This document shows positions 1 to 25,757 of a stretch of 25,757 bases of DNA, piece after piece. A program made the position numbers and the translations under genes. Origin of the DNA: an uncultured archaeon (GTDB lineage Archaea > Thermoplasmatota > Penumbrarchaeia > JASLWR01); assembly GCA_964342815.1 (NCBI GenBank), contig CAYFHS010000046.1, forward strand, positions 1 through 25,757. Direction: 5' to 3'. Position 1 is the stretch's first letter, and each line of letters opens with the position of its first letter. The notes beneath the pieces were generated by a model, which searched no databases, was not told where the DNA came from, and was given only the letters and a program-made list of their open reading frames with translations.

Positions 1-25
1 TCTTTTTTTCACTTTCATCTACCAT
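1..25 (-). CDS. 5' end of a gene running off the left edge (MVDESEKK...), product unknown
   Basis: ATG at 25 on the minus strand with a GAGGTG Shine-Dalgarno (cacctc, 31-36) 5 nt upstream. Only 8 codons are visible. Confidence 0.55.
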
Positions 26-206
26 TGATACACCTCAATTTATCGGTCATTTTGTAGGACAACACTTAATACTTAGTCAGTAATCTTTTAAAAAGATATG
101 AAAACTTTTTCTCAACTTTCCATTTCCCCATACACTTATTAATTTCTAAACTTTGCACTATATATTAAACTGGATTCCCTAAAGATTAGTGACCTATAAA
201 TACTTA

Positions 207-224
207 ACTTAACACGCGTTAAGT
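207..224. promoter_or_regulatory. Palindromic operator-like site ACTTAA-N6-TTAAGT, copy 1
   Basis: ACTTAA-cacgcg-TTAAGT, extending to the 8-bp arms AACTTAAC/GTTAAGTT (206-225). The same half-sites and spacing recur at 372-389. Confidence 0.6.
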
Positions 225-250
225 TTTTCTAAACGAGTATTTATTACTTT

Positions 251-274
251 CGTTATACTGAATGATATATAACG
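251..274. promoter_or_regulatory. ModE-box-like palindrome
   Basis: CGTTATACT-gaatga-TATATAACG, with 2 mismatches to CGTTATATA-N6-TATATAACG (the known ModE consensus core). It lies upstream of the gene leaving the window. Confidence 0.65.
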
Positions 275-371
275 GTTAAAAGCCCCGAATACGCATTTAA
301 GTACATATTTGATGGATTTTATCAACATAATTCTGAAAATTTGTACGGCCATCCTCTATAAAAATATAATG

Positions 372-389
372 ACTTAACAATTATTAAGT
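372..389. promoter_or_regulatory. Palindromic operator-like site ACTTAA-N6-TTAAGT, copy 2
   Basis: TGACTTAA-caatta-TTAAGTCA (370-391), perfect 8-bp arms with a 6-nt spacer. Confidence 0.6.
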
Positions 390-450
390 CACATGAATTA
401 ACATAATTATGTCCCATTAGTTTCACATTTTTTCACATACTTAAACTCAG

Positions 451-1083
451 TTATTTCAAATTTTTTTCATTACGTTTCTCTTCATCATAAAAAAGGTTAT
501 TCAGTTGTTTCATGTCATAATTTGTGTTAATATTTGTGAATGACATGAGGGCAGGATCAAGCGCCATGATTTCACTTTTGTTAATATAATCCAATTTCAG
601 GTAACGATAAGCGTCAATTGGTTTGGATTTTCCTTCCGAAATCACCCTGGCAAGAGAGTTTAGAAAAGGCTTTCTGCAATAAACAGCGTGAAGGGGCTCA
701 TAGTAGGTTCCCTCAACGGGGACGGCACCATCCTTTTGCTTCGCTTTTAAAAAGAGAAAATCATATATCTCCCTTTTTATAAACGGCGAGTCACAGGGCG
801 CAACAGCTACATACTCCCCCCTTGCTTGTAAAAATGCGGAATACAGCCCTTCGATAGGCCCCATTTCCGGCCTTTCATCTTTGATGATGATCACGGATGG
901 CCCAAGGAGGTTTAAAAGCTCGGTAGATGGTGAACTGGAAACCGAAACAAGTATCTCGTCCACTACCTTTGACAGTTCATCCATCACCCAGAGGATGAGA
1001 GGCTTTCCCTTTAGGGGAATTAGTCCTTTCTCCGTCAGCATACGCTTACTCTTACCTCCAGCCAGCAGTACCCCTGAACGCAT
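451..1083 (-). CDS. mobA: Molybdenum cofactor guanylyltransferase
   Basis: N-terminal GVLLAGGKSKRM nucleotidyltransferase motif, GPIEG, VAPCDSPF, EPLHAVY and C-terminal FTNINT. Start trimmed to the ATG at 1083 (MRSGVLL...). Confidence 0.9.
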   Translation of the reverse strand: MRSGVLLAGGKSKRMLTEKGLIPLKGKPLILWVMDELSKVVDEILVSVSSSPSTELLNLLGPSVIIIKDERPEMGPIEGLYSAFLQARGEYVAVAPCDSPFIKREIYDFLFLKAKQKDGAVPVEGTYYEPLHAVYCRKPFLNSLARVISEGKSKPIDAYRYLKLDYINKSEIMALDPALMSFTNINTNYDMKQLNNLFYDEEKRNEKNLK

Positions 1084-1088
1084 AGTCC

Positions 1089-1113
1089 CGAAAAGCTTTA
1101 AATATGTATATAT
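1089..1113. promoter_or_regulatory. Divergent archaeal promoter region between mobA and the DUF1786 gene
   Basis: Plus strand: BRE-like CGAAAA (1089-1094) then TTTAAATA (1097-1104). Minus strand: a TATATA element at about 1107-1113, roughly 25-30 nt from the mobA ATG, consistent with a leaderless transcript. Confidence 0.55.
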
Positions 1114-1157
1114 TACTTTGCCAGAACAGTGGTGAATTGTATAAAGAGAAACTTGAA

Positions 1158-2204
1158 ATGGATATCCCAATCCTGAGTATCAATATAGGAACCTATACTC
1201 AGGACATAGTTCTTTGGAACGGTTCCTACGAAACCTCTTTCAAGCTTATCCTACCATCACCCACTATCATCTTGGGAGAAAAGGTGAAAGAGCATACGGT
1301 GGCGCAAAAGGACCTGGTGATAACTGGAGAAACCATGGGTGGGGGTCCTTTTACTCAAGCTATATTCTCCCATTTAAAAGAGGGGCTTCAGGTCTACATG
1401 ACCAGGAATGCAGCTTACACGATCAGGGATGATCTAAATTATGTGGAAAACAAGGGTATTAAAATCGTGGATGACGAAAAAGCGGCCAAGCTCTCCGAAA
1501 AAAAGAATATCTTTACTTTGGAGGCAAGTGACGTGGATGCGGAGGCATTGTATGAAATTGCGAAAAGCTTCGGCATTACCCTAGAACCCACCATTGTAGC
1601 TGTGGGGGTGGAGGATCATGGAATCTCTCATCATTCAAAGACAAACAGGGAGATCCGATTCGACCATTTCAAAACTTTAATTCCTGGCCATATAAATGAC
1701 TTTGGATTCCAAGAACCCCCGAAACATTACACTAGGATGATGGGTGTTAAAAATACGCTAAATCGGTCTTTCCAAAAAGCAGAGCATCTTATAATGGATT
1801 CCAAGATAGCTGTGATGTTCGGAGCTTCTTACGGAGCGGACAAAGAAAAGGTAATAACGGTAGATGTAGCGAACGGTCATACCATTGCTGCATCTTTCGA
1901 GTATGGAGAGATCACAGGACTTTTCGAGCATCATACCAATATGCTCACAGGAATAAAACTCCATGATATTCTCGCTGAGTTCTCGGCTGGCGATTTAACA
2001 AACAGCAAGATATTCAATGACGGTGGTCACGGTTGTTATATAGCGCGACCTATCGGTGCTGCAGATCTCATTGTTTCCGGACCTAAGGCAGCATCCTTGA
2101 TTGAAAAAAACTCTTCGAGCGTCAGATCGAGCTCTATCCATGATCCGATGATAACCGGTAATGTAGGTTTGATCGAGTGCTCAAAAACATTGTTGAAAAT
2201 ATAG
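1158..2204 (+). CDS. DUF1786 family protein (ASKHA/actin-like fold; often annotated as pyruvate formate-lyase activating-like)
   Basis: SINIGTYTQDI, LILPSPT, GETMGGGP, AAYTIRDDL, VGVEDHG, DVANGHT, LFEHHT and FNDGGHG motifs as I recall them for DUF1786. The start could be the TTG at 1137 instead. Confidence 0.75.
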   Translation: MDIPILSINIGTYTQDIVLWNGSYETSFKLILPSPTIILGEKVKEHTVAQKDLVITGETMGGGPFTQAIFSHLKEGLQVYMTRNAAYTIRDDLNYVENKGIKIVDDEKAAKLSEKKNIFTLEASDVDAEALYEIAKSFGITLEPTIVAVGVEDHGISHHSKTNREIRFDHFKTLIPGHINDFGFQEPPKHYTRMMGVKNTLNRSFQKAEHLIMDSKIAVMFGASYGADKEKVITVDVANGHTIAASFEYGEITGLFEHHTNMLTGIKLHDILAEFSAGDLTNSKIFNDGGHGCYIARPIGAADLIVSGPKAASLIEKNSSSVRSSSIHDPMITGNVGLIECSKTLLKI

Positions 2205-2229
2205 GAAATTAACTCAGAAAGTGATTTTT

Positions 2230-2568
2230 ATGACGGTAAAGGTCGGTTACAAACTCTGGCTCGAGGTGGAAGGAAAATCGATTATGGGCCCCGGAAGAGC
2301 AAAGCTGCTTAGAGCAATTGAAAAATATGGATCTTTGTCTGCTGCCGCCAGACAGATTCAGATATCATACAGGCATGCTTACATGCTCGTACAAAACCTG
2401 AACGAGCGATATGGAAAACCCATTGTCGAATCGAGAATCGGCGGCAGGGACGGCGGCGGTATGAAACTTACGTTTTCGGGAAAGGAACTGCTATTCATGT
2501 TCGAAAAATTTGAAGGCCTTCTACAAACTGAGGCGTCGAAGATAGAAAAACTCTTAGATGGAAATTAA
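2230..2568 (+). CDS. modE: ModE-type winged-helix regulator, N-terminal DNA-binding domain only
   Basis: KLWLE...MGPGRAKLLRAIEKYGSLSAAARQIQISYRHAY...GGRDGGG..LT matches the ModE N-terminal HTH. The protein is 112 aa with no TOBE/molbindin domain. Confidence 0.8.
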   Translation: MTVKVGYKLWLEVEGKSIMGPGRAKLLRAIEKYGSLSAAARQIQISYRHAYMLVQNLNERYGKPIVESRIGGRDGGGMKLTFSGKELLFMFEKFEGLLQTEASKIEKLLDGN

Positions 2569-2602
2569 TTCGTGAATGGCATTAAAAAAATTACTTTATT
2601 AA

Positions 2603-2899
2603 TCACTTTTCTCCAACGGATTTCGCTATTTCCTTCTTTAATTCATCGTCGGATTTCCCCTTGCTATCGATCCCAAGGTCCTTGGCCGCCTTTACGATTT
2701 TACTCTTCTTTTTTTTCTTCGAAGAAGTGTCCTCATCCTCTTTATCCCAATCCTTCATTTCTTTGGTGAGCTCATTCTTCCCTTTATTAAACTCTCCTTT
2801 GGCCCTTCCGAGAGCTCTTGCCAGTTTCGGAATTTTCGAGGCCCCGAATAGTAAAAATACAATGACCAGTACGAGTATAATCCATTCCATTCCTTGCAT
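2603..2899 (-). CDS. tatA: Twin-arginine translocase TatA/TatE subunit
   Basis: EWIILVLVIVFLLFGASKIPKLARALGRAKGEF: TM helix, FG hinge and amphipathic helix, then an archaeal-type tail (AAKDLGIDSKGKSDDELK). AGGTGTGA SD before the ATG at 2899. Confidence 0.9.
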   Translation of the reverse strand: MQGMEWIILVLVIVFLLFGASKIPKLARALGRAKGEFNKGKNELTKEMKDWDKEDEDTSSKKKKKSKIVKAAKDLGIDSKGKSDDELKKEIAKSVGEK

Positions 2900-2965
2900 A
2901 ATTTCACACCTTTCCACAACATAAAAATATGTTTTTATTATGGTTTCCATTAACAATCAACATAA

Positions 2966-2980
2966 CTTATAAACTTTTCG
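2966..2980 (-). promoter_or_regulatory. BRE/TATA promoter of tatA
   Basis: The minus strand reads CGAAAAG-TTTATAAG, a canonical archaeal BRE plus TATA arrangement. Confidence 0.65.
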
Positions 2981-3187
2981 AAGCTGTTGCTGATGAAATC
3001 TTCTTATCCCCGATATCCCATAGATATATGCTGTACAAGACGGTTATTTTATCGATAATTTGTAATACTCGGTAGATGCTCCTTGACAGAGATTTATGAC
3101 AAAACATTATCTAATTACTACAACTCATCAGCTTGGATATATGTGTGGATCCATCTTTGGTGATTACAATCTCGATGGTGTGGGAAA

Positions 3188-5098
3188 ATGAACCTAGACA
3201 ATAATAAATACGATATAAAAGGACGACTAGACGGCGAGCTTATTACCGATCCGGTTTGCAAAATAGGAGCAAGTTTAGATCCCTATACGGACATACTTGA
3301 ATATGTAGATCCGCTTCCTTTCTACTTCATGCTGATAGATGAAGATCATCATATTATCCTGGTCAATAAAGCAGTTACACACGATCTTGGAGCAGAACCC
3401 GCAAGGCTCCTTGGAAAATATTGCCCCAAAGTGGTTCATGGTTTGGATGAACCATTCCCTGGCTGTCCCCTTGAGGATTCCGTAAAAAGTGGTGAACCCA
3501 GTGAGAAGGAGTTTTTCGACGCCGAATCCGGGAGGTGGGTAAACTCGGCTATTTATCCGACAAATATCAGAACTGAAGAAAACAAAGCAATTTTCGTTCA
3601 CATGATCCGAGACATTACAAAACGGAAAATTGCAGAAGGGGATTTTGAGAAATCCGAAAAGAGATTTCGTACATTTGTGGAGAATTCATTCGAATGTATT
3701 TCGAATATAGACATGGATGGCAATTTTTTATATGTCAGCCCCACAGGACTCAAGACCTTTGGAATGACCCTGGACGAACTGAAGGAGAAACACTGTACGG
3801 AATTGGTGAAACCCGAGTTTAAAAGAATTCTGAAAAAGTCATTGGACAAGGCAAAAAAAGGGGAAATCGTTTATTTTGAATATGAAAGTGTAACTCATTT
3901 CGGCGAGAGATGGTTTGAAAGCACTCTTGCACCGTTAAAGGATAATTCGGGAAAAATAGTCAGTATTCTTCGAATCTCGAGGGACATCACAAAGAGAAGG
4001 AAGATGGAGGAGAAATTGCGAAATAACGAACTCTTGTTACGCGGTGTCATCAACGCGATAAAGGAAGCCATAATAACTATCGACGATCGAGGATTGATAA
4101 GCCTTTTCAATCCGGCAGCTGAAAAGATGTTCGGCATCGATAAAAAGAAAATGATCGGAAAACGCTTGAAGCGTCTAATGCCTGAAAAATACAGGAGTAA
4201 ACATCAAAAATCTATGATGAGTTTTTTTAAATCTGGCATACCGGGCCATCATATGGGAAAGGTCGTTGAACTGCCGGGATTGCGAACGGACGGATCAGTA
4301 TTCCCTATGTCAATTTCATTTTCAACCGCTAGGGTTTGTACAAAAACATATGTGATAGCCGTGGCAAGGGATATTACCGAACAAAAGAGGAAGGAAAAGG
4401 AGATGAAAAAAAGGTTAATGAAATTCAGATTGGAGGACGGGAATCTCTATCTTGCAAAAGAACAGACTCCGATTCTGGCCAGGGAAGCCTTCAAGGATAT
4501 CCTTGCCGTGGAATACGGCGGAGTTGTCATATCCCGTGAGCCTGAAAATAAATTTAAAAAATTATCAAAGAAAAAAATTGAAGTCTTTTGGCTGGGTGGG
4601 ACGGAATTGGCGAAAGATCAAACCTTGAGACTTGAAGAAATTGAAGAAAAATTAAAGCAACTCAGGAGAAAAAGTGCGGTTCTCATAGAACGACTGGATT
4701 ATTTAATATTTAAAAACGGATTTGACAATACACTTTCCTTTGTCCAGCGTTTGAGAGATATCGCAAATTTTCACGATCTTATCGTTATTTTATCCCTGGA
4801 TCACAACACTGTGGATATATCAAAACTTCAATTGCTGGAGAAGGAAACGAACGAAATCGAAATGGTTCATAAAAAGAGGATCTCTGCGGACTTGTTCGAA
4901 ATATTGGATTTTGTCTATAATAAAAATCGAATTGGAATAAAGCCCACTTATTCGGAAATCGGAAGCGATCTGAACATCAGCAAGCCCACAGTTAGAAAAA
5001 GAATTCGGAGTCTCTTAGGCCGAGGTTATTTGGTGGAATACATAAGGGGCTACAAGAAAGTTATAGAGCTTACCGAGAAAGCAGAAAGATTGTTTTAA
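3188..5098 (+). CDS. One-component sensor/regulator: three PAS/PAC domains, DUF835 and a C-terminal winged helix
   Basis: Three PAC ends (IRDITKRK, SRDITKRR, ARDITEQK). DUF835-like GNLYLAKE...VISR...VLIERLDYLIFKNGF...VILSLD. C-terminal KPTYSEIGSDLNISKPTVRKRIRSLLGRGYL HTH. No histidine kinase motifs. Confidence 0.8.
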   Translation: MNLDNNKYDIKGRLDGELITDPVCKIGASLDPYTDILEYVDPLPFYFMLIDEDHHIILVNKAVTHDLGAEPARLLGKYCPKVVHGLDEPFPGCPLEDSVKSGEPSEKEFFDAESGRWVNSAIYPTNIRTEENKAIFVHMIRDITKRKIAEGDFEKSEKRFRTFVENSFECISNIDMDGNFLYVSPTGLKTFGMTLDELKEKHCTELVKPEFKRILKKSLDKAKKGEIVYFEYESVTHFGERWFESTLAPLKDNSGKIVSILRISRDITKRRKMEEKLRNNELLLRGVINAIKEAIITIDDRGLISLFNPAAEKMFGIDKKKMIGKRLKRLMPEKYRSKHQKSMMSFFKSGIPGHHMGKVVELPGLRTDGSVFPMSISFSTARVCTKTYVIAVARDITEQKRKEKEMKKRLMKFRLEDGNLYLAKEQTPILAREAFKDILAVEYGGVVISREPENKFKKLSKKKIEVFWLGGTELAKDQTLRLEEIEEKLKQLRRKSAVLIERLDYLIFKNGFDNTLSFVQRLRDIANFHDLIVILSLDHNTVDISKLQLLEKETNEIEMVHKKRISADLFEILDFVYNKNRIGIKPTYSEIGSDLNISKPTVRKRIRSLLGRGYLVEYIRGYKKVIELTEKAERLF

Positions 5099-5186
5099 GC
5101 CGTTTTTTCCTTGAGATATGATTTATCGGAATAATACTGTTGTTCGTTCTGAGTTTTTGGGTGTGGGTTAACTCGATGATGAAATA

Positions 5187-5624
5187 TTATAATAACACTA
5201 TTTTGTCCTGAACCCTGATGGTACCAGTTGTAATTACCCGTGCAAAGATCCCTTCCCGGGGCATTACACAGTCTCCTACTGTCTGTCTAATCAAGCAAGA
5301 TTCATGACATTCTTTGCCAATTTGGGTAACCTCCAACTCAACGTCATTTCCAATTTTAATCCTCTTGCCAATGGATACCGTTGATAAATCAATACCATCA
5401 ACTGTTAGATTTTCCGCAAAATCCCCAAACTTTATCTCGATACCTTTTCCCCGCATCAGCTCAATACTATATTCCGATAAAAGGCTTATCTGGCGGTGCC
5501 AATCTCCAGCATGGGCATCGCCTTCCAAACCTTTCTCCGTTATATTTGCGTAGCCTACGGGAGATTTTTGTTCTCCCTTTTTGCCACTAATATTTATTGA
5601 GATAACCACTCCTTCACTTATCAT
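5187..5624 (-). CDS. MOSC-domain protein (YiiM-like/Moco sulfurase C-terminal domain)
   Basis: VISINISGKKG, GLEGDAHAG, RQISLL, GDFAENL, LEVTQIGKECH...CLIRQTVGDCVMPREGIFARV. Start trimmed to the ATG at 5624; a TTTAAA element about 25 nt upstream suggests a leaderless mRNA. Confidence 0.85.
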   Translation of the reverse strand: MISEGVVISINISGKKGEQKSPVGYANITEKGLEGDAHAGDWHRQISLLSEYSIELMRGKGIEIKFGDFAENLTVDGIDLSTVSIGKRIKIGNDVELEVTQIGKECHESCLIRQTVGDCVMPREGIFARVITTGTIRVQDKIVLL

Positions 5625-5670
5625 ACTGATCTTTAAGGGGTTTTTGAATTTAAACATATTGAGATTTTCG

Positions 5671-5685
5671 CGAAAAATATATAAA
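5671..5685 (+). promoter_or_regulatory. BRE/TATA promoter of the wtpABC-moa operon
   Basis: CGAAAA followed by ATATATAAA, about 40 nt upstream of the wtpA ATG. Confidence 0.65.
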
Positions 5686-5689
5686 ACGT

Positions 5690-5713
5690 CGTTATATTCA
5701 CCCAAACATAACG
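5690..5713. promoter_or_regulatory. ModE-box-like palindrome between the TATA box and the wtpA start
   Basis: CGTTATATT-caccca-AACATAACG, 3 mismatches to CGTTATATA-N6-TATATAACG with the same 24-bp geometry as 251-274. It overlaps the expected transcription start. Confidence 0.7.
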
Positions 5714-5722
5714 GGTGGGTTC

Positions 5723-6769
5723 ATGAGAGAAACTCTTGTAATCGTGATATTTTTGGTAATACTCGGAGCCGCGGCGTCAGCCCAGATTTTCCTTTTGGAT
5801 GAAGATAAAGTCGTTCTCAAAATATTCCACGCCGGGAGCCTGTCCAAGCCCATGTCTGATATGGAAAAAAAGTTCGAGGAAGAACATCCCGACGTAGACG
5901 TTAGAAGAGAGGTCTCGGGAAGTACCGCAGCAATTCGAAAGGTAACAGAGCTGGGTAAGAATGCTGACGTAGTCATGAGTGCCGATTATTCGTTGATACA
6001 TTCCATGATGATGGAAGGAGATGAAAAATACGCTGATTACTGTATACAATTCGCTAGAAACCAGATGACTCTGGCCTATACGGAACGGAGCGCGTACAAG
6101 AATGACATCAATATGTCAAACTGGTTCGAAATACTGATGAAGAAGGATGTCAGGTTTGGATTCTCCAACCCCAATGACGATCCCTGCGGGTACAGAGCCT
6201 TGATGGTCATACAATTGGCGGAAATTTTCTATGGACAAGAAGAAATATTCGACAAACTTGTGGAAAAGAACAGTGAAATCATTTATAGTTTCAATAACGG
6301 CACCCATAATATCATCATCCCGAAGAACTCCGAAATACATCCGAAAAACGACAAGATAGTCATGAGGGATGCTGAGATCCACTTGATGACATCTCTGGAA
6401 CTGGGTGAAATAGACTATCTTTTCATATATCGAAGTGTGGCATATCAATTCGAAGGACAGGGAGTAAAATACCTGGAACTGCCAGCAGAGATCGACCTGT
6501 CGGATACTGCTCATGCCAATACATATGAACAGGTGCGGGTCATCACTTCATCCGGCAGAACAGTATCGGGAAAACCCATCGTCTACGGCGTCAGCATCCC
6601 CCGAAACGCCGAGAAGCCCGAATTGGCGTTGGAGTTCATCAAAATGTTGCTGGGTGAAACTGGACGAGGCATAATGGAGTCACGGGGACAGCGAAATATC
6701 ACTCCTGCAGTATGCGACGAGAGAGTGCAATTGCCCGATGCCGTTAAGTCTTATGTGGAATCAATATGA
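5723..6769 (+). CDS. wtpA: Tungstate/molybdate ABC transporter substrate-binding protein
   Basis: IFHAGSL, EVSGS...RKV, SADYSLI, FARNQMTLAY, SNPNDDPCGYR, RDAE and LELGEIDYLFIYRS are WtpA-family motifs including the acidic ligand positions. Hydrophobic N-terminus with no lipobox Cys. Confidence 0.88.
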   Translation: MRETLVIVIFLVILGAAASAQIFLLDEDKVVLKIFHAGSLSKPMSDMEKKFEEEHPDVDVRREVSGSTAAIRKVTELGKNADVVMSADYSLIHSMMMEGDEKYADYCIQFARNQMTLAYTERSAYKNDINMSNWFEILMKKDVRFGFSNPNDDPCGYRALMVIQLAEIFYGQEEIFDKLVEKNSEIIYSFNNGTHNIIIPKNSEIHPKNDKIVMRDAEIHLMTSLELGEIDYLFIYRSVAYQFEGQGVKYLELPAEIDLSDTAHANTYEQVRVITSSGRTVSGKPIVYGVSIPRNAEKPELALEFIKMLLGETGRGIMESRGQRNITPAVCDERVQLPDAVKSYVESI

Positions 6770-7560
6770 AGAAAAGAGCCGAAGGGACCATGATAATAGC
6801 AGGTATTATCGGGGCAATAATGGTGGTCTTCATCATCATTCCCATAATAAGCATGTTCATCGACGTCGGGCTCAGCGGTTTTATAAGTGCAGCAGGCAAT
6901 CGTTCAGCAATGAAGGCGATCTTGCTGAGTATGATCGCAGCAGTGTATGCAACAGCGTTGAGCGCTTTGTTCGGAATTCCCCTTGCATATTTTCTGGCCC
7001 GGAAAAAATTTCTCGGAAAAAAATTCATTGAGAGCATCATCGATATTCCAATAGTTGTACCGCATATCATCGCCGGTATTGCTCTCCTTACAGTCTTCGG
7101 TAGACATGGAGTTATTGGAGCCCCACTCGATGAATTGGGCATCAGGATCGCGGATTCCATGACGGGAATCGTCATAGCCATGATCTTCGTCTCCGCGCCC
7201 TTCATTATCAACTCGGCCAAGGAAGGATTCGAATCCGTGGACCCGAGACTCGAAAACGTCGCCATGGGGCTTGGTGCCTCGAGATCCAGAGCCGTATTCA
7301 CCATCACCATCCCGCTATGTATGAAAAACCTTCTGGTCGGGGCCATTATGACCTGGGCCAGGGCCATAAGCGAGTTTGGGGCTGTTATGATCATAGCATA
7401 CTACCCCATGGTGGCCACCACGCATATTTATTCCGAATATCTACATTCCGGTCTGGAAACTTCGGTACCAATAGCAGCCTTGCTGCTGCTGATATGCATT
7501 ATTATATTTGTTATTCTCAGAACCATATCCGCGAGGTGGAAACGATATGATCAGGATTGA
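6766..7560 (+). CDS. wtpB: Tungstate/molybdate ABC transporter permease
   Basis: Multiple TM helices, IDIPIVVPHIIAGIALL, EAA loop (LENVAMGLGASRSRAVFTITIP) and WARAISEFGA. ATGA overlap with wtpA. Confidence 0.88.
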   Translation: MKKRAEGTMIIAGIIGAIMVVFIIIPIISMFIDVGLSGFISAAGNRSAMKAILLSMIAAVYATALSALFGIPLAYFLARKKFLGKKFIESIIDIPIVVPHIIAGIALLTVFGRHGVIGAPLDELGIRIADSMTGIVIAMIFVSAPFIINSAKEGFESVDPRLENVAMGLGASRSRAVFTITIPLCMKNLLVGAIMTWARAISEFGAVMIIAYYPMVATTHIYSEYLHSGLETSVPIAALLLLICIIIFVILRTISARWKRYDQD

Positions 7561-8593
7561 ATCACTCTGGCGGTCCTGGAACGGTTTCTCTCTCAAGGAT
7601 ATAAGCTTCGAGGTAAATGAAGGGGAGCATTTCGTGGTGCTGGGACCTACCGGAAGCGGCAAGACAGTGCTTCTCGAAATAATCGCGGGTTTTCATTTCC
7701 CCGACAGGGGCCGGATCCTCCTTAGAAATTCTGAAATTACGTTTCTTCCTCCAAAAAAGAGGGGGATGGGTTTTGTTTACCAGGATTACATGCTGTTTCC
7801 GAACATGACAGTCCGTAACAATATAGCTTACGGGCTAAAAGTGAAGGGACTAAAGGGCAAAATGATCGAAGAGAAGGTCGAAGAACTGGCAGGTCTCCTG
7901 GGAATCGAAGATCTGATGGAACGGTTTCCCGGAAAATTAAGCGGCGGAGAGGCTCAAAGGACCTCGCTTGCAAGGGCTCTATCCATTGAGCCGAACATCC
8001 TCCTTCTTGATGAGCCACTGGGAGCTCTTGACCCAAATCTTCGTTCGGAGATACGGACTGAAATCTCGAGATTATTCAAAAATAGGGGAACCACCATTAT
8101 CCATGTCACCCACAGCAGGGAGGATGCCATCATTATGGGAGATCGGATTGCCATAATGAAGAACGGCCGTATCGTACAAATCGATGCAAGCAGCAGAGTG
8201 TTTCGGCAACCCAGCTCAAGGTTCGTAGCGGAATTCGTTGGCGTGAAGAATATATTCAAGGGAAGTTCCAAAAAGGTAGGGGACCTGGTCTATTTCAAAT
8301 CACAGGGCATAACCCTCGTTGCCACATCAGGTATTTTCGGCGAAGTGTATGCCAGTATAAGACCCGAAGATATTATCTTGTCTTTGCGGAGAATGAAGAG
8401 CAGCGCCAGAAACTGCATCAAGGGGAAGGTGACCGAATTGATCGATATGGGCGGGATCATGCGTGTTATGGTGGACTGCGGGGTACTTTTCGCAGTAAAT
8501 ATAACCCGGGCATCCTGCGCCGAGATGGAGATATCTCCAGGAAAGGAGCTATATCTCATATTCAAAGCCCAGAACGTCAACCTATTCAGTTAG
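7547..8593 (+). CDS. wtpC: Tungstate/molybdate ABC transporter ATPase with a C-terminal TOBE domain
   Basis: Walker A GPTGSGKT, LSGGEAQR signature, LLLDEP, HVTH, and a TOBE-like SSARNCIKGKV...AVNITRASCAEM tail. GAGGTG SD before the ATG at 7547. Confidence 0.88.
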   Translation: MIRIESLWRSWNGFSLKDISFEVNEGEHFVVLGPTGSGKTVLLEIIAGFHFPDRGRILLRNSEITFLPPKKRGMGFVYQDYMLFPNMTVRNNIAYGLKVKGLKGKMIEEKVEELAGLLGIEDLMERFPGKLSGGEAQRTSLARALSIEPNILLLDEPLGALDPNLRSEIRTEISRLFKNRGTTIIHVTHSREDAIIMGDRIAIMKNGRIVQIDASSRVFRQPSSRFVAEFVGVKNIFKGSSKKVGDLVYFKSQGITLVATSGIFGEVYASIRPEDIILSLRRMKSSARNCIKGKVTELIDMGGIMRVMVDCGVLFAVNITRASCAEMEISPGKELYLIFKAQNVNLFS

Positions 8594-8629
8594 AAAACGA
8601 ACCGAAGACAAAAATAAGGATGATATTAC

Positions 8630-9529
8630 ATGAATGACAGTTTCGGAAGACCCGTTCACCACATTCGCATATCGATAAACGATGATTGCAACCTGAATTG
8701 TTTTTACTGTCATAGAGAGGGGCAGATCGACAGCACGAAAAAAATGTCTCCCGGGGAGATCGAAAAAATATTGATGGTAGCAAAAGAATTAGGCATATCA
8801 AGGGTGAAGTTCACCGGGGGGGAGCCTCTCATACGAAAGGACCTGCCCGACATTATAAGACGTGCAAGCAAGTATATGACGGATGTGTCTCTTACCACAA
8901 ACGGAACACTACTAGGGCCCATTGCCAAGATACTGCGAGATGCGGGTTTAAACCGGATAAATATTAGTCTCGATACCCTTGACGAGAACAGGTACATGAA
9001 GATCACTGGAAAAAAGCTTCTCGGGAGAGTGTTGGATGGGCTTTCCGCCGCGGTAAGCTCGGGTCTTCATCCCGTGAAGATCAATATAGTTGCTTTCTCC
9101 GACAGTACGACGGATGAATTAATGAAAATAGTCCGGGAAGCGTGGAGACGAGGAGGCATACCCCAGATAATCGAACAGGTAGACATGAATTCCGCCGGTT
9201 ACCCTGACATTAGTGAAGTTGAAAACCACATATCCTCTCTTGCAGTGTCAGAAAGAGAGCGGGATGTACAGAGCCGGAAAATATACACCTTGAAGGATAA
9301 TGAAAATAATCTTAAAGATGTGGAGATCGTTCGTCCCATGCACAATACTCTGTTCTGTTCAAAATGCTCCCGGATCAGGGTTACCTGCGACGGCTTTTTA
9401 AAGCCCTGTTTGATGCATAACGATGGTTTGGTTGACATATTGACCCCCATGAGGGAAGGAAAATCCACAGAAGAACTGACCAAGCTGTTTTACGAAGTGA
9501 TAATGAACCGTTATCCTTACTGGAGATGA
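8630..9529 (+). CDS. moaA: GTP 3',8-cyclase (radical SAM)
   Basis: RISINDDCNLNCFYCHREG (CxxxCxxC), KFTGGEPL, TTNG, NISLDTL, KIN and C-terminal CSKCSRIRVTCDGFLKPCL. Ends RYPYWR, lacking the bacterial terminal GG. Confidence 0.93.
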   Translation: MNDSFGRPVHHIRISINDDCNLNCFYCHREGQIDSTKKMSPGEIEKILMVAKELGISRVKFTGGEPLIRKDLPDIIRRASKYMTDVSLTTNGTLLGPIAKILRDAGLNRINISLDTLDENRYMKITGKKLLGRVLDGLSAAVSSGLHPVKINIVAFSDSTTDELMKIVREAWRRGGIPQIIEQVDMNSAGYPDISEVENHISSLAVSERERDVQSRKIYTLKDNENNLKDVEIVRPMHNTLFCSKCSRIRVTCDGFLKPCLMHNDGLVDILTPMREGKSTEELTKLFYEVIMNRYPYWR

Positions 9530-9533
9530 AAGT

Positions 9534-9968
9534 ATGGGAATGATCGATGTATCAGGAAAGGATGTCGTGCTGCGGACCGCTCTTGCCGAAGGAAAGCTCA
9601 CCTTAAGATCAACAACGATAAAGGAGATAAAAGAAGGCAATATTAGAAAGGGAGATGTTTTCACGGTAGCAGAGGTTGCTGCTCTCACAGCAGTGAAAAC
9701 TACCTTTATACGGATTCCCCACTGCCACCCGTTACCAATTGCCTCGGTGGAAGTGAAGTTCAGTATTGAGGAAACAACCGTCGTTTGTACGTGCTGGGTA
9801 AAATCCGAGTACAAGACCGGTGTGGAAATGGAGGCTCTTAGCGGTGTGAGCAGCGCCCTTCTCACCGTCTGGGACATGGTGAAATACCTTGAAAAGGACG
9901 CGGACGGACAGTATCCCGTCACCAAGATACATGGAATAAGAGTAATTGATAAACAGAAGGAAAAATAA
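9534..9968 (+). CDS. moaC: Cyclic pyranopterin monophosphate synthase
   Basis: MIDVSGK...RTALAEG, IPHCHP, TGVEMEAL, TVWDMVK. Confidence 0.93.
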   Translation: MGMIDVSGKDVVLRTALAEGKLTLRSTTIKEIKEGNIRKGDVFTVAEVAALTAVKTTFIRIPHCHPLPIASVEVKFSIEETTVVCTCWVKSEYKTGVEMEALSGVSSALLTVWDMVKYLEKDADGQYPVTKIHGIRVIDKQKEK

Positions 9969-10028
9969 TCTGCTTTAAACCGCAAATCCACTGAGAGATG
10001 ATACAAGCTGAATTTACGGGGTTTAGAA

Positions 10029-10823
10029 ATGAAAGATATCTATGATGCAATTCTTGAAACGAAAAAGAAAGGTCAAAAAGCGGCACTTGCAACCATAGTT
10101 TCGCAGAAAGGATCGACACCGGCACCTCTGGGATCGAAATTCCTGGTCAAAGAGGATGGAAGCACTGTTGGGACCATAGGGGGTGGATGCGTGGAGGCCG
10201 AGGTCTGGGAGGAATCCAAAAACGTTATTCGAGAGGGAAAGGCAAAGATGGCATCCTTTAAACTGACCGAGCAACGAGGTGAAGACGGAGTGATGGAGAT
10301 TGACGGATTGATCTGCGGCGGAACCATCGAGGTCTTTATCGAACCGATAATCAGTTATCCCACAGTTCATATATTCGGAGCGGGACACGTATCGCAGCCT
10401 CTTGCGCGGATGAGCAAGATGATAGGTTTTAGGGTAGTGGTTATAGATGATCGGGAAATGTATGCCAACCGCGAAAGATTTCCCGAAGCCGACGAGGTGG
10501 TGGTTTTAGATTATAATAATTATTTCGAAAAGTTCGTCCCGGACGACAGCTCCTACATAGTTATCGTTACCCGGGGCCATCGGCATGACGGAACGGTACT
10601 TGAGTGGGCTTGCCGCACGAAAGCACGATACGTTGGAATGATGGGGAGCAGGGCGAAGAAAAATATTATCTACACCGAACTGCGAAGCAAGGGCATTCCT
10701 GAGGAAGACTTGGGAAGGGTAAGTTCACCCATCGGTCTTGAGATTGGCTCGAAAACCCCGCAGGAAATTGCGGTCAGCATCCTGGCAGAGATGATACGCG
10801 TTAATAGAATTGGCACAAATTAG
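10029..10823 (+). CDS. xdhC: XdhC/CoxI family molybdoenzyme maturation factor
   Basis: GSTPAPLGSK, GTIGGGCVE, GLICGG, IFGAGHV, VIDDR, VTRGHRHD, YVGMMGSR, SPIGLEIGSKTPQEIAVSI. Confidence 0.88.
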   Translation: MKDIYDAILETKKKGQKAALATIVSQKGSTPAPLGSKFLVKEDGSTVGTIGGGCVEAEVWEESKNVIREGKAKMASFKLTEQRGEDGVMEIDGLICGGTIEVFIEPIISYPTVHIFGAGHVSQPLARMSKMIGFRVVVIDDREMYANRERFPEADEVVVLDYNNYFEKFVPDDSSYIVIVTRGHRHDGTVLEWACRTKARYVGMMGSRAKKNIIYTELRSKGIPEEDLGRVSSPIGLEIGSKTPQEIAVSILAEMIRVNRIGTN

Positions 10824-10836
10824 GAGAGTGACGAAT

Positions 10837-11340
10837 ATGGGTGCAAAGGGTCATAAAAAACACTCTTTACCGAACATTTCTTTCTCCCTTGTGACGGTAA
10901 GCGATACCCGGACAAAGGAGAATGACGAGAGTGGAAAGATCATCATTAAGCTCATCGAAAAGGCGGGTCACAGGGTAGTGGAATACGGTATAATAAAGGA
11001 TGATATGGAGATGATCACTGCCGAGGCGGAAAGGCTGCTGTCATCGGATAACGTTCAGGCAGTTATATTTACCGGTGGTACCGGTATCGCCAAGAGAGAC
11101 GTGACCGTGGAAGCACTGGAGCCGTTGATGGAGAGGAAACTGCCCGGATTCGGCGAGATATTCCGGGCATTGAGCATGGAGGAGATCGGCAGCGCCGCCA
11201 TGTTGAGCCGCGCTACGGCAGGTATTGCTAGCGGGAAAGTCATTTTTTGCATTCCCGGTTCAAGGGGAGCCGTGAAACTTGCCGTGGGGAAATTAATACT
11301 GGAAGAGTGCGGCCATATTTTATGGGAGATGAGACGTTGA
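10837..11340 (+). CDS. moaB: Molybdopterin adenylyltransferase (MoaB/Mog family)
   Basis: TVSDTR, TGGTGIAKRDVT, PGFGEIFR, SRATAG, IPGSRGAV. AGGAGAGTGA SD before the ATG at 10837. Confidence 0.9.
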   Translation: MGAKGHKKHSLPNISFSLVTVSDTRTKENDESGKIIIKLIEKAGHRVVEYGIIKDDMEMITAEAERLLSSDNVQAVIFTGGTGIAKRDVTVEALEPLMERKLPGFGEIFRALSMEEIGSAAMLSRATAGIASGKVIFCIPGSRGAVKLAVGKLILEECGHILWEMRR

Positions 11341-12548
11341 AAAAGATGAGACCGTTCAGGGAATTGATAGATTTCGAGACTGCGAAAAGGATTGTAATGG
11401 GTAATACGAGAGTAATAACAAAAAAGGAAACGGTAACATTGCGCGAGTCCGCAGGTAGGGTATTGGCTGTCTCGGTACAAGCAAAAATCGACGTTCCCGG
11501 ATTCAGGCGGGGCGCCATGGACGGTTATGCGGTGATTGCAGAGGACACTTTCGGTACTACTAGAACAGCACCGGGACATCTGCGTCTTTTAGGAAAGATA
11601 TTCGCTGGCATGAAGCCGGAGTTTCCGGTGGTGAAGGGAAGTTGCGCACAGATATCCACCGGAGCACCCATGCCCGAAGGTGCTGACGCAGTTGTGATGG
11701 TGGAGGAAACCTCACTTGATGGGGATATGGTCAGCATATACAAACCGGTATACCCGGGAGCCCACGTATCGAGAAAGGATTCGGACATAAGCAATGGAGC
11801 CGAAATATTGAGTGAAGGAACTCTGATAACTCCCCCCATTACAGGTGTTCTAGCAGCACTGGGGCAGGATACGGTGGAGGTTTATTCCCGTCCAAAAGTT
11901 ATTATTTTTCCAACCGGCGACGAGATAGTAGCTCAGGGAGATGAGCTGGATTACGGTAAAGTATATGACATAAATTCATTCACAATGGCCAATCTGCTGG
12001 GCGAGGCAGGCGCCGAGGTCGCTGTAAGCGAGATCACCGGGGATTCCATGGATGAACTCAATAACTGCATGGACCGGACCGCCGGTTACGATTACGCGCT
12101 GTTCTCGGGAGGCAGCAGCGTTGGGGAGCGGGACCTTCTGCATGAAGTTTTATCAGACAAGGGTGAACTGCTTTTCCACGGAATCGCTCTTAAACCGGGA
12201 AAACCCACTCTCTGCGGCCGCGTAGGCGAAACTCTTGTCTTCGGCATGCCCGGTTACCCTACATCGTGCCTGAGCAACGCATACGTTTTACTTCTTCCGT
12301 CAGTAAGAAAAATGGCCAGACTGCCATGGAAGGTGCATAAACAGGAAAAAATTCTCGCGGGAAGGGTGGTTTCCACCATAGGCCGACACCAGTTATTCAG
12401 CGTCAAGGTCGAGGGCGGCGTTGCGCACCCGGCGTTCAAGGAGTCAGGGGCAATAACCAGCATGAGCTTGGCTTCGGGTTACGTGGAGATACCGGCGAAC
12501 GTGGAATATGTAGAGGAAGGAAGCCGGGTTGTAGTGAATTTTTATTAG
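11337..12548 (+). CDS. moeA: Molybdopterin molybdo/tungsto-transferase
   Basis: AMDGYAV, ISTGAPMPEGADAVVMVEET, TGDE, SGGSSVG, KPGKP, GMPGYP. Start is the TTG at 11337 (TTGA overlap with moaB) or the ATG at 11346. No fused periplasmic-binding domain. Confidence 0.92.
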   Translation: MKKMRPFRELIDFETAKRIVMGNTRVITKKETVTLRESAGRVLAVSVQAKIDVPGFRRGAMDGYAVIAEDTFGTTRTAPGHLRLLGKIFAGMKPEFPVVKGSCAQISTGAPMPEGADAVVMVEETSLDGDMVSIYKPVYPGAHVSRKDSDISNGAEILSEGTLITPPITGVLAALGQDTVEVYSRPKVIIFPTGDEIVAQGDELDYGKVYDINSFTMANLLGEAGAEVAVSEITGDSMDELNNCMDRTAGYDYALFSGGSSVGERDLLHEVLSDKGELLFHGIALKPGKPTLCGRVGETLVFGMPGYPTSCLSNAYVLLLPSVRKMARLPWKVHKQEKILAGRVVSTIGRHQLFSVKVEGGVAHPAFKESGAITSMSLASGYVEIPANVEYVEEGSRVVVNFY

Positions 12549-12670
12549 GGATTCTTATGAGAAAAGAATAACATTGATTTGGGGTTCATGGAGTTCTTTA
12601 TTCGTGAGTCGTTTATATCATAAATCTTAAAATACACCGGTCATATTATCTCGTCCTCCGAGGAGTGAAA

Positions 12671-13633
12671 ATGGCAACAATAGACGAATTGCGCTCAGTG
12701 AATTTGGAGGAGTTGTTAAGCGAAGGGTGGAAAACTAGAAATGATAATTTCCCTTCTATTCTGACAGTTTCCGCCCCCGGTGCGAAAACCTACATATCCG
12801 ATCATCACCGGAACAAACGAAATTCGTTCGTGAATATCAGCGTAACTGGAAAAGCCTGCGCTCTCAATTGCGAACACTGTCAGAAGAATCTCTTGCAGTC
12901 CATGATACCGGTAACTAGCGGAGATGAGTTGAAGGCCCTTGGTGAGAGTCTCGTCGCCAAGAAATGTCAGGGAGTGCTAGTCAGCGGTGGGGCCACAGCC
13001 ACGGGGGAAGTACCGCTGGATAATTATTTCGACGCCATCCATCATCTCAAGGAACTGGGATTAAAGGTCTTGGTTCATACGGGTCTCGCCACCCGCGAGA
13101 CCGCGCGGAGATTAAAGCAAGCAGGTGCCGACCAGGCGCTTTTGGATGTCATCGGAGCCCGGGAGACAATCGAAAGGGTATATCACCTGGACCGGGAGCC
13201 ATGGGATTTTTTTGCAAGCATGGAAGCACTGACCGAAGCGGGTCTGGACGTTATCCCCCATATTATCGTAGGTCTCGATTTCGGCAGGATAGTGGGAGAA
13301 TATGAAGCTCTAGAGATGGTGACCCGTATAAAACCCAACACCATCGTCATAGTGGTGCTTTCACCCTTGTTGGACACTCCAATGGAAAATGTGGTACCGG
13401 CCAACGCAGAGGACGTGGGCAGGATCACTGCCATTGCGCGTATCGTCAATCCCAACGCTTATCTTACCATGGGATGTGCGAGACCTCCCGGAACTTCTAA
13501 AGAATTGATGGAAAGATACGCGGTCAGAGCGGGGATTACGGGAATCGCCTATCCCATTGATCCAACCATCGAATACGCAAAAGGTCAGGGCCTCGAAGTG
13601 ATATTCAAGGACACCTGCTGTTCTCTGCTATGA
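12671..13633 (+). CDS. Radical SAM protein, LipS1-like (COG1856, archaeal two-component lipoyl synthase subunit)
   Basis: ISVTGKACALNCEHC (CxxxCxxC), LVSGG, VHTG, PHIIVG, plus GCAR and a terminal CC (DTCCSLL), the motifs described for Thermococcus LipS1. GGAGTGA SD before the ATG at 12671. Confidence 0.75.
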   Translation: MATIDELRSVNLEELLSEGWKTRNDNFPSILTVSAPGAKTYISDHHRNKRNSFVNISVTGKACALNCEHCQKNLLQSMIPVTSGDELKALGESLVAKKCQGVLVSGGATATGEVPLDNYFDAIHHLKELGLKVLVHTGLATRETARRLKQAGADQALLDVIGARETIERVYHLDREPWDFFASMEALTEAGLDVIPHIIVGLDFGRIVGEYEALEMVTRIKPNTIVIVVLSPLLDTPMENVVPANAEDVGRITAIARIVNPNAYLTMGCARPPGTSKELMERYAVRAGITGIAYPIDPTIEYAKGQGLEVIFKDTCCSLL

Positions 13634-13684
13634 ATTCTATTATGTGGACGTTTTTTCAATCTATTCTCCCTATGTTTCTTCATT

Positions 13685-13847
13685 ACGAGGCCGGACGCAA
13701 TAAAGCCGGACCGGCCTCGTTTAAGATACCAACAAAAACAACAAGCAATGTGTTGGCGGGCCGCCAACACTGAGGGGCAACGCCCCTCACGAGAACTTTT
13801 TTTCTATTTTTTATCGGACCTGCGTGGGTCTTCACGACCGCAGGTCC
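13685..13847. repeat. Cluster of four GC-rich inverted repeats in the convergent intergenic region
   Basis: ACGAGGCCGG/CCGGCCTCGT (13685-13720); GTGTTGGCGG/CCGCCAACAC (13750-13770); TGAGGGGC/GCCCCTCA (13771-13789); GGACCTGC...GGTC/GACC-GCAGGTCC (13816-13847). Confidence 0.8.
13797..13812 (+). terminator. Oligo-T terminator-like tract downstream of the radical SAM gene
   Basis: T7-CTA-T6 immediately after the 13771-13789 hairpin. Confidence 0.45.
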
Positions 13848-13880
13848 TCTTTACATAATCGTGGGGCAAAACTCGATGTT

Positions 13881-14318
13881 TCATCGGGACTCCTTGAAGA
13901 CCATAATAAATTCTAACGGAAAAGAAACCGATTTCGTCAAGGTGCAGGTGTTCCTCGCCAGATCGAAACACTTGTCGAGCTTTTTTCTATTTCCCCTATT
14001 CGCCCACACTGTCAGTTTCATGGTAGCGCCGCTTATTCCCTCATCTCCGGTCTTTGAAGTAGTTGCCTTAACACCCACGGTGCAGTCCTCTATTTCCACG
14101 TGCGCACGGTAAACGGCCCAAACGAATGTTGAAAGAAGGCATGCCCCCATCCCAGAAATAAATACCTCCATGGGTGCGGGGGCCGTGTTGGTTCCAAAAT
14201 CAATTTTCGGCTTGTCCGTCCCGAGCTCGAAACCTCTAACTACGCTGCTGGTCTTCAACCCCCCCCTCCAGAACACCTTCGATCTGACCTTTATCTCTTT
14301 TTCCTTCGACATGGACAT
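13881..14318 (-). CDS. OsmC/Ohr/YhfA family protein
   Basis: DKP...GTNTAPAPMEVFISGMGACLLSTF, and a second Cys in ARNTCTLTKSV. Confidence 0.85.
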   Translation of the reverse strand: MSMSKEKEIKVRSKVFWRGGLKTSSVVRGFELGTDKPKIDFGTNTAPAPMEVFISGMGACLLSTFVWAVYRAHVEIEDCTVGVKATTSKTGDEGISGATMKLTVWANRGNRKKLDKCFDLARNTCTLTKSVSFPLEFIMVFKESR

Positions 14319-14385
14319 AGCTATTCTCTCGTATTATTTAAGAAAAACCGAATATTTTCCGGAATATTTCAAAAACATCAACGTG

Positions 14386-15561
14386 TCAGATGCACTTCAA
14401 AACTATTTCCGCCACGTCCTTTATCTGCAGCTTCCCTCCGAGCTCCCCCTTCATTTTCAGATTATCCCGTGCCATGGCGAACACGTTATTGCAGGTCGGG
14501 CAGGCAATGGCCATAAGCTCCGCCCCCTTTGACACAGCCTCACGAACCAGTTTTTCACCAATGGCAAAAGCCTGGGTCTCATCCAATGCCTCGAACAGAC
14601 CGCCTCCCCCGCAGCACAACCCATCCTCACGATTCCGCTCGAACTCGAGAAGCTCGACCCCCGGTAATGACCTTAATACTTCTCTGGGTGCTTCCATCAC
14701 ACCACCGATCCTCCCGAGCTCACAGGGGTCGTGATAGATAATCTTTTTGTTCAGCGGTTTTCTGAGATCCAGCCGCCCTTCCCCGATCAATAATCTTATG
14801 TATTCCGTGGTATGCATAACACTGAACGGGAGATTGCCTACTATTAGTGGATAATCCTTCTTGAAAGCCAGGTAGCAGCTGGAGCAGTTTGCCAAAAGTA
14901 TTTTCGCTCCTTTTTTCCTTACGTTTTCCACATTGGCAATGGCAGCACTCTTCATCCTTCCCCCGCTGCCGAGGAAATAGAGAAAACGACCGCAGCATTG
15001 ATCAGTGCGTCCGGGAAGGCTTGCTGCGACACCTCCGGCTTTCAATATTTTCATAATTGCGGTCTCAACCCTGAAAAAGTTATAGGCCGTCTGGCAGCCC
15101 GGATAAAATACCACATCCGCTTTATCCAATTCAGGAAAATCCTCCCTCACCCATTCATCTCTCTTTTCTCTTGGGTAGCCGTACGGGTTTCCACTGGCAG
15201 TTATGTTCCCTTCCATTTCAACCAGGTTCTCCGGAATTTTTATGGCAGCACCGGTGAGCAACCATTCACGGGCTCCTACCAGCTTTTCCAAGAAAGGAAC
15301 GTAATACGGGCAAACATGATCGCAGATACCGCAGGCCGTGCAGATAAATGCCTTTGGTATGGAATTCTCTTTGGTGCCGTGAATATCTTCCCCATGCTCA
15401 AGCGACAGAAGGTACCTTGATATCTCCTGCGGTGTTGCCGTATTGCCGCCCTCCAGGACTATTCCGGGCCTCACCGTACATTGAGAAGTGCATAAGCCGC
15501 AGCTCGAACATAATCTGAAATAGTCTCGATGCGGTAAGGGGGCCACATTGTCCATCGGCAT
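14386..15561 (-). CDS. HdrD/GlpC-like (Fe-S)-binding oxidoreductase: 2x[4Fe-4S] ferredoxin plus two CCG domains
   Basis: CSSCGLCTSQC and CTACGICDHVCP. CCG motifs C-x32-CC-x35-CxxC and C-x35-CC-x36-CxxC, both complete. Confidence 0.85.
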   Translation of the reverse strand: MPMDNVAPLPHRDYFRLCSSCGLCTSQCTVRPGIVLEGGNTATPQEISRYLLSLEHGEDIHGTKENSIPKAFICTACGICDHVCPYYVPFLEKLVGAREWLLTGAAIKIPENLVEMEGNITASGNPYGYPREKRDEWVREDFPELDKADVVFYPGCQTAYNFFRVETAIMKILKAGGVAASLPGRTDQCCGRFLYFLGSGGRMKSAAIANVENVRKKGAKILLANCSSCYLAFKKDYPLIVGNLPFSVMHTTEYIRLLIGEGRLDLRKPLNKKIIYHDPCELGRIGGVMEAPREVLRSLPGVELLEFERNREDGLCCGGGGLFEALDETQAFAIGEKLVREAVSKGAELMAIACPTCNNVFAMARDNLKMKGELGGKLQIKDVAEIVLKCI

Positions 15562-15676
15562 AATTACACCCGGATCTCAGGAGATTCCAGTTGTATAATT
15601 CGTTACTCTTTTATTTCAAATCTATGGTCGTTTCTTTCCCGGTGGAAGGTCCCCCGAATCATTCCCGTGCGTTCAT

Positions 15677-17233
15677 CTATTTTTTCCTGATGCTAAGGAA
15701 GAAAATGACGACCAGCAGAACGGCGATCAAGATGGCCAGTATCCATGGAAGTGAATCCTCATCATCGTCATCATCGATTTCCTTTTCATCATTTTGCCCG
15801 TCCACTTCGCTTTTTTCTTCGACACTTCGGATCTCTTCCGCCATATGGTCTATCTCGACCCTATCCTGCAGTATTTCATAAAAACCATGCCACTGGACGT
15901 AGTCCGGGGCCATCATGAAAGCTCCCATGCGTGCCCTGCGTCCTTCATGGTGCCACATCTCGTAGATCTTGAATTCTATCGGTTCGTCGAAACTTGTATT
16001 GGTTAAAAGACCATCATCATAAAGTCCTGTAACAACCGCCTTTGCACTCAGATACTGCTCATTATACAACTCCACAACGAGGTCCGCCTGCTCATAGTAG
16101 TTATCCGTCCACGTTGTGGAATGGCACTGCTTGCAAACCGTTTTCATTCGATCCTGTTTCACCTGCCATGTGGAGCCATCACTGATAGGGTCCCCTAAAC
16201 TGTTGGCCGTATTATCCGTACGCTTGGATATCGCGCTCTCAAGCTCCCAGCTCAACCGGGAGCTGACATCGTGCGTTGTTGGGACTCCAGGGGCCGAGGA
16301 CATGTGACAGCTCGCACACGTAGGCGCCCGATAATCCACACCCGCCTTCCAATCGTCACTGGTCCAGTTCCACGTATCCCCTTCCGCCGAATAGATGTTT
16401 CCGTGCTTGGACTCGTAGTACATCTCTATCTGTGGATGATCCGGACCCATGTGACACTGGCCGCAGGTTTCGGGTTTTCGTGCTTCCACAACGGAGAATG
16501 AATGACGCGTATGACACGAAGAACAGCTGCCCTTGCTTCCGTCGGGATTGATGCGCCCGATGCCGTTATTGGGCCAGACCGTGAAATCCTCGGTTGACTT
16601 GCCCGTCATATTTGTACCGTGACATGATTGGCATCCACGGATGGTGGCTGCGTGAGTTATATTTTGACCGTCAACTGCGATGTATTCGCCCTCGATCTGG
16701 CTCTCGAGGTATGGTAGTTTTTCCTTATCGAATAGAAGCTCGTAATATTCGGTCCCGAATGAATGAAGGCTTTGTCCGAATTCCAAAACTTCCTTTTCAT
16801 GACATTTCCCGCAGTCTTTCGGTGAGACAACGGGAGAAATATAAAAACCGTTGTGGTCAAGGGCATCCGGATCGGTGGCCGCCGCCTCATGGCAATCGTT
16901 GCATGTAACGTTGCTCCCGGCGTGTTCGCTCATTTCCCAATCCTTTATGACGCCCCCCAGCACACCCTGCCTTTCGTGACAGCTTATACAGGGATCGGAT
17001 GTGCCGTTAGCCCTGCTACCCAGGAACAAATTATCCATTTCGGCCTGAAAAGCTCCATCCTCTACGTCAATGCGGTTCACGTTCTCGAGGGCTGCCCCCT
17101 CATCGTCCATTTCTCTTGGACCCAGGTAAAAACAAATTATTATGACAAAAATAGCTGTGAATGAAAAGAATAACCATTTACAAATACTAATTCGGCCAAT
17201 TCCTTTCATCAGCTTTTTCTGTGCTTCTGACAT
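15677..17233 (-). CDS. Octaheme cytochrome c, hydroxylamine oxidoreductase (HAO) family, membrane-anchored
   Basis: Eight CxxCH motifs (CISCH, CNDCH, CGKCH, CQSCH, CSSCH, CGQCH, CASCH, CKQCH). HAO-family GRINPDGSKGSC, GPDHPQIE..YESKHG and WHHEGRRARMG...PDY..WHG. Hydrophobic segments at both termini. GGAGGT SD. Confidence 0.88.
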   Translation of the reverse strand: MSEAQKKLMKGIGRISICKWLFFSFTAIFVIIICFYLGPREMDDEGAALENVNRIDVEDGAFQAEMDNLFLGSRANGTSDPCISCHERQGVLGGVIKDWEMSEHAGSNVTCNDCHEAAATDPDALDHNGFYISPVVSPKDCGKCHEKEVLEFGQSLHSFGTEYYELLFDKEKLPYLESQIEGEYIAVDGQNITHAATIRGCQSCHGTNMTGKSTEDFTVWPNNGIGRINPDGSKGSCSSCHTRHSFSVVEARKPETCGQCHMGPDHPQIEMYYESKHGNIYSAEGDTWNWTSDDWKAGVDYRAPTCASCHMSSAPGVPTTHDVSSRLSWELESAISKRTDNTANSLGDPISDGSTWQVKQDRMKTVCKQCHSTTWTDNYYEQADLVVELYNEQYLSAKAVVTGLYDDGLLTNTSFDEPIEFKIYEMWHHEGRRARMGAFMMAPDYVQWHGFYEILQDRVEIDHMAEEIRSVEEKSEVDGQNDEKEIDDDDDEDSLPWILAILIAVLLVVIFFLSIRKK

Positions 17234-17433
17234 TTTTCAAACCTCCACTTGAAATAGCGAATATCTTTGGAATATATAAATCTAATCACCGTATATTATA
17301 GGAGAATGGTGCAGTTTCCTTATGAGTTATTAATCGTTTGTAGACATGTTAATACTGGACAAATTCAACAGAAAAAAATAATCCGATAATAAGAGATGCA
17401 GGCGTAAGTCAGGTCCTGAAAATAATCTTACGA

Positions 17434-18009
17434 TCACCACAATGTTCCTTTGTAATGTCCTGTAACGGGACAGCCGCGACATCGTTTTCCATAGGCCGGA
17501 CAATCATTACAATTAGTTTCGACACCGCAAGGTGGCCTATTAGCCCGCGAAATATGCGTTGTTAGGGGCAAAACGAGTTTATTAGCAACCCCGATGACGA
17601 TATTGAATATCACATTTTGGATCTCATCGACCTGCCTAATATGACAATCCACAATCGCTTCAAGAGTGGCAACGTCTTCTCCTATGAAGAACAGACAGAG
17701 ATTGGATTCTCCGGAAACAATGAATCCATTCAGAAAATACGGACAATTCATCAAAGAATTCAACACTTTCGTGGTATTCTTGGTCGTCACATCCACCTTA
17801 GCAATGGATAAGCCGATCTTCAACAAATCCATCCCATACATGTTCTGAACGATTCCCGTTTCCTTTAATTTTTTCAAGCGGAGAGCCACCGACGGTTGGG
17901 ACAGCTCGACCTCCATTGCTATGGCATCCTGGGAAATATCCGGATTCTCACTGAGGATAGATATTATTTTTCGGTCCTTATCATCAAAATTCAGATTCGT
18001 TGATGTCAT
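17434..18009 (-). CDS. Lrp/AsnC family regulator with a Cys-rich C-terminal extension
   Basis: DDKDRKIISIL...ISQDAIAMEVELSQPSVALRLKKL HTH, a RAM-like domain (VSGESNL), and a tail CGVETNCNDCPAYGKRCRGCP. GGTGG SD favours the ATG at 18009. Confidence 0.82.
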   Translation of the reverse strand: MTSTNLNFDDKDRKIISILSENPDISQDAIAMEVELSQPSVALRLKKLKETGIVQNMYGMDLLKIGLSIAKVDVTTKNTTKVLNSLMNCPYFLNGFIVSGESNLCLFFIGEDVATLEAIVDCHIRQVDEIQNVIFNIVIGVANKLVLPLTTHISRANRPPCGVETNCNDCPAYGKRCRGCPVTGHYKGTLW

Positions 18010-18121
18010 GATAACCACCATTTATGGGAATGAATAAGATTGTATTATAATTTAGTATAACTTTATAATATATTGGAGAAAACTCATTAACACGAATATC
18101 TATTGGGTGAATTATTATAAC

Positions 18122-19330
18122 TTATGTGTTTTCGGTACTTGCTTTTTTCTTTAATTCCATTATCAATTCAGGAACGACCTGATATACATCCCCGACTATC
18201 CCAAAATCCGTGACGCTGAATATAGGAGCTTCCGGATCTTTATTTATAGCCACTATGACATCCGATGTCTGCATACCGGCCAAATGCTGGACGGCTCCTG
18301 AGATTCCGCAAGCAATATATAGTTTCGGACGCACTGTTCTCCCGCTTAATCCTACTTGATTTGCATAGGGGATCCATCCCTCATCCACGGCCGCGCGACT
18401 CGCTCCAACAGATCCTCCAAGTGCTTCTGCAAGCTCTTTCATCAATGTAAATCCATCGGATCGCCCCAATCCCTTTCCTCCAGCCACGATGATTTTAGCT
18501 CCAGTTATGTTGGCCCCATCATTATTTTTAAAAAAATCCATAATTTTCGTTCGATCCCTGATTATTGTTTGATCCACATATTTCCTGATGATTTCCCCTT
18601 CCGGATTCGGTTTCTTTTCCGCTTTACTCATTACTTTATATCTTACAGTGGCCATTTGGGGCCTGTGATTTGGGCATATTATCGTTGCCATCACATTTCC
18701 ACCAAATGCCGGTCTTGTTTGCACTAAAAGTTTTTTCTCTGCATCAATATCCAATTCGGTGCAATCCGCAGTAAGACCAGTTTTTAATCGAACAGCGATT
18801 CTCGGTGCTAATGAGCGGCCGATGGCAGTGGCTCCTATCAAAAATATGCTTGGTTTGATCTCCTCGACTAGATCTGTTATTAAAGCTGTGTAAGTGTCTT
18901 CTTTGAATTTAGCTAGTGATGTGTCGTTAAAAAGATATACTTTATCTACTCCATAAGTGATCAACTCATATGCAGAATCTTCCACCTCATTCCCTACAAG
19001 AACACAATATAGATCCTCTTTTACTTTATCGGCAAGCTCCCTTCCTTTACCGATTAATTCATAGACCACATCTGCAACCTTTCCCTCTCTCTGCTCCCCG
19101 AATACCAGGACTCCTCTATGCCGGGAAAAATCCTTTTTTTCTTTCCGAGTTATCAATATGGCTTTATTCTTACAGACGCCGACACATGCACTACAATACG
19201 TACAATTCTCATCTATCACTAATGATTCATTGGTAAACGATATGTAGCCAAACGGACAGGTTTTTACGCACCGTTGACATTTATTACAATTTTCTATGAT
19301 AATTTCTATTTTGGTCATATTGAACCTCAT
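18122..19330 (-). CDS. etfA: Electron transfer flavoprotein alpha subunit with an N-terminal 2x[4Fe-4S] ferredoxin domain
   Basis: CNKCQRCVKTCP and CTYCSACVGVC, then TGLTADC, TRPAFGGN, GASRAAVD, QVGLSG, GISGAVQH, AINKDPEAPIF. Start is 19330 (ATGA overlap) or 19318. Confidence 0.92.
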   Translation of the reverse strand: MRFNMTKIEIIIENCNKCQRCVKTCPFGYISFTNESLVIDENCTYCSACVGVCKNKAILITRKEKKDFSRHRGVLVFGEQREGKVADVVYELIGKGRELADKVKEDLYCVLVGNEVEDSAYELITYGVDKVYLFNDTSLAKFKEDTYTALITDLVEEIKPSIFLIGATAIGRSLAPRIAVRLKTGLTADCTELDIDAEKKLLVQTRPAFGGNVMATIICPNHRPQMATVRYKVMSKAEKKPNPEGEIIRKYVDQTIIRDRTKIMDFFKNNDGANITGAKIIVAGGKGLGRSDGFTLMKELAEALGGSVGASRAAVDEGWIPYANQVGLSGRTVRPKLYIACGISGAVQHLAGMQTSDVIVAINKDPEAPIFSVTDFGIVGDVYQVVPELIMELKKKASTENT

Positions 19331-20112
19331 ACAAGTTTAAGTTCACCCAATTTCTCGACGAGTTTCTTTGTTTTATCCGAGAGGGTACCGGTAAGAATTG
19401 TACCCTTTTTCCTTTTCCGGGGAGGAAATACCTTGATCACCTGCGTCGGTGAGCCGTTTAAACCATATCTACCTGAATGACCGTTTAAATCATTCGAATT
19501 CCATATTTTAATGCCAGTATTCAAAGAGAATATTTTTCCTTGTAAGGTAGGAAATCTTGGCTCGTTTGTCTCTTTGCTTATGGTCATCAGACACGGTAAA
19601 AGAGCGTTGACTGTTTCGTACCCCCCATCCACCATTCGTTCAACAAGCACACCCCCATTATTTACCTTTAGAATTTTTCTAACATAACAAACATTTGAGA
19701 TTTCTAATTCCTCTGCCAACCCCGGTCCAACTTGCGCAGTATCTCCATCGACGGTCTTCACACCACAAATAATGATATCAAAGCTACCTATTTTTCTAAT
19801 TCCACATGCAAGAGTAAAAGAAGTTGCTAGAGTATCCGCTCCCGCAAAGGTTTTATCCGAAAGAAGTACTGCATGCTCACACCCCATGGAAATAGCAAAT
19901 TTTAGGGCGTATTCCGCCTGCGGGGGTCCCATGCTTAATACTGTTACTTTACCGCCATAAGTCTCTTTGAGTCTAAGTGCCTCCTCAATCGCATATCTAT
20001 CGAATGGATTTACTGTGGAAAGAGTCCCTTCCCTCATCAAGGTGCCCGTCTCGGGGTCGATTTTTATCTCAGTACTGGCGGGTACCTGTTTGATACAGAC
20101 GATTATATTCAT
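19327..20112 (-). CDS. etfB: Electron transfer flavoprotein beta subunit
   Basis: VCIKQVP, NPFDRYAIEEA, SMGPPQA, GADTLATS, DGDTAQVGP, EPRFP. Confidence 0.93.
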   Translation of the reverse strand: MNIIVCIKQVPASTEIKIDPETGTLMREGTLSTVNPFDRYAIEEALRLKETYGGKVTVLSMGPPQAEYALKFAISMGCEHAVLLSDKTFAGADTLATSFTLACGIRKIGSFDIIICGVKTVDGDTAQVGPGLAEELEISNVCYVRKILKVNNGGVLVERMVDGGYETVNALLPCLMTISKETNEPRFPTLQGKIFSLNTGIKIWNSNDLNGHSGRYGLNGSPTQVIKVFPPRKRKKGTILTGTLSDKTKKLVEKLGELKLV

Positions 20113-20120
20113 TCCAACAC

Positions 20121-22745
20121 CTAAATGAGAGCAGCCAATTGTATAGGCTCGATCTTTCGATAAATTTCCAATGGTTTTCTTTTATGCCCTTCGACGGTAA
20201 GCAGTTCTTCGATTGATATCCCGAATAGCCTTTCATTCTCTTCCAGGTAAGGCAAAATGAGTGACCAGTCCTCATCAGTGGCGTCAATAAACTGACCGCC
20301 ATTTAGTTGATTTCCATCCACTACTCGGTGAGGATCTCTCAAATAGATCGCACCTCCTGAGGCTAAAGAAAAGAGATTACCACCAGGGTATGGAGTAGGT
20401 AGCTCCCTGATATTACCGCATTCGTCAAACTCAACCCCGTTTAAAATAACAAAACCGCCACCTCGAAGTGCATCACCGGCCATGAATGACTCCGCAAGAT
20501 AATCCAGACAAGTGCCGTTGATAACCACCCGGGGGTGCCCAACAGCATTTATGAGGGGACGTCCCGCAGCGTTGCCGCGTACATATATCTCGCCCCCCTT
20601 TGCACCATATAAAAATGTTTGACCTACATCACCATGTATAACCAATTTGCCATCCTTTAGAATCTGTCCAAGTTGGTCCTGGGCGCTGCCGTGAACAATC
20701 ACCTTGGCACCGTCCAAACCCGATCCCAGGTAGTCCCCCGAACTTCCATAAATGTCGATCCGCACATCCTCTGTGCCAGGACCAAGACCGCACCCACAAA
20801 ACCGCTGGCCTACAAGCGAAAAAACTATGAAACGCTTCCACTCGACTTTGTAAGCCTCAATAATGAATCTTTCAAGGCAATATTCTCCTTCCGGAGGAAA
20901 TTCACGGGCATTGATTACTAGAACTGCATTCTCCTTCAATGGTTTTTGTAAAAAACACCTTTCATCCCAATCGATGTACCAATATCGCCCAGGTATCTCA
21001 CACTGTCCTTTTTCCTGTTGGGTATTCCGAAAAGTATTGTAGAGGGTCTCGTCCAGCAATGCTAAACATGAACTATGTTTTTTTATTCCGGTATCATAAC
21101 GACGGTCATATAACATAGTTAGAATCTCTATGGAAAATGCCATTTTTTCATCATTTATTAAAGCAAATTGGGCCAAATAAGTACAGAGTTGCATGAACTC
21201 ATCATAGCTCCATTTTTTAAGGTTTGGAACTACCCAATTGAAAAACTTATCCGTTTTTCTACTTTCAAAATATTTTTCCACCTTTTTTTCTATTGAATTA
21301 AGAAATTTTGTCTCGGTTAATGGCTGTCCCAAATTGAGTGCTGAGATGTTATGGTGTTTCCGAGGGTTTGATGCAGTGATTACTTTTCCGAATTTATCGG
21401 TGCATGTTAATTTTTTTCCATTATTATCACCATTCTCTGCGAGAGTGAAGGAAAAAGCACCTCCATCGGTATGGCTCCCTCCCCTGGCATTCCAATACTT
21501 ATCCGCAATAGGACAAAATCTCGGGTCTTCGCCAGCCAGATTTCGTAAGGTGGCGTCAATAGCCTGTTTTTCCGAGGCTACGAGGCCAATGTCCACTTCT
21601 CCTTGCTGCAGTGCAAAGACTTGCGGGCGCAACATTGCCGTATCCGTGATACCCAATAACTGCATGGTATCGATATCCGGTTTGTTTCTTGCGATGATAA
21701 AGAACCAGGGGCCATCCGGAGATCCGTGAATATGAGTGGCCTGAATCGCTCTATAGATTTTTTTCTTATCTCCTGGAAGCATTATAAAATCTCTTTCTGT
21801 TGTCGGAGCCATCGCTTCGATGATATACTCCAGAGGATACTCGTAAATTCGATCCCATAGATCGAATAATTGAACCGATATCTCAGTATCGGTTAAGAAA
21901 AGTGGATGTATGTTATGTTGCTGCAGATATTCAGACACTGCATAATAGTTTGCAAAATCCCCATTATGAACCAAAGCTTCGTTCAATCCTATGAACGGAT
22001 GTGCGCCCCCGGGATGCCAAACACGCCCTTTGGTTGGATAGCGCTGGTGCCCCACCCATATATGTGCTTTAGCCCCCTCAAGTCGATAATATTGAATCAC
22101 TTGTTCCGCATAACCGACAATTTTAAAAACGAGCATATTTCGCCCGTGACATAGAACAAATGCTTTCTTTTCACCAAGAGAGGAATAAAAATGCTTGTTG
22201 AGTCGGACAGTGTTCTGATAGACGAATTCATCTTCGGCTTGTCGCAACTTAAGCTCGTCCAAACCGTTTTCTTTTATAAATCGAAGGAGAACATCTTTTT
22301 TAACGCGACAAAAATATCGCCACACATCGGGGGGTTTGATCTCCAGTCTCGGCACATCCTGATAATCCACAACTGTGGGGACAAGATAACTCTTGTGAAC
22401 CTCGAAAAATGGTCGTATACATTTATTCTCCACCGTTTTCCTGGCACTAGGGTCAAGAAAAGCAACCTGAATTAGATAATAATTTTCCAGAATATCTTGC
22501 GAAACTCCCATCTGCGCAGGTGAAAGACCCACAGCAACCACCCCGCCTCCCTTTCCATTCCCACGATTATGCATCTGGGCCAACGGAACCGAAATATTCC
22601 AGCCATCAATTTGCTCGCTACAGGCAAATCCAACCACACCGCAGCCACCTTCTGCCTCTACTTTTCGTTGTGATAAAGTAGGCAGATTATCGTATAATCC
22701 CTTCCTTGAGCTTTTGATCCGTTCTGCGAACAATATCCTATCCAT
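20121..22745 (-). CDS. Glutamate synthase-related subunit: class II glutamine amidotransferase (GltB domain 1) fused to a GXGXG beta-helix (GltB domain 3)
   Basis: EAEGG-CGVVG (putative N-terminal nucleophile Cys35 after a 34-aa propeptide), HNRGNGKGGG, GHQRYPT, HNGDFAN, TDTE, and C-terminal GSSGDYLGSG/GDVGQTFLYGAKGG/GNAAGRP repeats. Confidence 0.85.
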   Translation of the reverse strand: MDRILFAERIKSSRKGLYDNLPTLSQRKVEAEGGCGVVGFACSEQIDGWNISVPLAQMHNRGNGKGGGVVAVGLSPAQMGVSQDILENYYLIQVAFLDPSARKTVENKCIRPFFEVHKSYLVPTVVDYQDVPRLEIKPPDVWRYFCRVKKDVLLRFIKENGLDELKLRQAEDEFVYQNTVRLNKHFYSSLGEKKAFVLCHGRNMLVFKIVGYAEQVIQYYRLEGAKAHIWVGHQRYPTKGRVWHPGGAHPFIGLNEALVHNGDFANYYAVSEYLQQHNIHPLFLTDTEISVQLFDLWDRIYEYPLEYIIEAMAPTTERDFIMLPGDKKKIYRAIQATHIHGSPDGPWFFIIARNKPDIDTMQLLGITDTAMLRPQVFALQQGEVDIGLVASEKQAIDATLRNLAGEDPRFCPIADKYWNARGGSHTDGGAFSFTLAENGDNNGKKLTCTDKFGKVITASNPRKHHNISALNLGQPLTETKFLNSIEKKVEKYFESRKTDKFFNWVVPNLKKWSYDEFMQLCTYLAQFALINDEKMAFSIEILTMLYDRRYDTGIKKHSSCLALLDETLYNTFRNTQQEKGQCEIPGRYWYIDWDERCFLQKPLKENAVLVINAREFPPEGEYCLERFIIEAYKVEWKRFIVFSLVGQRFCGCGLGPGTEDVRIDIYGSSGDYLGSGLDGAKVIVHGSAQDQLGQILKDGKLVIHGDVGQTFLYGAKGGEIYVRGNAAGRPLINAVGHPRVVINGTCLDYLAESFMAGDALRGGGFVILNGVEFDECGNIRELPTPYPGGNLFSLASGGAIYLRDPHRVVDGNQLNGGQFIDATDEDWSLILPYLEENERLFGISIEELLTVEGHKRKPLEIYRKIEPIQLAALI

Positions 22746-22766
22746 ATGCCTTCGTCTTCCTATTTG

Positions 22767-25292
22767 TTATTGGCAATCATTAATATAAACGAGGCAATCG
22801 GTCCTACCGATTAGCTCTGTGATCTTTCTCATTCCCAGTGCATTCAATATCATACGCAATTGGATTTGCCATGACCGATACATGTTAACAATCCGCTTCA
22901 TACTTCGGTCTATATCAATAAGGCTACATCGGTTTGGATCAGTGGTTGTTATGCCCGAGGGGCAACCCTCGCCTTTCTCGCATTTACCATATCGCTCGCA
23001 CCCTATGGCAATCAATTCCGCCGAACCAATAACGGTACCATCCGCACCGAGTGCTATCGCCTTCGCTACATCATAAGCCGAACGTATCCCACCGGAAGCC
23101 ATAAGGATAACTTGATCTCTAATACCTTCTTCCAATAGAAATTTGTGGACCTTTGAAATTGCGTACTCGATTGGCATAGCAATGTTCTTCTTGCTGACCT
23201 CCGGTGCTGCACCTGTACTACCGTAACCCCCGTCCAAATGGATAATATTAGCACCGGCAAAATAACTGCCTACCGCAACCATATCCACATCCGTTGGAGT
23301 GGATACTTTAACCGAGATTAGTGCATGTGGATTTATTACTTTAATCCAGTCTACATGTTTTTTGTGATCCTCTACCGAGTAAACGCTGTGGAATGGAAAG
23401 GGGGAGTAGAGGCTCCTCCCGGCAACAGCTTCTCTAACTTCAGCCACTGACCTTGTAACCTTGCCCGCAAGCAGATGGCCTCCAAGACCGGGCTTTGCGC
23501 CTTGAGCATACTTAAATTCTACTATTCGTGCGCGTAGTATGGTCTCTTCTCGAACTCCAAAGAGGCCGGTGGCAACCTGGGTTATAACGTGGTCGGAATA
23601 AGGCACTAACTCCTGGGGATAACCACCTTCACCTGTTGAGATGAATGTACCAAGATATTTGGCTGCTCGTGCACGAGCAAGCATGACATTTAAGCTTATC
23701 GAACCAAAAGACATCCCCCCACCATAAACGGGGAAGGGTATCCGGATATGGGGCCCATCTCTCCGTTTGTTCAAATCGATGGATAAATCGATAGTGTTGT
23801 CATCTATCAATGGAAACTGTTCATTATTTTTTTCAAAAATAAACGCCAGTCTATCAAATCCCCCACCAGAGCATCCAATCCTATACTCGAGATTCGATGT
23901 CGGAGGTCTACCCGTACGAGCCTGTTCTGCTGTAGCTCTTAATAATTCCGGTGGCCAGCGATAGTCACCCGAGGCACGTTTTTCACTCTCAACTGTAGAT
24001 TTTAAAGATATGGAATTGGAAAATATATTACAAAATTTTTTCTCCTCGATCTCGTAGGAAATTGACCTCCCCATTTCTCCCCTTAACCGCCTTACTTCCC
24101 GCATACCCATTGCACCCAATACTTCCAACAATTGGTCTCGCCAGGCCGACATGAGGTTTACTATGCGTTGGGAACCCCAATTTGAGTTTATTTCCACATG
24201 CTCTACGGGACAGGGATAATATTCATCCGCCCAAAGTGCACAGCCCAATCCAACAAGGAGGGAAAAATCAATAGCTGCGCCATCCGCACCACATGCAATC
24301 ACCTTGGGAACATGCTCGGCACTGGCAATACCTCCGCTGACAATGAGACTAACCCTATCACGTATTCCCATTTCTACCAATCTTCTATGGACGAGCTGCA
24401 GTCTATCTTTTATAAAAAGCGGATCGGGCTCATATGGTTCCATGCCAACTTGGTCTGCATATAGGTGAATTACCTCCGCCCCGGCACCTACTAGCTTCTC
24501 AACTTGGTCACCTACTTTCCGGCTAATTGGCAATCTGATGGAGATAATTAGATTGGGGGCTTCCTTTTTTATTTTTATAAGGGATGAGATGGCATCACTA
24601 TGATCCAGATAATCAATCTCTACCATCTTTACTTTTAGTGGTTGTGTTTGAAATGAATCGAGATTCTTTAATGATAGACGAGGAACTATATTTTCAACAA
24701 ATGGTTGAAGATCGCTTGCCCAATATTTATCCTCCAAAAATACGAATGTACCGAGCTGAGATGCAGCTTTAACAATGGATAACAATACTCCTCGTCCATG
24801 TACTGGCATCACCGGGAAGGAAAATAAAACAGGGAACGGTACTTCGATATTGGGTGGCAACTCATCTAACAATTTACCTTTTGGATCGAATCTCAACATA
24901 GCTTTTTTCCTTCCTAAAGAAACTAATGTAGAGATATATTCACGCCCATGGATTCCGTCACGTGTAGGTCGCACAATTTCGGACATGTCCAACCACATTC
25001 CATCAAAACCAGATCCTGCGAATTTCCCACCAAAACCCGAACCCGAAATGGGAATTTTCCCGGTTTCCGCTTGATACCATATTTGAGTAATTATCTCAGG
25101 AGTCCAATATTTATCCCCTCCAATTCCAAGCTCAAAGGGAGAGTGTCCATATTTAACATATTCCTCGTCATCCTGAAGATTGAATCGGGCTGGATACGGA
25201 GTACAAAGAGGTGCATTTTTTCGAGCTATATGATATCGAATCGGAGGCCCGTGGTTTTCGGTCGTTGACCTTTTGTATTCATCATCGCTCAT
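22767..25292 (-). CDS. Glutamate synthase-related subunit with two tandem FMN-binding (GltB domain 2) domains
   Basis: C-terminal copy: GGMSFGSIS, TGEGG, QVATGLFGV, EFKYAQGAKPGLGGHL, KVS, LDGGYGSTGAAP, ASGGIR, GCERYGKCEKGEGCPSG. N-terminal copy: GFDGMWLDMSEIVRP, SGGIASAEHVPKVIACGAD. Confidence 0.85.
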   Translation of the reverse strand: MSDDEYKRSTTENHGPPIRYHIARKNAPLCTPYPARFNLQDDEEYVKYGHSPFELGIGGDKYWTPEIITQIWYQAETGKIPISGSGFGGKFAGSGFDGMWLDMSEIVRPTRDGIHGREYISTLVSLGRKKAMLRFDPKGKLLDELPPNIEVPFPVLFSFPVMPVHGRGVLLSIVKAASQLGTFVFLEDKYWASDLQPFVENIVPRLSLKNLDSFQTQPLKVKMVEIDYLDHSDAISSLIKIKKEAPNLIISIRLPISRKVGDQVEKLVGAGAEVIHLYADQVGMEPYEPDPLFIKDRLQLVHRRLVEMGIRDRVSLIVSGGIASAEHVPKVIACGADGAAIDFSLLVGLGCALWADEYYPCPVEHVEINSNWGSQRIVNLMSAWRDQLLEVLGAMGMREVRRLRGEMGRSISYEIEEKKFCNIFSNSISLKSTVESEKRASGDYRWPPELLRATAEQARTGRPPTSNLEYRIGCSGGGFDRLAFIFEKNNEQFPLIDDNTIDLSIDLNKRRDGPHIRIPFPVYGGGMSFGSISLNVMLARARAAKYLGTFISTGEGGYPQELVPYSDHVITQVATGLFGVREETILRARIVEFKYAQGAKPGLGGHLLAGKVTRSVAEVREAVAGRSLYSPFPFHSVYSVEDHKKHVDWIKVINPHALISVKVSTPTDVDMVAVGSYFAGANIIHLDGGYGSTGAAPEVSKKNIAMPIEYAISKVHKFLLEEGIRDQVILMASGGIRSAYDVAKAIALGADGTVIGSAELIAIGCERYGKCEKGEGCPSGITTTDPNRCSLIDIDRSMKRIVNMYRSWQIQLRMILNALGMRKITELIGRTDCLVYINDCQ

Positions 25293-25596
25293 CTTTCATG
25301 TCACCGTGATTAAATGTTGTTCAACTTTACCTAAAAAAGTTCTTTTGTTAGCCTGATAAATTGGACCTTATCTGTGATACTTTGTCGAATATAGGAACTT
25401 AAGCAATGTTTATTTGGCTGCAGTTGATGCTTTCATCAATATATAAGAATTATTCTAATAATGTCACTCAATTGTATGGAATTTTTTAATATTTGCGAAC
25501 ATTGTCTATTAATATTGAAAAATAGACGAATATTTTATTAATATGTATGGCGTTTTCCGGTTAAGCGATTGGTAAAACTAATGTGGAAGGGGTTCT

Positions 25597-25757
25597 ATGG
25601 ATAAACTAGATGCAAAAATAATAGGAGCTTTGAACGAGAACGCGAGGAAGAGCTTCAGAAAAGTCTCAAGGGATCTCGGAGTATCACTCAGCACTGTTGC
25701 CAATAGGGTTAAGAGACTTGAGGAAAACGGTGTTATAACTAGTTACATACCATTGAT
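25597..25757 (+). CDS. Lrp/AsnC family regulator, N-terminal HTH (truncated by the window edge; not in the ORF track)
   Basis: Manual translation gives MDKLDAKIIGALNENARKSFRKVSRDLGVSLSTVANRVKRLEENGVITSYIPL. It is divergent from the gltB-etf operon. Confidence 0.88.
   Translation, partial: MDKLDAKIIGALNENARKSFRKVSRDLGVSLSTVANRVKRLEENGVITSYIPL

Follow-up and report, generated by a model that had tools for sequence, protein, structure and literature searches.

Whether an ETF can replace GltD as the electron input of a glutamate synthase is the question raised by a four-gene operon of a marine Thermoplasmatota archaeon. The source genome is an 89%-complete MAG, and the stretch of its DNA that was analyzed, referred to here as the window, is 25,757 nucleotides long. 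No publication was found on the pairing of a synthase with an ETF. We tentatively favor the explanation that the operon specifies a single enzyme system, in which EtfAB replaces GltD as the dedicated electron input.

The operon consists of four co-oriented open reading frames on the minus strand within positions 18122-25292, as given by the ORF listing of the window. They encode synthase subunit 1 (22767..25292; 841 aa), synthase subunit 2 (20121..22745; 874 aa), EtfB (19327..20112; 261 aa), and EtfA (18122..19330; 402 aa). The ORF coordinates confirmed the tight arrangement described in a first-pass annotation of this DNA, with gaps of 21 nt and 8 nt followed by a 4-nt overlap. By direct reading of the sequence, GGTGA is located 8 nt upstream of the subunit 1 ATG, and an AT-rich spacer of 304 nt (25293..25596) lies upstream of the operon and is shared with a divergent regulator gene. 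The operon is presumed to be transcribed and controlled from this spacer; the downstream spacer is 100 nt long. The divergent gene (25597..25757, plus strand), whose 5' part is present before it leaves the window, encodes a regulator of the Lrp/AsnC family (Pfam HTH_AsnC-type, E 4e-15). The fragment is 96% identical to a complete 146-aa AsnC-type protein at the equivalent position of the near-identical contig L015, and three AsnC-type genes lie upstream of the synthase-ETF operon in L116. The genes at 14386-18021 encode an Lrp-like regulator, an octahaem cytochrome, and an HdrD-like protein. As the annotation had claimed, no GltD, acyl-CoA dehydrogenase, or FixCX was found nearby, either among the neighbors scanned at 14386-18021 or in the gene table of L015, which carries on into molybdenum-cofactor genes.

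The first two genes had been labeled gltB-gltB, that is, as two copies of one gene. The duplicate reading was rejected because the domain content, alignments, and folds of the two genes are complementary; they are halves of one rearranged GltB-like enzyme and jointly form a permuted, split glutamate synthase. Subunit 1 comprises a barrel resembling the GltB central domain (residues ~20-430) and an FMN-binding synthase barrel (residues ~505-835) with the three [3Fe-4S] cysteines C765, C771, and C777; it has no ferredoxin-like domain. It scored 335 bits against Pfam Glu_synthase at residues 509-821, and the N-terminal half gave a further weak match. In the alignment to Bacillus subtilis GltA 866-1179, QGAKPG, GEGG, and the Cys triad are conserved, and these elements are invariant in 41 homologs. 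The AlphaFold model of subunit 1 (pLDDT 79.7) aligned over its full length to GltS large subunits (TMq 0.56-0.60). Subunit 2 begins with a 34-residue leader, followed by an Ntn (class II) glutamine amidotransferase from Cys35, a helical insert (~480-575), and a GXGXG beta-helix (~645-810). Its Pfam scores were 52.9 bits for GXGXG and 27.2 bits for GATase_6. C35, R235-Y-P-T, H260-N-G-D, and D286-T-E are invariant in 50 homologs, and the best Foldseek matches of the model (pLDDT 80.3) were GltS large subunits, then PurF and GlmS. The split-synthase family is very large, with members ~60% identical across phyla; no characterized member was found. This synthase is the only complete GltS found in the source MAG, which also encodes GS and GDH. 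The best reading of these features is that the operon synthase would be a genuine glutamine:2-oxoglutarate amidotransferase built from two permuted subunits.

The placement of the ETF, based on the scores of solved relatives and an EtfA tree, assigns EtfAB by sequence to the bifurcating, CarDE/LctBC-like type. EtfB contains DGDTAQVGP at residues 122-130 and a PRFPTL segment resembling the recognition loop, and scored 129 bits against Pfam ETF. Among solved structures, it is closest to CarD, LctB, and EtfB of C. difficile, T. maritima, and A. fermentans (191-227 bits), compared with 75-79 bits for non-bifurcating ETFs. EtfA matches the Pfam ETF, ETF_alpha, and Fer4 families. The TRPAFGGN motif and the CarE-like 2x[4Fe-4S] domain noticed earlier were both verified, the former at residues 205-212 and the latter as an N-terminal ferredoxin-like domain (residues ~8-65) like that of CarE/LctC, with the motifs C-x2-C-x2-C-x3-C-P and C-x2-C-x2-C-x3-C-K. 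The top solved relative of EtfA is CarE of Acetobacterium woodii (6FAH_A, 424 bits); the alignment starts at residue 8 and hence covers the ferredoxin domain. LctC (7QH2_A) scored 335 bits and human ETF 175 bits. For either subunit, the five best solved relatives are ETFs that have each been shown by experiment to bifurcate or confurcate.

The linkage of synthase and etfAB is not an oddity of one genome, since at least three sets of loci that differ in sequence carry it, in two gene orders. The same order is present in a same-genus MAG (L015/G077; 92-93% identity), in L116 and L018 (EtfB 72%, subunit 2 ~70%), and in L117 (EtfB 70%), whose contig starts at the subunit 2 C-terminus. It is also found in the DPANN-labeled 'Micrarchaeota' MAG L037, with ETF identity of 54-57%. 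The opposite order, EtfB-EtfA-subunit 1-subunit 2, occurs in four Anaerolineae species with gene overlaps of 1-8 nt. The synthase-linked EtfA of Anaerolineae has no ferredoxin domain; a CarE-like domain is thus unnecessary for the linkage. The ETF-linked loci have just the four genes in common; the loci compared share neither an acyl-CoA dehydrogenase nor FixCX or LctD. The linkage is rare. An ETF adjoins the synthase in 5 of 80 species-level loci and is absent beside the other 75. About 35 of 401 Thermoplasmatota genomes carry the synthase, and among these the ETF adjoins it only in the genus of the window. The ETF is located away from the synthase in nine Thermoplasmatota genomes checked by coordinates, and four Thermoplasmatota genomes with the synthase yielded no EtfB match. 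A check of 17 long relatives revealed no fusion of an ETF to the synthase, which is weak evidence against coupling.

In the EtfA tree, two kinds of synthase-linked ETF fall into separate clades (support 96 and 99), and in the subunit-2 tree the ETF-linked kinds lie on different major branches (support 99). These separate positions suggest that an ETF was recruited to the synthase more than once. A single origin of all synthase-linked ETFs was not rejected (AU p = 0.0955), so independent recruitment is suggested rather than proven. The closest ETF relatives without synthase linkage (61-63% identity) pair with LctD-like enzymes.

Every ETF-linked subunit 1 is of the fused form without a ferredoxin domain; in the unfused relatives, which neighbor FlpD/MvhD, a 2x[4Fe-4S] domain is present at the N terminus. 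From this pattern, the electron-entry site of the synthase is predicted to be exposed and its donor interchangeable. For most fused synthases that lack a ferredoxin domain, no gene for a donor lies in the neighborhood; hence, the core synthase probably works with free ferredoxin. In the operon described here, the ETF is likely to be the working electron donor of the synthase. The earlier proposal of this partnership is strengthened by the recurrence of the linkage and weakened by its rarity, by the ETF-free majority of relatives, and by ferredoxin, which alone may also serve. The homologs are found in nitrogen-assimilation contexts with GlnA, NadE, and CTP/GMP synthases, and GlnA, NadE, and ANTAR regulators adjoin the Chloroflexota homologs. 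Together with the divergent Lrp/AsnC regulator, this gene context points to nitrogen metabolism.

In the proposed mechanism, NADH would reduce the beta-FAD of EtfB. Ammonia released at the glutaminase site (Cys35) in subunit 2 would tunnel to form 2-iminoglutarate with 2-oxoglutarate, and 2-iminoglutarate would be reduced to glutamate in the synthase. The other, low-potential electron would pass through the two [4Fe-4S] clusters in the N-terminal domain of EtfA and on to ferredoxin. The net reaction would be 2 NADH + 2 Fd(ox) + 2-oxoglutarate + Gln -> 2 NAD+ + 2 Fd(red) + 2 Glu. We infer physical association, NADH as the donor, the electron path, and bifurcation. Nitrogen assimilation in this archaeon would probably be powered by NADH via the ETF; that the system also reduces ferredoxin, i.e., truly bifurcates, is a plausible, if uncertain, extension. 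In Azospirillum GltS, the [3Fe-4S] cluster has a potential of -280 mV, or -190 mV with 2-oxoglutarate, and FMN of -240 mV (PMC8097209); the alpha-FADH- couple of Acidaminococcus EtfAB is at -36 mV free and -228 mV docked (PMC7948398). These values, all from enzymes of other organisms, do not forbid the proposed path. The thermodynamic argument of the first-pass annotation, with 2-oxoglutarate/glutamate as the exergonic branch, is reasonable against them (PMC8097209, PMC7948398).

A somewhat unlikely alternative is that EtfAB is a donor without energy conservation, standing in for GltD in an NADH-dependent GOGAT. Both NADH electrons would then reach the synthase, one via the alpha-FAD and the other via either a second turnover or the [4Fe-4S] domain of EtfA, and ferredoxin would undergo no net reduction. 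The linkage evidence fits this equally well; EtfA has the 2x[4Fe-4S] domain that the synthase itself lacks and could feed the [3Fe-4S] cluster, and a canonical, non-bifurcating ETF role is reported to have been shown in the Fusobacterium Ldh/Bcd cluster (PMC12630350). However, the synthase-linked EtfA of Anaerolineae indicates that this domain is not the general route into the synthase, and both ETF subunits are far closer to bifurcating than to non-bifurcating ETFs. To our knowledge, the NADH-oxidizing two-FAD ETFs of this group characterized to date all bifurcate.

It is unlikely that the adjacency is a conserved accident or mere co-regulation, with the synthase a ferredoxin-dependent GOGAT and EtfAB serving orphan acyl-CoA dehydrogenases or a GlcD/LctD-like enzyme elsewhere. 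The 75 ETF-free loci and the LctD-like neighbors of the nearest ETFs outside the synthase-linked clade fit this explanation. Partners elsewhere were a concern raised in the first-pass annotation. The three stand-alone GltD-like proteins of the source MAG pair with NfnA/PyrK-like or PreA-like partners, no unpartnered GltD was found there, and its two other ETF pairs each adjoin their own acyl-CoA dehydrogenase. Four acyl-CoA dehydrogenases and two GlcD-like dehydrogenases adjoin no ETF and could be clients of the operon ETF. Against a lack of coupling stand these occupied ETF pairs, the two gene orders, with stop codons that overlap start codons, seen across Thermoplasmatota, the DPANN-labeled MAG, and Anaerolineae, the persistence of the linkage down to 54% ETF identity, and the absence of any further gene common to the ETF-linked loci. 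Very unlikely is confurcation as in Ldh-EtfAB, in which glutamate (or another amino or 2-hydroxy acid) would be oxidized and, with reduced ferredoxin, NAD+ reduced, in the service of amino-acid fermentation instead of assimilation. In its favor, the nearest relatives of the ETF belong to the confurcating Lct type, more distant synthase relatives are fused to GlcD-like dehydrogenases, and the first-pass annotation had suggested possible reverse operation in a peptide fermenter, but the fully conserved glutamine-hydrolyzing Ntn site would be of no use oxidatively, the 2-oxoglutarate/FMN site of subunit 1 agrees with true GltS, an ordinary glutamate dehydrogenase is available for catabolism, and the homologs lie near nitrogen-assimilation genes.

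The favored four-gene system resembles several known enzymes in part. GltB/GltD structures of Azospirillum brasilense (1EA0, 2VDC, 6S6S) and B. subtilis (7MFM) were the top fold matches for both subunits. The window enzyme shares with GltB the Ntn amidotransferase, central, FMN/[3Fe-4S], and GXGXG beta-helix domains with conserved catalytic and cluster residues. Unlike GltB, it is divided between two proteins and its domain order is permuted (central-FMN, then amidotransferase-insert-beta-helix). Subunit 2 is only ~12% identical and contains an additional helical insert, and an EtfAB pair occupies the gene position of the donor subunit, with no GltD nearby. The synthase scored 209.5 bits against the NCBIfam equivalog, far under the 1047-bit cut-off. 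Fd-GltS of Synechocystis (1OFD, 1LLW) has just one chain, of ~1500 aa, that includes a ferredoxin-binding loop, whereas the window enzyme is split and has a dedicated flavoprotein in its operon. The ETF resembles those of the bifurcating CarCDE (6FAH), Ldh-EtfAB/LctBCD (7QH2), Bcd-EtfAB (5OL2, 4KPU), and EtfABCX (7KOE) complexes (EtfA 424-295 bits, EtfB 227-191 bits), shares the EtfA N-terminal 2x[4Fe-4S] domain with CarE/LctC, and is likewise co-operonic with a presumed high-potential acceptor enzyme; it falls under the NCBIfam cut-offs for AcrAB and EftB. Unlike in those complexes, the partner is not an acyl-CoA dehydrogenase, GlcD-type dehydrogenase, or quinone reductase but a biosynthetic iron-sulfur FMN amidotransferase, and the acceptor would be an Fe-S cluster instead of a flavin. 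Glutamate synthases of the split 'archaeal-type' class, among them putative F420-dependent forms that have FrhB-like modules (PMC9012536, PMC3448663), also distribute GltB domains over several genes and differ by lineage in their electron-input modules. The window form differs in fusing amidotransferase with GXGXG and central with FMN domains, and in its putative ETF donor; a Pfam search found no FrhB-like domain here. Members of the same split-synthase family adjoin FlpD/MvhD-MetF-MetV-HdrABC-like clusters (L011-L014, L113) or occur with GlcD-like FAD/Fe-S modules, including 3000-aa fusions. Subunit 2 is 54-62% identical to these relatives and has the same catalytic core. The relatives have either a 2x[4Fe-4S] domain on the FMN subunit or a flavoprotein of another kind, whereas the window form has lost this domain and has EtfAB.

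The operon encodes a glutamate synthase divided between two proteins, followed by an electron-transfer flavoprotein (ETF) pair. All four genes lie on the minus strand, in the order subunit 1 (22767-25292, 841 aa), subunit 2 (20121-22745, 874 aa), EtfB (19327-20112, 261 aa), and EtfA (18122-19330, 402 aa). They are spaced by a 21-nt gap, an 8-nt gap, and a 4-nt overlap, respectively, and the ORF list agrees exactly with the four co-oriented genes and the spacings of the first-pass annotation. The block is flanked by a 304-nt AT-rich spacer upstream and a 100-nt spacer downstream. A promoter and terminator scan yielded counts at chance level; its consensus is bacterial and ill-suited to an archaeal host. 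A Lrp/AsnC regulator gene is divergent from the operon and is 96% identical in the same-genus contig L015; L116, a locus from a relative, carries three Lrp/AsnC-type genes. The window belongs to a 4.35-Mb MAG (completeness, 88.9%), and its nearest named relative is 'Candidatus Thermoplasmatota archaeon'. The sequencing runs containing the 7.2-kb operon stretch are of marine and seawater DNA only, with no RNA run listed. Downstream of EtfA in the window (15677-18021), an Lrp-like regulator gene, whose product has a cysteine-rich tail, and the gene for an octahaem cytochrome precede an HdrD-like gene. In L015 (8314-8921), EtfA is followed by HdrD-like and OsmC genes, with one short ORF between. 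The difference appears to stem from an insertion or deletion within the genus.

The designation gltB-gltB, implying two copies, was not borne out: the two subunits hold different GltB domains and jointly contain all four. The domain order is permuted, with the central and FMN domains in subunit 1 and the amidotransferase, an insert, and the beta-helix in subunit 2. The FMN domain of subunit 1 (Pfam PF01645, residues 509-821, 335 bits) was recognized as a TIM barrel, and a second, weak PF01645-type match falls in the N-terminal half. In a 311-residue alignment with residues 866-1179 of Bacillus subtilis GltA (7MFM_G), the QGAKPG and GEGG motifs are kept, and with them the 2-oxoglutarate/FMN site; both motifs are invariant in the family alignment of 41 homologues. 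The cysteine triad of GltA has its counterpart in C765, C771, and C777 (with a one-residue insertion), which are invariant in the family; these three cysteines are predicted to ligate a [3Fe-4S] cluster. A ferredoxin-like domain is absent. The AlphaFold model of subunit 1 (pLDDT 79.7) aligns from end to end with the central and FMN domains of GltS large subunits of known structure (TMq 0.56-0.60; alignments of 841-886 columns). The stretch WLDMSEIVRPTRDGIHGRE (residues 100-118, window 24939-24995) is invariant in 41 homologues, and residues 105-117 within it have a pLDDT <50 in the model. The N-terminal 'central-like' domain is not degenerate filler, and the stretch may form part of an interface or tunnel and depend on the partner subunit.

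Subunit 2 gave a borderline match to the amidotransferase profile and a clear match to the GXGXG beta-helix (52.9 bits vs. a cut-off of 32.5). Behind a 34-residue leader, Cys35 lies within GGCGV. Cys35, RYPT (235-238), HNGD (260-263), and DTE (286-288) are unchanged in all 50 homologues. From what is known of PurF, GlmS, and GltS, these residues mark an active enzyme of this kind, and subunit 2 has a class II (Ntn) glutamine amidotransferase domain with Cys35 as its N-terminal nucleophile. The best fold matches of the model (pLDDT 80.3) are GltS large subunits, then PurF and GlmS. A helical insert at approximately residues 480-575 has no nameable counterpart.

The ETF is nearer to bifurcating than to AMP-containing ETFs by sequence comparison, and the adjacent pair is assigned to the former type on this basis. 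EtfA scored 424 bits with CarE (6FAH_A, ferredoxin domain included), 335 with LctC (7QH2_A), 318 with the Thermotoga maritima protein, 302 with that of Clostridioides difficile, and 295 with that of Acidaminococcus fermentans, vs. 175 for the human and 153 for the Paracoccus proteins. For EtfB, the nearest solved proteins are CarD and LctB, and scores are 227-191 bits for bifurcating ETFs vs. 79-75 for AMP-containing ones. For each subunit, the five best solved matches are all bifurcating or confurcating ETFs, and the human, Paracoccus, and Methylophilus ETFs scored far lower. The TRPAFGGN motif reported by the first-pass annotation is present in EtfA, and its likeness to CarE extends to the ferredoxin domain, CarE being the best solved relative. 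EtfB contains the segment DGDTAQVGP, whose residues D122-G-D-T, Q127, G129, and P130 do not vary among 46 EtfB sequences. Both segments, which lie around the second FAD, are presumably diagnostic of a bifurcating (two-FAD, group 2) ETF.

The order synthase-EtfB-EtfA (with a ferredoxin domain) was also found in a same-genus MAG, in the related loci L116 and L018 (~70-72% identity), and in the 'Micrarchaeota' MAG locus L037 (ETF identity, 54-57%). The contig of another relative, L117, opens with the C-terminal 27 residues of subunit 2, and EtfB follows 8 nt later. The order is reversed in four Anaerolineae species (EtfB-EtfA-subunit 1-subunit 2), with overlaps of 1-8 nt, and their synthase-linked EtfA has no ferredoxin domain. 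The linkage thus recurs across genomes in distant lineages, as the proposal of an ETF-coupled synthase would have it, but it is rare, occurring in 5 of 80 species-level loci in the genome scan. Approximately 35 of 401 Thermoplasmatota genomes carry the synthase, and the ETF adjoins it in the window's genus alone. Coordinates checked in nine other Thermoplasmatota genomes put the ETF elsewhere, and four genomes have no EtfB match. A metagenome scan with EtfA returned two loci, one of them a 92% relative, and is uninformative on breadth. No fifth gene is common to the ETF-linked loci. OsmC was considered as a fifth conserved partner and rejected, since in L037 the gene that follows EtfA (145 aa) encodes a cupredoxin.

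The next ETF relatives (61-63% identity) lie beside LctD-like dehydrogenases. The EtfA tree joins the window-type clade (support 96) to these Lct-type ETFs and to L037 and places the Anaerolineae clade (support 99) elsewhere; in the subunit 2 tree, the two ETF-linked sets fall in different major branches. These placements suggest at least two recruitments. A single clade of synthase-linked ETFs, a group defined after tree inspection, was not rejected by the AU test (p = 0.0955). Window subunit 2 is 59-65% identical to its top bacterial matches (61% to the Anaerolineae locus L034) and 49-56% identical to those of other Thermoplasmatota families, and within its own family, two other genomes lack a subunit 2 match. 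The greater closeness to bacteria, together with these gaps, is a hint that the operon may have been acquired laterally.

Residue 682 of subunit 1 (window 23247-23249), at the start of the barrel strand ahead of GGYGSTGA, is Asn in 11/11 ETF-linked loci that include subunit 1. Asn was observed in L015-L018, L037, L043, L053, L085, L090, L103, L114, and L116; L103, which is additional to the 11, falls in the Anaerolineae ETF clade but has no upstream flank. His occupies this position in 66 of the 69 other readable loci. In the exceptions (L108, L110, and L113) the protein is longer or split, and no adjacent ETF gene was found. A weaker bias of this kind is seen at N535 and Y413. As only two or three lineages are involved, the pattern is a lead, not evidence.

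The synthase belongs to a very large and highly conserved family with interchangeable electron-entry modules, namely ETF, MvhD/MetFV/Hdr, GlcD-like, or none. At least 7707 relatives of subunit 2 were found at E <= 0.001 among 8000 candidates scored, and the best 120 (56-93% identical) come from Anaerolineae, Desulfobacterota, Latescibacteria, and others. An unfused synthase occurs in three bacterial contigs, where separate genes encode, in order, a central-like protein (~465 aa), an FMN protein (~520 aa) that begins with CxxCxxCxxxCP and a second cysteine cluster, and subunit 2. FlpD/MvhD, MetF, MetV, and HdrABC-like genes are the neighbours of this unfused form. Unfused synthase genes lie inside or abut FlpD/MvhD-MetF-MetV-HdrCBA-like clusters in the loci L011, L012, L014, and L113, and in L014 only 2 nt separate the end of the FlpD gene from the first synthase gene. 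The dominant form in Chloroflexota is fused, 840 aa long, and devoid of a ferredoxin domain. Its recurrent neighbours are genes for glutamine-dependent NAD synthase, a GAF kinase with an ANTAR regulator, and glutamine synthetase, which is a nitrogen-metabolism context. More remote homologues, which share 29-44% identity with subunit 2, are fused chains of 1606-3345 aa, and GlcD-like FAD domains are present in most of them. Proteins P0397-P0413 combine GltS FMN and GXGXG in one polypeptide, and most add FAD_binding_4 or FAD-oxidase_C. GlcD-like enzymes also partner the ETFs nearest to the window's own (loci L118 and L119), so synthase/GlcD-like, ETF/GlcD-like, and ETF/synthase pairings all occur. 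ETF domains were found in 0/17 synthase relatives longer than 1530 aa, which is weak evidence. A full-text literature search, covering few subscription journals, returned no biochemical paper on the split-synthase family, no paper on an ETF-linked glutamate synthase, and no description of the window's system.

The genome encodes one glutamine synthetase and one glutamate dehydrogenase, and no second complete glutamate synthase was found in the MAG (88.9% complete). Its three stand-alone GltD-like proteins are partnered by NfnA/PyrK-like or PreA-like (DHO_dh plus Fer4) genes; hence, no free GltD is left for the window's synthase. The PreT/PreA-like pairs (GltD-like plus a DHO_dh and 4Fe-4S protein) lie on contigs C7 (9749-12324) and C6 (50016-54883). 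One of them adjoins genes for a class-III aminotransferase and a carbon-nitrogen hydrolase, surroundings that look like an archaeal reductive pyrimidine degradation cluster. A 604-aa protein on contig C33 (12253-14067; L021 4253-6067), in which GXGXG is fused to a divergent GltS-type FMN barrel, was considered as an alternative synthase; it has no amidotransferase partner nearby, and its gene is directly downstream of an aromatic/histidine ammonia-lyase gene. Two GlcD-like proteins are also encoded.

The synthase core is intact, its [3Fe-4S] entry is without the relay of the unfused relatives, and EtfAB are the only redox proteins that accompany it in these lineages; EtfAB would thus be the donor module, and its coupling to the synthase is likely. 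The recurrent linkage and the bifurcating type of the ETF favour this reading, first put forward in the first-pass annotation, and the lack of an adjoining ETF in most relatives weighs against it. A complex prediction for EtfA 71-402, EtfB, and subunit 1 440-841, run with alignments, scored 0.00 and speaks neither for nor against binding. In the proposed mechanism, NADH would reduce the beta-FAD, and 2-iminoglutarate would be reduced by FMN. The second electron would, given the bifurcating type of the ETF, most likely pass to ferredoxin, via the CarE-like [4Fe-4S] domain in the window's archaeon. True bifurcation to ferredoxin has slightly less than an even chance. That the ETF is instead a non-conserving NADH wire to the synthase is unlikely. 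In Azospirillum GltS, the potential of [3Fe-4S] is -280 mV, or -190 mV with 2-oxoglutarate, and that of FMN is -240 mV (PMC8097209). The alpha-FADH- couple of Acidaminococcus EtfAB is at -36 mV when free and -228 mV when docked (PMC7948398). These published values, all from enzymes of other organisms, do not forbid the proposed electron path, and the textbook 2-oxoglutarate/glutamate potential would leave room for an exergonic branch.

Alternatively, the two systems are not coupled: free ferredoxin, which presumably serves most synthase relatives, would feed the synthase, and the ETF would serve other dehydrogenases. The genome has three ETF pairs; apart from the window's, each lies beside an acyl-CoA dehydrogenase gene. 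Of its six acyl-CoA dehydrogenases, four are away from any ETF. The uncoupled arrangement is quite improbable. An oxidative or confurcating role is very improbable, the glutaminase site being invariant.

With EtfAB taken as the donor, the system may, more tentatively, represent a new class of bifurcating enzyme, in which NADH drives exergonic glutamate synthesis and endergonic ferredoxin reduction, assembled more than once, in archaea and Anaerolineae. If so, nitrogen assimilation would regenerate low-potential reductant, and central nitrogen assimilation would be tied to the ferredoxin pool in energy-limited anaerobes. A bifurcating ETF as synthase donor would be a new partner class for both families, in a tractable four-protein soluble system that would deliver ETF electrons into an iron-sulfur cluster instead of a flavin.

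To our knowledge, the donors of glutamate synthases are GltD (NAD(P)H), ferredoxin, and, putatively, F420H2. Canonical GltB is one chain with the order amidotransferase-central-FMN-GXGXG; here, two genes share the domains in permuted order, and the NF008730 equivalog scored 209.5 bits with one protein and 17.7 with the other, below the cut-off of 1047. GltD, the NAD(P)H-reading small subunit, is not encoded in the operon. Split archaeal glutamate synthases and putative F420-dependent ones are known (PMC9012536). In contrast to the F420-dependent split synthase (FGltS), the four proteins and the scanned neighbours have no FrhB/FpoF-like domain. MgsABC, the non-redox N-methylglutamate synthase, consists of three separate GltB-domain proteins, whose genes cluster with those for gamma-glutamylmethylamide synthetase and N-methylglutamate dehydrogenase. 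The window differs in having two fused chains and an ETF, without such neighbours. The bifurcating ETFs known to us serve acyl-CoA dehydrogenases, lactate dehydrogenase, or quinone reductases; none of these partners (Bcd/CarC, LctD, or FixCX/EtfCX) is encoded in the operon, and no known high-potential partner is common to the ETF-linked loci, where the neighbour is the synthase. The window's system is a variant of both glutamate synthase and ETF-dependent systems that recurs across distant lineages.
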